A stretch of DNA of 64,000 nucleotides from assembly GCA_964487615.1 (NCBI GenBank), contig CAZARM010000001.1, positions 32,226 through 96,225 of the forward strand, written 5' to 3'. The stretch is from an uncultured Candidatus Saccharibacteria bacterium (lineage in GTDB: Bacteria; Patescibacteriota; Saccharimonadia; Saccharimonadales; CAZARM01). Every line of letters starts with the position of its first letter. Positions within the stretch are counted from its first letter, which is position 1. A program made the translations under genes and the position numbers. Below the pieces are notes generated by a model. That model did no database searches. It was not told the DNA's origin and saw nothing but the letters and a program-made list of their open reading frames with translations. Shown here piece by piece: positions 1-64,000 of the stretch.

Positions 1-1513
1 CGTCGTCAGTACCTCGTCACGCGATGTGTATAGTGACATTCAACCGGTTGGTGTCCAAGTTACCGATCCGGACCTGATAGACAGCTTATTCGATCCTGGG
101 ATTGTGTACGCCAAAGGTGGCCGTTTGCTCAAGATGCTCCGGGAGTACATTGGAGACAAGGCTTTTGTTCATGGGCTGAGGGCTTATTTTGAGAAGCATG
201 CCTACTCCAATGCTAGCCGTGAAGACTTATGGCATGCCTTGTCGGAAGCCAGCGGCAAAAACATTTCGGCTCTCATGACACCATGGCTGGAGCAGCCTGG
301 TATGCCCGTACTTCACGTTACCCAAGAAGGTAGCAAGTTGCACATCAACCAAGAACGTTTCATGCTCGATAAGCAACCTGATGGCACTTTATGGCCCGTG
401 CCACTGCTGGCCGACAAAGACATTACCCCAGAAATTGTTGACGCCAATAACACTGCTATTGTCCTCAAAGACAGCGACTTTAGGATTATCAACGCCCATG
501 CTAGTGGACATTATTTGGTGGAGTACATCAACCCGAGCCATCGCGAGTACTTGGCGGAGCTGTTTGAGCAAACCAATCTGCCCAGTGAAGCCCGGATCAG
601 CCGCCTAAACGACATCTTTATGTTGTCTAGGCGAGGCGAGGCTTCCCTGCGCGAAGGTTTGGATCTGCTGGCTAAAGCCTCTCATGAACCCAGAGACAGC
701 GTCTGGGACCTGATGCTCCGGATTATCGCCGCCAGCATGCAGTTGACAGAGGCTGACGAAGAGGCTGACGAATTGCTGAAGCGCTTTAGGCGTGAACTGG
801 CCAAAGACTGGTATCACAAACTAACCTGGGATCACGGCAGCGACCATGATCCAAACATCCGCCAACTGCGGCACACTGTCATAGCACTGATGACCAGCGG
901 CGAAGATTCGGACGCCGTGCTGGAAGCCCAAATGCGCTATCAACTCGCCAAAGAGGTCAAAGACATTGATGCCGAGCTGCGTAACACCATCCTCGGTTCT
1001 GTGGTGCGGCAAGCATTGCCTGGTGTAATAGACCAGCTACTGGCTAGCTACCCTACTGCTTCAGCAGAAGTCCAGTTAGACATTACTGGCGCCCTGGCAG
1101 CTACTCGTGACCCAGCTGTTGCCAAGGCTATACTGCATAAAGCACTGGGACCAAAGGGCTTTGTTCGATCCCAAGATACCTTGCGTTGGATCGCTATGTT
1201 TTTGCGCAACCACTACATACGGGACGTTGCCTGGGACTTCCTGGTCAACCAATGGGACTGGCTTGAACAAACACTGGGCACCAGCAAAAACTTTGATTTT
1301 TTGCCCGTTTACTGCGCTGCCGTACTGAATACACCCGAGGGACTACATAAGTTTAAACAACTATTTGATGACAAAAAGCACTTGAAGGTTTTGCAGCACA
1401 ATATCCGCGTAGGCTTAGCCGACATCACCGCGCGGATTGAATGGCGGCAGCGTGAAGAGTCGGGTATTAAAGCCTGGCTGGAGGGCTGGAACGCTACACT
1501 ACCAAAAGATTAG
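1..1513 (+). CDS. pepN: Aminopeptidase N (M1 family), C-terminal portion. The 5' end runs off the window: the reading frame is open from base 2.
   Basis: Post-catalytic-domain motif resembling M1 aminopeptidases (GGRLLKMLREYIGDKAFVHGLRAYFEKHAYSNASREDLWHAL). No stop upstream in frame to window edge. The ORF-track start at 26 is an internal GTG. Confidence 0.8.
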   Translation, partial: VVSTSSRDVYSDIQPVGVQVTDPDLIDSLFDPGIVYAKGGRLLKMLREYIGDKAFVHGLRAYFEKHAYSNASREDLWHALSEASGKNISALMTPWLEQPGMPVLHVTQEGSKLHINQERFMLDKQPDGTLWPVPLLADKDITPEIVDANNTAIVLKDSDFRIINAHASGHYLVEYINPSHREYLAELFEQTNLPSEARISRLNDIFMLSRRGEASLREGLDLLAKASHEPRDSVWDLMLRIIAASMQLTEADEEADELLKRFRRELAKDWYHKLTWDHGSDHDPNIRQLRHTVIALMTSGEDSDAVLEAQMRYQLAKEVKDIDAELRNTILGSVVRQALPGVIDQLLASYPTASAEVQLDITGALAATRDPAVAKAILHKALGPKGFVRSQDTLRWIAMFLRNHYIRDVAWDFLVNQWDWLEQTLGTSKNFDFLPVYCAAVLNTPEGLHKFKQLFDDKKHLKVLQHNIRVGLADITARIEWRQREESGIKAWLEGWNATLPKD

Positions 1514-1847
1514 TCACTATTGGCGGATGGCCGGTGAGTTCAATTGCCGCCAACTCATAATCTGCCAGCCAGTTGTGATTACTGGTCCACATCTCAGCCG
1601 CGAAACGCATTTGGCTTAGCTTCTTGGCCGTTATGTAGTCTAGGCCACTGCCCTGGGCGCCACCGCGCCTAGATTTAACCTCCACAAAATACATGCGCTT
1701 GTCTTTTTCGGCGACTACATCAATTTCACAATACTTGGTCTTCCAGTTCAGTTCAACGACTCGGTAGCCTTGGGTTTTCAAATATTCAGCAGCCACGTTT
1801 TCAGCGTGATGACCGGCCTCATAGTTAGACATCAGTCGCTCCTGCAA
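1494..1847 (-). CDS. yraN: YraN-family (UPF0102) predicted endonuclease
   Basis: 117 aa. Typical YraN core (GE..AA.YL...GY.I...N.R....EIDIIA..... FVEVK.R). Confidence 0.8.
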   Translation of the reverse strand: MQERLMSNYEAGHHAENVAAEYLKTQGYRVVELNWKTKYCEIDVVAEKDKRMYFVEVKSRRGGAQGSGLDYITAKKLSQMRFAAEMWTSNHNWLADYELAAIELTGHPPIVTNLLVV

Positions 1848-2430
1848 GGACTACTTTGACTGGTTTATAACTAAGCCGGTGCAGCTCGCAGACTCCATGT
1901 AGCCTTAATAGTCGATGGTGCAACGATGTGCCATAACCCACGTGTTTTTCAAACTGGTAGAGTGGATGCTTCAGTCCGGCCCGACGCATGTAGGCATCCC
2001 GTTCAGTTTTAGCCAAGATGCTGGCTGCACTAACCGCTGGTACTAGTGCATCAGCTTTAATCATAGTTGCAAATCCCTCTGTGCAAGGAGTTTGATTGCA
2101 AGAACATAGGTAATTAAAGTTCCCGTCAATCAGCACTGGATAAATAACTTTGTCGATCGTGAGGTTTATTTCAGACAGAGCGGATTGCATTGCTTGGCGG
2201 GTGGCGGCTGTTAGGCCTATTTCGTCGATCTCTTTGGGAGTCACCCAGCCGACGCCGTAAGCTACGGCGCTAAGCTTAATTTCTGCGGCTAGTTTTTCTC
2301 TCTGGAGACGAGTTAGCTTTTTTGAATCGGCTAGTCCGAGGATCGGCAAATCTAGCAGCACAGCAGCTGCTACAAGCGGTCCCGCCCAGCAACCGCGTCC
2401 GGTTTCGTCAATCCCGACAATCATGTCCAT
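1825..2430 (-). CDS. rnhB: Ribonuclease HII
   Basis: GIDETGRG(C)WAGPLV N-terminal motif, about 200 aa. Overlaps the yraN start, which is operon-like. Confidence 0.9.
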   Translation of the reverse strand: MDMIVGIDETGRGCWAGPLVAAAVLLDLPILGLADSKKLTRLQREKLAAEIKLSAVAYGVGWVTPKEIDEIGLTAATRQAMQSALSEINLTIDKVIYPVLIDGNFNYLCSCNQTPCTEGFATMIKADALVPAVSAASILAKTERDAYMRRAGLKHPLYQFEKHVGYGTSLHHRLLRLHGVCELHRLSYKPVKVVLAGATDV

Positions 2431-2439
2431 GCCTCAATG

Positions 2440-2465
2440 GTAACAAAAAACCGCCTTTTTCGGCG
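2440..2465 (-). terminator. Rho-independent terminator downstream of rplS (GACCGCCG-loop-GGCGG followed by a T-run on the minus strand)
   Basis: Hairpin ccgcc/ggcgg with an A-run on plus, which reads as a T-run on minus, directly after the rplS stop. Confidence 0.6.
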
Positions 2466-2489
2466 GTCTGATTAAGGCTTGACAAAGGA

Positions 2490-3026
2490 TTACTCGGCCT
2501 TGGGAACTTCCTCGTGTTTAGCTATTGCCTCTTCAGCTTTAGCTTCGATCTTGGATTCTTCTTTGGCTTTTTCGGCTGCTTCGATCTCGTGCTGCTTTTC
2601 GGTCTCCTCCTTCAGTTTCTCGGCTTCAGCCTCGGCTTTTTCATCGACAATAGAATTTACAGCTTGGCGGTCGAAGTCTTGGCCTGTTAATCGAGCTGAT
2701 TTGCCAGTACGTGCGCGCATGTAAGTTAGATAATTGCGCCGGACCTTGCTGCGCTTTGTGACTTCAATCTTGACGACTAATGGACTATGGAGCAAGAAGC
2801 TCTTTTCGACACCGACGCCACTGGCAATGCGGCGCACCACGATCCGACTAGTGTGTGAGTTCTTGCGGTCAGTTCGAATAACCAGACCTTGAAAAATTTG
2901 GATTCGTTCTTTGCTGCCTTCACGAATTTTCTGGTGCACCTTAACAGTGTCGCCTGAATGAACGTCGACAATCTGTGGTTTCTTATAACGAGCTTCAATT
3001 TGGCTAATAACAGATGGCATAACCAA
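2490..3026 (-). CDS. rplS: 50S ribosomal protein L19 with a K/E/A-rich C-terminal extension of about 65 aa
   Basis: Core matches L19 (GDTVKVH.KI.EG.KERIQ.F.G.VI....G...T.T.R....GVGVE..F.LHSP....IEV.....VRR.KLYY.R). The tail DEKAEAEAEKLKEETEK... is low-complexity. Confidence 0.9.
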   Translation of the reverse strand: MVMPSVISQIEARYKKPQIVDVHSGDTVKVHQKIREGSKERIQIFQGLVIRTDRKNSHTSRIVVRRIASGVGVEKSFLLHSPLVVKIEVTKRSKVRRNYLTYMRARTGKSARLTGQDFDRQAVNSIVDEKAEAEAEKLKEETEKQHEIEAAEKAKEESKIEAKAEEAIAKHEEVPKAE

Positions 3027-3085
3027 TAGATATTACACTAAGTTACCCTTTTATGCAACTAGTTCTGATCTGTTATCATACATGC

Positions 3086-4219
3086 ATGGATTTCAATAAA
3101 ATAGCCCTCCAAAAACATAAACAATTGCGTGGAAAAATCGAGATTACTCTCAAAGATAAGTTAAACTCGCCGGACAAGTTGAGCACCTATTACACGCCTG
3201 GCGTAGCGGCGGTGTCTAGTTACGTGGCTGAGCACCCCGATGAAGCCCGGGACTACACCTGGCTCAACAACTCGGTGGCGGTTATTTCGGATGGATCAGC
3301 TGTTCTGGGGCTTGGAGATATCGGTCCGTATGGTGCATTGCCGGTTATGGAAGGCAAAGCCATGCTATTCAAGCACTTCGCTGGGATCGATGCTGTGCCA
3401 ATTGTGTTAGATGTACATACGGCTGATGAGATAGTCAGTGCAGTGCTTGCAATCGCACCGAGTTTTGGTGGCATAAATCTGGAAGACATTGCGGCTCCGA
3501 TTTGTTTTGAGGTCGAAGACCGCGTCAAAGCCGCGCTCAAGATTCCTGTCATGCACGACGACCAGCATGGGACAGCTGTAGTTGTGCTGGCTGGGCTTAT
3601 AAACGCTATGAAAGTAACTGGTCGAGATCTTAAAGATTGCCGGATTGTCACTGTCGGTGCCGGAGCTGCTGGCACTGCTATTATGAAGTTGTTGCATAAA
3701 TTTGCCGCCCCAGAGATTTTGGCGGTGGATAGCAAGGGCATTATTTCTGCCAAGCGGACAGATCTAAATGATGACAAGAAAAAGCTACTGAAGTTTACAA
3801 ATAAGCCCAATCTCAGCGGATCATTACAAGACGCTTTGAAAGGTGCTGATATATTTATCGGTGTCTCCAAGGCAGGCCTACTAACTGTCGATATGGTTAG
3901 ATCAATGAGTAAGGATCCAATAATTTTTGCTATGGCTAACCCAGTGCCAGAGATCATGCCGGACGAAGGCAAGATAGCCGGTGTTGCCGTCATGGCTACT
4001 GGTCGTAGTGACTTTCCCAATCAAGTAAATAATGCCCTGGCTTTTCCGGGTATTTTCCGTGGTGCACTAGACAATCGTGTCAGCAAGATCACTGATGAGC
4101 ACAAGATTGCTGCCGCTGAGGTTATTGCTAGCCTCGTAGACAACCCTACCGCAGAACAAATTATTCCCAGCGTTCTGGACGACCGTTTAGTCCCGGCCAT
4201 TGCGAAGGTGATCACCTAA
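3086..4219 (+). CDS. maeA: NAD(P)-dependent malic enzyme (short form)
   Basis: YTPGVA, SDGSAVLGLGDIG, DDQHGTAVV, GAGAAG and NQVNNALAFPGIFRGALD motifs. Start moved to ATG 3086 (MDFNK...); the ORF-track start at 3053 is also possible. Confidence 0.85.
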   Translation: MDFNKIALQKHKQLRGKIEITLKDKLNSPDKLSTYYTPGVAAVSSYVAEHPDEARDYTWLNNSVAVISDGSAVLGLGDIGPYGALPVMEGKAMLFKHFAGIDAVPIVLDVHTADEIVSAVLAIAPSFGGINLEDIAAPICFEVEDRVKAALKIPVMHDDQHGTAVVVLAGLINAMKVTGRDLKDCRIVTVGAGAAGTAIMKLLHKFAAPEILAVDSKGIISAKRTDLNDDKKKLLKFTNKPNLSGSLQDALKGADIFIGVSKAGLLTVDMVRSMSKDPIIFAMANPVPEIMPDEGKIAGVAVMATGRSDFPNQVNNALAFPGIFRGALDNRVSKITDEHKIAAAEVIASLVDNPTAEQIIPSVLDDRLVPAIAKVIT

Positions 4220-5817
4220 CCAATAACGCGGTAGACTTCGTCAATCGTAGTTTGGCCGTCTATAACCTTGAGTATGCCGTCCTGGAGCATAGTGCGCATA
4301 CCACTTTTAGTCGCGGCTTCTTCTATTTGCTGCGAGGTAAGGCCCTCGGTGTGGTGCTCTAGTAAATCACGTATTGCTCCAGCCATTAGAAACTGTTCGC
4401 GCAGGGCAACTTGGCCACGGAAGCCATAAGGGTTGTCCTCTGAAGCTCCTGGCTTGTAGAGCTGCAAGTTAGTGATGTCAGGCTTAGGTATGTTGGCTGG
4501 CAGGCTATCGAGGACCTCATGAACTTTGCGCTTTACGGCCTCATCGGGCGTGTATGCTTGTTTGGTGTTGTCATCCAGTTTGCGTACCAAGCGTTGAGCC
4601 ATAACTAGACGTATTGCCGATACAAACAGCGGATTCTGACCAATAATATCGGTTAGGCGCGTTAGGGCGGCCGCAGCCGATGAAGCGTGGAATGTAGACA
4701 GCACTAAGTGACCAGTTAGTGCTGCCTGTAGTGCTGTTTTGGCGGTGTCTGGGTCGCGGATCTCTCCAACCATCACAATGTCGGGGTCTAGCCTTAGCAC
4801 AGCCCTTAGTTTCTCAGCAAAACTGGTCTCTTCGGCAGTTTTAGTGGACACCGAAATCTGGGTAATACCTGAAAACTGGTACTCGACGGGGTCTTCTATA
4901 GTAATGATTTTACGTTCTTCATTATTGAGTGAATTTAGCATGGAGTACAGCGTTGTGGTCTTGCCCGATCCAGTGGGACCGACCACCATCACCAGACCGC
5001 TCGGCTTGGCGATGATGTCGTCGACGTGCTGGCGTTCTTCTGGAGACAATCCTAATTTGTCGAGCTTGTACATGTCCTGGTCCATATTGAACAAACGCAT
5101 CACGACATCCATGCCATTGATAGTAGGCACCGTTTCCAAACGCAAATTAATATCGACTTCTTTACCGTCTTGCATGCGCAAATGTTGAGAGATGTGGCCC
5201 TGCTGGGCGTCGGGTGCAGAGGTAGAAACATTACCGGCGCTGGCAACTGCAGAAATAAGTATTCGATATTTTTCCAGGCTAATGTGAGCAATCGGGTGCA
5301 ACACACCGTCCATCCGGAATCGGATGCGCACATATTCGCGTTGAGTTTCTATGTGTATGTCTGAGGCTGCCAAACGGTGAGCCTGTTGCACCAGGTAAGC
5401 CAGCATGTCATCAGCTCGAACTTGTTCGAGTGTGGCGGAAACCGTCTTGAGCAATTCCTCGGTTCCAGCGGTGTTCACGGCGATGTCCTGGTAGACAACT
5501 TGCTTTGGCGGGTCATATAGTTTCATGTACTCCCTATAGCCCGTGTCGGATATCAAGGCAAATGCAATACGCTGGTCCAGGAAGCGGCCTCTAAGCCCCG
5601 TCATAGTTTGCTGGGAGGTGGTGTTGGTCACTCCAAAGGTTATGTGGCTCTCGTCCAGGACGAGCGGTATGACGCGCAGATCGTATAGATCCCGCATGGG
5701 CATCAACGCCTTATACAGCGTCTTTTGAATTTGCGACGTATCAACATAATCTAACCCCAAAATCCGGGCTCGGCGCTGGGTAGCCAGCTCCTCGTCGCGT
5801 CTAGCATCTTGACTCAT
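4216..5817 (-). CDS. pilB: Type II/IV secretion ATPase (PilB/GspE family, type IV pilus assembly ATPase)
   Basis: Walker A GPTGSGKTTT, ITIEDPVEY, and Walker B/His-box region. N-terminal GspE_N-like domain. 533 aa. Confidence 0.85.
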   Translation of the reverse strand: MSQDARRDEELATQRRARILGLDYVDTSQIQKTLYKALMPMRDLYDLRVIPLVLDESHITFGVTNTTSQQTMTGLRGRFLDQRIAFALISDTGYREYMKLYDPPKQVVYQDIAVNTAGTEELLKTVSATLEQVRADDMLAYLVQQAHRLAASDIHIETQREYVRIRFRMDGVLHPIAHISLEKYRILISAVASAGNVSTSAPDAQQGHISQHLRMQDGKEVDINLRLETVPTINGMDVVMRLFNMDQDMYKLDKLGLSPEERQHVDDIIAKPSGLVMVVGPTGSGKTTTLYSMLNSLNNEERKIITIEDPVEYQFSGITQISVSTKTAEETSFAEKLRAVLRLDPDIVMVGEIRDPDTAKTALQAALTGHLVLSTFHASSAAAALTRLTDIIGQNPLFVSAIRLVMAQRLVRKLDDNTKQAYTPDEAVKRKVHEVLDSLPANIPKPDITNLQLYKPGASEDNPYGFRGQVALREQFLMAGAIRDLLEHHTEGLTSQQIEEAATKSGMRTMLQDGILKVIDGQTTIDEVYRVIG

Positions 5818-5879
5818 ATACTCACATTATAACCATAAGCATGTGCACGTACTAGTGCTGCTCTGCTAGGATTAAACGT

Positions 5880-6377
5880 ATGCAACGCCAATTGGTCATC
5901 ATAGCGCATAATTTGCGTAGCACTCATAACGTCGGTTCCCTGCTGCGCACCGCTGAGGGCTTAGGTGTGACCGGTGTTTTCTTGACAGGCTATACACCTT
6001 ACCCGGGTATTCCCGGTGATGTGCGCTTACCACACGAACACAAGAAGCTGACGGCTCAGATTCATAAAACCGCACTAGGCGCTGAGGCATCTGTACCGTG
6101 GAAACACGCAAACGACATTGAGCCAGTGTTAGCAAGCTTGCGAAGAAATAACTTCAAAGTGGTTGCCTTGGAGCAGCACTCCGGGAGCATACCCTTGCTG
6201 GACTATCAGGCACCAGCAAAGCTAGCGCTGATTGTTGGACGTGAGGTGGAAGGAATTGAGCCGGAAGTTTTGGAGATGTCTGACGCCATTGTAGAAATTC
6301 CAATGATGGGGCAGAAAGAATCATTCAACGTCGTTCAAGCCGCCGCGATGGCACTCCACGATTTGACATTCCACTAA
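5880..6377 (+). CDS. SpoU/TrmH-family RNA 2'-O-methyltransferase (TrmL-like size)
   Basis: IAHNLRSTHNVGSLLRTAEGLGV SPOUT motif, 165 aa. Confidence 0.75.
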   Translation: MQRQLVIIAHNLRSTHNVGSLLRTAEGLGVTGVFLTGYTPYPGIPGDVRLPHEHKKLTAQIHKTALGAEASVPWKHANDIEPVLASLRRNNFKVVALEQHSGSIPLLDYQAPAKLALIVGREVEGIEPEVLEMSDAIVEIPMMGQKESFNVVQAAAMALHDLTFH

Positions 6378-6410
6378 ACAAGAGTTGATGATAGAATAAT
6401 CACTAGAACT

Positions 6411-7298
6411 ATGCTGTCTAAAACAAAAAAGGTCTCTGAGCATAAACGCAACGGACGCCACCATAGCCACACGACTCAGTACAAACAGATTTACTGGCCG
6501 TATTTGCCTTTGGTTGTAGTGGCCATATTTATGTTGGCTATTTCTATCCTGCCCAATCGTGGCACCAGCCACACGCTAGCTTATGCTACCGAAATGAGCC
6601 GGGAAACACTGCTCCAAGCCACTAATGGCCAACGTGCCAGCAACAATAAGGAAAACCTCACCTTGGAAGCTGAGCTAAACAAAGCCGCTCAAGCCAAAGC
6701 AGAAGACATGGCCAAGCGAAACTACTGGTCACATCAAACACCAGAGGGTAAAGACCCCTGGATCTTTATTGACCAGACCGGATACAAATACTACAAAGCC
6801 GGCGAAAACCTAGCCTACGGCTTCGTGGACAGTGATACGACCGTCAAAGGCTGGATGAATAGTCCCACCCACCGTGATAATTTATTAGACAGTGCATTTA
6901 CCGAAGTTGGCTTTGGCTTTGCCAACGCCAACGATTACCAGAAATCTGGTCCCGAAACTATCGTAGTCGCAATATATGGTCGACCCCAGAGTCTAGGCAG
7001 CACTGTATTAGCCGCTCAACCCTCGTCGACCAATCCTCCAGTCACCGCCTCACCGAGCAAAGAAGTAACCAAAATTGAAGTTTTAAGTGGTAGTAAACTG
7101 ACCTGGGCACCGTTTGCAGTCGGCATTTTGAGTGGTGTAGCAGTCACTGGCTTGTTACTCAATCACGGTCTGCGTCTGCGCAAACTGCTTCGCAAGGGCG
7201 AGAGGTACTTTGTAGCTCACCCCATCCTAGACATCGCACTCATAGTTATTGCCTTCTCCTGTGTAGAACTCACCCGCACGATCGGCTATATCCATTAG
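6411..7298 (+). CDS. CAP/SCP/YkwD-domain protein with an N-terminal TM anchor and C-terminal hydrophobic segments
   Basis: CAP signature pieces: NG.RA...L.....L..AAQ..A.DMA..NYWSH.TP.G.....I...GY.....GENLAYG...W.NSP.HR.NLL...FTEVGFG. Confidence 0.7.
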   Translation: MLSKTKKVSEHKRNGRHHSHTTQYKQIYWPYLPLVVVAIFMLAISILPNRGTSHTLAYATEMSRETLLQATNGQRASNNKENLTLEAELNKAAQAKAEDMAKRNYWSHQTPEGKDPWIFIDQTGYKYYKAGENLAYGFVDSDTTVKGWMNSPTHRDNLLDSAFTEVGFGFANANDYQKSGPETIVVAIYGRPQSLGSTVLAAQPSSTNPPVTASPSKEVTKIEVLSGSKLTWAPFAVGILSGVAVTGLLLNHGLRLRKLLRKGERYFVAHPILDIALIVIAFSCVELTRTIGYIH

Positions 7299-7335
7299 GG
7301 TATATTTTTAAACGGAAGCAGTTTATACTGCTGGT

Positions 7336-7473
7336 ATGACAAAGAAAACCAAACAACAGAGAGAACTAACTAAACGCGACCTGGCTTTTTACGTCGCCGT
7401 TATCTTATTGCTGGGTCCTTTAGGTGTGGTAATCGTCCTTTATGACTACCACCGCTATATCAAGAAAACCTAG
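7336..7473 (+). CDS. Small 45-aa predicted membrane protein (MTKKTKQQRELTKRDLAFYVAVILLLGPLGVVIVLYDYHRYIKKT)
   Basis: ATG and stop read directly from the sequence. One clear TM helix. It is below the ORF-track size cutoff. Its stop overlaps the convergent dnaE end by a few bases. Confidence 0.3.
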   Translation: MTKKTKQQRELTKRDLAFYVAVILLLGPLGVVIVLYDYHRYIKKT

Positions 7474-10400
7474 TGCACTTTGATATTGTCAGTGCCAACA
7501 ACGGAAGCTAGCTCGGCAATGCTATCGTCACTCGCGGATAATCTCATGGGCAACTTAATGATCTGTTTTTGATCGGCTGGGCCGAGGACTAAAACTACTT
7601 CTGTGTTGCCTTTATGCAAATCAATCTTTTCTTTTAGTCCTAGCAGCATCTGCTGATCTTCACTGCTCGTTAAGCGAATATAAACTCTTGGGTTGGCTTG
7701 CAATGACGGCTCCATTGGCAGAATAGCTGATGCGGATTTTTTAGCCTTACGTGTCTTGAGGGCTTTCCGTTCTTTGCCGGTTGCTTGATATGCAGCAGCC
7801 TGGTCTAGTGTGACTTCACGGGCATCATCAACCATGACCTTTACGTCCTGAATTAGGTTGCCGTCGCGGTCTTTGGCGTTAACTTTGCCTTTGACTATCA
7901 CTACTCGATCTCGTTCCCATATGCCAGTGGTTTGCTGGTAGATGCTTGGAAAAAGGATGAATTCTATCTCATGGAAGCTGTCGGCTACCTTAACAAAAGC
8001 CATTTTTTGGCCATTCTTGGTGGTGATTTCACGCACATCAACAATGGCACCTCCTACAGTTACGCTACTACCGTCGTGCTCCGCCCGTAGTTGATTGAGC
8101 GGTACAGTCTGTTCAGCAAGCAAAGTCTCAAACGACTGTAGCGGGTGTTGGGATAGGTAAATGCCCAGTAATTCGCGCTCCCAGACCAACAACTCTCGCT
8201 CGGGAATTTCTGACCCTGGCTTTTCGATAATCAGCTGAGGTCGGACTTGGTCTTCGATAAGGTTGCCAAAAAGATCTGTCTGTCCGCTAGAGGCTTGCTT
8301 CTGCAAGCGATTAGCAAAGGCCAAAAACACATCAAGATTATGTAGCAGATGTGACCTACTACCAAAGCGATCGAAGGCTCCAGCCTTCATCAGGCTTTCC
8401 AGCGCTTTGCGGTTAACCACCCGAGGGCTGACTTTGCTAAAGAAATCTTCCAGTGACTCAAATGGCCCTACCTGACGTGCTCGCAAGATCTCTTCTACAG
8501 CTGCCGTTCCAACATTCTTGATGGCATTCATCCCGAAGCGTATCTGGTTGGTTTTAGGTACAACTGCAAACTCCACAAAAGATTCATTGACATCCGGCGG
8601 CAAAACCTCCACACCGATGTGCTTGCATTCAGCTATCTCAATTGCCAACCGATCGGTGTCATCGTAGTCGCTAGTCATCAGAGCCGCCATAAATGCCGCT
8701 GGATAGTGAGCTTTTAGATAAGCTGTTTGGTAAGCAATTAACCCATAACATGCGGCATGGGATTTGTTAAAACAATAGGCCGCAAAATCTTCTAGCTGCT
8801 TCCAGAATTTCTCCATCAAGGTTTTGTCGATTTCTGAGTGTTTCTGGCCGCCCTCGATCATCTTGTCTTTCATTTTGGCCATAAGTTCGGCATTTTTCTT
8901 GCCAATGGCTTTACGTAGCGTGTCTGCCTCACCGCCACTAAAACCACATACTTCTTTGGATATCTGCATAACCTGCTCCTGGTAAACTAGAACGCCGTAG
9001 GTATTTTTTAGAGCGTTTTCCATGCTGATATGCGGATAACTGATTTGGCGCAAACCATGCTTACGACCGATGAATTCATCGATAAACTGCATCGGTCCTG
9101 GGCGGTAAAGGGCTACCATGGCGATGATGTCTTCAAAGACCGTGGGCTTGAGGTCTTTGAGATAGCGTTTCATGCCAGCTGATTCCAGCTGAAATACACC
9201 AGTAGTGTCACCTCGCTGGAAAAGTTCGTAAGTAGCCTTATCGTCCAACGGGATCTTGTTGACATCAATGTCATCACCGTAAACTTTGCGTACTATGCGT
9301 AGCGCATTTTTAATAATAGTCAGGTTGCTCAAACCCAAGAAGTCCATTTTAAGTAGTCCTAAATCCTCGATCGGGCCCATGGAGTACTGGGTAGCTACGA
9401 CGCCCTTCTGAGCCATTTCCATTGGTGCAAATTTCACAATTTCGTCAGGTGCAATCACTACGCCAGCAGCATGGACGCCATGGCTGCGGATAGTGCCTTC
9501 GAGTCGCAAAGCTTGGTCTAGCACCGTACGGCTAATCTCGTTGGACTCGTATTCGGCCCTAAGGTCGGGGTCATCCTTCAGTGATTTCTCCAGTGGAATG
9601 TGACGACCCTGGAACGGAGCAGGAATCATCTTGGCCAAACGGTCAGCGTCAACGTAAGGAACTTGCAATACTCTAGCTACATCACGTACAGCGTTGCGAG
9701 CAAACATTCGGCCAAAGGTGGCAATATTGGCGACCCGATCAGCGCCATACTTATCGATACAGTACTGGATGACTTCGTTGCGCCGAGTATCCTGGATATC
9801 GATGTCGATATCTGGCATGCTGATACGGTCGGGATTAAGAAAACGCTCAAACAGCAGGTCGTACTGAATAGGATCTAGTTCGGTTATCTTGAGCCCATAT
9901 GCAATAATTGAGCCAGCTGCGGATCCACGACCTGGACCAAAAACGATGCCATTGTTCTTGCCCCAGTTAATAAAGTCTTGAATGATCAAGAAATAGCCGT
10001 TAAAGCCCATGTTATCAATGACGTTTAATTCAAATCCTGCCCGGGCGACCATTTCAAACGGCAGAGTTTTCTGGGCTTCTTCGCGGCTAAGATCGGCTGC
10101 CTGAAGTTCGCTGACGCCACCATAGCGCCAGGCCAAGCCACGATAAACCAGGTCGTGCAGATATGACTTCTCTGTCTTGCCTCTGGGGACGGGAAACTTG
10201 GGGATCAGAATTTTTCCTAAGTCTAACTCAACGTGACAACGGTCGGCTACTAGCTTAGTATTGGTTATTACATCCGGGTTATCTTTACCCCAACGCTTGA
10301 TGATTACTTGAGGCGTTTCAACATGGAGCGGAAAATCCTTTAGTGACATGCGCTTTTCGTCACTCAAGAACGATCCTGTACCAACGCACAATAAGATTTC

Positions 10401-11117
10401 ATGGGCTTCTTGGTCGTCATGACTCAAGTAGTGAGCATCGCAGGTAACGACTACTGGAATGTCTAACTCCTTACCAAGTTTCAACACCTGTTCATTGATA
10501 CTCTGCTGATCAGGACTATGCAGCGGGTTGTCAGGATGCCCGTGATCCTGAACCTCCAGATAGTAGCGATCCCCAAAAATACTTTTGTACCACTGCGCAA
10601 CAGTTTTGGCTTGTTCGTACTGACCTTGCTTCAAGGCATCACCAACCTCACCACTCATACAGGCGCTCATGACAATCAAGCCTTCGTTGTACTTCTCTAG
10701 CAGCTCGTGATCAATCCGTGGGTAGTAATAGAAACCTTCCAGATGGGCGATGCTACTGAGTCGCATTAGATTCTGATAACCGGTGATATTCATGGCTAGC
10801 AAGATCAGATGGAAACGAGCTTTGTCCTTTTGTGGATCTCTGTCGGTGTGACTGCGGGCGGCAACATAGGCTTCCAGCCCAATTATCGGGTTTATGTCGC
10901 GGGCCTTGGCTTCTTTATAAAATTCTACCGCTCCGGATAGGGTGCCATGGTCTGTCATAGCCACCGCAGTCATGTTTTGGGCTTGCACAAAGTCCATTAG
11001 AGGTCCAACTCGTGTCAGCCCATCAAGTAAACTGTACTGAGTATGGTTATGTAAATGCACAAAGTCTGAGCTTTTCAGCTCAGACGATGCGCTATTTTCA
11101 GAGACGTGCATAGCCAA
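7470..11117 (-). CDS. dnaE: DNA polymerase III alpha subunit
   Basis: 1215 aa. PHP domain N-terminus (HLHNHTQYSLLDG, MTDHG), polymerase core and OB-fold regions. Confidence 0.95.
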   Translation of the reverse strand: MAMHVSENSASSELKSSDFVHLHNHTQYSLLDGLTRVGPLMDFVQAQNMTAVAMTDHGTLSGAVEFYKEAKARDINPIIGLEAYVAARSHTDRDPQKDKARFHLILLAMNITGYQNLMRLSSIAHLEGFYYYPRIDHELLEKYNEGLIVMSACMSGEVGDALKQGQYEQAKTVAQWYKSIFGDRYYLEVQDHGHPDNPLHSPDQQSINEQVLKLGKELDIPVVVTCDAHYLSHDDQEAHEILLCVGTGSFLSDEKRMSLKDFPLHVETPQVIIKRWGKDNPDVITNTKLVADRCHVELDLGKILIPKFPVPRGKTEKSYLHDLVYRGLAWRYGGVSELQAADLSREEAQKTLPFEMVARAGFELNVIDNMGFNGYFLIIQDFINWGKNNGIVFGPGRGSAAGSIIAYGLKITELDPIQYDLLFERFLNPDRISMPDIDIDIQDTRRNEVIQYCIDKYGADRVANIATFGRMFARNAVRDVARVLQVPYVDADRLAKMIPAPFQGRHIPLEKSLKDDPDLRAEYESNEISRTVLDQALRLEGTIRSHGVHAAGVVIAPDEIVKFAPMEMAQKGVVATQYSMGPIEDLGLLKMDFLGLSNLTIIKNALRIVRKVYGDDIDVNKIPLDDKATYELFQRGDTTGVFQLESAGMKRYLKDLKPTVFEDIIAMVALYRPGPMQFIDEFIGRKHGLRQISYPHISMENALKNTYGVLVYQEQVMQISKEVCGFSGGEADTLRKAIGKKNAELMAKMKDKMIEGGQKHSEIDKTLMEKFWKQLEDFAAYCFNKSHAACYGLIAYQTAYLKAHYPAAFMAALMTSDYDDTDRLAIEIAECKHIGVEVLPPDVNESFVEFAVVPKTNQIRFGMNAIKNVGTAAVEEILRARQVGPFESLEDFFSKVSPRVVNRKALESLMKAGAFDRFGSRSHLLHNLDVFLAFANRLQKQASSGQTDLFGNLIEDQVRPQLIIEKPGSEIPERELLVWERELLGIYLSQHPLQSFETLLAEQTVPLNQLRAEHDGSSVTVGGAIVDVREITTKNGQKMAFVKVADSFHEIEFILFPSIYQQTTGIWERDRVVIVKGKVNAKDRDGNLIQDVKVMVDDAREVTLDQAAAYQATGKERKALKTRKAKKSASAILPMEPSLQANPRVYIRLTSSEDQQMLLGLKEKIDLHKGNTEVVLVLGPADQKQIIKLPMRLSASDDSIAELASVVGTDNIKVH

Positions 11118-11192
11118 GTTGTTACCCTCTTTGTAGTTATATTTTAGTCTACTTTGGGGTTAAAGGCACGGGTTATAATTACAGCTTTCTTG

Positions 11193-11447
11193 CTATTTGG
11201 ACATTAGCATCTGACGAATGTTCTCGATCACAGTGACGTCGCTAAATAAAGACAGTACCCAAATCAGCAAGGCTACCACCACGGTTGCCCCAATGACACC
11301 GCCAAAACCGCCCAAGATACCCTTTATAAACGTCATCTTATACGATTGGTTACGGTCAATGTAGCCAGTTTCGTAGATATTTGTGAGCATTCGGCCCAAT
11401 TGTTCGAAGTCTGTTTTAGCCTTTTTTGGGTTCGGCATGCTTACCAA
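11193..11447 (-). CDS. Small membrane protein, unknown function
   Basis: 84 aa with one strongly hydrophobic helix (GILGGFGGVIGATVVVALLIWVLSLF). No family recognised. Confidence 0.4.
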   Translation of the reverse strand: MVSMPNPKKAKTDFEQLGRMLTNIYETGYIDRNQSYKMTFIKGILGGFGGVIGATVVVALLIWVLSLFSDVTVIENIRQMLMSK

Positions 11448-11838
11448 CGTATTTTTTCAAGTGGTCAATGGCTTTTTTGGCCTCACTCATGGCCTTACGC
11501 AGATCTTTGTCTTCTGGCTCGCCTTCATGAAAGGCACTTAAGATGACTCGGACTTTGTCCCGAGCTTCTTGAGCCCGAATGATAGCCTCGTCCAGTCCCG
11601 ACTTGGCGCGAGTAGTTACATTCTTAGCGGTGGCTTTGGCTTCATCAATCAGGTCGTTCAGCTCACTGTGCATATTCTTCAATCTTTTTTCAGCATCGGC
11701 TTTGGCCTGCAATGCTTTTCTTTGTATGTCTTGCCGTGTTTCTTTGCCACTTTTAGGAGCTGTCAGAATACCAGCTAGGTAGCCTAGTCCTGCTAACAGT
11801 AATCCTCCTAAGGCTAGTCTGCCTGGTCGTTTAGTCAT
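11416..11838 (-). CDS. YtxH-domain protein
   Basis: N-terminal helix followed by APKSGKETRQD, the YtxH hallmark, then a coiled-coil charged region. Confidence 0.7.
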   Translation of the reverse strand: MTKRPGRLALGGLLLAGLGYLAGILTAPKSGKETRQDIQRKALQAKADAEKRLKNMHSELNDLIDEAKATAKNVTTRAKSGLDEAIIRAQEARDKVRVILSAFHEGEPEDKDLRKAMSEAKKAIDHLKKYVGKHAEPKKG

Positions 11839-11839
11839 G

Positions 11840-12106
11840 CTATTTTCCTTTCTTGTTATCGTGCTTATGCAATACCGTGTCGGCTATGTTACTAAGCAGT
11901 CGGCCAACCGAGAAGGTACCGCTGGCCCTAGAAAAGAATTCTCCAATATTTTCAGCCTGATCCATCACATTTTCAGCCTTGTCAGTTATGCGCTGGACGC
12001 TATTGGAAATTTGGATACATTTAGCCAGCAGGACAATACTCAAGACTAAGAAAATCGCCAAAAACGTGGACAACATTATCACCAAGATGGTTTCGGCATT
12101 CTCCAT
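11840..12106 (-). CDS. DUF948-family small membrane protein (YtxG-like); it often pairs with YtxH
   Basis: 88 aa with an N-terminal TM plus a helical region. Its placement directly upstream of the YtxH gene matches the Firmicute ytxGHJ arrangement. Confidence 0.55.
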   Translation of the reverse strand: MENAETILVIMLSTFLAIFLVLSIVLLAKCIQISNSVQRITDKAENVMDQAENIGEFFSRASGTFSVGRLLSNIADTVLHKHDNKKGK

Positions 12107-12164
12107 ATACCATCCACTATAGCATATTGCTATAACGCTTCAGTTGCGAGAAGTTGGACTTGTG

Positions 12165-13604
12165 TCACAAACCTAGTTGATTTTTGATTATATCCTGAGC
12201 CAGGCCAGGATTGGCTTTGCCTTTGCTGGATTTCATAACTTGCCCAACTAAAAACCCAATAGCTTTGGCTTCGCCGTTTTTGACATCTTCGCACGCTCTG
12301 GGATTGTCTTTTAGCACTTGAGCAACTACTGAGGCAATTTCGCCCTCATCAGAAACTTGCATTAGATTTTTAGCCTTGGCGATAGCCAAAGGATCACCTC
12401 CGCTATGGCTTAACTCTAGCCAGACTTCTTTGGCTGCCGTCGAACTGAGCTTGTTGTCGGCTACCAACTGAGATAAAGCAATGGCGGCGACAGGTGTTAC
12501 AACTAATTGCGTAGCCTCTGCATCATCAGTCATGGGCGCAGCATTCACGAACCAATTGGCGATTCTTTTGGCATGAGATTTGTCGCTTTGATCCAAGATT
12601 GCTTTAACAAATTGAGTATTCTCCGGTATGGCAACGAGGGTTTCGATTGCAGCTGGCTCTAAGCCAAGGTCCTGAAACAATTTGCGGTACTCACCTGGTA
12701 GCATAGGCATGTTATCTTCTGTGTCATTGATCATCTTTTCTGATATCACCACTGGTGGAAGATCGGGTTCTGGGAAGTAACGGTAGTCGTGGGCTTCCTC
12801 TTTGGAGCGCTGGGAGAAGGTTTTTTGTTTGGCGTCATTCCAGCCCCGGGTTTCTTGAACTATTGGCTCGCCCTTGTCTAACAGTTCTGTCTGTCGAGCT
12901 ATTTCATACTCCACGGCTTTTTCTACGCTGCGGAAAGAGTTTAGGTTCTTGGTTTCTGAGCGCGTGCCTAATACGGCAGGATCTTTACTGACGGAAACAT
13001 TGACGTCAAAGCGCATATTTCCGTGGTACAAGTCCGCTTCGGACACCTGAGCATAGCGCATTAACAGGTACAATTCTTTGGCGTATGCCTTTGCCTCGGC
13101 TGCGGTATGCATGTCGGGCTCAGACACTATTTCTAGTAGTGGGGTGCCGGCACGGTTTAAATCAACTAGACTATAGTCTTTGCCGGGTGGATGTGTGCTT
13201 TTGCCAGCATCTTCTTCCATATGAGCCCGTGTGATTTGAATGCGACGACTATAACCGTCCACAATAATATTTACGCATCCCCCAATAATTATCGGCTGAT
13301 CAAACTGGGTAATCTGATAACCTTTCGGCAGATCGGGGTAGAAGTAGTGTTTGCGGTCGAACTTACTAAACTTTTGTGGCTTGGTACCAAGTGCAAAGGC
13401 AGCTTTCATAGCCAGCTCTACGGCCGCTTGATTAAGCACCGGAAGAGCGCCGGGCATCCCCAGATCAATGTGGCTAATCAAGGTGTTGGGATCGGCTTTT
13501 CGGGCATCATTGTTAACCGCCGAAAACAGCTTGGTCTTGGTCTTGAGCTGCACATGACACTCGATACCAATCGTAGGGATGTATTTGGGCTGAGGTTTAT
13601 TCAT
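12165..13604 (-). CDS. gatB: Asp/Glu-tRNA(Asn/Gln) amidotransferase subunit B
   Basis: IGIECHVQL N-terminus, 479 aa, and a GatB/YqeY C-terminal domain. Confidence 0.95.
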   Translation of the reverse strand: MNKPQPKYIPTIGIECHVQLKTKTKLFSAVNNDARKADPNTLISHIDLGMPGALPVLNQAAVELAMKAAFALGTKPQKFSKFDRKHYFYPDLPKGYQITQFDQPIIIGGCVNIIVDGYSRRIQITRAHMEEDAGKSTHPPGKDYSLVDLNRAGTPLLEIVSEPDMHTAAEAKAYAKELYLLMRYAQVSEADLYHGNMRFDVNVSVSKDPAVLGTRSETKNLNSFRSVEKAVEYEIARQTELLDKGEPIVQETRGWNDAKQKTFSQRSKEEAHDYRYFPEPDLPPVVISEKMINDTEDNMPMLPGEYRKLFQDLGLEPAAIETLVAIPENTQFVKAILDQSDKSHAKRIANWFVNAAPMTDDAEATQLVVTPVAAIALSQLVADNKLSSTAAKEVWLELSHSGGDPLAIAKAKNLMQVSDEGEIASVVAQVLKDNPRACEDVKNGEAKAIGFLVGQVMKSSKGKANPGLAQDIIKNQLGL

Positions 13605-14076
13605 TATTCTTGATCCCTGCTTCCTGATTCTTGGTGTTCAGGGCTCCCAGATCACGCAGACCTTGACGGAAACCAATCAGCGCAGCTTTGACATCTGATT
13701 CTTTGAGTTTGACTTTGGTCTCGTCGGCTTTAAGTTTTTTGCACAAGTTATGCGCAAACCATAGATCGTCATTGTTAGAAAAATAGGCGCCGGCGGAGAC
13801 CATTCGCTCACCCATGCTCTTGCCTTTGAATTTGCGGCGCTTCAACGCTTCGTCTAATAGTTTGTCGGCGCTGAAGATAGCGCTGCTCCAGGTAGCCTTG
13901 TCTTTGCAGTAGGATTGCAGCTCGGTCCATTTGAATGCAAAGCGATCACGCTTCAAGCGTTTTGGCAGCCGGCGATATACAAATAGCAGCACGATAAGCC
14001 CAATCGCTATGCCTGCCAGCAGAAAGACTCGCATTTCCATGCTCAGGCTATTCAGGTTGATCAACTTGGCCATCAT
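13597..14076 (-). CDS. Membrane-anchored protein of unknown function inserted between gatA and gatB
   Basis: 159 aa. Its start overlaps the gatA stop (ATGA) and its stop overlaps the gatB start by 8 nt, which suggests translational coupling. One N-terminal TM. No family recognised. Confidence 0.55.
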   Translation of the reverse strand: MMAKLINLNSLSMEMRVFLLAGIAIGLIVLLFVYRRLPKRLKRDRFAFKWTELQSYCKDKATWSSAIFSADKLLDEALKRRKFKGKSMGERMVSAGAYFSNNDDLWFAHNLCKKLKADETKVKLKESDVKAALIGFRQGLRDLGALNTKNQEAGIKNNE

Positions 14077-15503
14077 CCCGCCAACTCCTCGGTTTGCTTT
14101 GCTAACTCCAGTAAGGTGCGGTCAGATTTTTGCGGTGCGATTATCTGCAATCCGACGGGCAGGTTGCCGACATTTCCCACGGGCACACTGATAGCTGGTA
14201 CGCCGACCAGGCTTGGCGCAACCGTCATTATATCTTGGAGGTACATCTGTAATGGTTCATTGCTGTTGCTCCCAATTTCAAAGGCCGTGGTGGGTGCCAC
14301 TGGCCCAACTAGGAAATCCACATGGGCGAACGCAGCTTCAAACTCTTTGATTAGTTTTGTTCTGAGCTGCTGGGCTTTTTTATAATACGCATCGTAGTAG
14401 CCGCTACTGAGTACGTAGGTGCCGATCATGATACGCCGCTTGGCCTCTTGGCCAAAGCCTTGTGATCTGGACATACTGAAGCTTTCTTCCAAAGTCTTGG
14501 CTCCAGCGTGGCTGTAACCATAGCGCTGGCCATCATAACGGCTAAGGTTACTGCTGACCTCAGCTGGCATAATAATGTAATAACAGGCCAAACTTAGTGG
14601 CAAGGAAGGCAGACTGACTTCCGCGACAGTGGCGCCCGCGGCTTTGAGTTTATCAACGGCTTGTTCGATCTGCCGTTTGACGCTTGGGTCGACGCCTTCA
14701 CCCATATACTCCTTGATAACACCGATTCTCAGAGACTTGAGGTCAGAGTTCAGAGTCTTGAGGGTGTAGCCTTGGGGGTCGCGGTCTATGCTGGTCGAGT
14801 CTAGATCGTCTTTGCCGGCCATAACGTCCAGTACCAGTGCGGCATCTTCGACGTTGCGCGTCAGCGGTCCGATGACATCAGTGCTGCTGGCCATGGCTAT
14901 TACCCCACTGCGAGACACCAGACCATAGGTCGGTTTCAGGCCGACTGCCCCACAAAAGCTGGCCGGTTGGCGAATGGAACCGCCGGTGTCTGTACCGACC
15001 GCAAACGGCACCATGTCCAGTATCACAGCCGCTGCCGAACCACCAGATGATCCTCCCGGCACCCGTGAGGCATCATGAGGATTTTTAGTGATCATTAGGT
15101 CGCTATTCTCGGTACTACCACCGTGAGCAAAGGCGTCTAGGTTGGCCTTGGCCACCACAATGGCGCCCTCAGCTTCTAATTTCTCAATAGCTGTTGCTTG
15201 GTAAGGTGCCTCAAAGCCTTTCAAGATATTGCTGGCGGCAGTCGTTTCGGACCCAAAGGTCAGGAAGTTATCTTTGGCAATGAAGGGTACACCGACCAGG
15301 CGACCCACCTTTTGGCCCTTGGACACACGCTCATCAATATCTATGGCCCGCTGCCTGGCTCGTTTGGCGGTGGTGGCTATAACGGCATTAAACTCTGCTT
15401 TATCATCAATGGTCTTCAGGGCTTGCTCGACAAGGTCAACGGCCCTAAGCTCGCCGGCCTGAACCTTTGCAGCAATATCAGCAATAGCGGTCCACTGACT
15501 CAC
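14073..15503 (-). CDS. gatA: Glutamyl-tRNA(Gln) amidotransferase subunit A
   Basis: Amidase signature GGSSGGSAAAV. 476 aa. Confidence 0.95.
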   Translation of the reverse strand: MSQWTAIADIAAKVQAGELRAVDLVEQALKTIDDKAEFNAVIATTAKRARQRAIDIDERVSKGQKVGRLVGVPFIAKDNFLTFGSETTAASNILKGFEAPYQATAIEKLEAEGAIVVAKANLDAFAHGGSTENSDLMITKNPHDASRVPGGSSGGSAAAVILDMVPFAVGTDTGGSIRQPASFCGAVGLKPTYGLVSRSGVIAMASSTDVIGPLTRNVEDAALVLDVMAGKDDLDSTSIDRDPQGYTLKTLNSDLKSLRIGVIKEYMGEGVDPSVKRQIEQAVDKLKAAGATVAEVSLPSLPLSLACYYIIMPAEVSSNLSRYDGQRYGYSHAGAKTLEESFSMSRSQGFGQEAKRRIMIGTYVLSSGYYDAYYKKAQQLRTKLIKEFEAAFAHVDFLVGPVAPTTAFEIGSNSNEPLQMYLQDIMTVAPSLVGVPAISVPVGNVGNLPVGLQIIAPQKSDRTLLELAKQTEELAG

Positions 15504-15793
15504 GTGAGCATTCTCCTGACTTTGATGTGGCTGCCTTCGGTGGCCGGAGCATTCTTTAGCAGTGATCTTTGGTCCGCACCATAGTCTTTCTCCACATCAG
15601 GCCGCATAACGTTTACTAGTCCTGTTACCTGAGAGGTGGGCTCTAAACCTTCCAAATCTACTGCTTGTAGTTGTTGGACGTAAGCTAGGATGGCACTGAT
15701 CTCGTCTGTGAAGTGAGCCACTTCATCGTCAGTGAGGTGCAGTCGGGCCAAAGTGGCCAATTTTAATACATCTGCTTTGCTCAACTTAGTCAT
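15500..15793 (-). CDS. gatC: Glutamyl-tRNA(Gln) amidotransferase subunit C
   Basis: 97 aa. The start is adjacent to and overlaps gatA. Typical GatC helical sequence. Confidence 0.85.
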   Translation of the reverse strand: MTKLSKADVLKLATLARLHLTDDEVAHFTDEISAILAYVQQLQAVDLEGLEPTSQVTGLVNVMRPDVEKDYGADQRSLLKNAPATEGSHIKVRRMLT

Positions 15794-15897
15794 ATGTTAC
15801 CCAAGTATAACAGAGACGAAAATTTTCTGCTTTACAAAGAAATATCCAGGGACTACGCTAATGATAAGTATAAATCTCACTTAGACAAAGGAAAAAG

Positions 15898-17004
15898 ATG
15901 TCTTCAATAGAGAAGGACGACTTCGGTGAACAGGCCGAAGGCCAAACTAATATAATCCAAACACCTCCGGCTGCGTATGGAGGTTTTTTATTAGAAAGAC
16001 CCGTACCACAGTTTGACTTAGAAGTTGTTGAAAGGAAGCTAGTCTGGCAAGCCAAGATACGGGATATTGGCTACTTTACGCGAGAGTTGGTTACTTTTAA
16101 TGATGGAACTCAGTACGAGGATCAACGATCAATGCCTGATAAAACCCGTTTCGATGTTGGCGCTACGATGACTACCCCTTGGTGTACGCGTATACCTGGC
16201 TACCCGACAGAGGTACAGAAGCTCCTGGCAGCACAAGGTATTGCATCGGACTTGGTTGGACCTCCGGAATTTCCTGTGAGTTTATTTTCGCCTCGTAAAA
16301 CTTTAAATATGCTCTCGAATATAAGACACTATGTGAGTAATTCGCATGATGCTGCCGCTCAGCTGACACTGGCACGAGATGCTGCTACTGCTGGGATGTT
16401 CGACGAGGAGACTTTAATGGCCCTGGGTTATTCTCGCGGTTGGATGATTGGCTGGGATCTATTGGCTCAAGATGAGCAGTTTGGATTTGATATCATCTAT
16501 TCGGATGGCACAGACCCATGTCTGGTAGTCAAAGCGAACCAAGATGATTTGAATATTACAGATCGAGATACCTACACCTACCTACCCCGCGAAGTTGCCG
16601 CGGCAATATATGCTATTCAGAACCATAGTTTGGCAGAAATTAAAGATCTGGTAAAAACCCTGCATGGCATGCCCAAATTCCTACAGCACGTTGCCGTAGG
16701 GTTTGCATTGTTCGAGGGACAAGCCGGCTGGCAAATCCCGAATATTCAAAAAGACAAAGTAGGTGTGGTGCGCTTATATGATAAAAGTCTCGGAAACCAG
16801 CGCGAGATATTAAAAACAGTCTTGGCAAGCTTCCCTAACCTTTACCTTATCGACCGTGAAGGGCTTCATGCATCGGGTATGCACCCAAATGTTCGAAAAG
16901 CAGCTGTAGGACGCATTGTTCTAGCACAAAATCTCCACGCTGAGGGTGTACCGCTAGAAAGCGTTGACTTCGGCAGCCTAGCGGCCTTGCCCATAGCAGC
17001 TTAA
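15898..17004 (+). CDS. Hypothetical protein. It carries a GYSRG pentapeptide that fits the GxSxG nucleophile-elbow pattern, so it may be an alpha/beta-hydrolase-like protein.
   Basis: 368 aa. Only the GxSxG-like motif was recognised. No confident family. Confidence 0.4.
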
Positions 17005-18968
17005 AGTTTCTTTTTTATATCGTTGATGATATCGCGGAGTTCGGCGGCTTTTTCGAACTCCAGGTTAGCGGCAGCCAGGTCCATTTGACTAGTTAGGTCT
17101 TTGATCAGGTGGCCGTACTCATCTTTGGGGATTTTGTTTAGATTGAGCTTGGCTCGCTTGGCTTCTTCTGGCAGATCAGGTCGCATGCCCTTTTCTATGG
17201 CTTTGGCAATGCCAGTTGGTGTAATCCCGTGTTCTTTGTTGTAGGCTTCCTGGATTTTACGGCGGCGGGTAGTTTCGTCCAGGGTGCGCTGCATGCTCTT
17301 GGTAACATGGTCTGCATACATGATGACTCGTCCTTCAACGTGGCGAGCAGCACGGCCGACAGTCTGGATTAAAGCCTGTTCGCTACGCAGAAATCCCTCT
17401 TTGTCCGCGTCTAGGATGGCGACCAGCGAGACTTCTGGCAGGTCCAAACCTTCACGCAGCAAGTTGATACCAACTACAACGTCATATACGCCAAGACGCA
17501 AATCGCGCAAGATGTCGGTACGGTCTAGAGTGTCCACATCGCTGTGCAGATAGGTTACTTTAATATTAATTTCTTTGAGGTAGTCTGTTAGGTCCTCTGA
17601 CATGCGCTTGGTTAGCGTAGTGACCAGCACACGCTGGCGTTTATCGATGGTGTCTTTGATTTCGCTGAGCAAGTCGTCTATCTGGCCCTCAATCGGCCGG
17701 ACTTCGATTGGCGGATCAATGAGCCCCGTAGGACGAATGACCTGCTGGGCTGGTGGCTTGAGACTACGCGACAGCTCATACTCGGCTGGTGTGGCGCTGA
17801 CATAGACTACCTTATTAACGTGTTTTTCAAATTCTATGAAGGTTAATGGCCGATTGTCCAGGGCGCTGGGCAGTCTGAAGCCATGCTCGACTAGTACTTC
17901 TTTGCGTGCCCGGTCACCGTTGTACATGCCCCGTACCTGGGGCATGGACATGTGCGACTCATCAACAAAAAGCAGGTAGTCATCTGGAAAATAGTCCAGT
18001 AGCGTCGCTGGCTGTTCGCCAGGTTCGCGATTAGTTAGATATCGGCTGTAGTTTTCTATACCCTTCACAAAACCGGTTTCTTCTAACATCTCTAGATCAA
18101 ACTTAGTTCGTTGCTGCAGTCGCTGGGCTTCCAGTAACAAGCCGTGTTTATTGAAGTATCCAAGCCTCTCGTCAAGCTCGTGTTCAATCTTGCCTAAAGC
18201 TACCTTGAGTTTATCCTGCGGTGTCACGTAGTGGCTGCCGGGAAATATCCTCAACTCATCTATAGTCGCCAGGATTTCACCAGTTAATGGATCTATCCTG
18301 GTAATACGCTCGACTTCGTCGCCAAAAAACTCGATACGATATGCTAGTTCTTCACCGGCTGGGAAAACATCGACTACATCGCCGCGCACGCGGAATGTTC
18401 CCCGATGGAAGTCAATGTCATTGCGAGCGTATTGAATGTCCGTTAAGTGGCGCAGGAACTTATCCCTAATTCGTCGCTCCCCACGTTTAACGGTAATGGC
18501 CATGTCGCCATAGTCTTCTACTGAGCCAATTCCGTAAATACAGCTGACGCTGGCCACGATAATTACATCCCGGCGGGACAGCAAGGCATCTGTAGCCGCG
18601 TGGCGCAAACGGTCGATCTCTTCATTGATCTGGGAATCTTTTTCTATGTACGTATCAGAGCGCGGAATGTAGGCTTCCGGCTGGTAGTAATCAAAATAGC
18701 TAACAAAGTAGTGCACGGCGTTGTCCGGAAAGAAGTTCCGGAACTCATTGTAAAGCTGGGCCGCTAGGGTTTTATTATGTGACAATACTAGGGTCGGCTT
18801 CTGGATGTTCTCAATTACATTAGCCATCGTAAAGGTCTTGCCCGAGCCGGTGACACCTAGCAGCACCTGTTCCTTGACTTCCTTCTGCAAATTCTCAGTC
18901 AGCTGAGCAATGGCTGATGGCTGATCACCCATTGGCTGATAGTCAGATTTTAGACTGAAAGAGGTCAT
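17001..18968 (-). CDS. uvrB: Excinuclease ABC subunit B
   Basis: 655 aa. [10 protein letters not shown] Walker A, helicase motifs and a C-terminal UvrB/UvrC interaction coiled coil. Confidence 0.95.
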
Positions 18969-19001
18969 CGCTACATTGTATCAAGACACCGGGTTTATGT
19001 C

Positions 19002-19574
19002 TTAGGCGTATAGCCTACGGTACTTTTTGTGATCTTCATCAAGAATATCTACTAATTGGGCTATCAAATTTTCAGCATTGTCATCAAATATCACTCCTCC
19101 GCCTCGGCCCTCGCCAGCGGCGTGCAGGATGTCCATGATTTCTGTACTTATACCTCCACCACCGGCTAGGAAGCCAATCGGCGTATCAGTCTCAATAGCA
19201 ATCGTAAATTCATGCAATGTGCCTATACGACCACCAATACTAACCACGGCGTCAGCCGAATTTATCAGTACTGTGTCCCGTCCAACATAGTGCAAGCCGG
19301 TATACAAAATGGTGTCATAAGCATCAGTGGGCAAACGGTATTTCAAAACATGCTCAATCTTGCTAGATGCTGGGCTGATGCCGACGCTCATCAGACCCCC
19401 AGCTTTTTTATAAGCCTCAGCCGCATAATTAGGTAGTCCAATCGTGGCCCCAGTCATTAGACTATGACCAGACTTGGCTAAAGCGACACCTACCGACTCG
19501 GCTAACATCATACCTTCGGCTACGCTCTCACCTTTTGAGGCACCGCTAACACAAATTTGATATTTAGAGCTCAT
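19002..19574 (-). CDS. TIGR00725-family / LOG-like (SLOG) Rossmann-fold protein; possibly a nucleotide N-glycosidase
   Basis: ICVSGAS...GATIGLPNYAAEAYKKAGGLMSVGISP and VSIGGRIGTLHEF match the TIGR00725/LOG GGGxG...PGGxGTxxE pattern. Confidence 0.65.
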   Translation of the reverse strand: MSSKYQICVSGASKGESVAEGMMLAESVGVALAKSGHSLMTGATIGLPNYAAEAYKKAGGLMSVGISPASSKIEHVLKYRLPTDAYDTILYTGLHYVGRDTVLINSADAVVSIGGRIGTLHEFTIAIETDTPIGFLAGGGGISTEIMDILHAAGEGRGGGVIFDDNAENLIAQLVDILDEDHKKYRRLYA

Positions 19575-20825
19575 TTAGAAAGTCTCTCCGGCAAACTCCA
19601 GAATCTCGGGGTCTACCGTCTCATAATCTAAACTTTTCAAGACCTGGTTCTCTAGTGCAGGCTGGCCCATGTAACGGACAAACAACTCATTCCATAGCCC
19701 ATCCTGGGCATGCTGATAAACGCGATGTCCATAATCCAGTCCGTTTAGGTAGTTCAGTGCCATGTCCAGCAAATTAAAGCTGACTGGTTTATGGTCTCCT
19801 TTGGTGGCTACATAATCCATGCCGTGCCAAAAATGCAGTGCCGGCTCCAGATGATACAAGACTTCCTCAACGTTGCGCCAAGCTAGATCCTGATGCGTTA
19901 CATGAGGCTCCAATACTGACGGGTGCTGCTGACCTTTTCGGCCAAAATGTCGTTGTACTACGCGCCAATGAATTTCTTGACCAGCTATTTGAACATGAGT
20001 GCCCCGGTCGTATTGCAGAGAAGCGGCAATGCGCTCACCAAAGTCAGGTTGCATTTGGTGGAGCTTATAAAAAGAGCTGAACAAGCGAATCTCATTAACT
20101 TCGTAAAGCAGTAGAGGCAGCAATGTAATTGCCACCCCTGGACGTTTGTCTAGTGGCAACGGCAACATCAGGACTACACCAAGCTCTCGAATGTCCAATA
20201 AGTTATGGTGACGGCTTGAGGTGTAGGTGTTGGCGGCTTTCTGCCATTTGGTTTTATCTAGCAGCCTAATTTCTATGGGTCGGGTTTCGAAATCCATGGG
20301 CATTAGCTGGTGATACTGAGCTATGAACTTGCGATACCATTGATCCTTCTCGATAAGTTTTAGCCCACCAAATATTTCGCCGATTGGTTCACGCTTCAGC
20401 ATTGACTCCAGTGACTTGTAGCCCAAATAACGCATTAGGGCTTTGGGTGGTTGGAGCTTGAGCAAGCGCTTGGCGCTGCTAGCTTTTAGGACCCACGCCG
20501 TATGTGGTATCTTGGCCTGCAACACAGCATCCCGAATACGTGGAAGTAAAGCGTGCACGTCACTGGCATCAGCCACACCTAATTTTTTAGCCACAAAGCT
20601 GTCGTGCAAACGAACCAGATTGAGCAGCGCATAGTAGAGCTCTCGGCCGGTTGTGTCCCGCGGGTCAAGTCCTAGCTCACGTGTTTTTTGACGCGTTAGC
20701 GTCAATAAATCCGCGGTCAAGCGAACGTCAACGCTGTGATGCCCACTGGCGTGCTCCAAACGTCGAATATCATCAGCAAACAGCGCCTGATTGACCCCCA
20801 ACAATTCCGAAATGAGTCTAGACAT
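19575..20825 (-). CDS. Conserved hypothetical protein (416 aa) adjacent to the LOG-like gene
   Basis: No recognisable motif. No TM. Its stop abuts the LOG-like start (19574/19575). Confidence 0.5.
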   Translation of the reverse strand: MSRLISELLGVNQALFADDIRRLEHASGHHSVDVRLTADLLTLTRQKTRELGLDPRDTTGRELYYALLNLVRLHDSFVAKKLGVADASDVHALLPRIRDAVLQAKIPHTAWVLKASSAKRLLKLQPPKALMRYLGYKSLESMLKREPIGEIFGGLKLIEKDQWYRKFIAQYHQLMPMDFETRPIEIRLLDKTKWQKAANTYTSSRHHNLLDIRELGVVLMLPLPLDKRPGVAITLLPLLLYEVNEIRLFSSFYKLHQMQPDFGERIAASLQYDRGTHVQIAGQEIHWRVVQRHFGRKGQQHPSVLEPHVTHQDLAWRNVEEVLYHLEPALHFWHGMDYVATKGDHKPVSFNLLDMALNYLNGLDYGHRVYQHAQDGLWNELFVRYMGQPALENQVLKSLDYETVDPEILEFAGETF

Positions 20826-20885
20826 AATTACTACTTAGAATAGCGTAAAGCTTATGCTTTTACCACTGGTAATGACTGTGATTGT

Positions 20886-21884
20886 TCAGACTAACGGCAT
20901 GGCATGATAGTCGGCTGGTGCTTTCTCCAGCAGCGCCTGCAGTTCAGCTTGGGTCAAGAGACCCTGCTGGGCGCCAATGTACTGCGAAACATTCATGCTA
21001 TTGATTGGCGCCCATGCTAGGGCAGTCTCCAACGGTTGACCTTGCGCTAGAACGGTCGTTAGCGTGGATGCAAAGGCATCACCGGCACCCGTTCGATCAT
21101 AAGGCTGCTTCACGTCAGGATAGATCGGCATGAACAGATTTCTTTGACCATCGGATGCGTAAGCACCTGCCGGACCATCGGTGATAACAACGGTCTTAAC
21201 CCCTAGGTCGTGCATAGCCTGAATCAGTCCAGACACATCACCACGGTCTTTGCCGGTAATAGTTGCTGCCTCCTCGCGGTTAGTCACGACTATCTCTGCA
21301 CGTTGATAGAATGGCGCTAGTTTTTCGGCACCCCAAATCAAATGGTACATCCCGGGCTGGAAAGCCAACCTTATGTCCGGATTAGCAGACAGGTATTCAA
21401 GCATAGCCTGGTGCAACTCCTCTGTTTTCTCCCCTAAGACACCCAAGTACAACCAGTCGGGCTTTTGCGCGGGGGTCTTCCACTCGTAATCATAATCCTC
21501 AAACTTCTGAAGCTTGGTGCGGTCGGCCCCGTAGCGAAGATAAAAGTGATAATTTGACTTCTTACCGGTTTCGACTACTAGACAATCGGTGTTCACAGCT
21601 TGAGACTTGAGGTAGTCGATCATTTCTTGCCCAACGGCGTCATCTCCTAACCAAGCCATCAGGCTGACGTTCAAGCCTAGGCGCGCCATGGACACGGCTG
21701 CATTTGGCGCACATTCCACGGCCTTAACGACGTCTAACTTGTCATAAGGCAGCTTTGCCCCCAGCTCAAAACTCAAACGCTTGTAGCCTTTATCGTCAGT
21801 CGAAACTACTGCATACTCTTCAAATAAAGTGATAAATGCTCCGCTAATGATGTCTCCGACGCATAGTATGTGTGGTTTATTCAC
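20886..21884 (-). CDS. PfkB-family carbohydrate/nucleoside kinase (ribokinase superfamily), copy 1
   Basis: DRTGAGDAF anion-hole motif near the C-terminus. 332 aa. Confidence 0.8.
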   Translation of the reverse strand: MNKPHILCVGDIISGAFITLFEEYAVVSTDDKGYKRLSFELGAKLPYDKLDVVKAVECAPNAAVSMARLGLNVSLMAWLGDDAVGQEMIDYLKSQAVNTDCLVVETGKKSNYHFYLRYGADRTKLQKFEDYDYEWKTPAQKPDWLYLGVLGEKTEELHQAMLEYLSANPDIRLAFQPGMYHLIWGAEKLAPFYQRAEIVVTNREEAATITGKDRGDVSGLIQAMHDLGVKTVVITDGPAGAYASDGQRNLFMPIYPDVKQPYDRTGAGDAFASTLTTVLAQGQPLETALAWAPINSMNVSQYIGAQQGLLTQAELQALLEKAPADYHAMPLV

Positions 21885-22840
21885 AGTTTCTTTTCCTCCA
21901 TCCTCATTTCATGAATCGGGGTATCCTGCTTTAGGATCCCGACTTTGGCGCCTATTACGCTTACCACTGAGGTCGAATTGGCACTAGCAAAGGTAACGGC
22001 CTGCTTGAGCGACTGAGTAACCGCCCAATTAACAACGAACCCCGAACCAAACGCGTCGCCGGCACCAGTTCTATCTATAACTGGTACGTCTTTATAAATT
22101 CCGGCCTGAACATAATTTGTGCCGTCTGTGGCTGCCACGCCCTTTGGCCCATCGGACACTACTACTACTGGTGCCAATTTCGCTAGTGCTTCAACCAGAT
22201 CGTGCAGCGATTCGGCTTTGACAATCATTTGTGATTCTTGCTTGTTGACAATAAGCACTTCGACAAAGGGCAGGAGTGCTTTGATCTTATCGGTGTGCGC
22301 CAGTTCCGCTTTGCCTGGGTTCCAAGCAATCTTGATATTCAAACGCTTAGCATCGGCAAACAATTTCTCGAGGGTCTCCATCGATCCAGCCAGATTTGAC
22401 ATATAAAGCCAGTCGACCTGACCAACACTGGACAAGTCAAACTGAGCCGATTGGTAATGAGTCGATGCACCTCGGTAGGTAAGGATCGTCCGCTCCCCAT
22501 TGGCGGCCAGCAAGATTACCGAATAACCGGTGTTGTACTTTTCTGAATACGACAATTTGGCTTCCACACCTTCACGCTTTAGCTCCTCAGAAACGGCTTG
22601 ACCAGCTGGATCGTGGCCAATGGCACCCATAAAGACACTGTCTTGTCCCTGACGAGCAAATGTTACGGCCGCATTGGTTGCCCCGCCGCCAGTGCTGAAG
22701 TTGATTTGGTCGACGTCTGCCTTGCCGCCCATTTTGAGCTCAGCATAGAAAGAACCGTCTTCTTCTTTCACCGGATCCAGAGCGTCGCTGTGGCTCAAGA
22801 AAACATCCTGGACCGCAGCTCCAATCGACACAAATTTCAT
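21881..22840 (-). CDS. PfkB-family carbohydrate/nucleoside kinase (ribokinase superfamily), copy 2
   Basis: GGGATNAA N-terminal motif and DRTGAGDAF. 319 aa. Overlaps copy 1 by 4 nt. Confidence 0.8.
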   Translation of the reverse strand: MKFVSIGAAVQDVFLSHSDALDPVKEEDGSFYAELKMGGKADVDQINFSTGGGATNAAVTFARQGQDSVFMGAIGHDPAGQAVSEELKREGVEAKLSYSEKYNTGYSVILLAANGERTILTYRGASTHYQSAQFDLSSVGQVDWLYMSNLAGSMETLEKLFADAKRLNIKIAWNPGKAELAHTDKIKALLPFVEVLIVNKQESQMIVKAESLHDLVEALAKLAPVVVVSDGPKGVAATDGTNYVQAGIYKDVPVIDRTGAGDAFGSGFVVNWAVTQSLKQAVTFASANSTSVVSVIGAKVGILKQDTPIHEMRMEEKKL

Positions 22841-22919
22841 ATGTATTTATCCCTCTTGTTTGTATTTACATGATACTTGGTGTTTAGAATATACGCCATC
22901 TGTATATTGAACTGTGTAG

Positions 22920-23954
22920 TTATAGGTCCTGGCTAGTGGAAACAAAATCGTCAGTGTGGACACCCAAGTCAAGTCTACCTTGACGGGCTTGGACTGCTAG
23001 CATCAGTTGATGATCGAAAATAGCCGCAGGGTCACCTTCTTTAGCCGCCCAAGCCTTAAGCACCGGGTCTTGCAAGGCACGCGAATAAGAAAAAGTTACA
23101 CCCCAAGGGTGGTCAGCAGCCTGAGCGATTAAGTTCAAGTTCTTAAAAGCATCGTCTGGTACCTGCCCTCCGCTCAAGAACACAACGCCACCCAACTCTT
23201 TGGGTGCATGTTCATGTAAAACGCGGACTGTCCGATTGGCAACATCTTGATTATCAATTGCTATTCCAGAGTCTTTTCCGGGCAATACCATGCTCGTTTT
23301 TAAAATCGCGCCAGGCAAATGAACACGCATAGCCCGCATGAGTTTGAAAAGCCCGTCTAATGTTCTTTCCAAGGCCTGCTCGCACTGCTCAATTGTATGA
23401 TTGCCTTCGAACAACACTTCAGGCTCGACCATTGGTACGATGCCCGCTTCCTGACAAATTCTAGCGTAACGGCTCAAAACAAAAGCATTGCTCTCTATGC
23501 ATTCTTGGGTTGGTATACCGTCACCTATGGTGATCACCGCTCGCCATTTAGCAAACTTGGCGCCATTTTCTGCGTAGTGCTTGATGCGTTCTGGCAGACT
23601 ATCTAGGCCTTTGGTTAGCTTCTCGCCTTTAAATCCCGGCAAGTCAATCAGCCCTTCGTCAACTTTAATCCCTGGCAGAACACCGATTCCATGCAGATAG
23701 TCAGTAAATGGAACATGATCATCGGTTTGTTGCCAAAATGTTTCATCAAAAAGGATCACGCCACTCAAATTATCGGCGTTGCCTGGTGCCGTTAATAGAA
23801 TCTGGCGGTACTGACGACGGGTTTCAGGGGTACATTCGACCCCGACGGCGTCAAATCGTTTCTGGCAGCTGGCGTTACTTTCGTCTGCAGCCAGAACGCC
23901 ATTACCACTCCCGACTAGTTGTTTAGCAATTGTCTCGAGTGCTTGAGTGTCCAT
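22920..23954 (-). CDS. fba: Fructose-bisphosphate aldolase, class I (Schiff-base type)
   Basis: GILAADES-like GVLAADES, KWRAV, LKTSMVLPG (Schiff-base Lys region), VVFLSGGQ and FSYSRALQ motifs. Confidence 0.85.
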   Translation of the reverse strand: MDTQALETIAKQLVGSGNGVLAADESNASCQKRFDAVGVECTPETRRQYRQILLTAPGNADNLSGVILFDETFWQQTDDHVPFTDYLHGIGVLPGIKVDEGLIDLPGFKGEKLTKGLDSLPERIKHYAENGAKFAKWRAVITIGDGIPTQECIESNAFVLSRYARICQEAGIVPMVEPEVLFEGNHTIEQCEQALERTLDGLFKLMRAMRVHLPGAILKTSMVLPGKDSGIAIDNQDVANRTVRVLHEHAPKELGGVVFLSGGQVPDDAFKNLNLIAQAADHPWGVTFSYSRALQDPVLKAWAAKEGDPAAIFDHQLMLAVQARQGRLDLGVHTDDFVSTSQDL

Positions 23955-24929
23955 TTACTTCTTCGCTTCCATTAGTTCGTGTGCGGCAATGGCTATGTGC
24001 TTAGCAGTCAGTCCAAAGTGCTCTAGCAACTCTTCCGGTTCGCCGGACTCACCAAAGCGATCGCGGATGCCTAAGCGTTTCAGTGGCGCTGGAAATTCTT
24101 CGCCCAGTAGCTCCGCTACTGCGCTACCCAGGCCTCCAGCAATTTGAGCTTCCTCAATGGTAATCACGTGTTTGGTTTTGTGGACTGATTGCAAGATTGT
24201 AGCTCCATCCAGTGGTTTCACGGTTGGGCAGTGTACGACTTCTACGTCAATCCCATCTTTAAATAACATGTCGGCAGCCAGCAGTGCCTGGTATGTGAGC
24301 GGACCGGTGGCGACGATGGTCAGGTCCGCTCCTGTAGCATAAACATAGGCTTTGCCGATTTCAAAAGGAGTCTGTTCAGTCGTAAATATTGCGCTGTCGG
24401 AGCGGGCTAAGCGTAAGTAGCTTGGTCGGTGGTCTTTAGCAAGTGCCAGGGTCGTGCGTTCAGCCTCTAAACTGTCACCCGGGACCACTACAACCATATT
24501 AGGTAGCACTCGCATGAGGGCTATATCCTCCAACATCTGGTGAGTTGCGCCATCCGGACCAACTGAAACCCCGGCGTGTGAACCAACAATCTTGACCGGA
24601 CGGTCATTTAGGCAAATCGTTGTGCGAATCTGCTCCCAGTTACGACCAGGACTAAAGGCGGCGTAAGAGGAGACGAACGGGATCTTGCCCATGGCGGCCA
24701 TACCTGACCCAACAGTCACTAAGTTCTGCTCAGCTACACCAATTTCTACAAAACGATCTGGGAACTCTTTGGCAAACAAACTCATCTGTGTCGAATCGGT
24801 TAAATCAGCGCAGGCAGCCACGACGTCTTCGTTGTCTTTGCCGGCTTGCAGCAAACCACGCCCAAAACCCTTGCGGGTGGCTTCTTGTTCAAGCTTGCCA
24901 TGCACATCGTGCAGATGAAAACTACTCAT
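23955..24929 (-). CDS. tktB: Transketolase C-terminal subunit (pyrimidine-binding and C-terminal domains)
   Basis: Start placed at MSSFHLHDV, which overlaps the N-subunit stop by 8 nt. The ORF-track extension to 25067 is read-through into the upstream gene. Confidence 0.85.
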   Translation of the reverse strand: MSSFHLHDVHGKLEQEATRKGFGRGLLQAGKDNEDVVAACADLTDSTQMSLFAKEFPDRFVEIGVAEQNLVTVGSGMAAMGKIPFVSSYAAFSPGRNWEQIRTTICLNDRPVKIVGSHAGVSVGPDGATHQMLEDIALMRVLPNMVVVVPGDSLEAERTTLALAKDHRPSYLRLARSDSAIFTTEQTPFEIGKAYVYATGADLTIVATGPLTYQALLAADMLFKDGIDVEVVHCPTVKPLDGATILQSVHKTKHVITIEEAQIAGGLGSAVAELLGEEFPAPLKRLGIRDRFGESGEPEELLEHFGLTAKHIAIAAHELMEAKK

Positions 24930-25767
24930 GTTCACCTCTAATTTTGCCATTAAGGGTGCGAAGTTGATGGAGGGCTTTTTTGGCCTCTTCATGGTTGGGC
25001 GGCGAGCCGTGCCAATGGAAATCATACTCCATGAAATCGACACCCTTGCCGGGGACTGTATGAGCAATAATCATGATCGGCTTTTCTACCACTGCTCGCC
25101 CCATAGCACAGGCATCTATGACAGCTTCGACATTATTGCCATCAATTTCTATGACATGCCAGCCAAAGGCTTCCCACTTTTCTTTTAGGTCATCAAGAGG
25201 CATAACGGTCTCAGTCGGCCCATCAATCTGAATGTTGTTACGGTCGGTAATGGCAATGATGTTATTTAGCTTGTATTTTGAGCAGAGCATGGCGGCTTCC
25301 CAGACATTCCCCTCGTCCTGCTCGCCATCACTCATGACGACATACACCCAACGGTGCTGGTCTTTGTTCATACGCATCGCCAGAGCCATACCGGCCGCCT
25401 GACTTAGCCCGCAGCCTAAGGGGCCACTGGTATTTTCTAGTCCGGGCAATTTCTGGCGCTCTGGATGCCCCTGGAGCCGCGAACCAAACCGCCGCAAAGT
25501 CAAAAGCTCTTTGATATCAAAATACCCGGCCTCAGCCATGCTAGCGTAACGCACCGGCACACAGTGACCGTTGCTTAGCAGCAAAATATCCCGTTGGTCC
25601 CAGTCAGGTTCTTTGGGATTATGTTTCAAAATATCAAAATAAAGCGCGGCGAAGATGTCGGCTAGTCCTAATGGACCGGCACTGTGGCCACTGCCAGCAT
25701 GTTCCAGCATGCGGATAATATCCACCCTGATATTAGTGGCTTTTTGTTCAATTTCTGCTATTTTCAT
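24922..25767 (-). CDS. tktA: Transketolase N-terminal subunit (TPP-binding)
   Basis: HSAGPLGLADI and GHCVP...GYF motifs. 281 aa. Split transketolase arrangement. Confidence 0.85.
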   Translation of the reverse strand: MKIAEIEQKATNIRVDIIRMLEHAGSGHSAGPLGLADIFAALYFDILKHNPKEPDWDQRDILLLSNGHCVPVRYASMAEAGYFDIKELLTLRRFGSRLQGHPERQKLPGLENTSGPLGCGLSQAAGMALAMRMNKDQHRWVYVVMSDGEQDEGNVWEAAMLCSKYKLNNIIAITDRNNIQIDGPTETVMPLDDLKEKWEAFGWHVIEIDGNNVEAVIDACAMGRAVVEKPIMIIAHTVPGKGVDFMEYDFHWHGSPPNHEEAKKALHQLRTLNGKIRGEHE

Positions 25768-26426
25768 CTGTTTGTATCCACGCTTGCTATCTTATTTAGT
25801 GTAGCATAAGCGGCCTGAGGATCTTCGGCCCGTTCAATGAAGCCACCGGCGTTCAAAACGTCTATTCCGCCATCGATCAGCTTCTGGCAATTTTTATCGT
25901 TGATGCCGCCGTCCCAGCCAATTTCAAGCTCTTTTTTCATTTTTTTCAGCAGTCGCACTTTGTCAAGCAACTTCAGGTCAATCTGACCTCCGAAGTGGCC
26001 CAACTCGCCCGAGAATATCAGCACATGGTCAATGTGCTCTAATGCTGGCCGAATAACGTCCGGCGCCGTGGCCGCCAGCAACGCCACGCCGACCTTGATG
26101 TCTGCCTCATGAAGCTTCTTGGCAAAACTTATAAAACTGCCTTCGGCCTCGGCGTGGATAATGACCAGGGTCGGCTCAAGCTTAACAATGTCGTCTAGGT
26201 ATAGGTCTGGCCTCTCATACATTAAATGTAAGTCGGCCTGTACACTATGAGGCCACCATACTCCACGGATGGCCAGACTTTTAGGCTTGGCGAATAATCC
26301 ATCGGTTAGGTCAATCTGCACGCGTGTCGCAAACGGTGCAATCCGCTCCATCTGCTCTCGAAACTGATGAGCGTTATGGGCTAAAACCGTTGGACATACT
26401 ACGGCCATAATGTCAGAGCTCATCAA
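25764..26426 (-). CDS. rpe: Ribulose-phosphate 3-epimerase
   Basis: CPTVLAH...QIDLTDGLF (equivalent to PSILSAD...DVMDGHFV) and IFSGELGHFGGQ...IDGGI. 220 aa. Confidence 0.75.
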   Translation of the reverse strand: MMSSDIMAVVCPTVLAHNAHQFREQMERIAPFATRVQIDLTDGLFAKPKSLAIRGVWWPHSVQADLHLMYERPDLYLDDIVKLEPTLVIIHAEAEGSFISFAKKLHEADIKVGVALLAATAPDVIRPALEHIDHVLIFSGELGHFGGQIDLKLLDKVRLLKKMKKELEIGWDGGINDKNCQKLIDGGIDVLNAGGFIERAEDPQAAYATLNKIASVDTNR

Positions 26427-26856
26427 TCTGCTTAATACGCCTTTTGAACCTGTCGGCTCCGGCGAATGGCGTTGTCAGCCAGGTGGCAATGATAGCTTCG
26501 GCTTTAGCTTCTTTTAGAACTCTCGCCGGCAAACAAGCCACATTGGAGTCGTCGTCATTACGCGCAGCGCTAGCCGCTTCCCGATCAAACAACAGTGCCG
26601 CACGAATGCCTTTAAATCTATTGGCGGCCATGCACATGCCCTGGCCACTACCACAGATCAAGATCCCACGGGGATCAGGGTCACTACTAGCCAGCATGGC
26701 ATGAGTCAACTTGGCAGCAAAGATTGGGTAATCGTCTTCTGGATCCATCCGCTCATCACCAGTGTCCAGTACGTTGTGGCCTTGGGCTTTTAGGATGCCC
26801 TCCAAACGTTCCTTGAGGTGAAACCCGTTATGGTCAGAACCGATGAAAATGTTCAT
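26413..26856 (-). CDS. rpiB: Ribose-5-phosphate isomerase B (RpiB/LacAB family)
   Basis: IFIGSDHNGFHLKE...ILICGSGQGMCMAANRFKGIRAAL motifs. 147 aa. Confidence 0.9.
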   Translation of the reverse strand: MNIFIGSDHNGFHLKERLEGILKAQGHNVLDTGDERMDPEDDYPIFAAKLTHAMLASSDPDPRGILICGSGQGMCMAANRFKGIRAALLFDREAASAARNDDDSNVACLPARVLKEAKAEAIIATWLTTPFAGADRFKRRIKQIDEL

Positions 26857-26860
26857 GTGT

Positions 26861-27883
26861 TTACTCGGCTTTTTTATGTATCAACTTGCCTGTATCAGCT
26901 ACCTGCTCAACCAGACGATTCGAGTAGCCCCATTCGTTGTCATACCAGATGACGACTTTTACCAGGTTTCCGGCTACCACATTGGTAAGCTCTAGATCTA
27001 CAATTCCGGAACGACTGTCGCCAATATAGTCACTACTCACAAGTGGTTCATCGGAGACTCCAATAATACCCTGGTAGTACGGCTCTTTTGAGGCTTTTGT
27101 AAGCAGATCGTTTATTTCCTCTTTGGTGCTGTCCTTCTTAAGCAACATGGTCACGTCACTTAAAGACACGACCGGCGTAGGCACCCGAACACTTAGGCCG
27201 TCAAACTTTCCTTTAAGACTCGGCACGGTCAGCGCTACCGCAATTGCTGCTCCAGTAGTGGTAGGCACAATGTTGTGTGCGGCGGCCCGACCTTCTCGGG
27301 GATCTTTAGTCGGGCTATCGGTAAGCGTTTGGCTGGCAGTATCACTATGTACGGTAGTCAGCATGGCCTTTTCGATGCCAAATTCGCGATCCATGATATC
27401 CATAATGGCGGCAATGCTGTTGGTAGTGCAGCTGGCATTGCTAATGATGTTGCCGGCTTTCTCTAACTCTTTGTCATTGGCACCAATTACGATGGTCTCT
27501 ATGTCATCACTTTTGGAGGGTGCGGAAATGACTACTTTTTTGGCACCCGCCTTGAGATGGGCCGAGGCGTCTTCGCTCTTGGTGAAACGCCCGGTCGACT
27601 CGATAACTACATCCACGTCCAGATCTTTCCATGGCAACATACTTGGATCTTTTTCTGCGGAAACGGGAATCGATGTGCCATCAACAATTAGATTCTTTTC
27701 GTCAAATGTCACCTTGTGCTCATATTTTCCATAGTTTGAGTCATGCACTAATAAATAGGCTAATTCCTTGGTATCGGTCAGGTCATTAATGCCGACAATC
27801 TCTAGATCAGTCCGTTCAAAAGCAATCCTAAAGCTGAGTCGGCCAATTCGCCCAAACCCATTTATTGCAACTCGTGTTTTCAT
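26861..27883 (-). CDS. gap: Glyceraldehyde-3-phosphate dehydrogenase
   Basis: INGFGRIGR and SNASCTTN active-site motif. 340 aa. Confidence 0.95.
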   Translation of the reverse strand: MKTRVAINGFGRIGRLSFRIAFERTDLEIVGINDLTDTKELAYLLVHDSNYGKYEHKVTFDEKNLIVDGTSIPVSAEKDPSMLPWKDLDVDVVIESTGRFTKSEDASAHLKAGAKKVVISAPSKSDDIETIVIGANDKELEKAGNIISNASCTTNSIAAIMDIMDREFGIEKAMLTTVHSDTASQTLTDSPTKDPREGRAAAHNIVPTTTGAAIAVALTVPSLKGKFDGLSVRVPTPVVSLSDVTMLLKKDSTKEEINDLLTKASKEPYYQGIIGVSDEPLVSSDYIGDSRSGIVDLELTNVVAGNLVKVVIWYDNEWGYSNRLVEQVADTGKLIHKKAE

Positions 27884-27962
27884 GTTTTATGCCACCCCAA
27901 ATATTTAGTGAATTTTATCTGTTGTTATTGTATAAGCACTGGCGTTATCTCGCAACCACTTC

Positions 27963-28574
27963 CTAGCGATCGACCTCTTGGCCTTTAAACTCAGGTAAGT
28001 CAAGTAAAGCTTCCAATGAAGTAGCCTTAGCAAAAAGCGACGTAAAGTAACTCATCATAGGGTAGTTGCCAGACAACACTGACGACCTGACTTGATCGAA
28101 GGGCTGGAGCTTGACGCTAATCTTCTCTCCGTCTGGGTCAAACTGTTGCTCAAACAGCTGATCGAACTCAGTAGCAACAAAAATCGGAGTAAACCATTCA
28201 ATCTTTACAGCTGGCTGATCAGATGCAACGTGACGCCACTTTTTGAATGTCATCCCTGTTTCCTCCCGCAACTCTCGCTTGGCTGCATCTAGCCAGTTAT
28301 CGTCTTCTTCGTCCGGCCGACCACCAGGCAAATGTACTTGCATAGGACGTCCGGGCTGTTGATCCTCGACTATGACTACTTTTCCATCTTTTATGGCAAT
28401 GACTTGAACAGTGTCAACACGTTTCATCATCTCAAAAGTTTTAATTGACCCGTTGAACATCTCTTGGGGCCATTGGTAGACGTCAAAGATCTTGCCTTGA
28501 AACGCGAGAGTAGCTTTGTCAGGAATCAAAAACGCATTTTTAGATATAACTTTTTTCATTTTTTTTATTTCCAA
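27963..28574 (-). CDS. NUDIX hydrolase
   Basis: Nudix box GGRPDEEDDNWLDAAKRELREETGM. Confidence 0.85.
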   Translation of the reverse strand: MEIKKMKKVISKNAFLIPDKATLAFQGKIFDVYQWPQEMFNGSIKTFEMMKRVDTVQVIAIKDGKVVIVEDQQPGRPMQVHLPGGRPDEEDDNWLDAAKRELREETGMTFKKWRHVASDQPAVKIEWFTPIFVATEFDQLFEQQFDPDGEKISVKLQPFDQVRSSVLSGNYPMMSYFTSLFAKATSLEALLDLPEFKGQEVDR

Positions 28575-29169
28575 CGAACCTTACGAGATTAGCTACGCCT
28601 TTGGCATGGTCTTTGTGAGACGTGCCTTGGTCATCTAGAACCGTGGCTTCAAATTTGTGCGTAAAGTCTTTGGTTGATGGGATATCGAAAAAGCGTTTTT
28701 GAATCCCTTTTATGGCTCGGTAGTTAGGTTCGATCTCTGTACCTTCTGACAGTTCCGGGTCATGAATGCTATTGACCAAGAAAGCTAAAGTGCCACCAGG
28801 CTTCAAAATGTCGTAGATTTCATTAAACAACTGCTCGGTACGTTTGAGCGGAAAGTAATGGAGTGACAAGTGGGCGTAGACAATGTCAAAAGTCTCAGGC
28901 TCAAACGGCAGCGGCAAAGACATATCAAGTTGAAGTGCCTCAACAGCAGGGATTGTAGGTAGTTTTGTTAAATCAGTGGCAGTAACTTTGTAGCCCTTTG
29001 ATGCAAACCAAGCACTGTCCTGTGACAAGCCGGCACCTAGTTCCAATAGATGCCCACCGTCAGGAAAAAATTTGACGGCTTCTTGGGCAAACAAAGTCGG
29101 CTGTTTTACCCATGTTTCGTCGGCATAGCCAGATAATTTATTGACCCAATAGTCTTGAACGTTAGACAT
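28540..29169 (-). CDS. Class I SAM-dependent methyltransferase
   Basis: LLELGAGLSQDS (motif I) and LKPGGTLAF (post I/II). Start set at MSNVQDYW, immediately after the ppa stop. Confidence 0.75.
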   Translation of the reverse strand: MSNVQDYWVNKLSGYADETWVKQPTLFAQEAVKFFPDGGHLLELGAGLSQDSAWFASKGYKVTATDLTKLPTIPAVEALQLDMSLPLPFEPETFDIVYAHLSLHYFPLKRTEQLFNEIYDILKPGGTLAFLVNSIHDPELSEGTEIEPNYRAIKGIQKRFFDIPSTKDFTHKFEATVLDDQGTSHKDHAKGVANLVRFVGNKKNEKSYI

Positions 29170-29171
29170 AA

Positions 29172-29699
29172 CTACTTCTTGTAACGTTGTATGCAATCAG
29201 AGATTATTTTTTTGGCTTCCTCAACATCTCCCCATCCTAGTACCTTGGTGCTGCCTGGCTTTTTGAGGTCTTTGTAGTGGTCAAAATGATGTGCGACCAT
29301 CTGCTTCCAAAGATCACCAAGATCTTCGAGCGTATTGAGCCAGTCACCGTCATTGCGGTCATCTGCCGCGCGCACCACAATCTTGTGATCCATATCGCCA
29401 TCATCCTCAAAATTCATCACGCCCAAGATTTTTGCTTCTAACCAGATCCCAGTGGGTAGTGGCTCGTCGCAGACAATCAGGGTATCTAATTCATCACCAT
29501 CGCCATCTAGGGTTTGCGGTATAAAACCATAGCTGACGGGTTTGGGGAAAATACCAGGCTCCACGCGGTCCAGCATAAATGCTGCCCGCTTGCGGTCCCA
29601 TTCAATTTTTAGGATAGAGCCTTCGGGAATTTCCACGACGGTATTGACCAGCCCGTCCGCTACATTGCCGGGAGTTAGAACCTTATTGAAATCAGGCAT
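29172..29699 (-). CDS. ppa: Inorganic pyrophosphatase (family I)
   Basis: DGDELDTLIV and surrounding family-I PPase motifs. 175 aa. Confidence 0.9.
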   Translation of the reverse strand: MPDFNKVLTPGNVADGLVNTVVEIPEGSILKIEWDRKRAAFMLDRVEPGIFPKPVSYGFIPQTLDGDGDELDTLIVCDEPLPTGIWLEAKILGVMNFEDDGDMDHKIVVRAADDRNDGDWLNTLEDLGDLWKQMVAHHFDHYKDLKKPGSTKVLGWGDVEEAKKIISDCIQRYKK

Positions 29700-29741
29700 T
29701 AGAAATCCTTGTTTAATCAGTAATATTGTACACTATAGCCA

Positions 29742-30443
29742 ATGCGTATCATTGGGCACCGCGGTGCTGCCGGATTAGAGTTGGAAAACACCTTGGCTAG
29801 TCTTCAGCGAGCCAAAGATCTGGGTGTTGACGGTGTTGAGTTTGATGTCCGCCTGACAGCTGATCGCCAACTAGTGCTATGTCACGACGGTGACCTGTCC
29901 CGAACCGCTACAAAGTCAGCCAAAATCGAAGAGATGAATCTAGCAGAATTAAAGCAGATACCGCTCAAAAATGGTGAGCCAATACCAACGCTTGATGAGG
30001 CCTTAGACTGCCTGGGTCAAACCCTGGCAGTAGTCGAAATGAAAGTTAGCGGTTGTGCAGACGAACTGCTGGCAGTTCTGGATAAACATCCTAATACCCC
30101 AGTTATCATTGCCACCTTTCTGCATGAATTCGCGGCCGAGCTGGAAGTAAAACGCCACGGACTAACCGTCTTTTTGGCAGAATACACCCGCCCGACCGAG
30201 ATCATCCATTTTGTGCGTACGGCTAAGGCGGATGGGATTGACCTCAATGCCTGGGTACTCAATCCCTTGACCTATTGGCTTGCCAAGAGGCGAGGCCTAG
30301 ATATCATGGTCTATACCGTCAACCGGCGTTTCATCGGCTGGTTTATCAAAAAGCTCTATCCAGATGTGGCAATCTGCACCAACCACCCCGAACGATTCGT
30401 CAAGTCCGGAAAAGCCACAAATTCAGCATCGACCAGGCGCTAA
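29742..30443 (+). CDS. Glycerophosphodiester phosphodiesterase (GDPD family)
   Basis: IGHRGAAGLELENT...GVDGVEFDVRLTADRQLVLCHD N-terminal catalytic motif. Confidence 0.8.
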   Translation: MRIIGHRGAAGLELENTLASLQRAKDLGVDGVEFDVRLTADRQLVLCHDGDLSRTATKSAKIEEMNLAELKQIPLKNGEPIPTLDEALDCLGQTLAVVEMKVSGCADELLAVLDKHPNTPVIIATFLHEFAAELEVKRHGLTVFLAEYTRPTEIIHFVRTAKADGIDLNAWVLNPLTYWLAKRRGLDIMVYTVNRRFIGWFIKKLYPDVAICTNHPERFVKSGKATNSASTRR

Positions 30444-30912
30444 CGATTGCGGCAACCAAGTATTGGGCTTGGGTCCAGTCACGGTTCAATAAACATAGAA
30501 TCGCGGCCCCCACATTTATAACAACGGCGAAGATGTACCAGCCCATCGGCCGATCAACCAAGCCGTTCCACAAGTAGCCAATTGCCATCACCAGCAACCA
30601 GAACGCTCCCAGGTGTGCAATTAGCCGATAAGCCCATTCGACTTTGATATAGAACACGATGCCAGAGATGGCAATGCCAACAGTAATTGGCACCAGCCAG
30701 GCCAAGAATATATTACGCATCTGTCGAACCTTCAGCGGCATTACCCTGTACATATATCCTAGACCAATCAATGACAGCGTGAACCAAACAGGATTAATGG
30801 TTTTTCGTTGGTGATAATCAGTGGCAATGAAGCCGGCTGTAACTAGTACCGCCCACAGCAAGTAAACCCGGGCGCGAGTTTCTATGAACAAATGCTTACC
30901 AAACGGCGACAT
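30400..30912 (-). CDS. Polytopic membrane protein of unknown function, 171 aa with 4-5 TM helices
   Basis: Start set at MSPFGK (ATG 30912); the ORF-track extension overlaps the divergent FNR-like gene. Highly hydrophobic, aromatic-rich. Confidence 0.5.
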   Translation of the reverse strand: MSPFGKHLFIETRARVYLLWAVLVTAGFIATDYHQRKTINPVWFTLSLIGLGYMYRVMPLKVRQMRNIFLAWLVPITVGIAISGIVFYIKVEWAYRLIAHLGAFWLLVMAIGYLWNGLVDRPMGWYIFAVVINVGAAILCLLNRDWTQAQYLVAAIVSAWSMLNLWLFRT

Positions 30913-30939
30913 ATGTTCATAGTATACTATTGAGATATT

Positions 30940-31644
30940 ATGCGCGTAACATTTGATCATTCTAGTCCCACGGCCGACCACATTCGGACCTATTACTTCA
31001 AACCGGAGCGGGAGATGCGCTACACGGCTGGTCAATTTATTGAGCTCACCCTGCCCCATGACAATCCGGACAAGCGCGGGCAGAAACATTGGTTTACCCT
31101 GTCCTCCTCGCCTAGTGAAGAACTGCTTAGTATTACCACTAAATTCGCTACTGACCACATTAGTACCTTCAAGCAAACCTTGGCAGCCCTTAAGCCGGGC
31201 CAAGAGGTCGCCATGAGCGATGCCATGGGTGACTTTGTGCTACCAAAGGATACCTCCCTTCCGCTGGTGTTCATCGCCGGTGGCATTGGCGTTACACCGT
31301 TTCATAGCATGATCCAGTGGCTAATCGATACCCAGGAACACCGGACGATTCAGCTGCTTTACGCCGCCAATGTAGTTGAAGAAGTAGCTTTTAGGGATAT
31401 ATTTGCCAAGTATGGCCTGCCAGTCACCATAATTTTGAGCAAACCACCCGTAAACTGGAAAGGCCAATCCGGCCGTCTGGATGCCAAAAAAATTCTGGAG
31501 CTGGCTCCTGATGTAGACCGCAAGCTGTACTACCTATCAGGTCCCGAACCAATGGTCGAAGCTCTAGTCGAAGGCATGAAGGATGCCGGCGTCGATAAAA
31601 AGCGCTTGGTCGGTGACTACTTCCCCAACTACACGGGCGTATAG
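30940..31644 (+). CDS. FNR-family flavoprotein oxidoreductase (ferredoxin-NADP reductase / cytochrome-b5-reductase-like FAD and NAD(P) binding)
   Basis: HWFTLSSSP (R-x-Y-S/T-x-x-S FAD motif analogue), GGIGVTPF (NAD(P)-binding GxGxxP) and YYLSGPEPM (CGPxxM analogue). Confidence 0.7.
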   Translation: MRVTFDHSSPTADHIRTYYFKPEREMRYTAGQFIELTLPHDNPDKRGQKHWFTLSSSPSEELLSITTKFATDHISTFKQTLAALKPGQEVAMSDAMGDFVLPKDTSLPLVFIAGGIGVTPFHSMIQWLIDTQEHRTIQLLYAANVVEEVAFRDIFAKYGLPVTIILSKPPVNWKGQSGRLDAKKILELAPDVDRKLYYLSGPEPMVEALVEGMKDAGVDKKRLVGDYFPNYTGV

Positions 31645-31668
31645 ATTAAACACTCAACTTGAACTGGT

Positions 31669-32100
31669 TTACTCCGTAACTACGATCGTGGCTTTCATAT
31701 TGGGGTGAAGCTCACAGTGGTAAGCAAAAGTACCCGCAGCATCAAATGTCATGGTGTACATTTCGCCTTGGTCAAGCGTGCCACTATCTAGCATGCCGCC
31801 CCCATCAGAGGTCACAGTGTGGGCTGTAGAATCTTTATTGGTCCAGGTGACAGTAGCACCCTTCTTGACGGTCAGTTTGGTAGGGGAAAAGGCAAAACCG
31901 GAGATGGTGACTGAGTTGGATGAAGTAGAATCATTCGAGGTGGCTGGAGCCGTTTCGTGCGCAGAATGGTCTTCCGGGGCAGTTGCGGTGCTCGAACTGG
32001 CAGTCTGTGCAGGCTCATCTTTCCGCGTGGCCAGATATACCCCGCCAAGACCCAGAATCGCTACCACGACAACAATGATTATTATCACAGGTTTGCTCAT
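31669..32100 (-). CDS. Cupredoxin (plastocyanin/amicyanin-like type-1 blue copper protein) with an N-terminal TM anchor
   Basis: GATVTWTNKDSTAHTV...FAYHCELHPNMKA supplies the His/Cys/His/Met copper ligand spacing. Ser/Thr-rich linker. Confidence 0.75.
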   Translation of the reverse strand: MSKPVIIIIVVVVAILGLGGVYLATRKDEPAQTASSSTATAPEDHSAHETAPATSNDSTSSNSVTISGFAFSPTKLTVKKGATVTWTNKDSTAHTVTSDGGGMLDSGTLDQGEMYTMTFDAAGTFAYHCELHPNMKATIVVTE

Positions 32101-32205
32101 ATCCCCTCCTTGATTACTGACTAATCATACCATCAAATGTAGTCAAGTCTAAAGAACCCTTAAAGTATGAGAAAATAGAAGTCTAAAGGGGGAGTTTTTA
32201 AACAT

Positions 32206-32598
32206 ATGGATAAGAATAAATGGGTAGTGGCGGCATTAATTGCCGTTGGTGCACTTGTGGCGCTTGTAGCAGTATTGCCCAAAACCAAACAAAGCAGTAC
32301 GGCTGCTAACATCACCCCGCCCACAGTTACCAGAATTACCGCCGAAGAAGTAGCCAGCCACGATAGTCGTGATGATTGTTGGACCGTGATTAATGGCAAA
32401 GTCTACAACATCACCGGCTTTATCTCCAGCCACCCCGGCGGGGACGAAATCTTGCGCGCCTGCGGTATTGATGCCACCAGCTTGTTCACCCAGCGCGAAA
32501 CCAGCAGTGGACAACCTGTCGGCTCGGGGACGCCTCACTCTAGCAGCGCCGCCAGCCAGCTAGCTAGCCTTCAAATCGGTGTGCTGTCATCTAACTAA
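32206..32598 (+). CDS. Cytochrome b5-like heme-binding domain protein with an N-terminal TM anchor
   Basis: Exact match to the cyt-b5 heme signature [FY]-[LIVMK]-x-x-H-P-[GA]-G in FISSHPGG. Context HDSRDDCWTVINGKVYNITGF...DATSLF. Second His in TPHSS. RBS aaaggggga sits before the ATG. Confidence 0.75.
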   Translation: MDKNKWVVAALIAVGALVALVAVLPKTKQSSTAANITPPTVTRITAEEVASHDSRDDCWTVINGKVYNITGFISSHPGGDEILRACGIDATSLFTQRETSSGQPVGSGTPHSSSAASQLASLQIGVLSSN

Positions 32599-33037
32599 CC
32601 GACCGCTCTGAGATATACTTAACAGTTTCGATATAGTGCTGCAGTTGATCTGTAGGAATTTCGGCTAGCCAGTTATCCATCTTTTGAGCAATAATTTCCT
32701 CAGTGTGCGTCAGCATACGTTGCCCGCGAGGACTTAAGATAACGTGCCTCGACCGACGGTCGCGACGCTGGATCTTTTGCTTGACTAGTTTTTGCTGACC
32801 AACCTTGACCATCAATGCTGTGACTTGGGGCTGCGAAACATCCAGGCGTTTAGCAATCTCGGACAAGCTCAAGCCCTCTTCGGGTCCTTCGCCGATCACG
32901 CCCAACAGCAGCCACTCCATCATCGTAAGTTTCAAATAATCAAGTTGGTCGGCCACTAGTGCTCTTAGCACTCTATCGGCTCTGGAATGGAGCAGACAGG
33001 CCTGGTACATCGTAATTATTTTGCCCTGGTCAGCCAT
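32591..33037 (-). CDS. MarR-family transcriptional regulator
   Basis: wHTH region LSLSEIAKRLDVSQPQVTALMVKVGQQKLV...DRRSRHVILSPRG. Confidence 0.8.
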   Translation of the reverse strand: MADQGKIITMYQACLLHSRADRVLRALVADQLDYLKLTMMEWLLLGVIGEGPEEGLSLSEIAKRLDVSQPQVTALMVKVGQQKLVKQKIQRRDRRSRHVILSPRGQRMLTHTEEIIAQKMDNWLAEIPTDQLQHYIETVKYISERSVS

Positions 33038-33107
33038 ACCATCACAGCTTGTAGAAAAAACTTCAACTTGTAAAGTAAAATTCCGCCTTTATTGCTGTTA
33101 GTAAAAT

Positions 33108-34076
33108 TTACTGCGAAACTTCAGATGCTTTAGCCCTGGCATGAGGCTCTAGGTACTGGCGAATCATTAAAGCAGCTGTGGCTCCCTCGCCGGCTGCACT
33201 AGCGATTTGCATGGTGGCGCCACTGCGCACATCACCAGCTGCAAACACACCCGGCATCGTGGTTTCTAAGTGATTGTTGGTCTTGATCATACCGACTTCA
33301 TCTAACTCCACCGCACTACTTTTTAAGAATTGCGTATTCGGCAACAAGCCAATAAATACAAATACACCGTCGGTTTCAAAACTAACTTTTTTGCTTGTCA
33401 GGGCATCGGTAGCGCTGACCGAAACCACTTTGTTGTCAGCTCCGCCAACAATTTCATCGACGGGCGTATTGAAGTGGACGGTAATTTTGTCGGCGTGTTG
33501 CTTGAGCTCTTGTTGCAGCACATCAGAAGCTCTGAAAGCCGGACCGCGAACCAACATGTCAATTCTGGTCGCAAAACGAGTTAAGAAGATTGCTTCCTGA
33601 ACAGCCGAGTTACCACCGCCGACGACCACTAAGCGCTTATCTCGGTAAAAAGCTCCGTCACAGGTGGCACAGTAGTGCACTCCGCGGCCGTAATACTGCT
33701 GCTCGCCCGGAATGCCTAGTTTTTTGTAATCACTGCCGGTGGCTATCAGTACGGCTCGAGCATGCATGTCGCCTTCCGAGGTCTTGAGTAGCTTGTAGTC
33801 GCCTTTGTCCTCAATGCTCATCACTTCGCCCAAGCGAATGTCTGCCCCAAAGCGTTCGGCTTGTTTCTCCAGAGCCTGACCGAGTTCTAAGCCGGCAATG
33901 CCGTCGGCAAAACCTGGATAGTTATCTACCCAGTCGGTTATCGAGGCCAAGCCGCCGATGACACCTTTTTCAAATAACACGGTATCTATATCTTCGCGTG
34001 TGGTATAGATGGCCGCACTTAAAGACGCTGGGCCAGCCCCCACCATCACCACATCATGCGTTTCTATATCAGCCAT
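33108..34076 (-). CDS. trxB: Thioredoxin-disulfide reductase
   Basis: VVMVGAGPAS FAD motif, redox-active CATCDG, and GGGNSA NADPH motif. Confidence 0.9.
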   Translation of the reverse strand: MADIETHDVVMVGAGPASLSAAIYTTREDIDTVLFEKGVIGGLASITDWVDNYPGFADGIAGLELGQALEKQAERFGADIRLGEVMSIEDKGDYKLLKTSEGDMHARAVLIATGSDYKKLGIPGEQQYYGRGVHYCATCDGAFYRDKRLVVVGGGNSAVQEAIFLTRFATRIDMLVRGPAFRASDVLQQELKQHADKITVHFNTPVDEIVGGADNKVVSVSATDALTSKKVSFETDGVFVFIGLLPNTQFLKSSAVELDEVGMIKTNNHLETTMPGVFAAGDVRSGATMQIASAAGEGATAALMIRQYLEPHARAKASEVSQ

Positions 34077-34124
34077 CTTAATTTATCCATTCTATCATTT
34101 GCAAAGTCTACTTTCTACGCTGCA

Positions 34125-34244
34125 CTTAGTGCTTTTCAGGGATGCAGTACAAGGCAGGAGCGAGGAACGCAAAGGAGCGGTATTCAAATACCCTGACTGC
34201 GTACCGGAGCTCCTAGCGCCGTAATGCGCCCTGAAAAGTACTAA
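34125..34244. promoter_or_regulatory. Candidate regulatory region upstream of trxB-marR. It has a 17-bp inverted repeat (cttagtgcttttcaggg ... ccctgaaaagtactaag, one mismatch) flanking an 86-nt spacer that contains the palindrome GGAGCTCC.
   Basis: Read directly from the sequence. The right arm overlaps the glutaredoxin stop codon. Confidence 0.35.
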
Positions 34245-34492
34245 GCCGCGACTGCAGGGGCGAGGCGGGCTAAGTTGAAGCCAACAACAACTTCTCTAGT
34301 ATTATCTTCTTTGGTAACCACGGTAACCGGCACTGTCAGGGCGCCGCTCAATTCCAACGCTTCAGCCTGACGCTCGGGATGCTGGTCTATATTGACTTCC
34401 TCGTAAGCATGGCCTTTGCTGCCTAACCATTTTTTGACCATTACGCAGTAAGCGCAGGTGTTGGTAGTGAAGATAGTGATGTTTTTGGCCAT
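34241..34492 (-). CDS. Glutaredoxin-like protein (NrdH/Grx family)
   Basis: 83 aa with CAYC redox motif near the N-terminus. Confidence 0.75.
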   Translation of the reverse strand: MAKNITIFTTNTCAYCVMVKKWLGSKGHAYEEVNIDQHPERQAEALELSGALTVPVTVVTKEDNTREVVVGFNLARLAPAVAA

Positions 34493-34601
34493 AATTTGTC
34501 CCTCTTTTCGTGCAACTTTTAGTGTTTATATGCTTATGTCTACCTATTGTATATAGCGTTTGCAGTTATTTCAAGACGCTATATGTTGTGTTTTTTTACT
34601 G

Positions 34602-35141
34602 CTACTGTTTTACGCTGACCAGCTCGATATCAAACACCAGGTCAGCGTCAGGGGGGATTCCTGAGCCTTGCGGTGGTGTGGATCCGTATGCTTGAGCTGC
34701 CGGTATCAGTAAGCGACGCGTGCCGCCGACTTTCATGCCTGGAACACCGTCCGTCCAGCCCTTGATCACTTGGTCCAGTCCAAATTCTACCGGTTGATTT
34801 GGGCCGTCGTGAGAACTTTGAAATATAATCCCTGTTGCCGCTACTGCTCCAGTGTAATGAGCCGTGACTGTTGCTCCCTGCTTAACAACCTCCCCGTCAC
34901 CTACGACCAGATCTATAATTTTCAGTGAGTCGACCTTAGCGACCGGCTCAAAGTTTTGTAGTTTTGTACCTTCCAATGTTGCCCCCGTCTGTTTAGTTTG
35001 ATCATTAATCACTTGCGAGTCAGTCGGGTTAGTAGGCTGTTTGTGCATTTCCCAGATCACGTAAATACTAAAACCGATCGATGACACCAAGAACAGTGCT
35101 GCCGCCAGTAGTGCAAAGACACGTTGATGCATTTTTGCCAC
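34602..35141 (-). CDS. FKBP-type peptidyl-prolyl cis-trans isomerase with an N-terminal TM/signal
   Basis: VTAHYTG...G..F.SS.....P.EF.L..VI.GW..G..GM.VGG.R.L.IP...AYG FKBP core. Confidence 0.85.
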   Translation of the reverse strand: MAKMHQRVFALLAAALFLVSSIGFSIYVIWEMHKQPTNPTDSQVINDQTKQTGATLEGTKLQNFEPVAKVDSLKIIDLVVGDGEVVKQGATVTAHYTGAVAATGIIFQSSHDGPNQPVEFGLDQVIKGWTDGVPGMKVGGTRRLLIPAAQAYGSTPPQGSGIPPDADLVFDIELVSVKQ

Positions 35142-35211
35142 GTTGTTACCTCCTTAGTCGTACGTCAAGTATAGCGACGTAGCGAAGCTTCGCCAACAAC
35201 ATTAGCAGATA

Positions 35212-38070
35212 TTACGACACTTTGGTTGAGATGCGGCGGTACAACTTGGGGTAGACGAACGTCAGAGCCAAATACACCATCAGCAATAGGCCAAAGTTAA
35301 TATGCAACAAGCTGCTGATAGCCACCACAGCTACCAGACCTGCTAGCCAGGAAAGGGCTTTGGCGCGGCTAACTTTTTGGCGTAAAAACTCGGCTCCGAG
35401 ATAGTAGTATGGGAAAACCGTGACAACCAGTAGCGTGTTGGACAACAGGCCAAAGATCAACACCACAGCCAAACCTTCCCAGAATGGACTGGCCAGCGCT
35501 AGCGGGATAAGCGATACAACGGCCGTCATGCTGGTGGCAAACAACGGACGGAAACGTTCTTCCAGAGCGGCTACTGCGGCATCAATGGCCCCGGCGCCCT
35601 CATGCCGTTTCTGGTTAGCAAAGTCTGTCAGCAGAATGGTGTTTTTGATGCTCAGGCCAATTAGAGCAAAGAAGCCCAGCATAGTGAAAAAGCTGATGGC
35701 GTTATCAGTCAGATTAAGACCCAGCATAATGCCAAAGAAGCTAAACGGAATGGCCATGAAGATCAGGAGGGGCTGCAGCAAGGAGCGGAACTGGAAGGCC
35801 AGCAGGATAAACATGACGACTAGCAGTATTGGGAAGGCCAAAGCCAAAGTGCGGAAGGAGTCTTGGTTTTCTGATTCGAACCCTATATTGTAATTGATCT
35901 TGTCGGTTGACAGACCAAACTGACTGAGCTTGGTGTTATTGAATTCTTTTTCCAAACTATTTTGGGCCAGGGTGACGAGAGTGGTGGTATCGGTGCCATC
36001 AAAATTGGCGGTTACCGTTACCACTGGCCGGTTATCAACCCTTAAGTATTGGTCAGGACTGGAGACGTTGACGTTTACGAAGTGAGCGGTTGTGCCATTT
36101 ACCCTTATGAGTTCAGTGTTTTTCATGTAGCTTTCATAGGCGGCGGCGGCTTTGAAGGCGTCCTGACGATTAGTCGAATCAATTTCAACAGTAAAGGCCG
36201 CAGAGGGGGGGCCAATGTCAACTTGGGCTACCGAGACTCGGGCGGCCTTAAAGTCACCGTCATACTTCTCCTGCAACTGTTTAACCAGTTCCGGCGACGT
36301 CACTTCGCGCTTATTGTAATTAGTCAGTTCAATTTGCTCGCTGGCCGTTTGGGCATTGCCTGTTCCATAGTACGAAGAATGTACAAAGTTTTGTCCGACC
36401 ACCTGGGCGGCCAGCTGGTCAGCTTGCCCAGCAATTGCCTGGGCCTCCTCCACGCTGGTGCCTTGAGGAAAGTTAATGGCCAATGCTAAGCCGTTGGTGT
36501 CCTTGGTGGGGGGGAAGATGTTAAACACCACATTTTTGGCTATCAACCCACCGGCCAATACAAATCCTAGGCCGATGAAGACAGCTGTTAAGCCAACACC
36601 GAACAGTTTCTTGCGTGAGCCCCGAGCCCATAACATCGGTCGGGTAATGAAGCCTGCGACCTTGGCTTCAAAGCCCGCAGCTACTTCTTTGACCCCTTGC
36701 TTGCCCATTTGCTTTTTGCCCAGTAGCACGAAGCGTGCAAAGAACGGAATGAAGATTAGAGCCACCAGCAAGCTGATAAGCAAAGATATGATGATGGTCA
36801 CTGGAATCGCTTGGATGAAGTCGCCCAAGATTCCACCGACGAATAGTAACGGCACAAAACTCAAACAAGCTGTTAGCGTCGCTGCAACCATCGCCCGGCT
36901 AACTTTCCGGGTGGCCGTCCGTACGGCTTCGCGGGCATCTTTTTCTTTGCCCCTCGCCGCATCGATGGCTTCAACCATAATAATCGTGTCGTCGACGATT
37001 AAGGCCAGCCCCAGAATAAGTGCAAACAGGGTTATGACGTTCAACGTATAGCCGATCAAGTACAGTACGCCCAAACTGGTCACCAGCACGGTGACCATTG
37101 AAACTACGGTGATTAGCGAGGCCCGGATGGCAATAACTAACGAGCCTACTATCAAAACGGCCAGCAAGCCTTCGAGTAACACGCGCTGGAGCTCGCTGAG
37201 GCTGTCTTTGATGCTGGGCGCTGAACTGGCGCTCACCTCACCACTGTAGTCAGCAAATGCCGGATCATGTTTCAGCTGGTCTAGAACGCCGCGGACTTGT
37301 TCATCAAATTTTATGACATCAGCACCATCGGTTTTAGTGACACCAATGATTATCGAATTGAAGAAGTTGGTCTGCTCCTGCTTCTCGCCGTAACGGTCAA
37401 AGCTACGCTGAATGTCCGTTGCGTGGCCAGTTGATACGTCAGTGGCAGTTTCAAACTGGGTTTTTAGAAAAACCGATTTAACTAGCTCGGGTTTGTGGTC
37501 ATTCAACCATTTAACGGCCGACTCAGCCTTTGCGCTGGTATCGGCAACTGAAGCAGTTCCCTTTGTATTGAAAAATGAGACTGCCGCATCAATCGGTTGG
37601 ACATCGCCACCAGTGGCGCCAAAATACAGCACATCGTACTGCGCTTGGACAGAAGCTGGTAAGACGCCCGAATCCTTAACCGCTTGCTCGAAAGCCTTGG
37701 TGGCGACGCTGGAGTCTACATTTTCCTTGTACTGCAGACTGATGCTAAAGAAGTTGTCAGTACTCTGACCCTGGACCGTGCTAACCCCCGCCTGATGAGT
37801 GGCAATCTCGGTCATCGGTTTAACCACGTCTTGGTCGACCCTGGCCGGATCATTTACGAAATAAGTGCCATTAACAATGGCGAAGGGCACGTTAACACTC
37901 GGGAAACCTTCACGTCTGAGCAAAGTCGTATAACTGGCAATACCGAACACGGCGATGGCTAGCCATATGAGCGCTGTGAGTTTTGGTCGGTCAAAGAAAG
38001 CGGTGGTCAGTTTTGGTAGGAATTTATCACGCGGTTGCTTGTTGGTTGGCTTGTGTCGTCGCAGTAACAT
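35212..38070 (-). CDS. RND-superfamily (MMPL/HAE-like) transporter, 952 aa
   Basis: Two repeats of large extracytoplasmic loop plus 6 TM segments. Typical RND topology. Confidence 0.7.
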   Translation of the reverse strand: MLLRRHKPTNKQPRDKFLPKLTTAFFDRPKLTALIWLAIAVFGIASYTTLLRREGFPSVNVPFAIVNGTYFVNDPARVDQDVVKPMTEIATHQAGVSTVQGQSTDNFFSISLQYKENVDSSVATKAFEQAVKDSGVLPASVQAQYDVLYFGATGGDVQPIDAAVSFFNTKGTASVADTSAKAESAVKWLNDHKPELVKSVFLKTQFETATDVSTGHATDIQRSFDRYGEKQEQTNFFNSIIIGVTKTDGADVIKFDEQVRGVLDQLKHDPAFADYSGEVSASSAPSIKDSLSELQRVLLEGLLAVLIVGSLVIAIRASLITVVSMVTVLVTSLGVLYLIGYTLNVITLFALILGLALIVDDTIIMVEAIDAARGKEKDAREAVRTATRKVSRAMVAATLTACLSFVPLLFVGGILGDFIQAIPVTIIISLLISLLVALIFIPFFARFVLLGKKQMGKQGVKEVAAGFEAKVAGFITRPMLWARGSRKKLFGVGLTAVFIGLGFVLAGGLIAKNVVFNIFPPTKDTNGLALAINFPQGTSVEEAQAIAGQADQLAAQVVGQNFVHSSYYGTGNAQTASEQIELTNYNKREVTSPELVKQLQEKYDGDFKAARVSVAQVDIGPPSAAFTVEIDSTNRQDAFKAAAAYESYMKNTELIRVNGTTAHFVNVNVSSPDQYLRVDNRPVVTVTANFDGTDTTTLVTLAQNSLEKEFNNTKLSQFGLSTDKINYNIGFESENQDSFRTLALAFPILLVVMFILLAFQFRSLLQPLLIFMAIPFSFFGIMLGLNLTDNAISFFTMLGFFALIGLSIKNTILLTDFANQKRHEGAGAIDAAVAALEERFRPLFATSMTAVVSLIPLALASPFWEGLAVVLIFGLLSNTLLVVTVFPYYYLGAEFLRQKVSRAKALSWLAGLVAVVAISSLLHINFGLLLMVYLALTFVYPKLYRRISTKVS

Positions 38071-38092
38071 GATGGTCAGATCCTCTGTAACT

Positions 38093-39868
38093 TTAGGTTG
38101 CTATGTCAAACTTCTGCAATTTCTTCTTGTTGAGCTCGGAGCGCTTGCCTCGCTGCAATTCCAGTAGCTGGGCATAGATGCCACCACTCTTAGATAGTTT
38201 AGCAGGTGAACCAATTTCGTCGATAGTGCCGTTTCTGAGCGTAATGATTTGGTCAACGTGACTGATGGTACTTAAGCGGTGGGCAATAATGATGGTGGTA
38301 CGTCCGCGCATTAGTCGTTCCAGAGCTTCCTGGACCATGCCCTCGGACCGGCTGTCTAGACTGCTCGTGGCTTCGTCCAAGATTAAAATTGGCGCGTCCT
38401 TGAGCAAGGCCCGGGCTATGGCAATGCGCTGTTTTTGACCTCCAGAAAGTTTCAGCCCACGCTCACCAATTTCGGCATCGTAACCATCATCTAACTTGCT
38501 GATAAACTCGTGGGCATTGGCGGCTTTGGCGGCCGCAACAACCTGTTCTTCCGTAGCACCGTGGTGTGCGTAAGAGATATTTTCTCTAATCGTTCCGGAA
38601 AATAGGGCTGGCTCCTGAAAAACCACGCCGATGCCCTGGCGAAGGCTATTCTGGGTGACTGATTGGATGTCTTGACCATCAATAGTAATATTGCCTTTTT
38701 CTGGCTCATAAAGCCTCAGTAGTAGGTTAGTTAGGGTGGTTTTGCCCTCGCCACTCTCGCCCACCAAGGCAATTTTGGTATCTGGCTCAATGCTTAGCGT
38801 TATATCGTGTAATACCGGTTGTTTTTGATCGTAACTAAAGCTAACGCCGTCAAATTCAATCTGACCCTGCTTGACCTGAAGCTTTTTGGCATTCGAATGA
38901 TCTGATATTTCTGGCCGCAGATTCATAACCTCGAAGTAGTCACGGCTATCGGCTACGGCCTTCTGGGTATTTTCTACCAAGAAGCTAATAGTAAAGATTG
39001 GGATGCGGATTTGCTGCGATAGCAATATCAGGGCAACTGCCACGCCCGGCGTATAAACACCATGGGCAGCCTGCAAAAATATAAACAGATAGACAAAAAA
39101 GAACGTTACGTTTAGCACCAGCCGGCGGCGGACATCGCGGGTATGCCAAAAGTTTGATTGCGGGCGGTTGATCTCGACCGCCTTTTGGAGCCTAGCGGTA
39201 AAGAAGTTTAGTTCCCGCTTTTCTGTAATGAAGCTTTTGACGACCTTGACCTGACCGATGGCTTCGGCAAAGCGACCAGTGGCGATGTCAGACTGCAAGT
39301 TTTTTTCAGCCTGGTACTGTTGCCAGGTGTTGCTGGTTCTAACCGTTAGCCAGATGTATATCGGGTACAGGGCTAATAGCAGCAGCGCTACTGGCCAACT
39401 ATAGTACGCCACCACAACCAGCGAGAAAATCGTCGTTAGAATAAACTGCAGGAAGTTATTGCTCATCATTTGCATGAAATTAGCAATCTGCAGAATAGAG
39501 CGATTTAAGCGGTTGATGATTTTGCCTGACAATTCGGTGTCAAAATAACGCTGGGGTAGGCTCAGCAAGTGTTCATAGTAGCGAACTGATAGGATTTTAA
39601 TGAGCTTGGCAGACATCTGATCGCCTAGGTAACCACCGACATTGTTAAGCACTGTGCCCATGACGTCCAACACAAAGATTCCTAAGGCTATCAAACCCAA
39701 GTAACGGAAGGAGGCGGTAGACCCTTTGCGGATTTCATCAATCGCCCAACCGCTCAAGATTGGCAGGAGCAAGCCGCTGAGACTAACCAGCACCATGATA
39801 ATGCTGATACCAACGTAGTAGCCGCGCAGCTCACTGGCCGATTTTAAAATCTTGATAATGTGTTTCAT
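38093..39868 (-). CDS. ABC transporter, fused permease/ATP-binding (type I exporter, MsbA-like)
   Basis: 6-TM N-domain. Walker A GESGEGKTT, ABC signature LSGGQKQR, Walker B ILILDEATS. Confidence 0.9.
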   Translation of the reverse strand: MKHIIKILKSASELRGYYVGISIIMVLVSLSGLLLPILSGWAIDEIRKGSTASFRYLGLIALGIFVLDVMGTVLNNVGGYLGDQMSAKLIKILSVRYYEHLLSLPQRYFDTELSGKIINRLNRSILQIANFMQMMSNNFLQFILTTIFSLVVVAYYSWPVALLLLALYPIYIWLTVRTSNTWQQYQAEKNLQSDIATGRFAEAIGQVKVVKSFITEKRELNFFTARLQKAVEINRPQSNFWHTRDVRRRLVLNVTFFFVYLFIFLQAAHGVYTPGVAVALILLSQQIRIPIFTISFLVENTQKAVADSRDYFEVMNLRPEISDHSNAKKLQVKQGQIEFDGVSFSYDQKQPVLHDITLSIEPDTKIALVGESGEGKTTLTNLLLRLYEPEKGNITIDGQDIQSVTQNSLRQGIGVVFQEPALFSGTIRENISYAHHGATEEQVVAAAKAANAHEFISKLDDGYDAEIGERGLKLSGGQKQRIAIARALLKDAPILILDEATSSLDSRSEGMVQEALERLMRGRTTIIIAHRLSTISHVDQIITLRNGTIDEIGSPAKLSKSGGIYAQLLELQRGKRSELNKKKLQKFDIAT

Positions 39869-39989
39869 TATCTAAAGCTTAACAGGCTAAGTTAGCCTTG
39901 CCTACCTGTTTTTGATTGACTAATCTTCCAAAACTTACGAACAGCTATGTGTTCTTAAACTTTGGGAGAAGACAGATGTGAGAAGTTTT

Positions 39990-40470
39990 ATAGAAAAGAA
40001 AGGGAGCGAAGGCTCGACCAAACATTTTCTAACCTGCGTCAGTTATCTCCTTGTAGAACCAGTGGGTCCCCGACCTCGCGACTTTGCGCGGGAGCAGATG
40101 GCTGCGAGGTCGGGGACACCTGCTGGGGTGGTAAGAGCGTGGACTGCTCTCTTACCGCATGGGGCCTAGGGCCTCACGAATGGGCCTGGCGGTTGTTCAC
40201 ACGCATCTTTCCAGCGGCGGGTGCTGAAACGACGGGGATCACACCACCAGGCACCAAATGGAGCTATAAATTACAGCTCTCGAACTTGACCAGTGGTCTC
40301 TCGTAGCGCCGTTGTACGGGCAGTTTCGCATATCTGCGTCGCTGACACTACGAGAGACTCACCGGGCTGGTGGGGCGAAATCGGGAAACGCCAGGTCGGG
40401 GCGAACGGCCTGCAGCGACAGAACACGGACGAAGTTTCTTCGTACGCCTGGAACTCCATCTCTGGAATAC
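39990..40470. ncRNA. Candidate structured ncRNA locus (strand unresolved). About 58-60% GC, ORF-poor, with several long perfect helices.
   Basis: Helix 40065-40079/40103-40117 (15 bp); the same arm can also pair with 40391-40405. Helix GGTAAGAG/CTCTTACC at 40130-40157. Helix 40291-40307/40349-40367. Weak resemblance to RNase P CR-II (GGGGUGGUAAGAGCG) and to ACAGAAC. No canonical P4, and no tmRNA tag ORF found. Confidence 0.3.
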
Positions 40471-40480
40471 GCTTCCCTTG

Positions 40481-40551
40481 CTCCGCCAGTAGGACTCGAA
40501 CCTACAACCTCCTCACCTGAGTGAAGTGCTCTGCCATTGAGCTATGACGAA
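40481..40551 (-). ncRNA. tRNA-like element. Acceptor stem, D-arm (GCTC-AATGGCA-GAGC) and T-arm (GTAGG-TTCGAGT-CCTAC) are canonical. The anticodon region instead forms a 6-bp/4-nt hairpin (CTTCAC-TCAG-GTGAGG). No 7-nt anticodon loop can be drawn. CCA is not encoded.
   Basis: Folded manually from the reverse complement. The U1-A72 acceptor stem has two G-U pairs. It is either a tRNA pseudogene or the tRNA-like module of the adjacent GC-rich RNA. Confidence 0.35.
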
Positions 40552-40960
40552 AGGAACTTTTAACTACATCGTAGTCTATGATGACTATTCACGTACTCGC
40601 GAACAAACATCATAGACCACTGGGCAAAAAATTCCTGCCGGGCTATCCTAGTTCAAAAAATAACTTAAATCACATCTGTCAAAGTACGTTTCAGGAGCCA
40701 AAACTCAACCGAAACAGCTTCATTTATACCACAAGAGCCAACTTCTATCAACTATAATTACCCACTAGGGACGCTCTAGACAGCACGGATGTCACGCCTC
40801 TCCACTATAGTGCCAGCCATTTTCTCCACCAGAAGCGGACCAGGCTGTACAACAAGGTACTGCTTGGGAGTATCGGAGTTGACAAATGGCTGTGGTGCAA
40901 AGAGATTAGCGGTGCTGTTGGCTCCTGCCAGCAGGCAGGCTAATCGGTGGAGAGGCATGA

Positions 40961-42700
40961 CTACCAGCCGCCACCACCGCCTCCACCACCACCACCTCCG
41001 GAAAAACCACCGCCGCCGCTGCCCGAGCTACTAGAGCTAGTGGAGGCCGAAAAGCTACTATTCATGGCCGAGACACCGGTTGTTAAAGTGTTCGCAAATG
41101 CCGCCATCTGGAACGTCGAGAAGTTGCCGTCGTACCAGCTTGGCGGTTGTTTATAGATATCCTCAAATTGCTTGGACCAGGACTTCTCGACGCCCAAGGC
41201 CACTGCAAATGGCAGCAGCTTTTCAAACAGCTCAACTGTTTGGGACGGTGCGGCATACGGCCGGTCTACGCTTTGAAGCATCTTGAGCCGGTCTTTCTCG
41301 GCCGTCTTCATATATAGTTCCAAGCCTTTGACTTTTTCATAAGCCTCCACGCCGGCGTGACTGCGGCGGCGCATTAGGCCAGCATAGAAAATTGCGCTTA
41401 ACATAGCCCAGATTAGCCCTAAAATCCAGCCCCAACCCTGGCCAGTGACAAACAGCAACACAAAAGAACCCACTGCTGTAGCAATCAGCCAGTTACGCAC
41501 GTGAGTCGGCTTGTCTTCGAACAGACCATAATCTTTAGTTAGCTTGGACTTGAGGTCTCTCCGAATAACGGTAACTGTGGTGTACATAGCTGTTCGATCG
41601 ATTTTTGAGATACTCTGAAGTGCGCCTTTAGTGGCGGGGCTAAACAATGTCCCCAGCAAGGACGACTCATGGGGCTTAAGACCAGCGAAATCATCATTGA
41701 CTAGCTCCAGGGAAAATTCGCGTTTTTTAAACACTAGCGCCTGGGTCTTCTGTTCGTCATGGATCTGGATGTAACCACGCACAGCTAGATCAATGATCGT
41801 GGCAGACAGATCTCGGCCATCTACCCGGTAATCCATCAGCAGCCCGACTTCCGCTGGCGACAGACCCTTGGGTGGTTCGTACTCCGGCACAATTACGCCA
41901 CGACCTTTGTAATCTTTGCCGTATTTGCGCCACACATTAAAGCACACCAGGCTAGTAATCACACCGGTGGCTATGCCTACCAGCTGCCACCAGTTGTCCC
42001 GCAGCCAATCATTACGGTCGCGCGGTGTGATCAAGCCCTTTTGTAAAGGCGAGGCGACTGTTAGCGTCTCAAAAGCCTCTAAACGACGGCTAGCCTCAAA
42101 TTTATAGCCTCTATCAGTTCTTGTCAGCTGGCAAGCCTGTTCTGTACTGCCAAGTTTTCCGGTGTAGCATGCTGGTGTGGGCAAGCCCTGATCATTCCAA
42201 GACGCTGGGAAGATAACTTCACCAGCGACTTTTTCAAACGGTTGACCCCACTGATTACCATTTACGTCCCAGTACCACTCGTCAAAGCCGTTCTGGTAAT
42301 TGACTACACCTATCATTTCGTACTTGATCTTGTAGCTATGATCACCAGTGATGGTTTGATTAGCATTGCCTATCTTTAGAACTTTATTATTAGCCTGTTC
42401 GTAGCTGGTAAAAGGTTCGCTGTTACCATCACGCTCAATTGATGTGACGTGCAATTTCGCTGAGTGGCCTTGATAATCAGTTGGTATAGCCCGGTAGATT
42501 CCGTGGTTATAATCGCTGAAGGTCAGATGAATGTCTTCTTCTACCTGCAAACGGCCGCCATGAACGTCGTTAAACAATTCGTAGCGGCCGTCGAACTCGT
42601 GGATGACAAAGTCATTAACGTCCGCGTCGGCACGGCCAGGTAATAGAAATAGCACTGACGCAATAAACGTCAGGGTCAGGAGTGCGAATAGCTTTTTCAT
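40961..42700 (-). CDS. DUF2207-like membrane protein with a signal peptide, two TM helices and a Gly-rich C-terminal tail
   Basis: Domain order and the terminal SGSGGGGFSGGGGGGGGGGGW tail are typical of the DUF2207 family. Confidence 0.55.
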   Translation of the reverse strand: MKKLFALLTLTFIASVLFLLPGRADADVNDFVIHEFDGRYELFNDVHGGRLQVEEDIHLTFSDYNHGIYRAIPTDYQGHSAKLHVTSIERDGNSEPFTSYEQANNKVLKIGNANQTITGDHSYKIKYEMIGVVNYQNGFDEWYWDVNGNQWGQPFEKVAGEVIFPASWNDQGLPTPACYTGKLGSTEQACQLTRTDRGYKFEASRRLEAFETLTVASPLQKGLITPRDRNDWLRDNWWQLVGIATGVITSLVCFNVWRKYGKDYKGRGVIVPEYEPPKGLSPAEVGLLMDYRVDGRDLSATIIDLAVRGYIQIHDEQKTQALVFKKREFSLELVNDDFAGLKPHESSLLGTLFSPATKGALQSISKIDRTAMYTTVTVIRRDLKSKLTKDYGLFEDKPTHVRNWLIATAVGSFVLLFVTGQGWGWILGLIWAMLSAIFYAGLMRRRSHAGVEAYEKVKGLELYMKTAEKDRLKMLQSVDRPYAAPSQTVELFEKLLPFAVALGVEKSWSKQFEDIYKQPPSWYDGNFSTFQMAAFANTLTTGVSAMNSSFSASTSSSSSGSGGGGFSGGGGGGGGGGGW

Positions 42701-45183
42701 ATTCGCTCAGTGCCAAGCTTTTGGTGCACCTCATCGGCGATGGCATCTAATAGTTCACTGACTTCATTCGTCGTCAGCGTGCGGTCGTGAGCATGTACAG
42801 TGAACCGGTAGCTGATATTCTTATGATTGTCGTGTTCTGGCTGGTAAATACTTAACGGGCCGCGAGTCACTTCCAACTTTTTTTCTCCCATACTGACCCG
42901 AGTAGCTTCGGCTATCGCATCATCTAATTCTTGGAAAGCTTCCTGCGCACCGACTTTGAGAGTCATGTCCTGTTCGACTTTTGGAAAACGTGGCAATGGT
43001 TGGTACTTAGGAGCAGACGGCACCACGGCAATCAACTGCTCTAGCCCAATTTCAAAACCTGCAGAAAACTGTGGTAGCTTGAGTTCACGAATAACGTTTG
43101 GTTTAAACTCCCCAACAATACCCAACAAATTTCCCGACTCGCTGTCGTGAACCAGGGCTGAGCGAGCCGTATTAAACGGCTGCATGCTGGCAAAGTCCGA
43201 TGCTTGCTTGATAGGCTGGTATTTTAAAGCGATGCCTAGGTCCATTGCCAGAGCATCCAAATAGGTACGGGCTTGATAAAACGCCGCCCCGGATTTCTTA
43301 GCCTGATCACCAGCCGCTGCTACAAAGGCCAGCATATTAAATTCTTGGGGAATGCCGTCCTCAACGTGAGCTTTGTTGTGTGTTTTGTTCATCTCAAACA
43401 TTGCTAGCTCAGGGGCACCGGCCTTGATATTAGAATGTACTTTATCGAGCAGGCTGGGTATTAGCGTCTGCCGGTAGTATTGCAAATCAGGGCTGAGAGC
43501 ATTGGATAATTTAAAGGCCTTGTCCTGGTCTTGCCCAGCCGTAGCCAGCAGGTCGCCATGGACAAAGCTGTAGGTCAATACTTCATTTGCACCATTGCGT
43601 GACAATATGTCGCGAATTCGCGCCTTGAAGTCAAACTCTGGGTTGCGCTTGGTTGGCTTGATCGAACGCATCGGCAGGTCAAGTGGAAGCTTTTCGTACC
43701 CATACAATCGACCCACTTCCTCGACGATGTCCTCGGCTATTTCAATATCAGTGCGCCAGAATGGTGGCTTGACGGCCAGCTGTTTGCCGATGCTCATGAC
43801 TTTAAACTCTACGTTTTCAAGCAGATCGGTTATTCTTTTGACAGTTAGGTTTAAGCCTAGCCGGTCATTTATGAACGACGGGGTCACGCGAACGGTCGCT
43901 GGCTCTGGCAGTGATTTGCCGGTGTCAACAACATCGCCAATTACTGCGGCATCAGCGAACTGCCTCAACAGTTGCACAGCTTTATGTAATACCCGGTCAT
44001 TTTGCAGATGGCTCTGGCCTTTGGTAAATCTGGTGCTGGCATCAGTGAACAACCCGTACTCCATGGCACTGCGCCGGATGGTGTACATATCAAAACTGGC
44101 GACTTCCAGGATGATATTGCTGGTATCTTCATCTGTCTCCGTCCCGGCACCGCCCATAATACCGGCGACGCCTACGGGTGTGTCGCCAGAGGTGATCAGA
44201 ATTGTCGAGTCGTCATTTAGTTCCAGATCCTTGCCGTTTAGAAGCTTCAGCTTATCGCCCTTTTTTGACATTCGTGCCCCTAAGTTACCGGCTAGTGGCA
44301 ATTTATCGGCATCATAGGCATGCATCGGCTGGCCAGTCAAATACATCATGTAGTTGGTAACGTCTACAGCAGTATTAATTGGTCGCAAGCCAACACGGTT
44401 CAGGTAGGTTTGCAGCCAAAACGGGCTGGGGCCGTTGTGAGCAATGCTCAGTGGCAGGGCCATAAAGCGAGGTACTAGCTTTGGTACGTCATTTTTGACT
44501 GTTACTTTAAGGGAACGAGGGTCTGGCATAAGTTCTGATTTTTTAAACTCAACATACCACTTGGGGCTGGTGAACGGCTGGCCTTGGATGCCAGCAATTT
44601 CCCGGGCCACACCCAAGATTCCAAACAAGTCTGGCCGGTGAGTGAACATTTTGTTCTCGATATCTACTACATAGTCGTCCAGGTGATAGGTGGCGGCAAA
44701 ATCAGCACCGGGCTTGGCGTCACCACGGTCTAGCTCCACGATGCCAGAGTGGTCATCACTAATCGCCAGCTCGTGGCTGCTGGCTAGCATGCCGTTGCTG
44801 ACTTGCCCGCGAATCTCCCGGGCTTCTAGCACAAAAGGCTCTTTATCAACACTGCTAGGTACAGTAACGCCGGGTGGCAACCAAGCTACCAGCAAACCTT
44901 CACGCACATTTGGGGCGCCACAAATAACTTGCACATAGCCCTTAGCATCTCGGTCTACGCGCTTAGCTGCTCGGCCATCATCGATTTTGCAGACCTGAAG
45001 TTTGTCAGCGCCTGGGTGTTTGACGCACTCCACGACTTTGGCAACGATGATGCCCTGGTATTTTTTGCCAACGTCGATGACTTCTTCAACCGCGCCAATC
45101 TGAGCGCCGATTTTAGCCACCATGGCGTCGACTGTTAGATCAGCCTTGGTGAATTCTCTAACCCAATTGAGACTTACTTTCAT
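42697..45183 (-). CDS. pheT: Phenylalanine--tRNA ligase beta subunit
   Basis: 828 aa with tRNA-binding, B3/4, B5 and FDX-ACB domains. N-terminal MKVSLNWVREF. Confidence 0.95.
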   Translation of the reverse strand: MKVSLNWVREFTKADLTVDAMVAKIGAQIGAVEEVIDVGKKYQGIIVAKVVECVKHPGADKLQVCKIDDGRAAKRVDRDAKGYVQVICGAPNVREGLLVAWLPPGVTVPSSVDKEPFVLEAREIRGQVSNGMLASSHELAISDDHSGIVELDRGDAKPGADFAATYHLDDYVVDIENKMFTHRPDLFGILGVAREIAGIQGQPFTSPKWYVEFKKSELMPDPRSLKVTVKNDVPKLVPRFMALPLSIAHNGPSPFWLQTYLNRVGLRPINTAVDVTNYMMYLTGQPMHAYDADKLPLAGNLGARMSKKGDKLKLLNGKDLELNDDSTILITSGDTPVGVAGIMGGAGTETDEDTSNIILEVASFDMYTIRRSAMEYGLFTDASTRFTKGQSHLQNDRVLHKAVQLLRQFADAAVIGDVVDTGKSLPEPATVRVTPSFINDRLGLNLTVKRITDLLENVEFKVMSIGKQLAVKPPFWRTDIEIAEDIVEEVGRLYGYEKLPLDLPMRSIKPTKRNPEFDFKARIRDILSRNGANEVLTYSFVHGDLLATAGQDQDKAFKLSNALSPDLQYYRQTLIPSLLDKVHSNIKAGAPELAMFEMNKTHNKAHVEDGIPQEFNMLAFVAAAGDQAKKSGAAFYQARTYLDALAMDLGIALKYQPIKQASDFASMQPFNTARSALVHDSESGNLLGIVGEFKPNVIRELKLPQFSAGFEIGLEQLIAVVPSAPKYQPLPRFPKVEQDMTLKVGAQEAFQELDDAIAEATRVSMGEKKLEVTRGPLSIYQPEHDNHKNISYRFTVHAHDRTLTTNEVSELLDAIADEVHQKLGTERI

Positions 45184-45605
45184 GCCAAGTCTCCGAACTC
45201 GGTCAGTGTTGCAGTTTCTTCAGGGTGAGCCAGATCAGAATAGCGTAGCCAGGTAGGAGTGATCAGGAAGTAGACTTGGCCGGCTTCACCAGCAAACCTT
45301 TTGGCAGCCGGGACTTTTTCATAATGTTTAGCCACCCGCTCTTCCAGCTCGTCACCTGTTACTTGGTGAGCTTGCCCCTCATACTGAACAGTTATAGCAC
45401 CTTCGGTGCCGACTACTAACGCCACGGCCGGATTTGCTTTGAGGTTAGGATACTTTCGGCTTTTTTCATTGGTGCCTATAAAAAACTGGTATTGCGCGTT
45501 ATGAGAAAACCCTATCGTCGCCGCTTGGGGCTTTCCGTCCTGATTAACCGTTGCTAAGACACAAGTATTGTGGCCACTCAAAAATTCATTAATCTTGTTG
45601 CTCAT
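45180..45605 (-). CDS. Pyridoxamine 5'-phosphate oxidase-family (FMN-binding split-barrel) protein, inserted between pheS and pheT
   Basis: 141 aa. N-terminal TCVLATVNQDGKPQAATIGF...NPAVALVV pattern typical of the PPOX/general stress protein 26 family. Overlapping start and stop with both neighbours. Confidence 0.65.
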   Translation of the reverse strand: MSNKINEFLSGHNTCVLATVNQDGKPQAATIGFSHNAQYQFFIGTNEKSRKYPNLKANPAVALVVGTEGAITVQYEGQAHQVTGDELEERVAKHYEKVPAAKRFAGEAGQVYFLITPTWLRYSDLAHPEETATLTEFGDLA

Positions 45606-46657
45606 TTGAACTGCCTCAGGAAGTCTAGTTTGCCAGAGTGGAAATTACGGACGTCTTCGATGTCGTACTTCATCATGACTAATCTATCCAGTCCCATGCC
45701 GCCAGCAAAACCAGTGTAAATCTCTGGATCGATGCCAGCCATTTTTAGAACATTGGGGTGAACCATGCCCATGCCTAACAGCTCAATCCAACCGCTGTAA
45801 CTACAAACATTGCAGCCCTTTTTGCGACAAAACGGACAGCTCAGGGCCAGCTCTAGGCTGGGCTCGGTGAATGGAAAGTAAAATGGCTGGCTCTTGATTT
45901 CTAACTTCTGCCCGTAGTATTCCTCTAAAAATGTTTTGAAGGTAGCTATCAGATTGCCGGCGTGGATGCCCTTGCCAACATACATAATCTCTACCTGGTA
46001 GAAGGTATGCTCATGTCTGGCATCAACGTCTTCGTTGCGGAAGGTCCGGCCAGTGTAAACGGTACTGATGGGAGTTCCTTTTTCCAAGCCAGCTTTGCCC
46101 TGTTTTAAGACACGAGTTTGCATAATACTGGCGTGTGCTGGTGCCACGTAAGGATGGCCATTTTTGTCCATCTCTTTGGTCATAAAGGTGTCATAGTCGT
46201 CCCTCGCCGGGTGTCCAGCCGGAAAGTTGAGCGAACTAAACATGTGATATTCATCGTCTAACTGCCGGGATTCCACGGCATTGAAGCCCATACGGTAGAA
46301 AATATCTAGCACATGATCCAGCTCCGTCATTAATGGGTGCTTACTGCCTAGGCTGCTGGGCAACACCGTTGGTCGTTGCTCAGACTCTACGTTCACGTCA
46401 AAGGGAGCGGTAACGTCGATCGGCTGCAACTTCTCGGCTTTGTCAGCGTGTTCAGCAACTAATTGCTCAAGTTCCGCCTTTAGCTTGTTAATCTCCTTGC
46501 CAAATGAGCCTCTGTCTTCAGCGGGCAGTGTTGTGATCTCTGAGTATAGTGCTTTTAGCTCCACCGACTTCAAAATTTCGGTCTTGTTATCAAGTTCCGA
46601 CAACCGACTTTTTAGAGCCTTCGCAACTTCAGCAATTTTAGGATTTTGGTAGCTCAT
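45602..46657 (-). CDS. pheS: Phenylalanine--tRNA ligase alpha subunit
   Basis: Class II aaRS motifs (FPFTEPS, GMGLDRLVM). 351 aa. Confidence 0.95.
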   Translation of the reverse strand: MSYQNPKIAEVAKALKSRLSELDNKTEILKSVELKALYSEITTLPAEDRGSFGKEINKLKAELEQLVAEHADKAEKLQPIDVTAPFDVNVESEQRPTVLPSSLGSKHPLMTELDHVLDIFYRMGFNAVESRQLDDEYHMFSSLNFPAGHPARDDYDTFMTKEMDKNGHPYVAPAHASIMQTRVLKQGKAGLEKGTPISTVYTGRTFRNEDVDARHEHTFYQVEIMYVGKGIHAGNLIATFKTFLEEYYGQKLEIKSQPFYFPFTEPSLELALSCPFCRKKGCNVCSYSGWIELLGMGMVHPNVLKMAGIDPEIYTGFAGGMGLDRLVMMKYDIEDVRNFHSGKLDFLRQFK

Positions 46658-46699
46658 TGTGAATTCCAGTATAACAGATGGGCAACAGAGAGCAGTATA

Positions 46700-46728
46700 T
46701 TGACATATCTTGACGCTTATGCTATAAT
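46700..46728 (+). promoter_or_regulatory. Sigma70-type promoter, TTGACA-17 bp-TATAAT, driving the GC-rich ORF at 46884
   Basis: Exact consensus hexamers with 17-bp spacing, read directly. About 150-nt 5' UTR with hairpins at 46737-46763 and 46789-46832. Confidence 0.6.
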
Positions 46729-46883
46729 GTATTAGTTTTCAGTGGAGTTTACTCCTGAAAACGCCCTTTGACAGAGTAGAGAAGAAATAGATTGGCACTA
46801 TTGCGCATAGAGCCGTGCTCAGCAATGCCAATCTATCTCAATATCCCCTAGCATTCACCCACACACCGTTCCGAGGAGGAACA

Positions 46884-47351
46884 ATGTCATTCCGTCCGAC
46901 CCAACGCGGTAATCGCACCCTGCATGTGATAGCGGTCCTCGTGGCTGCCATCTGCGCATCCCTCATCGTGAGCCTCACGTACGGATACGGAGATGATCCC
47001 AGACCTGCCAACCCCTACACCCCCACCCCCTCCGGCCAAGAAGCCATCGACGGCGTTGCGCCACCAGGAATCACCATTTCCTACGGAGTGAACTCCCTGT
47101 ACGTCGCAACCAGCAGTCGGCTCAATGACCGTCCCAACGTCACCTTCATCCTCCCCCTCACCGAGGAAGATGATCGTCGACTGGACGAGATGTTGCCGCA
47201 GGGCAAAGACATCGTCAGGGAGCTGGCCAAGATCGACGAGATCGAGGTCATCTACCTTCTGGAAGACGGTGTGGTCGTCGACTACAAGCCGGGCTCATCA
47301 CGAGATGAACTGCTCGACCAGGTCACGACCATCATCGGAATGTACGGGTGA
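46884..47351 (+). CDS. Membrane-anchored, Pro-rich-linker secreted protein of unknown function. Its GC3-rich codon usage is compositionally foreign.
   Basis: Start set at ATG 46884, preceded by the GAGGAGGA RBS. TM helix HVIAVLVAAICASLIVSL, linker DDPRPANPYTPTPSGQEAIDGVAPPG, and a C-terminal domain of about 110 aa. Most codons end in G/C, unlike the neighbouring genes. Confidence 0.6.
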   Translation: MSFRPTQRGNRTLHVIAVLVAAICASLIVSLTYGYGDDPRPANPYTPTPSGQEAIDGVAPPGITISYGVNSLYVATSSRLNDRPNVTFILPLTEEDDRRLDEMLPQGKDIVRELAKIDEIEVIYLLEDGVVVDYKPGSSRDELLDQVTTIIGMYG

Positions 47352-47355
47352 AAGT

Positions 47356-47404
47356 GTGGCGGAGGTCAGGTCGTTCCGATTTTTCGGTACAACCCCCTCC
47401 GCCA
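47356..47404 (+). terminator. Stem-loop terminator-like structure after the GC-rich ORF (GTGGCGGAGG ... CCTCCGCCAC, 10-bp stem, internal mini-hairpin CCGAttttTCGG)
   Basis: Read directly. No clean T-run. Confidence 0.4.
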
Positions 47405-47478
47405 CCCTAAACCCTCTACTCTGTCACTTCACCATAGGAACTAAACTTTAGTCCCTGCGGTGAGGTACAATAATCACT

Positions 47479-47976
47479 ATGGCTAACTTCTCTTTTGATA
47501 TTGTTTCTGAGTACGACAAGGCGGAGATGAACAATGTTTTTGACCAGACCCGCCGGGAAATGGACAACCGTTATGATTTTAAAGGCACCCCGGCAGAAAT
47601 TGATTGGCTCGGCGATGATAAGTCCGGGTTCAAAGTAACGGGCAGTGGTGATTGGCAGATAGACGCAATTCTGGACATTGTCCGCAAAAAGCTAGCCTCC
47701 CGCAACCAAAGCCAAAAAGTATTAGATACCTCTAAAGAATCTGTGGTCAGCAATATGAAGACCACTAAAGAAGTACTGTTCAAACAGGGCTTAAGCCAAG
47801 ACAACGCCAAAAAGATCACCGCACTAATTCGCGATAATGTTCCAAAGGTCAAAACCCAGATCCAGGGAGACGCAGTCCGCGCCACCAGCGGCAGCAAAGA
47901 CGACCTTCAAGCAGTCATGCACTTGTTACAGTCCAAAGACTTCGATTTCCCCCTAAGCTTCACTAACTACCGCTAA
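47479..47976 (+). CDS. yajQ: YajQ-family (UPF0234) nucleotide/cyclic-di-GMP-binding protein
   Basis: Strong similarity along the whole length to the E. coli YajQ pattern (SFDIVSE.D..E..N...Q..RE...RYDFKG ... QIQGD.VR.TS.S.DDLQAVM...Q.DF..PL.F.NYR). Confidence 0.85.
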   Translation: MANFSFDIVSEYDKAEMNNVFDQTRREMDNRYDFKGTPAEIDWLGDDKSGFKVTGSGDWQIDAILDIVRKKLASRNQSQKVLDTSKESVVSNMKTTKEVLFKQGLSQDNAKKITALIRDNVPKVKTQIQGDAVRATSGSKDDLQAVMHLLQSKDFDFPLSFTNYR

Positions 47977-47990
47977 TAAGCTCAAGAGTT

Positions 47991-49355
47991 TTGGGCTATA
48001 CTTGGTGCTATATGGATGAACAGGCCGTTGATGAGATTCAGGCTAAGCCGACGGATGTGCTTGAAGTAGCTAAGGGCGTACTGGAAATGAACGACGAAGG
48101 TACGCACACTACACCGACTAATAGTGGGTTGTACCCGCACCAGTGGCTATGGGACAGTTGCTTTGTAGCGATTGGCCTCCGGCACTTGGATATTGACCGA
48201 GCCAAGACCGAGATTTTGAGTTTGCTTCATGGCCAGTGGGCCAACGGTATGATGCCAAATATGATTCTTAGTACACACAGACATCACCGGGACAGTAATC
48301 TCTGGCGTAGCTGGCTGAACCCCAATGCCCCAGACCATGTCAGTACCAGCGGCATAACGCAGCCGCCAATGCTTGCAGAAGCGGTAGTGCGCGTGGGCGA
48401 AAAACTGAACAAAACCGAGCGTCGGACTTGGTATAAATCGGTATTCCCGGCGCTACTGGCTTACCACGAATGGCTGTACCGTGAGCGCGATCCTCACTCC
48501 GAAGGGCTAACACTACAGATCCATCCATGGGAAACGGGAATGGACAATACACCGCCCTGGATGAGTGAGCTACACGACCACCAGTTAGCTTGGTGGATCA
48601 CGGTTGTCGATAAGCTGAGGCTAGGTCATATATTTAAAGTCTTTCGCCGAGACAAGGTAATCCCAGCCGAACAGCGGTTGGGAACGATTGAGGCATTAGC
48701 GCTCTATAGCACGCAGCGCCGCTTGCGCCGCAAGAACTATGACATTAGCCGAATTTTGTCACACTCCTTGTTTGCCATTGAAGATGTAAACTTCAACTCT
48801 ATCCTGATACGGGCCAATCATCACGTCCGGGACATTGCCAAGTTTCTGCGCAAAGAGTTACCTGAAGAATTAGACGATAGCATGCACAAGACCGAAAAAG
48901 CTCTGGAGCAGCTATGGGATCCCTATTCTAATCAGTACTACTCCCGGGAATTTGTGTCTCACCGCTTACTCAAAACACCGTCCCTGGGAACACTAATGCC
49001 ACTCTACGCCGGCAGCATCACCAAGGAGCGGGCAGGCGTGCTAGTCAAGCTACTGGAGGACGCCAACCAGTTCGGCAGCCACTATCCAGTCCCAACTGTG
49101 CCAATTAATTCAGAGTGGTTTAAGCCAACCGGCTACTGGCAAGGGCCGACTTGGGTCAACACCAACTGGATGATCATCGATGGGCTGAAACGCTATGGTT
49201 TTGCTGACCACGCGGCAGCGCTAGCAGAAACGACTCTGGAATTAGTTGAACGGTCTGGTTGTAGTGAGTACTTCAGTCCGCTTGACGGATCACCCGCCGG
49301 CGCTCCCAACTTCAGCTGGACCGCCGCTCTGAGCATAGATTTGTTATCGAAATAA
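47991..49355 (+). CDS. Six-hairpin glycoside hydrolase (GH63/MGH-like; putative glucosyl-/mannosyl-glycerate or similar hydrolase)
   Basis: YPHQWLWDSCF and GYWQGPTWVNTNWM motifs typical of the (alpha/alpha)6 GH63/GH37-like catalytic domain. Alternative start ATG 48012. Confidence 0.6.
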   Translation: MGYTWCYMDEQAVDEIQAKPTDVLEVAKGVLEMNDEGTHTTPTNSGLYPHQWLWDSCFVAIGLRHLDIDRAKTEILSLLHGQWANGMMPNMILSTHRHHRDSNLWRSWLNPNAPDHVSTSGITQPPMLAEAVVRVGEKLNKTERRTWYKSVFPALLAYHEWLYRERDPHSEGLTLQIHPWETGMDNTPPWMSELHDHQLAWWITVVDKLRLGHIFKVFRRDKVIPAEQRLGTIEALALYSTQRRLRRKNYDISRILSHSLFAIEDVNFNSILIRANHHVRDIAKFLRKELPEELDDSMHKTEKALEQLWDPYSNQYYSREFVSHRLLKTPSLGTLMPLYAGSITKERAGVLVKLLEDANQFGSHYPVPTVPINSEWFKPTGYWQGPTWVNTNWMIIDGLKRYGFADHAAALAETTLELVERSGCSEYFSPLDGSPAGAPNFSWTAALSIDLLSK

Positions 49356-49637
49356 CAGGATGCCCAGGATTATGGCTCCGTCCATACCAAACCACAGAGC
49401 CTGGGTGAGAATCAGCGGTTTAATTTTGTGGACCAGGGCATAGCTTAAGAAGATTATGCCTATCAGGCTGTAGCCTAACCAGGTCGCCAGCGAAAGGCTA
49501 GTGACATCATGTGTGGTATAAATCTTCCAGATTTGTGGCAAGCTGGAGAAAGGATGAATGACAGCGGCTCCTAACATGGCCTTGTCTATCAGCCGATTGG
49601 AAGTTTTCTTGATATGAAGGAGGGGGTGAGTACGCAT
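49344..49637 (-). CDS. SemiSWEET / PQ-loop small sugar transporter (3 TM)
   Basis: 97 aa with three hydrophobic helices and the PQ motif in TM1 (SSLPQIWKIY). Confidence 0.6.
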   Translation of the reverse strand: MRTHPLLHIKKTSNRLIDKAMLGAAVIHPFSSLPQIWKIYTTHDVTSLSLATWLGYSLIGIIFLSYALVHKIKPLILTQALWFGMDGAIILGILLFR

Positions 49638-49642
49638 AAGGA

Positions 49643-50803
49643 CTAGAAGTTGGCGAGCCGGTTGCCCTTGCGCCAGGTCTTAAGGGCTTGTTTATATGGT
49701 TCAAAATTGCGGAAAATCGAGAGGTCAGCTCGACGACGCACCAGCCAACCTCGGTAGCCGCTAATCACGCCTTTTTGAGTCTGCAATACTGCCCAATTTG
49801 GCCCGATCGGAACTACATAGATTGGATGCCAAGCCCGGTAAGTTACTGGCTGCTTGCCGGCCTTTTCGCTTAGTAGATTGCGGGCCACGAACTTGGCATC
49901 ATGAAGCGCTGTTTGCGCCATGCCACTAAAAGGCGTAGCGGCGTTGTCACCCAACACGTATATATCCGTTTGTCCTTGAGCTAACATATACTGATCTACC
50001 TTGACCCGGCCACGTTCCAGCTCAAAGATATCCGGGTGCTCAGCATAAAAACTGACGGCTTTGCTGCCAGCCGTCCACACTATGAGATCAGCACTCAAAT
50101 CATCACCCTCCAGGCACAGTTTGCCTGGTTCGCAGCTATTAACTTTGGTATTTAACTTCAACTTAACACCCAGGTGACGTAAACGGGCTTCGGCCTTCGC
50201 CGAAGCCTTTTCGTGCAACATCGGCAACACCCGTGGAGCACCTTCGACAAGAGTAACTTCCACTTTTACAACCGGCTTGTCTTCACGCTCGGCGATTAAT
50301 TTGGCAAAGTTCTGAAGCTCTCCGGCTAACTCAACACCAGAAGCACCGGCACCGACAACGGCGACTGAAGCTTGCTTGTGATGAGCGCGGAATAGTCTGG
50401 CTAACTCATGGCGCAAGCGGATGGTGCTGGCAATGGTGTCCATGCTTTGGCTGTGCTCATCCATGCCTTTTAGGCCGAAATAATTCACCACGTTGCCCAT
50501 AGCTAGTACCAGCTTGTCGTAGCCATAAACTTCACCCATTTCACTGACCACCCGCTGTTTTAGGGGATCCAGGCCCACGACTTTGTCTAAGACGAGCTCG
50601 ACATTATGAGTATGCTTGAAGATATCGCTCAGTGGTATAACGACTTCAAGCGGCGAGTGCCCCGTGCCAGCCCGATATAACGCACCGTGGTATTCAAAAT
50701 TTGGCCCTTGGGAGATCAGTGTAATTTTAAAGCCTGGCTTGTTAGCCAGCTCTAATGCTGTTTTGACCCCGGCAAAACCGCCGCCCACCACGACAATCTT
50801 CAT
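49643..50803 (-). CDS. ndh: Type II NADH dehydrogenase (NDH-2) / FAD-dependent pyridine nucleotide-disulfide oxidoreductase
   Basis: N-terminal KIVVVGGGFAG and second Rossmann VAVVGAGASGVELAGEL. 386 aa. Confidence 0.8.
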   Translation of the reverse strand: MKIVVVGGGFAGVKTALELANKPGFKITLISQGPNFEYHGALYRAGTGHSPLEVVIPLSDIFKHTHNVELVLDKVVGLDPLKQRVVSEMGEVYGYDKLVLAMGNVVNYFGLKGMDEHSQSMDTIASTIRLRHELARLFRAHHKQASVAVVGAGASGVELAGELQNFAKLIAEREDKPVVKVEVTLVEGAPRVLPMLHEKASAKAEARLRHLGVKLKLNTKVNSCEPGKLCLEGDDLSADLIVWTAGSKAVSFYAEHPDIFELERGRVKVDQYMLAQGQTDIYVLGDNAATPFSGMAQTALHDAKFVARNLLSEKAGKQPVTYRAWHPIYVVPIGPNWAVLQTQKGVISGYRGWLVRRRADLSIFRNFEPYKQALKTWRKGNRLANF

Positions 50804-51861
50804 ACACTATCCTCATCGGTCGGTCGGTCAAGCAACAAGGGCTCAATACCTGCTCCTTGGTCAGCAATTTTGACAATGTCTTTGTCGATCCGTCCCAGTT
50901 CTTTTGATGCACTATTGTAGTGTCCTACCGTGGCGCCTAAACTAACACCGACTTTTTTGAAGTAGCCATCGTAATTAATCAGGTGCCGCGTTAACTGCTC
51001 GATGTTTTTGCGGATGACTTCGGTGTCTTTTTGGATTTCCAAACTGCGCAATTGCTGGACGATAATCTGCAGAGTTGCCGCTAATGTACTGGGTCCTACG
51101 ATGGTGACGTGCTTGTCGACAGCTGCATATTGCATAAGGTCACGTCCGTTAACACCGCCGGCACCAACTTTATTGGCCAGTAAGTCATAGAATATGGCCT
51201 CTGAAGGGATAAACATCAGGGCTTGTTCCAAGGTGCCCTTGCGTGGCTGTACATATTTGGATGTTTCGTCGATGCGCTTTTTGAGGTCTTCTTTGAATAA
51301 TTTCTCTAAAGACACTCGGGTGTCGCCCTTGGCTTCTACTAGTCGGTTGTAATTCTCCAAACTAAATTTGCTGTCAATCGGCAATACTCGGCCGTCAAGC
51401 TTGATCACGGCATCGACAATCAGTCCTTCAGCTAGTTTGTATTGAAGCTCGAATGAGCCCGGTGGTAATAGATTTTGCAAAATTTGCTCTAGGTAAAACT
51501 CGCCCAGGACACCACGCTGTTTAGGGTTGGCCAGTACGTTTTGCAACACTTTGAGTTCTCCTGCGATGTCGCCGACTTGCTGGTTGGTACGCTCTAGGTT
51601 GGTTAGTTTCTGGGTTACGTCCTTGATGATGGTGGCGCTTTCCTTAAACTGGCTAGCCATTTGCTGGTTAGATTTGTCCAAACGCTCAGTCAGATGGCTC
51701 TGTATACCATCTTTCAGCTGATGCACCGATTCAGTCAATGTAGTCAGGTCCTGTTTTAGCATCAGGGCACTGCCGGAATCATTGGTATTGCTGCTTTTGC
51801 GCAAAAACATGAATAACAAAACCGCATTTAGTACCGCCAAGATAATAACTGCAACAATCAT
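50800..51861 (-). CDS. rmuC: DNA recombination protein RmuC
   Basis: N-terminal TM, long coiled coil and C-terminal RmuC nuclease-like region (GVLGEFYLEQIL...FIPSEAIF). Confidence 0.75.
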   Translation of the reverse strand: MIVAVIILAVLNAVLLFMFLRKSSNTNDSGSALMLKQDLTTLTESVHQLKDGIQSHLTERLDKSNQQMASQFKESATIIKDVTQKLTNLERTNQQVGDIAGELKVLQNVLANPKQRGVLGEFYLEQILQNLLPPGSFELQYKLAEGLIVDAVIKLDGRVLPIDSKFSLENYNRLVEAKGDTRVSLEKLFKEDLKKRIDETSKYVQPRKGTLEQALMFIPSEAIFYDLLANKVGAGGVNGRDLMQYAAVDKHVTIVGPSTLAATLQIIVQQLRSLEIQKDTEVIRKNIEQLTRHLINYDGYFKKVGVSLGATVGHYNSASKELGRIDKDIVKIADQGAGIEPLLLDRPTDEDSV

Positions 51862-51894
51862 TAGCTCTATTGTATCGAATCCAAGGAGAGAAGC

Positions 51895-52953
51895 CTACTC
51901 CTGACTGCCAGGACTGTAAGCCAAGAAGCAAGGAGCATTTGCGGGATCACCTTCAATAGTCGTCTGGCCGGCAGGGTCGCAGAGCGGCAAATTGGAGCAG
52001 TCGAGCGGTGTGTTTGTATCTTTTGGCAAGGCATTGCCAAAAAGGTCGTAAGCAATGATCCCTTCTACGTCGTCTTTCAAGCACGACGACGGCTGATAAT
52101 AGGCGCTGTACGTCAGTGCCTGTTCTTTGGTGGCCTGTGGATAGTCATGGTCACTATTACATGGGGTTTCTGCGCAGCTGATTACGGCTGACTCATTATG
52201 AATAAAGTGATGCGCAGCATTGATGCTCAGCCCGACCACGACCACACCCACCACCAGCAATATTGGCTGCAAGCTTAGGAAGCGGCGGCTCTTGCCAGAT
52301 TCGTGCAGTTCGGGGATTAGGTCACTCATGGCGATATAGAGCAAGAACCCGGCGCTCAAGCCAAGCAACACGCCGATGGGCAGATCTTTGGAGCTGCCAA
52401 GAGCAAATGTCAGTACTGCTGCTGCTGTGGTAGCCAGGGCGCTCAGAGCATTGACCAACAGCACCTTGCCGCGACTCATGCCTTTATGAAGTAACAAACC
52501 AAAATCACCAATCTCTTGAGGAATCTCATGTGCCGCCACGGCAATAGTAGTGACGATGCCAGTTGGTACGCTAACTAGAAAGGCCACTGCAATGGCCACG
52601 CCGTCCAGGGCATTATGAATTGTATCTCCAGCAATGATGAGCGCCGTGGTGGGATCCCCTTGCCCTTCGTGCTGATGATGGTGATGAAACCAGTGCAAAA
52701 ACCGCTCGGCAAAGAAAAAAATTATTATACCTAATAGTGTGGACATCAGTAATGTGTCGCTGCTAGCTTGTTCCAACCCATCTTTGAGCAAGTCCAAAAA
52801 GACTGCGGCTAACAACGCACCGGCCGCAAAGGGGGTGGCGTACTGGGCAAGTTTCCTAGCTACTTTCTCGCTGCCAAGCATCAGCACACCGCCAATCAGC
52901 GAAAATAACCCGCCCACCAACGAGAAAAAGATAATATGTCCGTAATTAGCCAT
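51895..52953 (-). CDS. zupT: ZIP-family divalent metal transporter (ZupT-like) with a Cys-rich C-terminal extension of about 95 aa
   Basis: His-rich loop HWFHHHHQHEGQ, HNALDGVAIA and HEIPQEIGDFG ZIP signature helices. The tail holds 8 Cys (CAETPC...CLKDD...CSNLPLCDPAG...CFLAY). Confidence 0.8.
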   Translation of the reverse strand: MANYGHIIFFSLVGGLFSLIGGVLMLGSEKVARKLAQYATPFAAGALLAAVFLDLLKDGLEQASSDTLLMSTLLGIIIFFFAERFLHWFHHHHQHEGQGDPTTALIIAGDTIHNALDGVAIAVAFLVSVPTGIVTTIAVAAHEIPQEIGDFGLLLHKGMSRGKVLLVNALSALATTAAAVLTFALGSSKDLPIGVLLGLSAGFLLYIAMSDLIPELHESGKSRRFLSLQPILLVVGVVVVGLSINAAHHFIHNESAVISCAETPCNSDHDYPQATKEQALTYSAYYQPSSCLKDDVEGIIAYDLFGNALPKDTNTPLDCSNLPLCDPAGQTTIEGDPANAPCFLAYSPGSQE

Positions 52954-53011
52954 TAAAACTCCTACTTACTCAACAGCATAAAGCTAATGAATCCCAAATT
53001 GCAAATCAATT

Positions 53012-53584
53012 CTAAGGCTCAGACCTAATGGGAAATACAGGGTGAAACTGTCGATTCAGGGTTTCTAAGCGCGCGTCAAATGCCTCTACGAGGTCAAAAC
53101 CCAGTGATTCTGCCTGTAAATTAGCGGAGACCAGCAGTAAACGAACAACGTCTTGTATCACAGGTACCCTTTTATCAATTGCTGCTTCGCGCGTTGAGGC
53201 ATGACTTAGATCATCCAGATTACCAGCCAACTTCTCAGTTGCCTCCCAGACAGCTGCTTGGCTTACTGGAGTTTCTCCTACTCTGTTCGCTAATCTAGTT
53301 GCTATTACTTCTTCTCTAGACGCAGGAACTAGATCGTTCGGACTTTGTTGTGTCCAACGTCCTAGTCGCAGTCCGTATCGCACTGTGTCAGGAGCAATAA
53401 ATTTCGGAACTTCCCAAGTGCTTGTAAAATCTCTATGAAACATGCCCTTAACGATGCTTGACAATACGCGATGAGCATTCAATTCGAAGCCGTCATCCTC
53501 ATGCTTCCAGCCACCCTCAATAACATCATAAACATATAGGTTACCGGCCATTTCATCAAGAGCATCAGCGGACATCAATATCAT
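53012..53584 (-). CDS. Hypothetical protein with a possible C-terminal MazG-like NTP pyrophosphohydrolase fold
   Basis: C-terminal VWEATEKLAGNLDDL...IQDVVRLLLVSANLQAESLGFDLVEAFDARLETLNRQ resembles the MazG E-E-x-x-E/D helix pair. Weak. Confidence 0.35.
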   Translation of the reverse strand: MILMSADALDEMAGNLYVYDVIEGGWKHEDDGFELNAHRVLSSIVKGMFHRDFTSTWEVPKFIAPDTVRYGLRLGRWTQQSPNDLVPASREEVIATRLANRVGETPVSQAAVWEATEKLAGNLDDLSHASTREAAIDKRVPVIQDVVRLLLVSANLQAESLGFDLVEAFDARLETLNRQFHPVFPIRSEP

Positions 53585-53629
53585 GAAGCTATCCTAGCCC
53601 ACCCCACCCGCAAAAGGCAAGCATAACCA

Positions 53630-53765
53630 CCTGCTCTCCTCCCGCAATGCAGCCTCGGGGGAGAGAGCCAGACAAAATGTATTCCATTTTGCCCGAGCGT
53701 GAGGAGGGGGTGTCCCCCTCCTCAGTTTTAAAAAGACCCCGGTGCAAAATCCGCCCGGGGTCATC
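53630..53765 (-). terminator. Cluster of three GC-rich hairpins between the PAP2 gene and the downstream ORF. The hairpin nearest PAP2 (GACCCCGG-12nt-CCGGGGTC) is followed by a T-run on the minus strand, which makes it the PAP2 terminator. The middle one is a perfect GAGGAGGGGG-TGT-CCCCCTCCTC.
   Basis: Read directly; coordinates are given in the hunt section. Confidence 0.5.
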
Positions 53766-53802
53766 GGAAGCCTCACACTTCCACTTCAAGCATAAGCGTG
53801 TC

Positions 53803-54519
53803 TTAGGCCTTTTTCAAGACTCTTTTTTGCAGGTTGTTAAGGATGATGAGGCTGCAAACAGCGTAGGCAAAAAGCCCTATGGCAAAGCCGCCAATGACAT
53901 CCAATGGCGCATGAACACCCAAATATATCCGTGACAAAGCAACGGCAATAATTGAGGCCGGAACAGCCCATTTATATTTGGCCGGTGCGTAACATCCGAG
54001 TGTCAGTGCCAGGGCTGTAGCTAACGCAACATGGCCAGACGGAAAACCAGCTCCCCGCACCATAAAATCTCGATAACTGCTGTCCAGCAGCAGTTCTACT
54101 GGCCGTGGCCGACCTACCAGATCCTTAGCCACAATGGCTAACAAATACGCGAGTATGCCTGTTAGCAATAACCGTTGGGCTATACGGTAATGTTTCTTGA
54201 ACAAACAAAAGGCAGCTAGGATTAACAGCATGCTGAAACTACCCGCCTGAGTTATTAGCAGGAATATGGGAGTGAGAGCTTCCGGCCACCCATGAATGAA
54301 GTTGAATACATCTCTTTCCCAGCTTGCCACATGATTATCAGCAGCTAGGATTGCGCTAATCCCGAATAGCGTGATGGCAAAAACTATCTGATATTTTGGG
54401 TTTCCAAGCAGGCGAACTCTCTTAGTTTTACGCGGCATAATCATAACCAGTATACGCCAGGAAGATAGAACCCAGGAGGTAGAATGTAGGGAGTAGGAAA
54501 GCTTCGGCTTATTAGACAT
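53803..54519 (-). CDS. PAP2-family phosphatase (undecaprenyl-diphosphatase/lipid phosphatase type)
   Basis: KDLVGRPRP, PSGH and SRIYLGVHAPLD, the three PAP2 motifs. Start may be internal (ATG 54444 or 54438). Confidence 0.85.
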   Translation of the reverse strand: MSNKPKLSYSLHSTSWVLSSWRILVMIMPRKTKRVRLLGNPKYQIVFAITLFGISAILAADNHVASWERDVFNFIHGWPEALTPIFLLITQAGSFSMLLILAAFCLFKKHYRIAQRLLLTGILAYLLAIVAKDLVGRPRPVELLLDSSYRDFMVRGAGFPSGHVALATALALTLGCYAPAKYKWAVPASIIAVALSRIYLGVHAPLDVIGGFAIGLFAYAVCSLIILNNLQKRVLKKA

Positions 54520-54688
54520 GTAACAACGACCTTCACCCCTCGTATGCTCTGCAGCCTTCTCATATACAGCACTCCATTATGAATTAATTATGCGATCGCA
54601 TAATTAATTCATGGCATGTCTAATATCGATGGTATGCCGTTCAACTTCTGGTCTTTGGATTCTACCGTTAACTCTATTGGTTGTGTTT

Positions 54689-56518
54689 CTACTTTTGACG
54701 TTTGCGTTTGTTCGGGTCGAGCTCGCGCTTGCGCAAGCGCAGATTTTTGGGTGTGACTTCTAGTAGCTCGTCGTTTTCAATAAAGTCTAGGCACTGTTCT
54801 AGGCTGAAGATAACCGGGGGCGTTAGCTGGACCACACCATCACTGGAAGAACTGCGCATGTTTGTCAGGTGCTTTGCTTTGCAGACATTGATCTCCATAT
54901 CTTCTTGGCGTTTGTTCAAGCCCACGACTTGCCCAGCATAGACTTTTTCGGCCGGGCCGACAAAGGTGACACCCCGCTCCTCGGCAGTTTGCAGAGAGTA
55001 TGGGGTGGTTATGCCTGTTTCAAACGCGATCAGCACGCCATTACGCAGTTGTTGCAAGGACGCGCCCATCGGCTGATAACCGACCATGAGACTGTTCATG
55101 ATAATTGTTCCCTTGGTGTTGGTCATCATAATGTTTCGTAGTCCCAGTAGTCCACGAGTTGGTAGCTCATATACCAGCTTGGTGACGCCTTTAGGGCTGG
55201 CAAATTGTTCTTTGAGTGTAGCCCGGCGTTGACCCAACTCCATCTGTACAGTGCCTACATGTTCGGCAGGTACTTCAATGATTAGCTCCTCGACAGGCTC
55301 CTGGGTGATGCCATCTGTTTCTTTAGTCACAACTTGAGGACGTCCTACCTCAAACTCAAAGCCTTCGCGCCGGAGCGTTTCTATTAGCACACTCAAATGA
55401 AGCTCTCCGCGACCGGATACTAAGAAGCCAATGTTTTCCTCTTCTACCCGCAAACCAACATTGGTTTCCAGCTCTTTTTGCAACCGTTCGCCAATTTGGC
55501 GTGAAGTCGTAAACTCACCTTCCAATCCTTTAAACGGACTAGTGTTGGGCCCGACATAGATCTTCAGGGTTGGGGCTTCGACTTCCATGACAGGTAGAGC
55601 CTCAGGAGAGTTAACGTCGGCTAGTGTTTCACCAATCTGGGCATCAGCGATGCCAGTCAGCTGAACGATGTCGCCGGCTACACCCAAACCTACCTCAAAC
55701 TTACTGACACCATGGCTCATGAAGACGTTATCAACTTTGGCTTTGCCCAAGGTCCCGTCTTTTTTGCACAATGCGATCGGGTCACCAGCCTTAATGCTAC
55801 CTCGGGTAATCCGCCCAATGGCGTACTTACCCTTGAAGCTGTCCCAGGCTAGCGCCGTCACTAGCATCTGGAAGGGTTTGTCGCGCTCGATGGTAGGAGC
55901 CGGGATGTCTTTGATAATGGCGTCGAAGATTACGTCTAGATCGGCTTCAGCTTCGATATTACTAGGCGGCTGTAGCCATGCTTTGCCGGTACGTCCAACT
56001 GCGTAGTAGACCGGATAGTGCAGTTGATTTTCATGAACAGCTAATTCCAAGAACAAGTCAGCAACTTCGTTTTCCACTTCTTTGATTCGAGCGCCGGATT
56101 TATCGATTTTGTTAATAATGACGATTGGCTTAAGATCGTTGGCTAGAGCCTTGGTAAGTACAAACTTGGTCTGGGGCATGGGGCCTTCCTGAGCGTCGAT
56201 AATCAGTATGCAACCATCGGCCATGTTGAGTGTCCGCTCTACTTCGCCAGAAAAGTCGGCATGTCCAGGAGTGTCGATAATATTAATTCGGTAGTCACCG
56301 TGTTGCACGGCGGTAACTTTGGCAGTTATGGTAATGCCGCGTTCGCGCTCCTGGTCACCGCTGTCCATGATTAGATCCTGAGTCATTTCAGCCTGATTGT
56401 CCCTAAACGTCTGAGACTGTTTGAGCAGACCATCTACAAGAGTGGTCTTGCCATGATCAACATGAGCAATAATTGCAATGTTACGAATTTTGGATGGGTC
56501 TTGAGTGCGCTCGGCCAT
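54689..56518 (-). CDS. typA: Translational GTPase TypA/BipA
   Basis: AIIAHVDHGKTTLVD G1, DTPGHADF G3 and the EF-G-like domain order. 609 aa. Confidence 0.95.
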   Translation of the reverse strand: MAERTQDPSKIRNIAIIAHVDHGKTTLVDGLLKQSQTFRDNQAEMTQDLIMDSGDQERERGITITAKVTAVQHGDYRINIIDTPGHADFSGEVERTLNMADGCILIIDAQEGPMPQTKFVLTKALANDLKPIVIINKIDKSGARIKEVENEVADLFLELAVHENQLHYPVYYAVGRTGKAWLQPPSNIEAEADLDVIFDAIIKDIPAPTIERDKPFQMLVTALAWDSFKGKYAIGRITRGSIKAGDPIALCKKDGTLGKAKVDNVFMSHGVSKFEVGLGVAGDIVQLTGIADAQIGETLADVNSPEALPVMEVEAPTLKIYVGPNTSPFKGLEGEFTTSRQIGERLQKELETNVGLRVEEENIGFLVSGRGELHLSVLIETLRREGFEFEVGRPQVVTKETDGITQEPVEELIIEVPAEHVGTVQMELGQRRATLKEQFASPKGVTKLVYELPTRGLLGLRNIMMTNTKGTIIMNSLMVGYQPMGASLQQLRNGVLIAFETGITTPYSLQTAEERGVTFVGPAEKVYAGQVVGLNKRQEDMEINVCKAKHLTNMRSSSSDGVVQLTPPVIFSLEQCLDFIENDELLEVTPKNLRLRKRELDPNKRKRQK

Positions 56519-56617
56519 AAAAATTCAAAAGCGCCCTTTTATCATATAGGCGCTTCTTCCTATCTGTTGGATTATAACATAAGCGTGAATTTTCCACAAG
56601 AGCTAGAGAACCGTGGT

Positions 56618-56989
56618 TTAACGTGGACGCCTGGATCTCCATATTCGCATAGGCTTACGTGCTGCAATGCGTTGCAGTAGCCATGTATCCTCACCAAATG
56701 GTTCGTGATCTTTATCCGTCAAAACTTCGTAGAGCTTTGGTAAGTCTGGCTTGGGCACTATGCCACGAACCACCATACCTGCCCAGACTATGGTCTGTTT
56801 ACCCTCTAAGTAGCCAAACTTTATTCGATTGAATACCTCGCATTCTTGTATGTCGGGCATTCCTGTCTGAGTCACCAGTTGTTTGTGTACTACCTCAGCT
56901 TCCAACTTGGCCATCCACTCGTCCCAAGGAAGTGGTGTTTGGGCAGCCTCAATACCAGCTTCAAGAAGCTCACTTTGGTCGATGGCCAT
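56618..56989 (-). CDS. Hypothetical cytoplasmic protein (124 aa) directly upstream of the MacB-like ABC pair
   Basis: Start set at MAIDQSELL (ATG 56989) with the upstream RBS AAAGGA. No family recognised. Confidence 0.45.
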   Translation of the reverse strand: MAIDQSELLEAGIEAAQTPLPWDEWMAKLEAEVVHKQLVTQTGMPDIQECEVFNRIKFGYLEGKQTIVWAGMVVRGIVPKPDLPKLYEVLTDKDHEPFGEDTWLLQRIAARKPMRIWRSRRPR

Positions 56990-57075
56990 TTTTGTTTCCT
57001 TTCGTTTGTCTACATCTAGTATAGTCCTTATGTAAAGGGACTTATGCACAACTGCTGTTGGGCGCGAAGAACTAC

Positions 57076-58359
57076 TTATTCGTAGCGCAGAGCTTCAATA
57101 GCATCCAGACGAGCCGCTCGGCGGGCGGGCAAGGTGGCAGCAATAAAGGCGATCAGCATAATGAGCAAGATCACTGGGATAACCGAGCGGGCCGGGAAAG
57201 AAAACAGCTGCAACCCCTCGAAATCTTTGAACACGGTACGAGAAGCCACCTTGCTGCCGATGCGTCCAAGGATGTTAGCTGCCCCCAGGGCTATTATTGA
57301 GCCCCAGAAGCCGATCAGGATAGCCTCGAAACTAAACAGGGCAAAAATCTTACGCCGGCTCATACCCAGAGCCTTCATTAGCCCAATCTCCCGCGTTCGT
57401 TCCTGAACGGCCATCAGTAGCGTGTTGACAATCCCAAAAGTGGCGGCTGCTAAAGTGATGGCCGCAAAGATATTCAGAAACGTGATGATCCCGCCAATGA
57501 TGGTTTTGATAATTCCCAGTTGATCTTCTAGGGTTACAGCTCCGTATTTTTGGTCCTTCAATCTTTGCTTGAGCTGGTCTAGATCTGATTTGCTCATGCT
57601 AGCATCAAACTTGGCAAAGACATTGGGGTACTGCGCTTGGCGCAAGGGGCCCAAGCTAGCGGTAGTTTGAGCGTGGACAGATTTGATAAAAGCCAGATTG
57701 GCAGTGGTTTGATTGCCATTAACCAGCGCCTTTTCCTGGACACCAACAATCGTGGCGTCACGAGTAAACGGCCGGCCAATGCCATCAGTGAAGCCGACCG
57801 TCAGTTTCTTTCCCAAGGCAGCTTTGGAGTCAGCAAAACCTAAGGGGCCAACAAATTCTGGCGGCAAGGTCACCTCAAACTCGGAGCCGTTTTGATTTAC
57901 CATGCGACCAACGCGCATTGGCTGGATGAGGCCATCTACTGTCTGGGTCACGATAGCTATGTACTTTTTGCCACTGGCAGTTATGTAATCGGCTGAGGTG
58001 GGGTACAAGGGCAGGACGCTTTTGATTCCGGGCGTGGCGGCGATCTTGTCGACGTCGCGTTGCACTAACAACCCCTGTGTGATGCCCAGTGCGGAGCTGC
58101 TGACCCGTTCTGGGTCATACTCCTTGACATCGCTACCAAAGGGATTGCCGCTGCCGGTGTCCAGAGAAATGAACAACACATCTTTGGCACCTACACTACC
58201 GACTTGTTCTTCAACGTAAGTTTTGAGACCCGCGCCCACCCCAGTAGTCAGCATTAGTGTTAGGGTGCCTATAAACACCGCTGAGATAGTCAGGAAGGTA
58301 CGCAACTTGCTTTTGCGCAAGTTAGTATTGGCGGTGCGGATGATGTCGAAGTATCTCAT
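57076..58359 (-). CDS. ABC transporter permease, FtsX/MacB-type (4 TM plus a large periplasmic domain)
   Basis: Start ATG 58359 overlaps the ATPase stop (ATGA). N-terminal TM, a large extracytoplasmic domain and a C-terminal 3-TM FtsX bundle. Confidence 0.8.
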   Translation of the reverse strand: MRYFDIIRTANTNLRKSKLRTFLTISAVFIGTLTLMLTTGVGAGLKTYVEEQVGSVGAKDVLFISLDTGSGNPFGSDVKEYDPERVSSSALGITQGLLVQRDVDKIAATPGIKSVLPLYPTSADYITASGKKYIAIVTQTVDGLIQPMRVGRMVNQNGSEFEVTLPPEFVGPLGFADSKAALGKKLTVGFTDGIGRPFTRDATIVGVQEKALVNGNQTTANLAFIKSVHAQTTASLGPLRQAQYPNVFAKFDASMSKSDLDQLKQRLKDQKYGAVTLEDQLGIIKTIIGGIITFLNIFAAITLAAATFGIVNTLLMAVQERTREIGLMKALGMSRRKIFALFSFEAILIGFWGSIIALGAANILGRIGSKVASRTVFKDFEGLQLFSFPARSVIPVILLIMLIAFIAATLPARRAARLDAIEALRYE

Positions 58360-59045
58360 ATGACCCCTTCCTGCATGATCCGGCCGTCCTTCAGGTAAAT
58401 CCGCCGCTGGCAACGTTTGGCCAGGTCAGCGTCGTGGGTGACAAAAATTATAGTGATGCCGTCTTTGTTGTTCAGGCTGAACAACAAATCTTCAATTTTT
58501 CTCCCAGTAGCAGAGTCTAGGTTTCCGGTTGGCTCATCTGCAAAGATAACTTTGGGGTTATTGATCAGCGCTCGGGCTATACAGACCCGTTGTTTCTGGC
58601 CACCGGAGAGGTCATTGGCCCTGCTGCCGGCCTTGTCTTCCAGCTCAACGTCCTTTAGTACGGCCAAGCCACGCCGCTTTCGCTCGCGCGACGAAACCCC
58701 GGCGATTTTGAGAGGTAAAATAACGTTGTTCAGCACCGTGTCATTACCGTTTAAAAAGAACTGCTGGAACACAAAGCCGAAGTCTCGGTTGCGGATACTG
58801 TCGGTGTCACGACGTTTTAGCCTAGTGGTCACCCGGTTACTTATAGCTATGCTGCCGCTGGTTGGCGTATCCAGCAGGGCCAGCAGGTGCATTAGTGTGG
58901 ACTTGCCAGAGCCACTTTTGCCAATGACGGCAATCACTTCACCTTCATTGATAGTTATATCCACACCTTTTAGGGCAGTGAATGCTGCGCTACCTTTGCC
59001 GTAGGTTTTCACCAAGTCTTTAACTGCCAGTAGAGTTTTAGGCAC
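58356..59045 (-). CDS. ABC transporter ATP-binding protein (MacB/LolD-like)
   Basis: GKSGSGKSTL Walker A, LSGGQKQRV signature, IIFADEPTGNLD Walker B. Confidence 0.9.
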   Translation of the reverse strand: MPKTLLAVKDLVKTYGKGSAAFTALKGVDITINEGEVIAVIGKSGSGKSTLMHLLALLDTPTSGSIAISNRVTTRLKRRDTDSIRNRDFGFVFQQFFLNGNDTVLNNVILPLKIAGVSSRERKRRGLAVLKDVELEDKAGSRANDLSGGQKQRVCIARALINNPKVIFADEPTGNLDSATGRKIEDLLFSLNNKDGITIIFVTHDADLAKRCQRRIYLKDGRIMQEGVI

Positions 59046-59124
59046 GCATTATTCCTTCGTTCATTGTCCCAATGTAGCATAAGCGCTGGTCAGCCACCAG
59101 CTGGCAACCGGTATACTAGAGTGT

Positions 59125-60303
59125 ATGCAAGGAGTGCCGTTGGCCGAGCGTATGCGGCCGGAGACGTTACAGGATGTCCTTGGTCAGGAGCATTTAGTCG
59201 CTTCTGGGCGGATTATTCGTGAAATCATCGAGAAGAAGCAGCCCACTAGTTTGATTCTGTGGGGGCCACCGGGCAGTGGTAAGACTACTTTGGCTCGTAT
59301 TATCGCTCGGGGCACGGGGGCTGAGTTTATGGAGCTCAGTGCCGTAACGTCAGGCAAAGCCGATGTCGTAAAAGTCATTGAACAGGCTGAAGCTAACCTG
59401 CGCCTTGGTATGCGAACTATTTTGTTTGTGGACGAGATCCACCGCTTCAATAAAGCCCAGCAAGATGCCTTCCTGCCCCATGTGGAGGACGGCACCATTG
59501 TGCTGATCGGTGCCACCACTGAAAACCCCAGCTTTGAGGTTATCAACCCACTGCTGAGCCGCAGCCGGGTGTTGGTGCTTGAACCACTCGACAAAGACGA
59601 CATCGTGACGATATTACGCAAAACCGCCAGGCTTGAAAATTTGAGTGCCAAACGACTGCCGGCGAAGAGCATTGATCTATTAGCGGAATTGTCTGGCGGT
59701 GACGCGCGCGTGGCTCTGGGCAACCTGGAACTTGCTTTGCAGCTGACCACAGGCCCCCTCACATCAGAGATTGTAGAAACGGCTGCTCAAAAGCGCGTTC
59801 CCGGCTACGACAAAGGCGGAGAGACTCACTACAACATCATCAGCGCCTTTATCAAATCTATGCGCGGTTCTGATGCCAACGCCGCATTATATTACCTGGC
59901 CAGAATGTTGCAAGCTGGCGAGGATCCCAAGTTCATCGCCAGGCGAATGGTAATTTTTGCTAGTGAGGATGTCGGTATTGCGGCTTCGCCGGCTCTTAAC
60001 CTGGCTGTGGCCACCTTCCAGGCCGTGGAGCGCATTGGCATGCCAGAATGCCAATACAACTTATTCCACTGCACCCTGGTGCTAGCCAAATGCCAAAAGT
60101 CCCGGGTGGTATCCAACGCCATGGGCAAAGCCCAATCCGCCGCTCGCGAGCACCCCGACTTGCCGGTACCGCTGCACTTGCGCAACGCGCCAACCAAACT
60201 TATGAAGGATTTGGGCTACGGCAAGGGGACCAAATGGGAAGCCAATTTCAAACACCCCAAAGGCTTCCTACCGGACGACCTCCAAGACCTTAACCTATTC
60301 TAG
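59125..60303 (+). CDS. rarA: Replication-associated recombination protein A (AAA+ ATPase RarA/MgsA)
   Basis: MRPETLQDVLGQEHL, GPPGSGKTTLARIIA, ILFVDEIHRFNKAQQDA, and the C-terminal MgsA helical domain. Confidence 0.9.
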   Translation: MQGVPLAERMRPETLQDVLGQEHLVASGRIIREIIEKKQPTSLILWGPPGSGKTTLARIIARGTGAEFMELSAVTSGKADVVKVIEQAEANLRLGMRTILFVDEIHRFNKAQQDAFLPHVEDGTIVLIGATTENPSFEVINPLLSRSRVLVLEPLDKDDIVTILRKTARLENLSAKRLPAKSIDLLAELSGGDARVALGNLELALQLTTGPLTSEIVETAAQKRVPGYDKGGETHYNIISAFIKSMRGSDANAALYYLARMLQAGEDPKFIARRMVIFASEDVGIAASPALNLAVATFQAVERIGMPECQYNLFHCTLVLAKCQKSRVVSNAMGKAQSAAREHPDLPVPLHLRNAPTKLMKDLGYGKGTKWEANFKHPKGFLPDDLQDLNLF

Positions 60304-60417
60304 CCACATCCTTTTACACACCATACCTATCCTCTAAAGCCACAACATGCAAAGTGCGCAGGGTCCGTCCTTGTACAAGTCCTCGTGGAACCCCCGTCTG
60401 GTCGGAGCCGATGCAAA

Positions 60418-60444
60418 GATGCAAAGGGCCAGACCCTTTGCATC
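60418..60444. terminator. Bidirectional terminator-like hairpin between convergent rarA and the PAP2-like gene (GATGCAAAGGG-ccaga-CCCTTTGCATC, 11-bp stem)
   Basis: Read directly. Confidence 0.55.
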
Positions 60445-60454
60445 GGATTTACGA

Positions 60455-61324
60455 TCATTTGGTGCGGTTGATTTGTTTTAGTTTGGCCAGCACCCAGGGT
60501 GAAGCCATGTAAGCCGCCAGAGCATATAGACCACCTGCTAGTTCATCGATTAGGTAGTGTTCACCCTGGTAGACGGTGCCAAAGTAAATGGCCGCTGGAT
60601 AGATCAGCACCAACCAGCGCGATTTGCGCTTAAATAGTTTGATTACAAATATGGCAACTAGCGTGGCATAGGCTGCGTGGAGGCTTGGCATAGCAGCTAC
60701 AGGATTGGGTGAAATCTTGTTATATAGTGACGGAAAATCATTGATCCCCAGCGCAAACCAAACATGAGAAGAAACACGAGTGATGGGCTCTATCACGCCT
60801 CGCTCACTAGCCATCCATGGGGGTGCGGCCGGAAAAGCCAAGAACGTCAAGAATCCGGCGAACGAAACCAGCAGAAACGCGGTAATGTAGCGCCAGTATT
60901 GCGACTCACGCTTTTTCCAGACTAGAATAGCCACGCAAAATGGCAGCACAAAATGCAGCATATAAAATAGATATAGGACAAAGTCGTACCAGCTAACGCC
61001 TCCATGCCATAGCCAACTTTGCAGTACATTTGTGGGAAGATGTCCTAGACCAAAGACTCTGTCGGCATGGATCATGAAAGTGTAGTTCACATGTGTATTC
61101 AAGTGCGGCACCAACCCTCTAAACGATTCATAAACTAGCAGCAACAGCACAAAGGGCGCTAAGCGCTTAAAAAACGCCCATCCCTGCCCCAGAGCCATAA
61201 AAATAAATGTCAGAAAAAACAATAGTTTGTCCGGTGTCGGAAAACTAGGCTTTTGGATAAAAATAACTGCGCAAGCTAGGGCTCCAACAAGGCCAATAAT
61301 TCTAAATGGTTGCTTCCAGGTCAT
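60455..61324 (-). CDS. PAP2-superfamily integral membrane protein (PAP2_like/AUR1-type; possible lipid phosphotransferase or phosphatase)
   Basis: 6 TM helices. PSLH (C2 motif) and YQGEHYLIDELAG (C3 H-x-x-x-D). Confidence 0.6.
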   Translation of the reverse strand: MTWKQPFRIIGLVGALACAVIFIQKPSFPTPDKLLFFLTFIFMALGQGWAFFKRLAPFVLLLLVYESFRGLVPHLNTHVNYTFMIHADRVFGLGHLPTNVLQSWLWHGGVSWYDFVLYLFYMLHFVLPFCVAILVWKKRESQYWRYITAFLLVSFAGFLTFLAFPAAPPWMASERGVIEPITRVSSHVWFALGINDFPSLYNKISPNPVAAMPSLHAAYATLVAIFVIKLFKRKSRWLVLIYPAAIYFGTVYQGEHYLIDELAGGLYALAAYMASPWVLAKLKQINRTK

Positions 61325-61338
61325 CCACTTAGTTTAGC

Positions 61339-61776
61339 TTATTTAGTCGGCGCCAGATCTTGAGACTTTTTAATCAGATTCCCTAATAAAAATCCCACCA
61401 TATTTATCTGTTCTTCGGCTTTGATGCAGTCCAGAATACTCATACCACCCAAATCTTCCTGCTTGGAATCAATTAGGGCGTAGAATGTCCATGCATCTAC
61501 AAATTCTGGGTCCCAGCAGGTCAGTACGACGCGTAGTCCGGGTGGCACATATAAACTTCCGTCATCCTTACCGACAAACTGGCTGTGAGGTATCAAAATC
61601 TTTCCATCGCTTGTAGGCAAACCATGTATTTCGCGGGTAGTCACCATATTTTTCACCTCACCTCCACTACTATTGCCGAGCAAGTAGGCAACCTCCCAAG
61701 GGGTGTACAAAGGAGCAAACGCCTTGATAAATGGCTCTGGTCCGAAGTCTGCTGTCTCTGGTCCTAAATCTGTCAT
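61339..61776 (-). CDS. Hypothetical protein, 145 aa
   Basis: No motif recognised. Acidic, with no TM. Confidence 0.4.
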   Translation of the reverse strand: MTDLGPETADFGPEPFIKAFAPLYTPWEVAYLLGNSSGGEVKNMVTTREIHGLPTSDGKILIPHSQFVGKDDGSLYVPPGLRVVLTCWDPEFVDAWTFYALIDSKQEDLGGMSILDCIKAEEQINMVGFLLGNLIKKSQDLAPTK

Positions 61777-61860
61777 AGCGTATATTATGTCACTTTTACA
61801 AGTGCATGTCGACTGTCATAGCCAAGCATCCGGCAATCAGGTATAATTCCACCCTGTTAT

Positions 61861-61935
61861 TGGGGAGTGGCCAAGTGGTAAGGCACCAGGTTCTGGTCCT
61901 GGCATTCGGGGGTTCGAGTCCCTCCTCCCCAGCCA
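61861..61935 (+). tRNA. tRNA-Gln (anticodon CUG), CCA encoded
   Basis: Manual cloverleaf: UGGGGAG acceptor (U1-A72), D-arm GCC-AAGUGGUAA-GGC, anticodon arm CCAGG-UUCUGGU-CCUGG, T-arm GGGGG-UUCGAGU-CCCUC, then G-CCA. Near-identical architecture to E. coli tRNA-Gln. Confidence 0.9.
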
Positions 61936-61943
61936 ATAAAAAT

Positions 61944-61970
61944 GTCCGCATTCTTGCGGGCTTTTTTATT
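61944..61970 (+). terminator. Rho-independent terminator after tRNA-Gln (GTCCGCA-ttct-TGCGGGC followed by TTTTTT)
   Basis: Read directly. Confidence 0.7.
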
Positions 61971-61974
61971 GGCT

Positions 61975-62105
61975 TGTGCGGGAGGAGGGGCTCGAACGGG
62001 ATTGCATGTCTGCAATCCCCGCCCCTAGCCTCAGAACGACCAAAGGGAGTTGGGGTCGTCTTAACAAAACTTACTTTTGTTTTGTGACGAGGCGAGTCCC
62101 TCCCC
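61975..62105. other. Structured element of about 130 nt with complementary G-rich/C-rich termini (GGGAGGAGGGGCUCG ... CGAGUCCCUCCCC) and an internal perfect hairpin (GGGATTGCA-loop-TGCAATCCC). It contains a T-loop-like CCCGTTCGAGCCCC on the minus strand but does not fold as a tRNA.
   Basis: Manual folding. It lies in the 3' region of the phosphoesterase gene, between that gene and tRNA-Gln. Confidence 0.3.
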
Positions 62106-62116
62106 ATCCAACCTGG

Positions 62117-63250
62117 CTAGAGATTAAGCTCGTGGAGCAGGCTAACACTGCTTTCAGGTACACAGGTCCCAGTATTACCAGGAGCTGTACCGGAGGCACA
62201 ACCCAAGTAAGGCTGCAAATGCAGAGCATCTTGAACCGTCTTTAGCAGACCGATGTTATTCGAAGCAGTATCTACTACCGCACCCACCTTTACTGATGGC
62301 GCTACGACCAAGCTTGGGATGATTGGCGTACCGGTACTTGTAGAGCCTTCGTCCCACATGATGAAGATAGCCGTATCACCGGCTTGGTAGTTGGGACCTT
62401 TTATTAACAACGGCAGATAGGTCCTCAGCCAGTTGTCACCCTGCGCGACCGTACCATCGTGCATGTCGTTGTTTTGATCAGGAGTAATGAATGTGAACGT
62501 AGCCAGCCTGCCTCCAGCAATATCATCAGCCAGTGTTCCGGTTGGTGTAGTACAATCGCCGCTCCCTGAAGTCGGACAAGTGATAGCTGGAGTTGGTACA
62601 TCGTACTGCTTACAGTCGCTAGAAATCGGCACGTAGAATGCTGCTGGGTTGTGCTTGAAATAGTAGGGCGGGCTATTGGTCAAGGCGCAGTTGGCTGGCA
62701 TCGATTCCTGATAGCTCTTCCACGACCCACCGCTTTCCTTGACGAGCTGGAAGATGCTCTTAGTTGTCAGCGAATTCGCCGGACCGTACACACCATCGTC
62801 TAATATGCAGGCCTCGCCATGGCCGCCGGCCGAGGTAATGCCCTTGTTACAATTACTGCCCGAAGTTGCTGCAGCATATTGTGGTTCAGAGTTTAATGTT
62901 GCGGTGGTCCCATTATCTTTGATGTTCGTCAGCGACGCACATTTTTGGGCCAAGCTATCAATGTATGCAGCTTTCCCTACCACATCGGCTTCGTCCTTGT
63001 TCTCTTCCCAGATCCAAACGATGTGCTTGTACTGCTTCGCTGTAGTTAACAGGCCGCAAGGGACATCGGCAGTTGCCGTAGGTAGCTCCTGTGAAGCAGT
63101 CTCTGTGGCTTGCGATCCAGATTTAGAGTTGTGTCGCACGTAGGCAAAGACTCCCCCTGCAATAACGATAAGTAGCACAATAATCCAGATGATTTTCTTT
63201 GATTTCATAAGTCTTCCTCCGTAGCCAACTATACTCTTAGTAATAAGCAA
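62117..63250 (-). CDS. Secreted phosphoesterase-family protein (PLC/AcpA-like acid phosphatase family)
   Basis: HIVWIWEENKD (like the family N-terminal VVxMENRSFD motif) and ITPDQNNDMHDG (TPNxxNDMHD-type motif). N-terminal TM/signal. Probable start MKSKK at 63208. Confidence 0.6.
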   Translation of the reverse strand: MLITKSIVGYGGRLMKSKKIIWIIVLLIVIAGGVFAYVRHNSKSGSQATETASQELPTATADVPCGLLTTAKQYKHIVWIWEENKDEADVVGKAAYIDSLAQKCASLTNIKDNGTTATLNSEPQYAAATSGSNCNKGITSAGGHGEACILDDGVYGPANSLTTKSIFQLVKESGGSWKSYQESMPANCALTNSPPYYFKHNPAAFYVPISSDCKQYDVPTPAITCPTSGSGDCTTPTGTLADDIAGGRLATFTFITPDQNNDMHDGTVAQGDNWLRTYLPLLIKGPNYQAGDTAIFIMWDEGSTSTGTPIIPSLVVAPSVKVGAVVDTASNNIGLLKTVQDALHLQPYLGCASGTAPGNTGTCVPESSVSLLHELNL

Positions 63251-63318
63251 CTTTCAAAGGCAGTATGCCATATGACGTTAGGGCAAGAGGTTTTTTGCAT
63301 TGCTGATATTATAATGTC

Positions 63319-63915
63319 ATGACTACTGTCTTTATCATTGCTGGCTTCGATCTCCACAATACAGCCGCCACTGACAAGTATATAGTTTTGGAAAATGGTC
63401 TCAAGAATAAAGGTTACGGGATTGTTGCAAGTGATATTTCTTGGAAAAAGAAGACAGCCACGCAGTACGCAAAAGAGTTCGTAGATTTTTATAATAAGCA
63501 TAGCTCTGAGAAGAACATTGTAATTGGCAATTCTTTCGGGGCAGTGGTTGCGTTCATCTCTGCTCCGGAAACCAAACCGGATAAACTCTATTTATGTTCA
63601 CTATCACCATTCTTTAAAGAGGATCGTGGCAAGCGCCTTGATAGCTATGGTATAGATATATTTGGCAAGCGTAGAATGGAAGATCTTTGGTCAATATCTG
63701 TAAGAGATATGGAAGCCAAAATTAACATTGCTAATGTAAAAACTACTGTCACATACGGCGAGAAAGAGCGTCAGACATCACCTACTCTAGTCGCACGATG
63801 CAAAGACACTGCTAAGCATATTAAACTTTCGCAACTCATTGAGATACCAAATGCACCTCATAGTATGGCCGATGAGAGGTATTCAGAGACATTGATCGAT
63901 CTCATTTCGCTCTAA
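63319..63915 (+). CDS. Small alpha/beta-hydrolase-fold protein (esterase-like)
   Basis: GNSFG nucleophile elbow (GxSxG) after a beta-strand (IVIGNSFGAVVAF). His in NAPHSM near the C-terminus. AT-rich codon usage. Confidence 0.55.
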   Translation: MTTVFIIAGFDLHNTAATDKYIVLENGLKNKGYGIVASDISWKKKTATQYAKEFVDFYNKHSSEKNIVIGNSFGAVVAFISAPETKPDKLYLCSLSPFFKEDRGKRLDSYGIDIFGKRRMEDLWSISVRDMEAKINIANVKTTVTYGEKERQTSPTLVARCKDTAKHIKLSQLIEIPNAPHSMADERYSETLIDLISL

Positions 63916-64000
63916 ACAAGAACAGCTCTGACCCTATACATCATACCCAGACATGAGACAGGCATTGAATCCTTGCTCTCCAAGCAACAGCCATCAAGCG

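Follow-up and report, generated by a model that had tools for sequence, protein, structure and literature searches.

Saccharibacteria have no annotated 6-phosphofructokinase, PRPP synthesis or de novo nucleotide synthesis, and transaldolase is missing from all analyzed genomes of the group but one (PMC6031116). Nanosynbacter lyticus TM7x (TM7x_02415/02420) and Southlakia epibionticum (SEML1_0546-0553) carry an operon with the same genes in the same order as the locus described here; in it, too, PfkB is followed by a PF18306 'LOG family protein', and uvrB lies downstream. The PfkB kinase in the FBA operon of TM7x, TM7x_02415, is a predicted phosphofructokinase induced by glucose, and the idea that the operon PfkB is the missing phosphofructokinase has already been published for TM7x (PMC12815258). 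In Tn-seq experiments with S. epibionticum, growth was impaired by insertions in rpiB, rpe, fba or pfkB; SEML1_0546, the positional orthologue of the PF18306 protein of our locus, and its paralogue SEML1_0423 were non-essential, and the insertion reads in SEML1_0546 increased with time (PMC10633639 Table S1). In clostridia, phosphofructokinase and FBA replace transaldolase (PMC7029132).

We analyzed a window of 64,000 nucleotides of Saccharibacteria (TM7) DNA. Ten co-oriented ORFs, all on the minus strand at 19002-27883, were found where a first-pass annotation had placed them, and profile searches bore out the gene identities that it had proposed: GAPDH, RpiB, Rpe, split transketolase, class I fructose-bisphosphate aldolase (FBA), two kinases of the PfkB family, an orphan protein of 416 aa and a small protein of Rossmann-like type. 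The first gene, gap (26861..27883), codes for a type I GAPDH (TIGR01534, 407.3 bits, cutoff 367.2; Pfam Gp_dh_N and Gp_dh_C). It is followed after 4 nt by rpiB (26413..26856; 147 aa), the product of which is ribose-5-phosphate isomerase B (NF004051, 158.4 bits, cutoff 135; PF02502). The next gene (25764..26426), starting at TTG 26426 or ATG 26423, encodes a ribulose-phosphate 3-epimerase of the Rpe family of approximately 219 aa (PF00834, 85.7 bits, cutoff 21.1); as it scored below the NCBIfam equivalog cutoffs, it is a divergent member of the family. Transketolase is encoded by tktN (24922..25767), for the N-terminal, ThDP-binding subunit of 281 aa (PF00456, 199 bits), and tktC (23955..24929, ATG at 24929), for the C-terminal subunit of 324 aa (PF02779 and PF02780), the orthologues of which have 323-329 aa. 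The aldolase gene (22920..23954) follows with 0 nt between, and its 344-aa product is a class I (Schiff-base) enzyme that scored above the class I FBA equivalog cutoff (NF033379, 410 bits, cutoff 250; PF00274, 363 bits). After a spacer of 79 nt come pfkB1 (21881..22840; 319 aa; type B; PF00294, 147.8 bits) and pfkB2 (20886..21884; 332 aa, GTG start; type A; PF00294, 118.5 bits), both for PfkB-family kinases, the former of sugars or sugar phosphates. The orphan gene (19575..20825) lies 60 nt further on and abuts, with 0 nt between (TAA ATG, read from the sequence), the last gene of the block (19002..19574), which codes for a SLOG cluster-4 (PF18306) Rossmannoid protein of 190 aa. The sequence also confirmed the reported overlaps of 8 nt between tktN and tktC and of 4 nt (GTGA) between pfkB1 and pfkB2. 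uvrB starts 33 nt downstream of the block.

The order gap-rpiB-rpe-tktN-tktC-fba-pfkB-orphan-SLOG-uvrB was found in 77/77 Saccharibacteria loci, these being the species-representative loci with enough upstream DNA, and it is repeated in three further contigs; the SLOG protein itself is encoded by 385 GTDB species representatives. That the block persists as one unit in related genomes was thus borne out, and the arrangement is no chance one. The synteny of the lineage runs on through unrelated housekeeping genes (uvrB, gatCAB, dnaE), so that the order within the block may reflect inheritance and not function. The co-oriented run extends beyond the block, from 29699 to 17001, with ppa, methyltransferase, NUDIX, the block and uvrB in that order. 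Relatives differ in what lies upstream of gap, some having ppa/NUDIX and others relA in opposite orientation, and this agrees with an operon start at the 79-nt NUDIX/gap spacer. In this spacer, a promoter-like site (TTGCGA-17-TACAAT; 27927..27955, minus strand) is the likely start of the transcription unit, although the evidence is weak, the number of consensus promoter matches in the region being no higher than the shuffled expectation. Another promoter-like site with an extended -10 (TGATACAAT; 18975..19003, minus strand), purely a consensus match 7 nt before the uvrB ATG, probably marks the 3' boundary of the unit.

Unlike the TM7x and S. epibionticum operons, the window has a class I rather than a class II FBA and two PfkB types rather than one. 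A class II enzyme occupies the fba slot of all covering loci except the window and one other (L034), and only rarely has a class I FBA taken the place of that usual enzyme in situ. It was therefore an overstatement to call the split transketolase and the class I aldolase archaeal- or eukaryote-like, as the first-pass annotation had done: genomes of this group normally have the former, and the latter is such a replacement. The two kinases share 28% identity. Most Saccharibacteria loci have a single PfkB with 41-48% identity to PfkB2, and the one PfkB of a further locus (L163) shares 54% identity with PfkB1. Thus, the window holds a variant of the operon in which a class I FBA replaces the class II enzyme and both alternative PfkB types stand in tandem; the class I FBA, like the second PfkB, is a lineage-specific variant.

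We interpret the block as a conserved central-carbon operon of Saccharibacteria in which the SLOG protein might be a feeder of nucleotide ribose, an explanation that, taken whole, falls slightly short of an even chance. As the lineage is reported to have no canonical phosphofructokinase and, save in one case, no transaldolase, the PfkB and aldolase enzymes most likely supply both the F6P and the S7P routes; no transaldolase was found among the scanned ORFs of the 64-kb window. By the first route, F6P would be converted to FBP and then to trioses. By the second, a sedoheptulose-1,7-bisphosphate (SBP) bypass, S7P would be turned into SBP and then into E4P and DHAP, and an ATP-driven kinase would direct this bypass from pentose phosphates to hexoses and trioses and then to GAPDH. 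The SLOG protein would be dispensable, feeding the pathway from scavenged nucleotides as an accessory and not as an obligatory entry step. Saccharibacteria scavenge nucleotides and are mostly devoid of transaldolase, which we counted for a nucleotide role.

The SLOG protein matches PF18306 (LDcluster4) with 96 bits (cutoff 26.3), its residues 4-146 aligning on positions 1-130 of the 151 of the profile, and all its homologues carry PF18306. It scored under the curated cutoffs of TIGR00725 (65.7 vs 106.9), TIGR00730 (39.5 vs 96.35), Pfam LOG PF03641 (16.9 vs 27) and NF058542 (29.1 vs 300); JGI labels its orthologues 'TIGR00725 family'. The earlier assignment of the terminal gene to the TIGR00725/LOG family therefore holds at the superfamily level, but the protein is not a canonical LOG. 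The proposed catalytic residues of CgLOG are Arg99 and Glu122, and its motif is PGGxGTxxE (PMC4979012). R99 and G115/G118/T119/E122 of the SLOG protein align with that Arg99 and that motif, and R99 and E122 are nearly invariant across the PF18306 family. The catalytic Arg and Glu of nucleotide phosphoribohydrolases are thus kept, but this is not diagnostic, as the non-catalytic Moco carriers 2IZ5 and 6Y01 and Thermotoga TM1055 share the same residues. In the segment G114-G-R-I-G-T-L-H-E122, the G, the G-T and the final E of the motif are kept, but its P is replaced by G and its second G by R. The CgLOG adenine-contact residues Met96, Lys100 and Glu121 are not conserved, Lys100 being replaced by Asp and Glu121 by His, and S67, P68 and H75 are invariant residues specific to the PF18306 family. 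The protein may bind a nucleoside 5'-monophosphate through the phosphate loop and Arg99, and Glu122, possibly with His75, would cleave the N-glycosidic bond and release ribose-5-phosphate for RpiB. We propose this function tentatively, as a candidate to which we give about a third of our confidence. Block conservation and retention of the Arg and Glu do not contradict the nucleotide-to-sugar interpretation of the first-pass annotation, yet neither is diagnostic; that interpretation is plausible and testable, and it is partly supported.

SLOG relatives of the nearest branch outside Saccharibacteria, with 38-48% identity and on non-Saccharibacteria-type contigs, do not adjoin pentose-phosphate genes in 79/80 loci, and the linkage to those genes is thus confined to Saccharibacteria; this counts against the feeder role, as do the synteny with unrelated genes and the dispensability in Tn-seq. 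PF18306 proteins are found fused to a beta-CASP RNase and, in one case, to a dCMP/cytidine deaminase, and in 38/56 loci of a distant PF18306 branch the gene immediately upstream, in the same orientation, codes for a beta-CASP RNase. These fusions and neighborhoods are independent support for a link of SLOG to nucleotides. The second SLOG paralogue of S. epibionticum adjoins a PRTase-like gene.

The orphan protein may be a partner of the SLOG protein. Its gene is present in 77/77 loci, with 20-61% identity, and on Saccharibacteria-type contigs only; S. epibionticum is without it. Among its 596 homologues, the source names seen were Saccharimonadales/Patescibacteria, save for one bin labelled Limnocylindria. 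No Pfam, NCBIfam or PDB sequence match was found, and its AF2 model (pLDDT 89.9, pTM 0.87) had no detectable structural neighbor, the best Foldseek hits being at E 0.14 in the PDB and E 0.29 in BFVD, with TM ~0.1.

The SLOG protein might instead bind a nucleotide-derived or phosphorylated ligand without catalysis, as a carrier, buffer or sensor comparable to the Moco carriers or the cADPR-sensing SLOG domain of ThsA, with the orphan as a possible partner. That its gene follows the sugar genes would then be due to inherited order or shared regulation rather than to a metabolic hand-off. We find this rather unlikely; the following speaks for it. The fold neighbors of the SLOG protein, searched with a moderate model (pLDDT 68.6), are the Moco carriers 6Y01 and 2IZ5, the type I LOG 5ZBK/5ZBJ and TM1055 (1RCU), all with TM ~0.7; the Moco carriers are the top structural matches, and the top sequence matches after TM1055, the function of which is unknown. 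They have the Arg and Glu too, SLOG domains are sensors in Thoeris, and the linkage to pentose-phosphate genes is limited to Saccharibacteria. The very strong conservation of the protein, with 66-79% identity as for Tkt and UvrB, is unusual for a main-line catabolic enzyme when coupled with dispensability in Tn-seq. Moco-dependent metabolism is not expected in the reduced genomes of Saccharibacteria, which argues against a carrier of that kind. The RNase and deaminase fusions and the invariant polar residues S67, H75, R99 and E122 are no less compatible with catalysis than with binding.

A hydrolytic step would not be needed to feed the pathway at all if at least one PfkB were a ribokinase or a nucleoside or ribose-1-phosphate kinase, with pentose entering as free ribose or nucleoside (ribose to R5P). 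Both kinases have the PfkB fold with the catalytic GAGD anion-hole motif (DRTGAGDAF), and neither reached an NCBIfam equivalog cutoff. The top NCBIfam match of both PfkB1 and PfkB2 is ribokinase TIGR02152, but their scores, 116.3 and 90 bits, are far under its cutoff of 299.65. Likewise, they missed the cutoffs of ribokinase PRK11142 (82.9 and 70.6 bits vs 341) and of the E. coli Pfk-2 type (NF007632; 19.3 and 19.4 bits vs 353). ATP-dependent ribose-1-phosphate kinase ranked second for PfkB1 and tenth for PfkB2. Ribokinases predominate among the closest solved structures; the top chain for PfkB1, 3H49, also bears the name sugar kinase YdjH and is followed by fructokinases. The divergence between the two types in the window suggests two substrates. 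However, each type occupies the one slot singly in different clades, which suggests that they are isofunctional, the orthologous slot of TM7x holds the glucose-induced predicted phosphofructokinase, and the Tn-seq profiles of pfkB and fba run in parallel. We thus consider a pentose kinase unlikely and, because of the context and the TM7x prediction (PMC12815258), favor phosphofructokinase activity.

Less probable still, though not by much, is that the SLOG protein performs nucleotide house-cleaning or RNA turnover, removing damaged or non-canonical (d)NMPs or finishing RNA degradation, with R5P as an incidental product. The beta-CASP RNase neighborhood and fusion and the deaminase fusion would fit this role, as would the NUDIX and uvrB genes that flank the block and the non-essentiality in rich co-culture. 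Saccharibacteria subsist on nucleotides that are scavenged and may be damaged, and they have many NUDIX genes (PMC6031116), and a yeast LOG is tied to base-analogue detoxification (PMC11228631). Nevertheless, the SLOG gene abuts the sugar-operon side, and uvrB seems to have its own promoter; in S. epibionticum, the SLOG gene is 9 nt from pfkB and parted from uvrB by five small ORFs. That the SLOG protein is a cytokinin-activating Lonely Guy enzyme for plant manipulation, a role once proposed for a LOG gene of a rhizosphere Saccharibacterium, is highly improbable. For it speak the label of cytokinin riboside 5'-monophosphate phosphoribohydrolase given to a Saccharibacteria gene (PMC6031116) and the weak NF058542 match of 29 bits. 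Against it, that score is far from the cutoff of 300, PF03641 is below its own, the CgLOG adenine-contact positions that aligned (Lys100, Glu121) carry other residues, and all Saccharibacteria have the gene, be they from sludge, groundwater, oral or further non-plant habitats. The LOG prenyl pocket comprises Met96, His97, Lys100, Glu125 and Trp129 (PMC4979012), of which the SLOG mapping covers only some.

Compared with other known systems, the candidate feeding of lower glycolysis with ribose resembles in idea the AMP phosphorylase/R15P isomerase/form II/III RuBisCO route of CPR bacteria and archaea, which brings the ribose of scavenged nucleotides to lower glycolysis (PMC7304191); that route uses wholly different enzymes and intermediates, and none of its genes is in the block. 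The SBP bypass of cellulolytic clostridia also joins tkt and fba with a sugar-phosphate kinase where transaldolase is lacking, and its fba directly follows tkt in the operon, as here. The clostridial kinase is a PPi- or ATP-dependent enzyme of the PfkA family with measured S7P activity, whereas the kinase of a bypass here would be of the PfkB family. The closest solved sequences and structures to the SLOG protein are the Moco carriers of Chlamydomonas (2IZ5) and Rippkaea (6Y01) and Thermotoga TM1055 (1RCU), with sequence E values of 3e-9 to 5e-6, Foldseek E ~1e-8 and TM 0.7-0.8. The Moco carriers belong to the same branch of the Pfam clan, and the ECOD assignment is 'MCP/YpsA-related' (PMC10633639 Table S2), but these proteins and TM1055 share only 22-26% identity with SLOG and do not have its S-P-A...E-H motif. 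With LOG/PpnN (YgdH; PF03641, TIGR00730), the SLOG protein has in common the Rossmannoid fold (TM ~0.7 to 5ZBK, 5ITS and 9US2), the aligned Arg and the G-x-G-T-x-x-E phosphate loop, and the conversion of NMP to base and R5P by those enzymes is the reaction proposed for it. It differs in scoring below every curated LOG cutoff, in its GGRxGTxxE motif and base contacts and in an invariant S-P-A...H motif of its own.

Ten ORFs lie on the minus strand at 19002-27883, with the identities proposed in the first-pass annotation, as judged from profile matches and from junctions read in the sequence. The gap product matches TIGR01534 (407 bits, cutoff 367), and that of rpiB matches NF004051 (158 bits, cutoff 135). 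They are followed on the same strand by an Rpe-family epimerase, which is recognized by Pfam (85.7 bits) and scores below the NCBIfam equivalog cutoffs, by a transketolase made of N and C subunits (tktN and tktC), and by a class I fructose-bisphosphate aldolase (FBA; 22920-23954; NF033379, 410 bits, cutoff 250). Two tandem PfkB-family kinases (20886-22840), a 416-residue protein without a family (the orphan; 19575-20825) and a 190-residue Rossmann-like protein of Pfam family PF18306 (SLOG; 19002-19574) complete the block. The overlap of tktN and tktC is 8 nt, and that of pfkB1 (21881-22840) and pfkB2 (20886-21884) is 4 nt (GTGA). The spacers measure 0 nt for tktC/fba and 4 nt for gap/rpiB, the largest being those of fba/pfkB1 (79 nt) and pfkB2/orphan (60 nt). 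No nucleotide separates the TAA stop of the orphan from the ATG of SLOG, a junction that suggests co-translation and possibly a partnership between the two proteins.

We scanned one genome per GTDB species and found a SLOG relative encoded in 385 genomes. Eighty loci were retrieved, nearly all of them titled Candidatus Saccharibacteria or Saccharimonadales. tblastn searches of these loci with the proteins of the window yielded ppa-(nudix)-gap-rpiB-rpe-tktN-tktC-fba-pfkB-orphan-SLOG-uvrB as the dominant architecture. pfkB and the orphan gene precede SLOG in each of the 77 loci whose upstream sequence reaches far enough, including two seeming exceptions in which the orphan homologue is present at only 20-30% identity. 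Three more contigs have the same order; the SLOG that led to one of them is 74% identical, and the other two were found via a SLOG clade with about 63% identity to the window protein. Synteny runs on past SLOG through uvrB, gatC, gatA, gatB and dnaE (three further contigs), and conserved order alone is therefore no proof of shared function in this lineage. The operon is already known, and the window carries a variant of it in which FBA is of class I and the two PfkB types occur together.

The slot after tktC is occupied by a class II FBA in all other loci that cover it, except L034. Its filling by a class I FBA in the window and L034 is an in-situ non-orthologous displacement (for comparison, L002, 6478-7395), and in L026 the slot has a class II FBA and a class I-like gene lies on the other strand. 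Downstream of FBA, a single PfkB is the rule, of one of two types that share 28% identity. Most loci have type A (pfkB2-like, 41-48% identity), L163 has type B (pfkB1-like, 54% identity), and both types stand in tandem in the window, L028 and L034. Singly, the two types fill one operon slot in different clades (L163, 7701-8684; L002, 7640-8644).

The co-oriented run exceeds the block, with ppa, a methyltransferase gene and a NUDIX gene upstream and uvrB 33 nt downstream. The NUDIX/gap spacer contains a promoter-like TTGCGA-17-TACAAT, and an extended -10 element (TGATACAAT; 18969-19003, minus strand) lies 7 nt ahead of the uvrB ATG, suggesting a near-leaderless uvrB transcript. Both sites agree with the block boundaries of the first-pass annotation; being consensus matches only, they are weak hints, and the promoter and terminator scan overall showed no enrichment over shuffles. 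An Rfam scan at gathering thresholds revealed no riboswitch or other RNA element in the block. A weak hairpin (AGACA...TGTCT) spans the SLOG stop codon.

The NUDIX gene directly upstream of gap (27963-28574, minus strand) has as its sole NCBIfam match NudE, an ADP-compounds hydrolase, far below the cutoff. A NUDIX enzyme of the ADP-ribose type would likewise yield ribose-5-phosphate. By tblastn, no more than 10 of 81 scored loci have a homologue of the window NUDIX gene at this place, and L002 carries two different genes with NUDIX domains there. In other Saccharimonadales clades, a divergent RelA/SpoT-family (p)ppGpp synthetase/hydrolase gene, not ppa/NUDIX, is found upstream of gap (L163, 1048-2565; L165, 1222-2700), indicating that gap is the start of an operon with a variable flank. 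On the other side, a 368-residue ORF without a Pfam family (15898-17004, plus strand) is convergent with uvrB and has weak homologues (22-27% identity) that are placed likewise in some of the Saccharibacteria loci. Elsewhere in the window are a 190-residue ORF without a Pfam family (53012-53584, minus strand) and a tRNA gene called by Rfam (40480-40551, minus strand; 52 bits), for which ARAGORN gives no amino acid and a two-base anticodon, 'ca'.

The first-pass annotation had read the block as a possible self-contained route from nucleotides through ribose-5-phosphate (R5P) to GAPDH, with SLOG as the candidate N-glycosidase. SLOG belongs to PF18306 ('SLOG cluster 4') with 96 bits and falls below the LOG cutoffs (PF03641, 16.9 versus 27; TIGR00730, 39.5 versus 96.35; cytokinin-LOG equivalog, 29 versus 300) as well as that of TIGR00725 (65.7 versus 106.9), a family mentioned in no paper found by our literature search. 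Among solved proteins, the closest in sequence are TM1055 (1RCU) and the molybdenum-cofactor (Moco) carrier/binding proteins 6Y01 and 2IZ5, and canonical LOGs match only at E ~1e-3. The AF2 model (pLDDT 68.6, 12-sequence alignment) is of moderate quality and served for fold ranking only, not for active-site geometry. It placed Moco carriers first, then type I LOGs and 1RCU, all with TM ~0.7. Thus, the fold assignment is secure; membership of the LOG family is not.

Profile alignments pair R99 and G115/G118/T119/E122 of SLOG with Arg99 and the PGGxGTxxE motif of CgLOG, which reads GGRIGTLHE in SLOG. In CgLOG, catalysis is proposed to involve Arg99 and Glu122, and the motif binds phosphate (PMC4979012); the adenine-contacting Lys100 and Glu121 are replaced by Asp and His in SLOG. 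As Moco carriers and TM1055 have the same Arg and Glu, these residues are no proof of catalysis in SLOG. S67, P68 and H75 are strictly invariant among 37 family representatives (31-62% identity), and the S-P-A...(E)H motif is missing from the aligned segments of LOG, MCP and TM1055 sequences; it may be the sign of a different ligand or chemistry. This is a small family, with 914 clusters at 50% identity for E <= 1e-3 and 20 for E <= 1e-30 among 1.84 billion sequences, and SLOG conservation within Saccharibacteria (66-79% identity) is on par with that of transketolase and UvrB. The main rival to an N-glycosidase is a non-catalytic ligand binder. The closest structural relatives of SLOG are non-catalytic, which speaks for this possibility; we hold it to be rather doubtful.

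Outside the lineage, we compared a branch of 80 metagenomic loci (L083-L162) whose SLOG is 38-48% identical to that of the window. Where present, their uvrB is 51-53% identical to the window uvrB, versus 69-90% within Saccharibacteria; this and the different synteny are the sole basis for placing these loci outside Saccharibacteria. rpiB-rpe-tkt lies near SLOG in only one of the 80. What recurs instead, immediately upstream and in the same orientation, is a gene for a beta-CASP metallo-beta-lactamase RNA hydrolase. It is present in 38 of the 56 loci whose upstream sequence is long enough and, when counted by clustering, in 52 of 77; a Trp/Tyr-type permease and MgtC are encoded downstream. L149 (8557-9918) is an example of this neighborhood. 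Among 50%-cluster representatives, SLOG is fused to the beta-CASP RNase (P0288, and P0512 as the full-length 694-residue version), to a dCMP/cytidine deaminase (P0360), to a YHS domain or to a second SLOG, and the family signature is retained in the fused domains. P0300 belongs with these fusion proteins. In Southlakia epibionticum (S. epibionticum), a second PF18306 paralogue adjoins a PRTase-like gene of opposite orientation.

These links suggest a role of the family in RNA and nucleotide metabolism. They back the nucleotide part of the earlier reading independently of the operon and also bear on the next rival, a role of SLOG in nucleotide sanitation or RNA turnover, to which we give little credence. 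The tie to the pentose pathway is peculiar to Saccharibacteria.

The orphan has 596 homologues, and the few with a source name bear the label Saccharimonadales, Saccharibacteria or Patescibacteria, apart from one bin labelled Limnocylindria. It has no Pfam, NCBIfam or PDB match, profiles included. A confident AF2 model (pLDDT 89.9, pTM 0.87; 61-sequence alignment) is mostly helical alpha/beta, and a Foldseek search with it found no neighbor in PDB (best E 0.14, TM ~0.1) or BFVD. LGLDPxDTxxxELY and LGYRSxDSMLK are invariant even in very divergent members. With 20-61% identity within Saccharibacteria, the orphan evolves far faster than the abutting SLOG. S. epibionticum is devoid of the orphan gene, and its pfkB-LOG gap is 9 nt.

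Published Tn-seq data are available for S. epibionticum grown on its host, with HMM calls at T0/T1/T2 (Wang et al., PMC10633639, Table S1). The calls are NE/NE/NE for gap (SEML1_0553), NE/GD/GD for rpiB (SEML1_0552), GD/GD/GD for rpe (SEML1_0551), NE with falling read counts for tkt (SEML1_0550 and 0549), NE/GD/GD for the class II FBA (SEML1_0548) and NE/NE/GD for PfkB (SEML1_0547). The 'LOG family protein' SEML1_0546 (PF18306; ECOD MCP/YpsA-related) is NE/NE/NE, its normalized reads rising from 2084 to 3748, and the SLOG paralogue SEML1_0423 is NE. Thus, the pentose and aldolase/kinase steps matter for fitness, as established in this relative, and no such effect is seen for the LOG-like gene, at least when it is disrupted singly in co-culture. 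Insertions in rpiB and rpe were more harmful than those in the transketolase or GAPDH genes, a pattern unexpected for a simple linear pentose-to-glycolysis route that may reflect toxic pentose-phosphate build-up.

Saccharibacteria are described as devoid of de novo nucleotide synthesis, PRPP synthesis and an annotated 6-PFK, and transaldolase was missing in all genomes analysed except Starr et al.'s own (PMC6031116). In a Microgenomates genome without PFK and transaldolase, a class I FBA lies downstream of tkt in one operon (Kadnikov et al., PMC7143001). In clostridia, PFK and FBA substitute for transaldolase via sedoheptulose-1,7-bisphosphate (Koendjbiharie et al., PMC7029132), a bypass that no paper found in our literature search applies to Saccharibacteria. 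The PfkB kinase or kinases and FBA of the operon would convert F6P to FBP and trioses and, because transaldolase is generally missing, S7P to SBP and then to E4P and DHAP. If the PfkB depends on ATP, this bypass would in effect run one way only, turning pentose phosphates into hexose and triose phosphates, so that a source of pentose phosphate would be needed. An organism that scavenges nucleotides and does not make PRPP would most obviously draw it from nucleotide or nucleoside ribose, and on this reasoning an NMP N-glycosidase encoded by the last gene of the operon is attractive.

Matches of pfkB1 and pfkB2 to NCBIfam and PDB were all far below equivalog cutoffs and gave no substrate call. 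TM7x_02415, formerly a 'ribokinase' and located in an FBA operon, is a predicted pfkB-type phosphofructokinase and is glucose induced (2025 ISME J, PMC12815258); the phosphofructokinase reading is hence already in print for TM7x, as a prediction, and is not new. Entry of ribose through a PfkB ribokinase, which is compatible with the other readings, appears unlikely. The cytokinin activation proposed for a Saccharibacteria LOG gene (PMC6031116) is very unlikely for SLOG, close to negligible, since the PF18306 gene is universal irrespective of habitat.

The enzyme identities of gap, rpiB, the rpe-family gene, tkt and fba, the PfkB kinase fold and the conservation of the operon are established. 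An NMP N-glycosidase is compatible with the fold of SLOG, with the Arg/Glu and phosphate loop that it has kept and with the fusions to RNase and deaminase; we consider this assignment tentative, with the balance against it. The first-pass interpretation finds support in part. The retained Arg/Glu and the conserved block agree with it, yet neither observation is discriminating. The self-contained nucleotide-to-GAPDH module gains from the fusions and neighborhoods and loses from the missing pentose-phosphate linkage outside the lineage, the synteny with unrelated genes and the dispensability in Tn-seq. For the operon explanation as a whole, the chances fall just short of even.

Saccharibacteria and other Patescibacteria do not synthesize nucleotides and have a gapped central metabolism, with no annotated phosphofructokinase and usually no transaldolase, and at issue is how they draw carbon and energy from their hosts. 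If SLOG releases R5P from nucleotides, and PfkB and FBA close the transaldolase gap, the operon would explain how scavenged nucleic acid leads to ATP, and a function would be assigned to a family near-universal in the lineage (385 species representatives). If not, the block is just a housekeeping sugar operon that had already been annotated, and its two passenger genes go unexplained. The same operon is found in two cultivated, genetically tractable species, TM7x and S. epibionticum. It is a long shot that the orphan and the PF18306 protein form a new, Saccharibacteria-specific two-protein nucleotide-catabolic module, which would take the bases off scavenged nucleotides and feed R5P into a transaldolase-free, PfkB-driven pentose pathway. 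With such a module, ultrasmall bacteria would have a third nucleotide-to-glycolysis route, different from the one that uses AMP phosphorylase and RuBisCO.

Follow-up and report, generated by a model that had tools for sequence, protein, structure and literature searches.

A possible split, NOX-like transmembrane reductase with apparently alternative haem and copper carriers in a Saccharibacteria-specific redox locus

Introduction

Enzymes of the NOX/FRE family (PF01794, FAD_binding_8 and NAD_binding_6), such as the NOX of S. pneumoniae (SpNOX, 8qq7), combine a cytoplasmic NAD(P)H dehydrogenase of the FNR fold with a six-helix membrane part and serve an acceptor outside the cell. The Fre-MsrQ (YedZ) system of E. 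coli is divided between a soluble flavin reductase and a membrane protein with haem b, which supplies a periplasmic molybdoenzyme. Eukaryotes pair an FNR-fold flavoprotein, NADH-cytochrome b5 reductase, with a bis-His cytochrome b5, and an exported prokaryotic b5 is represented by the b558 of Ectothiorhodospira vacuolata (1CXY), for which we know of no physiological partners. In cyanobacteria and algae, plastocyanin and cytochrome c6 exchange for the same upstream partner. Among CPR bacteria, PF00173 genes lie within 10 kb of PF01794 ('pFre') genes in 185 genomes, and the preprint reporting this (bioRxiv 10.1101/2021.11.17.468889) proposes a CPR-specific membrane complex of b5 and pFre, with its function unassigned. 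A separate paper describes the electron donor to the cupredoxins of Patescibacteria as unidentified.

Here we describe a redox locus in a 64,000-nucleotide stretch of DNA (the window) that had been attributed to a Saccharibacterium from its gene content, an attribution that the taxonomy of the homologues bears out. An earlier note on this DNA had proposed that electrons pass from NAD(P)H through a flavoprotein and haem to copper on the cell surface.

Results

All seven open reading frames between 30400 and 34492 were found and all of their domains confirmed, with Pfam bit scores compared to each family's gathering cut-off. The features of the locus are as follows:

30400 to 30912, minus strand: c30, an orphan six-helix membrane protein (170 aa), obligate partner of the flavoprotein
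30919 to 30930, no strand: perfect 12-bp palindrome ATAGTATACTAT, inside the 27-bp c30/FNR intergenic region
30940 to 31644, plus strand: FNR-superfamily flavoprotein (NAD(P)H/FAD), predicted cytoplasmic (234 aa; PF00175)
31669 to 32100, minus strand: type-1 (amicyanin-like) cupredoxin, predicted membrane-anchored (143 aa; PF13473, PF00127)
32206 to 32598, plus strand: bis-His cytochrome b5 (b558 type), predicted membrane-anchored and outward-facing (130 aa; PF00173)
32591 to 33037, minus strand: MarR-family regulator (PF12802)
33108 to 34076, minus strand: thioredoxin reductase, TrxB (PF07992, TIGR01292)
34241 to 34492, minus strand: glutaredoxin/NrdH-like CxxC protein (PF00462)

The FNR-like protein, b5 and cupredoxin are thus all encoded within 1.7 kb, and each gene of the locus has its own orientation and appears to be a separate transcription unit. 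We compared the locus with about 120 related loci, in an entirely computational analysis of domain identities, metal-ligand conservation, gene linkage and operon structure. As this set of genes reappears as a group in dozens of independent relatives, its clustering is greater than chance. The redox module is Saccharibacteria-specific and occupies a slot of variable content, flanked by the conserved genes PPase/GDPD on one side and TrxB-Grx-FKBP on the other; this slot holds b5 alone (about 14 loci, c30 and FNR both being absent within 8 kb), c30-FNR-cupredoxin or c30-FNR-b5, with extras in some loci (a FabA-like protein, a second cupredoxin-like protein, and 230- and 289-aa proteins with no assigned function). 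The c30-FNR module is also found away from trxB (L081-L083), and no terminal acceptor gene is encoded near the module.

The component most tightly linked of all is c30, which the earlier note had mentioned only in passing, correctly pairing it with the reductase: the two start codons are 27 bp apart on opposite strands. Adjacency of c30 and FNR holds in 38 of 39 informative loci, the two being either divergent or translationally coupled; in L083, where the order is cupredoxin-FNR-c30, one junction is a 2-bp gap and the other a 4-bp overlap. The palindrome ATAGTATACTAT probably represents overlapping divergent -10 boxes, which would give leaderless or very short-leader transcripts. In homologous intergenic regions the palindrome itself is missing, and TGCTATA-like extended -10 motifs stand some 10-20 nt upstream of the c30 start.

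c30 is confined to Saccharibacteria-type genomes; it has no relative in Pfam, NCBIfam or PDB, and its fold has no informative solved relative. Invariant residues are concentrated on its predicted cytoplasmic loops, namely R13, M54, M65, N116, D120, W125, Y126 and R169. Four methionines are invariant or nearly so (M54, M58, M65 and M162), with an MxxxM at the cytoplasmic end of TM2, and polar invariants (N40, N133, Q150 and S161) lie inside the membrane. No His or Cys is invariant, a His near residue 33 and H97 both being variable, and so c30 has no recognisable haem, Fe-S or copper site. Comparison with the ferric-reductase domain gave a very weak match (hhalign probability 5%), in which neither haem-binding His position of TM5 is a His in c30, and PF01794 itself was not matched. 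Searches also yielded no internal repeat, no transporter-family signal, no quinone-site motif, no homology to any known quinone-binding subunit, and no profile relationship to the approximately 210-aa membrane protein that partners b5 elsewhere.

The flavoprotein's membership of the FNR superfamily was upheld by PF00175 (46.9 bits, cut-off 22; 4.8e-12) and by its motifs HWFTLSS at 50, GGIGVTP at 114 and SGPEPM at 200, with sub-threshold Pfam matches to FAD_binding_8 and NAD_binding_6. Its orthologues are uniformly about 234 aa and share (R/H)WFT(L/I)SSSP, GGIG(V/I)TP, SGPEPM and a C-terminal DYFPxY. Its assignment to the b5-reductase type was not sustained: PDB and NCBIfam matches are to generic FNR proteins (NqrF, BenC, MmoC, Hmp), b5 reductase reaching only 4e-7, and at least 90% of family members have Ser in place of the cysteine of the CGP motif. 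We therefore do not regard it as a cytochrome b5 reductase in particular, the protein being no closer to that enzyme than to NqrF, BenC or Hmp. It has no signal peptide, TM segment or N-terminal hydrophobic segment, and so is expected to be cytoplasmic. Relatives of this protein are fused to a YHS/TRASH metal-binding domain in CopA/DUF305/DUF3105/CsoR copper islands that also hold b5, with the YHS::FNR fusion upstream of b5.

The cytochrome b5 (PF00173, 65.5 bits, cut-off 23.7; 4.3e-18) has the proposed second axial His in TPHSS: both ligands, H76 (HPGG) and H111 (TPHSS), are invariant in 26 homologues, as are C58 and C86. It is a true bis-His cytochrome b5, and the possibility of a MAPR variant was rejected. 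At 8e-19 the family profile matches the E. vacuolata b558, whose His and Cys residues fall in line with those of the family; the AF2 model superposes on 1CXY with a TM-score of 0.88, and the protein carries the disulfide pair of the exported b558. The earlier description of such a pairing as characteristically eukaryotic and rare in bacteria does not hold, as the nearest solved relative is bacterial, this b5 occurs in at least 176 species genomes, mostly of Saccharibacteria, and co-location of b5 with ferric-reductase genes in CPR bacteria had already been reported in the above preprint. In other loci the b5 family stands beside different membrane or reductase partners, or is joined to them in one protein. 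It pairs divergently with an approximately 210-aa membrane protein bearing two invariant His; in L009, L013 and L048 the two form a single fusion protein, and in L067 b5 is directly followed by a gene for a complete Ferric_reduct-FAD-NAD (NOX-like) protein.

The cupredoxin (PF13473, 48.7 bits, cut-off 27; PF00127, 45.9 bits, cut-off 21.2) indeed possesses the full type-1 ligand set, H94, C129, H132 and M135, with C-x2-H-x2-M spacing. Its best NCBIfam match is amicyanin, at 50 bits and below the equivalog cut-off of 110. All 15 distinct homologues beside c30/FNR share its architecture and ligands, one being spaced C-x2-H-x3-M.

The c30-FNR pair is always accompanied by an outward-facing carrier, either b5 or cupredoxin. 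Cupredoxin accompanies it in about 19 loci, comprising all 17 c30-anchored loci with at least 2.1 kb of flank and two shorter ones. In at least seven others (L041/L043, L046, L049 and L115-L117) the carrier is b5, and no cupredoxin lies within 5-10 kb. The proposed link between flavoprotein and b5 is real, for in the window's closest relatives, which lack the cupredoxin, the two genes adjoin on the same strand with gaps of 10-13 bp and are an operon. No b5 was found in the 34 c30-anchored loci and no cupredoxin in the 80 b5-anchored loci; both carriers occur beside the module in the window and in no other locus examined. Since the two are never together elsewhere, b5 and cupredoxin look like alternative carriers rather than successive steps; the window is a hybrid holding both. 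The serial step from haem to copper, which was to be judged by co-conservation of the genes in relatives, therefore fails.

Of the remaining neighbours, all present as described earlier, the MarR-type regulator (PF12802, 37.9 bits, cut-off 27; 2.1e-9) usually accompanies the module, of which it is probably the regulator: a MarR gene is convergent with b5 in L115-L117 and a homologue lies beside or near cupredoxin in L085, L089, L092 and L105; L081 and L082 likewise have MarR genes close by. TrxB (PF07992, 171 bits; TIGR01292, 334 bits, below the cut-off of 343; CATC at residue 136) and the glutaredoxin-like protein (PF00462, 61.2 bits, cut-off 22.9; 1.1e-16; CAYC at residue 13) are no specific part of the module. 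TrxB keeps its synteny with Grx, FKBP and PPase whether a locus has the module or lacks it, the synteny of the glutaredoxin-like gene follows that of TrxB, and these two genes are conserved backbone neighbours.

Discussion

We propose, with a probability of roughly 45%, that c30, the FNR-type flavoprotein and one outer carrier constitute a split, NOX-like transmembrane NAD(P)H:carrier reductase. Inferred in this model are the topology, the direction and route taken by the electrons, what c30 does and which acceptor is served. The flavoprotein would oxidise NAD(P)H in the cytoplasm and dock on the strongly conserved cytoplasmic face of c30; electrons would then cross the membrane through, or helped by, c30, using a putative cofactor such as a bound quinone or an unconventionally ligated haem. 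Outside the cell they would reduce b5 or cupredoxin, according to lineage, the carrier presumably being tethered to the outer membrane face by its N-terminal helix and low-complexity linker, and from there may go on to an external acceptor, whether O2, reactive oxygen species, Cu(II), Fe(III) or a partner enzyme. Transport, or simple membrane anchoring, would be an equally possible role for c30. Such a module may offer a route for electrons across the membrane of the supposedly non-respiring Saccharibacteria.

The originally suggested linear surface chain from NAD(P)H through flavoprotein and b5 to cupredoxin, patterned on the b5 reductase/b5 pair of eukaryotes, draws on the FNR-b5 operon of close relatives and the proximity of all three genes in the window, and its last step would be energetically downhill given the usual potentials of b5 and type-1 copper proteins. 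We nevertheless regard it as very improbable: the flavoprotein carries nothing that would direct its export and depends on NAD(P)H from the cytoplasm, which with outward-facing b5 and cupredoxin means that the chain is not wholly on the cell surface. It also requires two carriers that do not meet beside the module outside the window and a flavoprotein with particular kinship to b5 reductase, here lacking the CGP cysteine, and it leaves out c30, the most tightly linked gene. A variant in which c30 is a quinone-binding anchor would make FNR-c30 an NAD(P)H:quinone reductase whose quinol, perhaps from host-derived menaquinone, reduces the outer b5 or cupredoxin, much as in the Ndh2-quinone-EetA/B-PplA route of extracellular electron transfer in Gram-positive bacteria; with neither quinone-site motif nor quinone-binding homologue found for c30, we consider it unlikely.

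Two further readings, both distinctly doubtful, dispense with electron supply to a carrier or with a common path. c30 might be a small channel for copper or another metal or cofactor and the flavoprotein its cytoplasmic metal/flavin reductase, together serving copper loading or detoxification for surface proteins. The conserved methionines of c30, its MxxxM and its intramembrane polar residues would suit such a role, as would the YHS/TRASH fusions in copper islands with b5 and the neighbours in L081 (DUF1775, YcnI family) and L082 (CsoR and a copper ATPase); however, copper loading leaves unexplained why a haem protein takes the cupredoxin's place in the loci with b5 alone as carrier, and c30 shows neither repeat nor transporter signature. 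Alternatively, the slot beside trxB-grx may gather independent redox or oxidative-stress genes under MarR control, consistent with its variable contents and with the separate orientations in the window, but independent genes would not be expected to show so nearly absolute a linkage of c30 and FNR, operons such as FNR-b5 and cupredoxin-FNR-c30 or the mutual exclusion of the carriers, nor would such a hotspot account for modules away from trxB.

Compared with the systems described above, the proposed split reductase resembles in design the NOX/FRE enzymes, whose cytoplasmic dehydrogenase and six-helix membrane part it shares, the window flavoprotein matching the SpNOX dehydrogenase domain at 1e-6; unlike them, its two parts are separate genes and c30 has neither PF01794 nor the four haem-ligating His. 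Like Fre-MsrQ it is split, with a stand-alone reductase of the FNR type, a polytopic membrane protein of small size and an acceptor beyond the cytoplasm, and the flavoprotein matches Fre (PRK08051, NCBIfam) at 6e-16, below cut-off, but c30 falls outside the ferric-reductase-domain superfamily, having no conserved His pair, and a small carrier with haem or copper takes the place of the molybdoenzyme as acceptor. L067 and L081 fit the b5/pFre co-location pattern set out in the preprint, whereas the window's module uses c30 in place of PF01794; the accessible part of that text makes no mention of c30, of the 234-aa FNR protein or of cupredoxin as an alternative.

Genetic coupling of an FNR-fold flavoprotein to a bis-His b5 recalls the eukaryotic pair, from which it differs in that the membrane is predicted to separate the two proteins here and in the Ser at the CGP position. 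The b5 itself has 1CXY as its best match in sequence and, by target-normalised TM-score, in structure (40% identity), with both axial His and the Cys pair aligned; it differs in its N-terminal TM helix and Ser/Thr/Ala/Pro-rich linker, which would act as a tether, and in an 8-residue insertion before the second His. The cupredoxin, like amicyanin and plastocyanin, is a single-domain type-1 copper protein with a short C-x2-H-x2-M loop. Finally, while its upstream partner is not a bc-type complex, the module's use of either a haem or a copper carrier for one upstream partner resembles the exchange of cytochrome c6 and plastocyanin.

A membrane protein-flavoprotein pair within a conserved backbone

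The earlier note had described seven ORFs as a single redox island, and all seven were found as described, with every quoted motif present and six Pfam assignments above the gathering threshold. The features are as follows:

30400-30912, minus strand: polytopic membrane protein of 170 aa (hereafter c30), no Pfam or NCBIfam match
30940-31644, plus strand: FNR-superfamily flavoprotein of 234 aa, NAD_binding_1 (Pfam PF00175, 4.8e-12, above gathering threshold)
31669-32100, minus strand: cupredoxin, Cupredoxin_1/Copper-bind (PF13473, 48.7 against 27; PF00127, 45.9 against 21.2)
32206-32598, plus strand: cytochrome b5, Cyt-b5 (Pfam PF00173, 65.5 bits against a cut-off of 23.7)
32591-33037, minus strand: MarR_2 (PF12802, 37.9 against 27; winged-helix MarR match)
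33108-34076, minus strand: TrxB, Pyr_redox_2 (Pfam, above gathering threshold), CATC at residue 136
34241-34492, minus strand: glutaredoxin/NrdH-like protein (PF00462, 61.2 against 22.9), CAYC at residue 13

TrxB scored 334 bits against the TIGR01292 equivalog, just under its cut-off of 343.45, and the glutaredoxin-like protein (Grx) reached no NCBIfam equivalog cut-off. The phylum that the note had deduced from gene content was borne out, the named homologues being mostly Candidatus Saccharibacteria or Saccharimonadales.

We compared the gene neighbourhoods of 80 b5-anchored loci from species genomes, 34 c30-anchored loci and three close relatives of the window (related loci carry L numbers and their own coordinates). 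The order of a backbone, FKBP, Grx, TrxB ... GDPD/PPase, GAPDH, was conserved whatever sat between, and so TrxB and Grx belong to the backbone and are not peculiar to the module formed by c30, the flavoprotein and a carrier; the seven genes do not make up one island. The MarR gene accompanied cupredoxin and b5 forms of the module alike. In the window, the 3' ends of GDPD and c30 overlap convergently by 44 bp (30400-30443) and those of b5 and MarR by 8 bp (32591-32598), and the latter junction is repeated in L115-L117 with a 1-4 bp overlap or a 0-1 bp gap.

Within the module, c30 and the flavoprotein were adjacent in 38 of the 39 informative loci, usually divergent and sometimes in an operon, as in L083, where cupredoxin, FNR and c30 follow one another with a 2-bp gap and a 4-bp overlap. 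In the window, 27 bp separate the c30 start codon from the flavoprotein ATG on the opposite strand, a distance that is this short because the FNR start is placed at 30940. The NCBI protein for this gene (P0287) has 209 aa, its start having been called too late; the 234-aa start is supported by an N-terminus conserved in all orthologues, which are uniformly ~234 aa long. Within 30882-30938, which takes in the start of c30 and most of the c30/FNR intergenic region, lies a 12-bp palindrome with TATACT on both strands. As a MarR operator it was rejected, since homologous intergenic regions do not conserve it. Those regions (L081-L107) share TGCTATA-like extended -10 motifs ~10-20 nt before c30, and the lack of room for a ribosome-binding site suggests that c30 mRNAs may be leaderless or carry a very short leader.

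Cupredoxin and cytochrome b5 as proposed alternative carriers

Of the 34 c30-anchored loci, 17 have 2.1 kb or more of flank, and every one of these, like two shorter ones, carries a cupredoxin gene 1-2 kb from c30; b5 is present in none of the 34. The other form, c30 beside an FNR-b5 operon with 10-13 bp between FNR and b5, was found in L041/L043, L046, L049 and L115-L117, with no cupredoxin within the available 5-10 kb of flank per side. As these b5-form loci include the window's closest relatives (FNR ~67-70% identical), the link between flavoprotein and b5 that the note had drawn is upheld. Its serial step from haem to copper is not, given that cupredoxin and b5 are mutually exclusive in the compared loci. 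In ~14 loci b5 is the sole occupant of the slot within the backbone. The window has both carriers, which is most simply explained by a cupredoxin gene lying in reverse orientation within an FNR-b5 operon.

Several loci carry further genes around the module. In L089 a 400-aa protein (L089:1725-2927) is a thioredoxin reductase with a glutaredoxin-like CxxC domain fused at its N-terminus; MarR and cupredoxin are separated there by a secreted helical protein of 230 aa, and a second cupredoxin-like protein of 152 aa follows the cupredoxin; proteins of similar size to the 230-aa one (228 and 234 aa) adjoin MarR in L081 and L082. L041:10403-11260(-) and L087:4201-5070(-), the latter downstream of FNR, encode a cytoplasmic protein of 285-289 aa next to the module; it matches nothing in Pfam and is absent from the window.

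Identity of the flavoprotein and the carriers

The note had taken the flavoprotein for an NADH-cytochrome b5 reductase-type member of the FNR superfamily. Membership stands, with the PF00175 match and the GxGxxP NAD(P)H motif (GGIGVTP at residue 114), though this motif and the two-domain FNR fold are common to the whole superfamily. The b5-reductase type does not, as both diagnostic motifs deviate and other subfamilies score ahead: the FAD motif is HWFTLSS, the family having (R/H)WFT with Phe replacing the Tyr of the b5-reductase RxY(T/S)xx(S/N), and the CGPxxM position reads SGPEPM, with Ser in at least 90% of members. In a PDB search the best matches were NqrF (1.8e-10), BenC (2e-8) and MmoC (2e-8), ahead of the b5 reductase 2eix (4e-7); the top NCBIfam matches (Hmp, Hcr, GbcB, BenC and Fre) were all under cut-off. 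For the dehydrogenase domain of NOX/FRE ferric reductases, the hits likewise stayed below threshold, FAD_binding_8 at 18.2 bits (cut-off 22) and NAD_binding_6 at 18.9 bits (cut-off 22.2). The family consensus comprises (R/H)WFT(L/I)SSSP, GGIG(V/I)TP, SGPEPM and a C-terminal DYFPxY. By these matches, which are generic, the protein is assigned to the FNR superfamily. Its N-terminus has no hydrophobic segment and it is therefore predicted to be cytoplasmic, at odds with the chain lying wholly at the surface that the note had envisaged.

The cytochrome b5 proved a true bis-His protein, as the note had it, with a PF00173 match, a b5 fold and both axial ligands, H76 (HPGG) and H111 (GSGTPHS), invariant across 26 homologues. 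C58 and C86 are likewise invariant in the 26 and align with Cys residues of the Ectothiorhodospira vacuolata exported cytochrome b558 (1CXY). The b5 family profile matched many solved b5 structures (1e-13 to 8e-19), the top one being 1CXY (8e-19), in which both His and both Cys align and the counterpart of H111 is the His of GEPHSS. In the AF2 model of the b5 domain, most residues between 41 and 100 have a pLDDT of ~90 or above; Foldseek gave the model a TM of 0.88 with 1CXY and of 0.81 with rat OM b5. A MAPR or Tyr-ligated b5-like identity was ruled out, both His being present and invariant and the best matches being classical clade-2 b5. By sequence and model, the window protein is placed with the classical bis-His, bacterial, disulfide-bearing exported (b558) kind and is predicted to bind haem b. 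The eukaryote-like reductase/b5 pair of the note is hence misleading, with the b5 nearest to the bacterial 1CXY and the flavoprotein a generic FNR protein. At the b5 N-terminus a hydrophobic helix of 19 residues leads into a low-complexity linker, and the b5 domain is predicted to lie outside the cell because in L009, L013 and L048 it is fused after a six-helix membrane protein plus a seventh helix. Relatives of this b5 occur in at least 176 species-level genomes, mostly Saccharibacteria.

The cupredoxin likewise has the full His/Cys/His/Met set that the note had read in it: H94, C129, H132 and M135, spaced C-x2-H-x2-M, make the type-1 site complete. The 15 distinct homologues beside c30/FNR have the same anchor, linker and ligands, one of them with C-x2-H-x3-M. 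Only its ligand-loop spacing is amicyanin-like, the protein scoring 50.4 bits against the cut-off of 110.2 of the amicyanin equivalog TIGR02657.

The membrane protein c30

Over 235 homologues of c30 were found, all ~170 aa long. Searched by profile, 1.84 billion representative proteins yielded only 47 c30 clusters, essentially all stand-alone proteins of ~170 aa or fragments, with no fusion among them. AF2 predicted a six-helix bundle with very high confidence (pLDDT 95.4). The family alignment showed no invariant His or Cys. Each helix has one invariant Trp, six in all; Met54, Met65 and several Asn, Gln and Ser are also invariant, M58 and M162 nearly so, and invariant residues are densely clustered on the predicted cytoplasmic loops, where a conserved patch comprises R13, M54, M58, M65, N116, D120, W125, Y126 and R169.

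We considered several identities for this protein. As a NOX/FRE ferric-reductase domain, which has four haem-ligating His, it found no backing: no PF01794 match appeared even at E<=10 across 28 members, whose weak Pfam signals up to that level formed no consistent pattern, and against the ferric-reductase domain of L067 hhalign gave a probability of 5%, neither TM5 haem-binding His position being His in c30. Kinship to a ~210-aa membrane protein that neighbours b5 in other loci was not demonstrable (hhalign probability 0.3%), the c30 profile returned only noise against PDB sequences, and a test for an internal 3+3 repeat was negative. The conserved aromatic residues span all depths of c30, and a transmembrane Trp/Tyr hopping ladder was also considered. 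We reject it on energetic grounds by our own reasoning, because Trp/Tyr hole hopping requires an oxidant of ~1 V, which neither a type-1 copper site nor b5 can supply.

Other contexts of the b5 family

In ~19 loci b5 closes a copper island comprising an HMBD-bearing CopA, a YHS/TRASH::FNR fusion that shares 35-38% identity with the window flavoprotein, two to three DUF305 genes, DUF3105 and an HxlR regulator, with CsoR nearby. One example is L026:305-7531 (CP011211.1), with an HMBD-type P-type ATPase, a His-rich YHS/TRASH::FNR and a small secreted protein; similar b5-ended islands are found in L008, L012, L017, L023-L030, L036, L040 and L045. In ~25 Saccharibacteria loci b5 is divergent from the ~210-aa protein, a six-helix membrane protein with two invariant His (LLHP, IFxHAL) and no Pfam match, as exemplified by L026:6459-7085(-) with 7124-7531(+); fusions of the two are L009:9305-10402, L013:9185-10258 and L048:9185-10258. 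The two His would suit haem near the outer face, making this protein a candidate haem-b transmembrane partner. A search of the window for the 210-aa partner, CopA, DUF305, DUF3105 and CsoR found none of them. In L067:9881-11597, b5 is followed after 1 bp by a complete bacterial NOX-like protein of 435 aa (Ferric_reduct + FAD_binding_8 + NAD_binding_1). Across these contexts the recurring neighbours of b5 are polytopic membrane proteins and FNR-type dehydrogenases, singly or together, and several of the combinations are not homologous to one another.

Giant secreted proteins with four to seven tandem b5-like domains among repeats occur in an Actinomycetes MAG (L077:6770-11116) and an Acidobacteriota MAG (L062:4402-6393), the L077 copies having HSGG, HPGG or HAGN and not a uniform HPGG.

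Discussion

Saccharibacteria and other CPR bacteria are generally called fermentative and non-respiring, yet many of them encode isolated surface redox proteins that are not known to have an electron donor. A conserved and directly testable candidate for such a donor is the pair of c30 and FNR-type flavoprotein, whose genes are closely tied to that of a b5 or cupredoxin predicted to face outwards. Should the pair carry electrons over the membrane, these epibionts could reduce oxygen, ROS, copper/iron or a partner enzyme at the surface or host interface, and a new kind of membrane subunit would join the few known routes for electrons across the bilayer.

A split system of the NOX-like or Fre-MsrQ-like type would best account for the recurrent set of three parts, the way the genes form operons and the finding that b5 and cupredoxin exclude each other. 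The cytoplasmic flavoprotein would then oxidise NAD(P)H and c30 would link it to the cell exterior, where a tethered one-electron carrier would take up the electrons; b5 and cupredoxin would be alternatives and not successive steps. As c30 has no recognisable cofactor ligands, it would need a bound quinone or an unconventional haem. That c30 is instead a transporter or an anchor is an alternative to which we leave a real share of the probability. In the window, an NDH-2-like flavoprotein of 386 aa (49643-50803, minus strand, Pyr_redox_2) is encoded near a PQ-loop protein (49344-49637), RmuC (50800-51861) and a ZIP metal transporter (51895-52953), and this NDH-2-like gene may point to quinone-dependent redox chemistry in the genome. 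On the acceptor side, the copper-island contexts may point towards copper chemistry, and the haem-or-copper carrier pattern suggests adaptation to metal availability.

A bolder reading, tentative and with a probability of about 0.3, is that c30 and the 234-aa flavoprotein constitute an unrecognised two-subunit transmembrane NAD(P)H:carrier oxidoreductase, with a membrane subunit of a new fold family that lacks the haem, Fe-S and Cys residues on which electron relays usually depend. In Saccharibacteria it would form a minimal outward chain to an interchangeable b5 or cupredoxin, and it would also be the non-classical donor to cupredoxins in Patescibacteria lacking complex III. Literature searches for the c30/FNR/cupredoxin module found no prior description, nor, in the portions of the literature accessible, was there one of c30, its strict pairing with a 234-aa flavoprotein or the b5/cupredoxin alternation. 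One preprint reports that PF00173 and PF01794 genes lie close together in 185 CPR genomes and suggests a complex specific to CPR (bioRxiv 10.1101/2021.11.17.468889), and a 2025 paper proposes Patescibacteria cupredoxins as electron donors to NirK. Set beside these and the NOX-like and Fre-MsrQ-like systems, the module is a known design in a new variant, built around an orphan membrane protein.

Follow-up and report, generated by a model that had tools for sequence, protein, structure and literature searches.

GOLLD and ROOL RNAs often adjoin or enclose tRNAs, and their function was unknown when they were discovered. Messenger RNAs of the hok/sok type (type I toxin systems) have a long-range 5'–3' fold-back architecture; tRNA-like processing modules occur within longer transcripts, as in MALAT1/mascRNA and in transcripts linked to tRNAs, where RNase P and RNase Z make the cuts. 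GOLLD, ROOL, OLE, raiA and HEARO are multi-hairpin RNAs of several hundred nucleotides, GC-richer than their surroundings and built of conserved and variable domains (Breaker-lab literature). In Patescibacteria, tRNA-Asn genes are often interrupted at position 35/36 by group I introns, and standard tools overlook some of these introns (PMC13011429).

The locus compared here with these systems lies in the sole long GC-rich gap of the window (the whole 64,000-nt stretch of DNA analysed), between an MsbA-like ABC exporter gene (38093-39868, minus strand) and a DUF2207 gene (40961-42700, minus strand); length of the gap: 1,092 nt. GC content was 0.58–0.60 over 40000-40499, 0.41–0.53 in the flanking genes and 0.492 as window mean, so that the left half of the gap is GC-richer than its flanks (58–60% vs 49% for the window), as the initial annotation had noticed. 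About 1.1 kb lacking a credible ORF had also been described there, and this was borne out, for 39990-40470 likewise: no ORF longer than 114 aa was found on either strand of the gap, and none of its ORFs had a Pfam match. A hidden protein gene, sought through all frames and Pfam, was rejected, no CxxC motif being present in any frame and no Pfam match being obtained. As an observation, a GC-rich, ORF-poor, base-paired locus is confirmed.

Folding of 39990-40480 gave −208.1 kcal/mol on the plus strand (z −5.1) and −206.3 kcal/mol on the minus strand (z −6.8); none of 100 shuffles folded as well, and the two strands of this sub-region fold equally well. Helices of the initial annotation were recovered as follows: GGTAAGAG / CTCTTACC at 40130-40157, as described; the 15-bp helix 40065-40079/40103-40117, as 14 perfect bp at 40066-40079/40104-40117; its alternative partner, placed at 40391-40405, at 40389-40401 with 12 of 13 bases complementary; the 17 bp at 40291-40307/40349-40367, as a perfect core of 11 bp (40296-40306/40348-40358) within a 21-bp imperfect helix. 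The GC-rich core is the interior of a larger minus-strand unit, sense to the flanking genes, and the feature extends over ~39870-40751, beyond what had been seen. This ~850-nt unit (~40719 to 39869) probably belongs to a new RNA family whose members, long and structured, are leaders or processed RNAs and precede the MsbA-like ABC exporter gene in some Saccharibacteria (probability about 0.55). Its features, in the order of the predicted transcript, are:

40723..40751, minus strand: predicted sigma-70 promoter, −35 TTGATA at 40751-40746, −10 TATAAA at 40728-40723
40688..40715, minus strand: leader hairpin M1, GUUUCGG-UU-GAGU-UUUG-GCUC-CUGAAAC, with the motif GGUNGAG..GCUCC
40670..40680, minus strand: 5' arm of the closing stem, GACAGAUGUGA, with a conserved CUUU ahead of it
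40571..40620, minus strand: AU-rich 22-bp hairpin containing UCUAUGAUG, after the 5' arm and ahead of the tRNA-like element
40480..40551, minus strand: tRNA-like cloverleaf, 52.4 bits against the Rfam tRNA model (gathering score 29)
40059-40477, minus strand: GC-rich multi-hairpin core (the locus of the initial annotation), marked by GC of 0.58–0.60 and by folding
40477-40469 / 40391-40383, minus strand: predicted core helix
40365-40344 / 40310-40290, minus strand: predicted core helix of 21 bp
40279-40272 / 40268-40261, minus strand: predicted core hairpin ending in AGCUCCA
40256-40223 / 40215-40181, minus strand: predicted core helix of 30 bp
40178-40158, minus strand: predicted core hairpin
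40156-40130, minus strand: predicted core hairpin
40126-40101 / 40082-40059, minus strand: predicted core helix of 22 bp
40002..40019, minus strand: hairpin M2, second copy of motif M, GGUCGAGC-CUUC-GCUCCC, 21 nt upstream of the 3' arm
39971..39981, minus strand: 3' arm of the closing stem, UCACAUCUGUC, perfect 11-nt complement of 40670-40680
39924..39969, minus strand: pyrimidine tract UCUUCUCCC and the 18-bp hairpin that it forms with GGAAGA
39869..39898, minus strand: final 30 nt upstream of the ABC AUG (39868-39866), hairpin AGGCUA/UAGCCU followed by GUUAAGCUUUAGAUA

The promoter spacer is 17 nt long and has TG at 40731-40730; the transcript is predicted to start near 40719. The generic promoter scan missed this promoter (40723-40751) because it demands T at hexamer position 6. 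The pattern TTGnnn-17-(TG)TAnnnT, of which the window strands (128 kb) hold just 8 instances, was found 41–56 nt upstream of the 5' arm in the related loci L032, L040, L046 and L038 and in both units of L002, and 164–203 nt upstream of it in L037. Hairpin M1 folded alone gave −10.4 kcal/mol (z −2.4); it is kept at the same place in L038, in the first unit of L002 and in L032, L040 and L046, its outer pair covarying (C-G vs U-A). Motif M (GGUNGAG..GCUCC) has just two copies in the window, both strands counted, and these two lie within the unit (M1 and M2); outside the window it is concentrated in the related units. L038 (3880-3919) and L037 (3881-3921) have M2 at the equivalent position, and a weaker form of it occurs in L032, L040 and L046. 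The closing stem is extended by AAGUU/AACUU (40666-40662 with 39987-39983). The AU-rich hairpin (−30.1 kcal/mol, z −7.8) has an analogue, with the same 9-mer, upstream of the tRNA-like element in unit 2 of L002. In all units the 3' arm is followed by a pyrimidine tract (CUUCUUCC, CGUUCUC), whose partner strand in L037 and L038, GAAAGAAG, is the ABC ribosome-binding region. The whole-unit MFE was −345.5 kcal/mol on the minus strand (35 G-U pairs) vs −320.2 kcal/mol on the plus strand (18 G-U pairs); in it AGCUUUA (39879-39873) pairs with the transcript 5' end UGAAGCU (40722-40716), beside the AUG. The minus strand is where the tRNA-like element and the promoter lie, and the conserved hairpins and the comparison across the family favour it as well.

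Comparison of orthologous junctions (ABC proteins 68–78% identical) located the conserved frame upstream of the ABC gene at 7 of 13; at the other 6 it was absent without trace. ORF-free gaps of 700–1,360 nt lie at the same junction in L002, L032, L037, L038, L040 and L046, and the related gaps fold, where tested, at z −7.4 to −7.5. A search of genome and metagenome collections by DUF2207 synteny yielded one comparable locus (L002 = L020), the others having different neighbours. The closing stem counts 10–13 bp across the family and encloses an interior of 390–710 nt; in the window the closing stalk has an additional helix beside its 11 bp, and in L032 it measures 12 + 10 bp. Over seven units its arms form 12 pairs, both sides having changed in 7 of them, with 95% of cells paired; none of 500 shuffles scored as high. 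The subgroup L032/L040/L046 has 214 predicted pairs, 12 with compensatory changes, and its alignment fold (400 noncoding columns) gave −188.0 in sense vs −131.3 in antisense, with 63 vs 12 G-U cells. A covariance model of the L032-type core found L038 weakly, with a fully compensated stem, and did not find the window. The closing stem and the L032/L040/L046 subgroup thus covary, as the initial annotation had wished to see in relatives, but the window core has no alignable relative: the core was without a nucleotide homologue among the compared loci, and blastn and nhmmer of the gap against all loci gave no interior similarity, the match being confined to the ~40-nt arm region. The modelled structure of the GC-rich core accordingly has thermodynamics as its sole basis, alignable relatives being absent.

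Conservation of the promoter, of M1 and M2, of the arms and of the pyrimidine tract persists to an ABC identity as low as 68%. The interiors differ by lineage, yet they are always GC-rich and fold far beyond chance. The window interior holds seven GC-rich hairpins and a cloverleaf of tRNA-Asn origin whose anticodon loop is gone; the tRNA-like module is limited to this unit and unit 2 of L002. Other units encode micro-ORFs for Cys-rich, zinc-ribbon-like peptides, and the window unit is without an ORF; in L032, L040, L046 and unit 1 of L002 a hairpin half buries the Shine-Dalgarno sequence of a small ORF. The micro-ORF cassette is swapped between L032 and L046, and cargo is swapped even between genomes with 98% identical ABC proteins. 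L002 carries two complete tandem units with a promoter in each, and presence and absence of the unit are interleaved among close relatives.

The architecture recalls hok/sok-type mRNAs in its covarying long-range helix, which closes a structured mRNA of a few hundred nucleotides, and in the half-buried Shine-Dalgarno sequences of the four units just named; it differs from them in that the Cys-rich peptides are not hydrophobic toxins, an antisense RNA is not evident, the window unit has no ORF and the helix is not at the extreme 5' end. Covariance models of GOLLD, ROOL, OLE, raiA and HEARO gave no match in the window and five homologous loci; unlike these large ornate RNAs, the family conserves its frame only while the interior turns over, and the window unit is fixed before one chromosomal ABC exporter gene, outside any phage context.

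Covarying inverted repeats flanking a segment are also expected of a DNA-level element, which counts against the RNA reading. The ends of a MITE, an inverton or an eroded integrated element targeting a tRNA-like site, with the hairpins as by-products, would account for perfect inverted repeats around a 0.4–0.7-kb segment whose two sides change together, for the interleaved presence and absence, for tRNA-derived fragments in the window and L002, for a GC content unlike that of the host genome and for the L032/L046 cassette swap. This explanation is nevertheless improbable. Terminal inverted repeats exist (11-bp perfect arms, 40680-40670 / 39981-39971), but neither multiple copies nor target-site duplications were found in the 64-kb window of this genome and 424 kb of loci; the unit is single-copy and always at the PheT/DUF2207–ABC junction, the arm motif and the hairpin arms occurring nowhere else in the 424 kb. 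No direct repeat abutting the arms is visible as a target-site duplication, and no recombinase or transposase was found within 10 kb on either side. Promoter, M1 and pyrimidine tract are conserved outside the arms; all 5 units that can be oriented by their tRNA-like module or micro-ORF face the same way. An inverton is likewise disfavoured in the assembled loci by the single orientation of the orientable units, the promoter outside the arms and the lack of a recombinase within 10 kb. The interior has changed by compensatory substitutions whose G-U strand bias is strong, and the arm pair of L002 unit 1 includes a G-U wobble. Viral contigs scanned with the 5' arm (15-base pattern) gave 68 matches, about the chance level by estimate, only one of them with even a 1-mismatch downstream partner arm. 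A dispersed repeat (REP/MITE) was rejected, the hairpin arms and the arm motif being unique in the window. The initial annotation had reserved the case of helix arms that are terminal inverted repeats in homologues; homologues do show flanking inverted repeats, but the arms are different from those it listed. A closing stem of an RNA is a better reading of these arms than the ends of a transposon, because the element is single-copy, always at the same locus, free of target-site duplication and transposase, and accompanied by strand-specific RNA signals.

The identities that had been considered for the structured RNA (RNase P RNA, tmRNA, group I or II intron) were not borne out. Rfam in gathering mode gave no RNaseP_* or tmRNA-clan match in the window; at E ≤ 10 with lax filters, 39850-40800 (951 nt, both strands) gave no RNase P, tmRNA, Intron_gpI or Intron_gpII match, and these models were also negative at E ≤ 1 in five homologous loci. 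Gathering and E-value modes over the window and nine related loci returned the tRNA-like element plus noise only. The Rfam comparison that the initial annotation had proposed thus matched the tRNA-like element and no RNA family for the core. ARAGORN found no tmRNA in the window. For RNase P, P4 was defined by CR-I (GGAAAGUCC..) and CR-V (ACAGAA..CGGCUUA); the P4 string GGAAAGTCCGGGC, with up to 3 mismatches, had 16 matches in the window vs 15 by chance and none in 39870-40960, in keeping with the earlier failure to place a canonical P4. The RNase P-like strings reported before exist (GGTAAGAGCG at 40130, and ACAGAAC), but on the plus strand, not the favoured one.

A divergent known RNA, be it a CPR-type RNase P RNA, a tmRNA or a tRNA-Asn-associated group I intron, would have a similar size and GC spike; the plus strand has GGUAAGAGCG and ACAGAAC, the adjoining element is tRNA-Asn-like, and tRNA-Asn of Patescibacteria is often intron-bearing. 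It is the least probable of the explanations, and very improbable: all RNase P, tmRNA and intron models and ARAGORN for tmRNA were negative, the P4 5' strand is absent, the structured RNA lies 3' of the cloverleaf and outside the anticodon loop, and the unit, unconserved in sequence, is missing at 6 of 13 orthologous junctions, therefore not an essential housekeeping RNA. Candidates were rejected one by one. RNase P RNA, which the locus resembles in size, GC enrichment and two short plus-strand strings, failed by the lack of a covariance-model match and of P4, the wrong strand, an unalignable core and absence in relatives. tmRNA failed since the tRNA-like element is a contiguous cloverleaf and ARAGORN and the Rfam tmRNA clan were negative. 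A group I intron in a tRNA gene failed since the anticodon loop is uninterrupted and RF00028 gave nothing at E ≤ 10 (some Patescibacteria introns escape RF00028, PMC13011429). The likeness to the introns of that phylum consists of the phylum itself, a tRNA-Asn-like gene and an adjoining GC-rich RNA of a few hundred nucleotides missed by standard annotation; those introns, however, are inserted within the anticodon loop, at 35/36, and have either a match to group I models or the canonical group I fold, whereas the window cloverleaf is intact and the RNA is downstream. The evidence ends at an unassigned structured RNA, the fallback of "novel ncRNA" that had been foreseen; the earlier interpretation stands in part, as to the structured RNA, and falls as to known-RNA identities, strand and extent.

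The tRNA-like element noted beside the locus was verified at 40480-40551, minus strand. It comprises a 7-bp acceptor stem, a D arm, a T arm (GUAGG-UUCGAGU-CCUAC) and discriminator G; an encoded CCA is absent. The "anticodon" arm is closed by a 6-nt loop CUCAGG, or by a UCAG tetraloop in the MFE. ARAGORN returned "tRNA-???" with a 6-nt anticodon loop and a 2-base anticodon, GUU being absent. Folded alone, the element is a cloverleaf; when the whole unit is folded, other pairings displace the cloverleaf from the MFE. It is continuous over 40551-40480, and the structured RNA begins 3' of it. The closest database tRNAs are phage tRNA-Asn (79.5% identity), and the element alone of the whole gap matches phage genomes by BLAST (tRNA-Asn). 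The cloverleaf score is that of a functional tRNA, but the 7-nt loop with U33 and the readable anticodon are lacking, and the element is therefore filed as tRNA-like or pseudo-tRNA. tRNA-derived fragments were seen in the window (this element) and in L002 (5940-5990 and 6592-6671); an ARAGORN scan of the related loci L001-L019, L032, L033 and L036 showed their gaps to be free of tRNA. As with MALAT1/mascRNA-type modules, the element has retained its acceptor, D and T arms together with the tertiary nucleotides of T loop and D loop, is unable to decode and is placed inside a longer structured transcript; unlike them, it is limited to the window and L002 unit 2, and its cleavage is putative.

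Concerning the role of the unit, no promoter or terminator is predicted between it and the ABC gene, and since neither intervenes it would most likely be the 5' leader of the exporter mRNA, by predicted co-transcription. Further in line with a leader in cis, it is on the same strand and directly upstream, and covarying structure is found in the closing stem, the M1 outer pair and the subgroup core. Candidates for an expression platform are the L037/L038 tract, paired with the ABC ribosome-binding region, and the window 5' end, paired in the MFE beside the AUG. Closing stalk and tRNA-like module may serve as processing sites for RNase III and RNase P/Z, respectively. The region where ABC translation starts is contacted by the pyrimidine tract and the 5' end, so that the way the leader folds or is processed would determine, in cis, how stable the exporter mRNA is or how well it is translated. 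Against the leader reading, about half of the orthologous junctions are without the unit, which is therefore dispensable for the exporter.

A terminator-like hairpin with a U-run stands downstream of the unit in L040 and would fit a separate RNA gene; no terminator was found in the window or in most units, which goes against such a gene. One or more stable stand-alone ncRNAs, excised at the closing stalk and the tRNA-like element and acting in trans, e.g., as a protein scaffold through the twin M hairpins, with the position before the ABC gene incidental, form the strongest alternative, a doubtful one nonetheless. The predicted conserved promoter of its own, a closing stalk like the processing stalk of rRNA operons, conserved sequence inside the M1 and M2 stems suggestive of a bound factor, and the tandem L002 units, each with a promoter, speak for it together with the L040 hairpin; against these stand the occurrence before this one gene only (424 kb of loci) and interiors unconserved across lineages, which one would not usually expect of an RNA that acts in trans on a fixed partner.

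That the gap is non-functional spacer, i.e., the remains of a gene in decay, or neutral intergenic DNA in which local inverted duplication produced the hairpins, is unlikely, somewhat more so than a DNA-level element. The window core has no detectable homologue, several perfect stems may reflect recent origin and not long-term selection, and half of the relatives dispense with the unit; yet 1.1 kb of non-coding DNA is kept in a streamlined genome, the frame elements are conserved to 68% ABC identity, folding reaches z −5 to −7.8, and a protein-family trace is absent in every frame. The leader or processed RNA remains the preferred reading.

The family is absent from Rfam 15, and nothing on this RNA was found in the literature searched. 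It is tentatively proposed, with more doubt than confidence, that it is a new modular class of RNA gene in Saccharibacteria: a conserved frame (promoter, twin M hairpins, covarying stalk) hosting swappable structured cargo (the tRNA-derived module here and in L002 unit 2, polymorphic Cys-rich micro-ORF cassettes elsewhere), duplicable in tandem and gained or lost whole before a conserved exporter. If true, the modular frame would serve at the RNA level as a platform for cassettes, or form a processed RNP scaffold, and nothing comparable has been described. Comparative support comes from the covarying closing stem, the repeated conserved hairpin and strand-specific compensatory evolution; an anticodon-less tRNA mimic, swappable micro-ORF cassettes and whole-unit presence or absence are rarely combined. 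Saccharibacteria genomes are tiny and tightly packed, and a retained structured non-coding RNA of 0.7–1.4 kb before one exporter therefore implies function. The family may give a testable entry to the ways in which Patescibacteria regulate or process through RNA, now that genetic work on them has become feasible (for Saccharibacteria, a transformation and Tn-seq system, PMC10633639), and new RNA classes can lie concealed in the GC-rich, ORF-free gaps of these genomes.

The ABC exporter gene (38093–39868, minus strand; domains ABC_membrane and ABC_tran) is separated from the DUF2207 gene (40961–42700, minus strand) by 1,092 nt, in which no ORF longer than 114 aa was found on either strand; ORFs of the gap gave no Pfam family match, and the description of this region as ORF-poor in the initial annotation was thus confirmed. 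The GC content was 0.58–0.60 over 40000–40499 (flanking genes 0.41–0.53; window mean 0.492), as had been noted, and this was the only long GC-rich gap of the window. The minimum free energy of 39990–40480 was −208 kcal/mol on the plus strand (z −5.1) and −206 kcal/mol on the minus strand (z −6.8); none of 100 shuffles folded as well, which bears out the heavy base-pairing proposed, and a non-functional spacer was judged decidedly improbable. The helix listed as 15 bp was found, but is perfect over 14 bp (40066–40079/40104–40117); its alternative partner (40389–40401, 12/13 complementary) and the GGTAAGAG/CTCTTACC helix at 40130–40157 were recovered; the 17-bp helix exists, but its perfect core is just 11 bp (40296–40306/40348–40358) within an imperfect helix of 21 bp. 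GCGAGGUCGGGG can pair with either of two near-identical segments, CCCCGACCUGGC and CCCCGACCUCGC (the three lie at 40401–40390, 40115–40104 and 40079–40068, minus strand); the first alternative forms a 14-bp hairpin locally and the second spans 310 nt, which may reflect a structural switch or be due to chance.

Apart from the tRNA-like element, no Rfam 15 family reached its gathering score over the whole gap. A lax-filter scan (E ≤ 10, 39850–40800, both strands) returned the tRNA match and noise only, with no match to RNase P, tmRNA, group I/II intron, 6S, SRP, GOLLD, ROOL, OLE, raiA or HEARO; ARAGORN found no tmRNA; the 5' strand of RNase P P4 (≤3 mismatches) was absent from the region, its window-wide count being that expected by chance. 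The RNase P, tmRNA and group I/II intron candidates put forward initially were therefore dropped; the RNase P-like strings GGUAAGAGCG and ACAGAAC are present, but on the plus strand, which the other evidence does not favour. Group I introns are frequent at position 35/36 of Patescibacteria tRNA-Asn genes and can be missed by annotation (PMC13011429); this reading does not fit here, because the cloverleaf is uninterrupted and without GUU and the structured RNA begins beyond its 3' end. A divergent RNase P, tmRNA or group I intron is hardly credible.

The neighbouring tRNA-like element was verified at 40480–40551 (minus strand; 52.4 bits against the tRNA model). It retains the acceptor stem (7 bp), both the D and the T arm, the tertiary-contact nucleotides G18G19 and UUCGA, and a G discriminator; the anticodon arm is closed, with an abnormal 6-nt 'anticodon' loop (ARAGORN label tRNA-???), and CCA is not encoded. 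The element is similar to tRNA-Asn, its identity to phage tRNA-Asn genes being 79.5%. The sole canonical tRNA of the window is tRNA-Gln (CUG; 61861–61935, plus strand, 61.6 bits).

Synteny via DUF2207 gave one comparable locus, L002 (= L020; L numbers denote related loci, with local coordinates), of the order PheT–DUF2207–1.36 kb without genes–ABC, the ABC protein being 69% identical. The better-conserved ABC protein served as second anchor, contigs of orthologues at 74–78% identity were inspected, and thirteen junctions, window and L002 included, were compared. An ORF-free gap of 0.7–1.4 kb lies upstream of the ABC gene in the window, L002, L032, L037, L038 (= L039), L040 and L046; at the other six (L033, L036, L041, L042, L043, L045) the previous gene abuts or overlaps the ABC gene and there is no trace of the element. 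On a star-like neighbour-joining tree built from the ABC proteins, junctions of the two states are intermixed. The GC content of filled gaps is high for their own genomes, and the fold z is −7.4 to −7.5 where tested; these seven junctions supplied the family sample of eight units. The C-terminus of the DUF2207 proteins is a long stretch of glycines plus Trp (..GGGGGGGGGW; window 40961–41030, minus strand; L002:5700–5743; L032:3150–3200), and the proline-rich ORF that this produces on the opposite strand is an ORF-calling artefact.

All filled gaps share a frame on the gene-sense strand. A predicted sigma-70 promoter, TTGnnn-17 nt-(TG)TAnnnT (8 occurrences on both window strands), stands 41–56 nt upstream of a conserved CUUUGACAGRUGU, except in L037 (164–203 nt); in the window, the predicted −35 is TTGATA (40751–40746), TG lies at 40731–40730 and the −10 is TATAAA (40728–40723). 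The leader hairpin M1 has the motif YGGUNGAG..GCUCCYR, whose outer pair covaries, with C-G in five units and U-A in L002 unit 1 and L037, and a second copy, M2, lies just upstream of the 3' arm of the closing stem, so that GGUNGAG(C)-loop-GCUCC(C) precedes each arm once per unit (L038:3313–3343 and 3880–3919; L037:3881–3921; L002:5801–5816). GGTNGAG-N(3–50)-GCTCC occurs exactly twice on both window strands, at M1 (40710–40694) and M2 (40019–40003), both minus. Sequence conservation in the stem itself points to a site of protein binding or tertiary contact. The closing stem joins GACAGRUGU.. to a perfect complement 390–710 nt downstream, and its variable distal bases change in concert between the arms:

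Arms of the closing stem (5' arm; 3' arm)
Window: GACAGAUGUGA; UCACAUCUGUC
L032/L040/L046: GACAGGUGUGAU; AUCACACCUGUC
L038: GACAGGUGUAAUU; AAUUACACCUGUC
L037: GACAGGUGUU; AACACCUGUC
L002 unit 1: AACAGGUACA; UGUACCUGUU
L002 unit 2: GACAGAUGAAGA; UCUUCAUCUGUC

Seven of the 12 pairs are changed on both sides, with 95% of cells paired; the covariation score was matched by 0/500 shuffles, and slid registers pair at 30–44%. The arm motif was not found elsewhere in the window or in 424 kb of loci. A pyrimidine tract (UUCUCCC, CUUCUUCC or CGUUCUC) follows directly 3' of the 3' arm. The window unit reads as follows.

Features of the window unit (minus strand, 5' to 3')
40751–40723, minus: predicted promoter
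40715–40688, minus: M1 hairpin
40680–40670, minus: 5' arm
40620–40571, minus: AU-rich 22-bp hairpin (z −7.8)
40551–40480, minus: tRNA-like cloverleaf
40477–40059, minus: GC-rich cluster of seven hairpins, one ending AGCUCCA and followed by a GGUGCC.. stem
40019–40002, minus: M2 hairpin
39981–39971, minus: 3' arm
39969–39924, minus: pyrimidine tract and 18-bp hairpin
39898–39884, minus: small hairpin
39868, minus: ABC AUG

For the window's own core, the GC-rich interior, no close relative was found; the likeness of its AGCUCCA hairpin and GGUGCC stem to L032 and L038 was seen by eye, and the covariance model did not confirm it.

Strand was assessed in the alignable subgroup L032, L040 and L046 (82–86% identical across the unit). 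RNAalifold predicted 214 pairs, 12 of which stay paired although both sides have changed, and many more stay paired by G-C/G-U/A-U exchange; over 400 noncoding columns the consensus energy was −188.0 kcal/mol sense vs −131.3 antisense, with 63 vs 12 G-U cells. This asymmetry is as expected of a transcribed, selected RNA, not of a DNA palindrome. A covariance model of the subgroup core picked out the equivalent site in L038 (18 bits, E ~0.01–0.05), where the stem has a wholly different sequence and the pairing is kept. The whole window unit gave −345.5 kcal/mol minus vs −320.2 plus (G-U pairs 35 vs 18); its GC-rich sub-region alone folds strand-symmetrically, and the strand of the core is therefore assigned from the tRNA-like element, promoter, M1/M2 and arms. 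A conserved promoter, conserved hairpins, a covarying closing stalk and, in one subgroup, strand-specific compensatory evolution are established; the region is probably a real minus-strand structured RNA of this Saccharibacteria family.

The interiors vary. In L002:5744–7100 the complete unit occurs twice in tandem, and both copies have a promoter, an M hairpin and covarying arms of their own: unit 1, whose arms lie at 5830 and 6344, contains a micro-ORF and a tRNA 3'-half-like fragment (~5940–5990), and unit 2 (arms 6490 and 7016) has, as in the window, GC-rich hairpins and, at the equivalent relative position, a three-way-junction tRNA-like element (acceptor stem, T arm and one long arm; 6592–6671, z −3.2). 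CxxC-rich (Cys-rich) micro-ORFs of 43–51 aa lie at L032:3712–3843, L040:3610–3765, L046:2157–2312 and L002:6130–6282, each with a strong Shine-Dalgarno (GAGGAGGUGAU) half buried in a hairpin; their Pfam similarities (zinc-ribbon, DnaJ CXXCXGXG) are all sub-threshold. No such micro-ORF was found in any frame of the window, and the L037 and L038 interiors hold neither ORF nor tRNA-like module. The ABC proteins of L032 and L046 are 98% identical, yet their micro-ORFs are unrelated within one conserved frame, suggesting that the cassette has been replaced. Hammerhead-like strings (CUGAUGAGG .. and CUGACGAG .. GAAA) lie within long interior hairpins (L032:3640–3660, L040/L046 equivalents, L038 ~3470–3500); Rfam ribozyme models did not match these interiors.

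A DNA-level element (MITE, inverton or integrated remnant) would agree with the inverted repeats at the flanks, the patchy distribution, the fragments of tRNA and the unusual GC content; this is improbable, as the unit is single-copy in the sequence examined, at a fixed locus, and uniform in orientation wherever this can be read, conserved sequence extends outside the arms, neither a target-site duplication nor a recombinase within 10 kb was found, and the RNA signal is strand-specific. A stand-alone processed RNA that acts in trans is rather unlikely; in its favour are the promoter dedicated to the unit, the pair of hairpins that look like protein sites, the tandem arrangement in L002 and a terminator-like hairpin with U-run in L040 (3840–3891, between 3' arm and ABC gene). 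The U-run is confined to the L040 unit; in L032 and L046 the hairpin is present but lacks it. The overall reading adopted, with a probability of about 0.55, is a family of structured leader RNAs before the ABC exporter gene.

In units from distant genomes (L032:3975–3988, L040 ~3909–3922, L046:2445–2458, L002 ~7083–7096; degenerate in the window, 39892–39878), a near-perfect palindrome, CTTAACATGTTAAG, precedes the ABC start codon by 8–10 nt and may be an operator; in these loci a gene of the MarR family stands a few genes downstream. In the window, a 952-aa AcrB/MMPL-type transporter gene (35212–38070, minus strand) directly follows the ABC gene, with FKBP, TrxB-like, MarR, cupredoxin and GDPD genes further on; related loci lack it and carry NUDIX, FKBP, glutaredoxin, thioredoxin-reductase-like and MarR genes instead.

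The family is undescribed in Rfam 15 or the literature searched and is most like a long structured leader or ornate large RNA; its frame with swappable interior, twin M hairpins, anticodon-less tRNA mimic and whole-unit presence or absence are unusual. Between the window unit and the ABC gene no second promoter or terminator is predicted, so transcription from the unit's own predicted promoter would read through into the ABC gene, giving a 5' leader of ~850 nt. The closing stalk (in the window 11 bp with a second, coaxial helix of 5 bp; 12 + 10 bp in L032) would be of the helix type cut by RNase III, and RNase P, RNase Z or the CCA enzyme could plausibly act on the cloverleaf. In L037 and L038 the pyrimidine tract may pair with the ABC ribosome-binding region; in the whole-unit fold of the window the transcript 5' end UGAAGCU (40722–40716) pairs with AGCUUUA (39879–39873), five nt before the ABC AUG, an arrangement that may resemble fold-back inhibition in some mRNAs. 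Similar 5'-end complementarity may be discerned in L032, L002 and L038. Action of the window RNA in cis on the exporter is held tentatively, at somewhat less than even odds; given the stalk, the cloverleaf and the pairing of tract or 5' end near the ABC start, folding or processing of the leader could set the stability or translation of the exporter mRNA.
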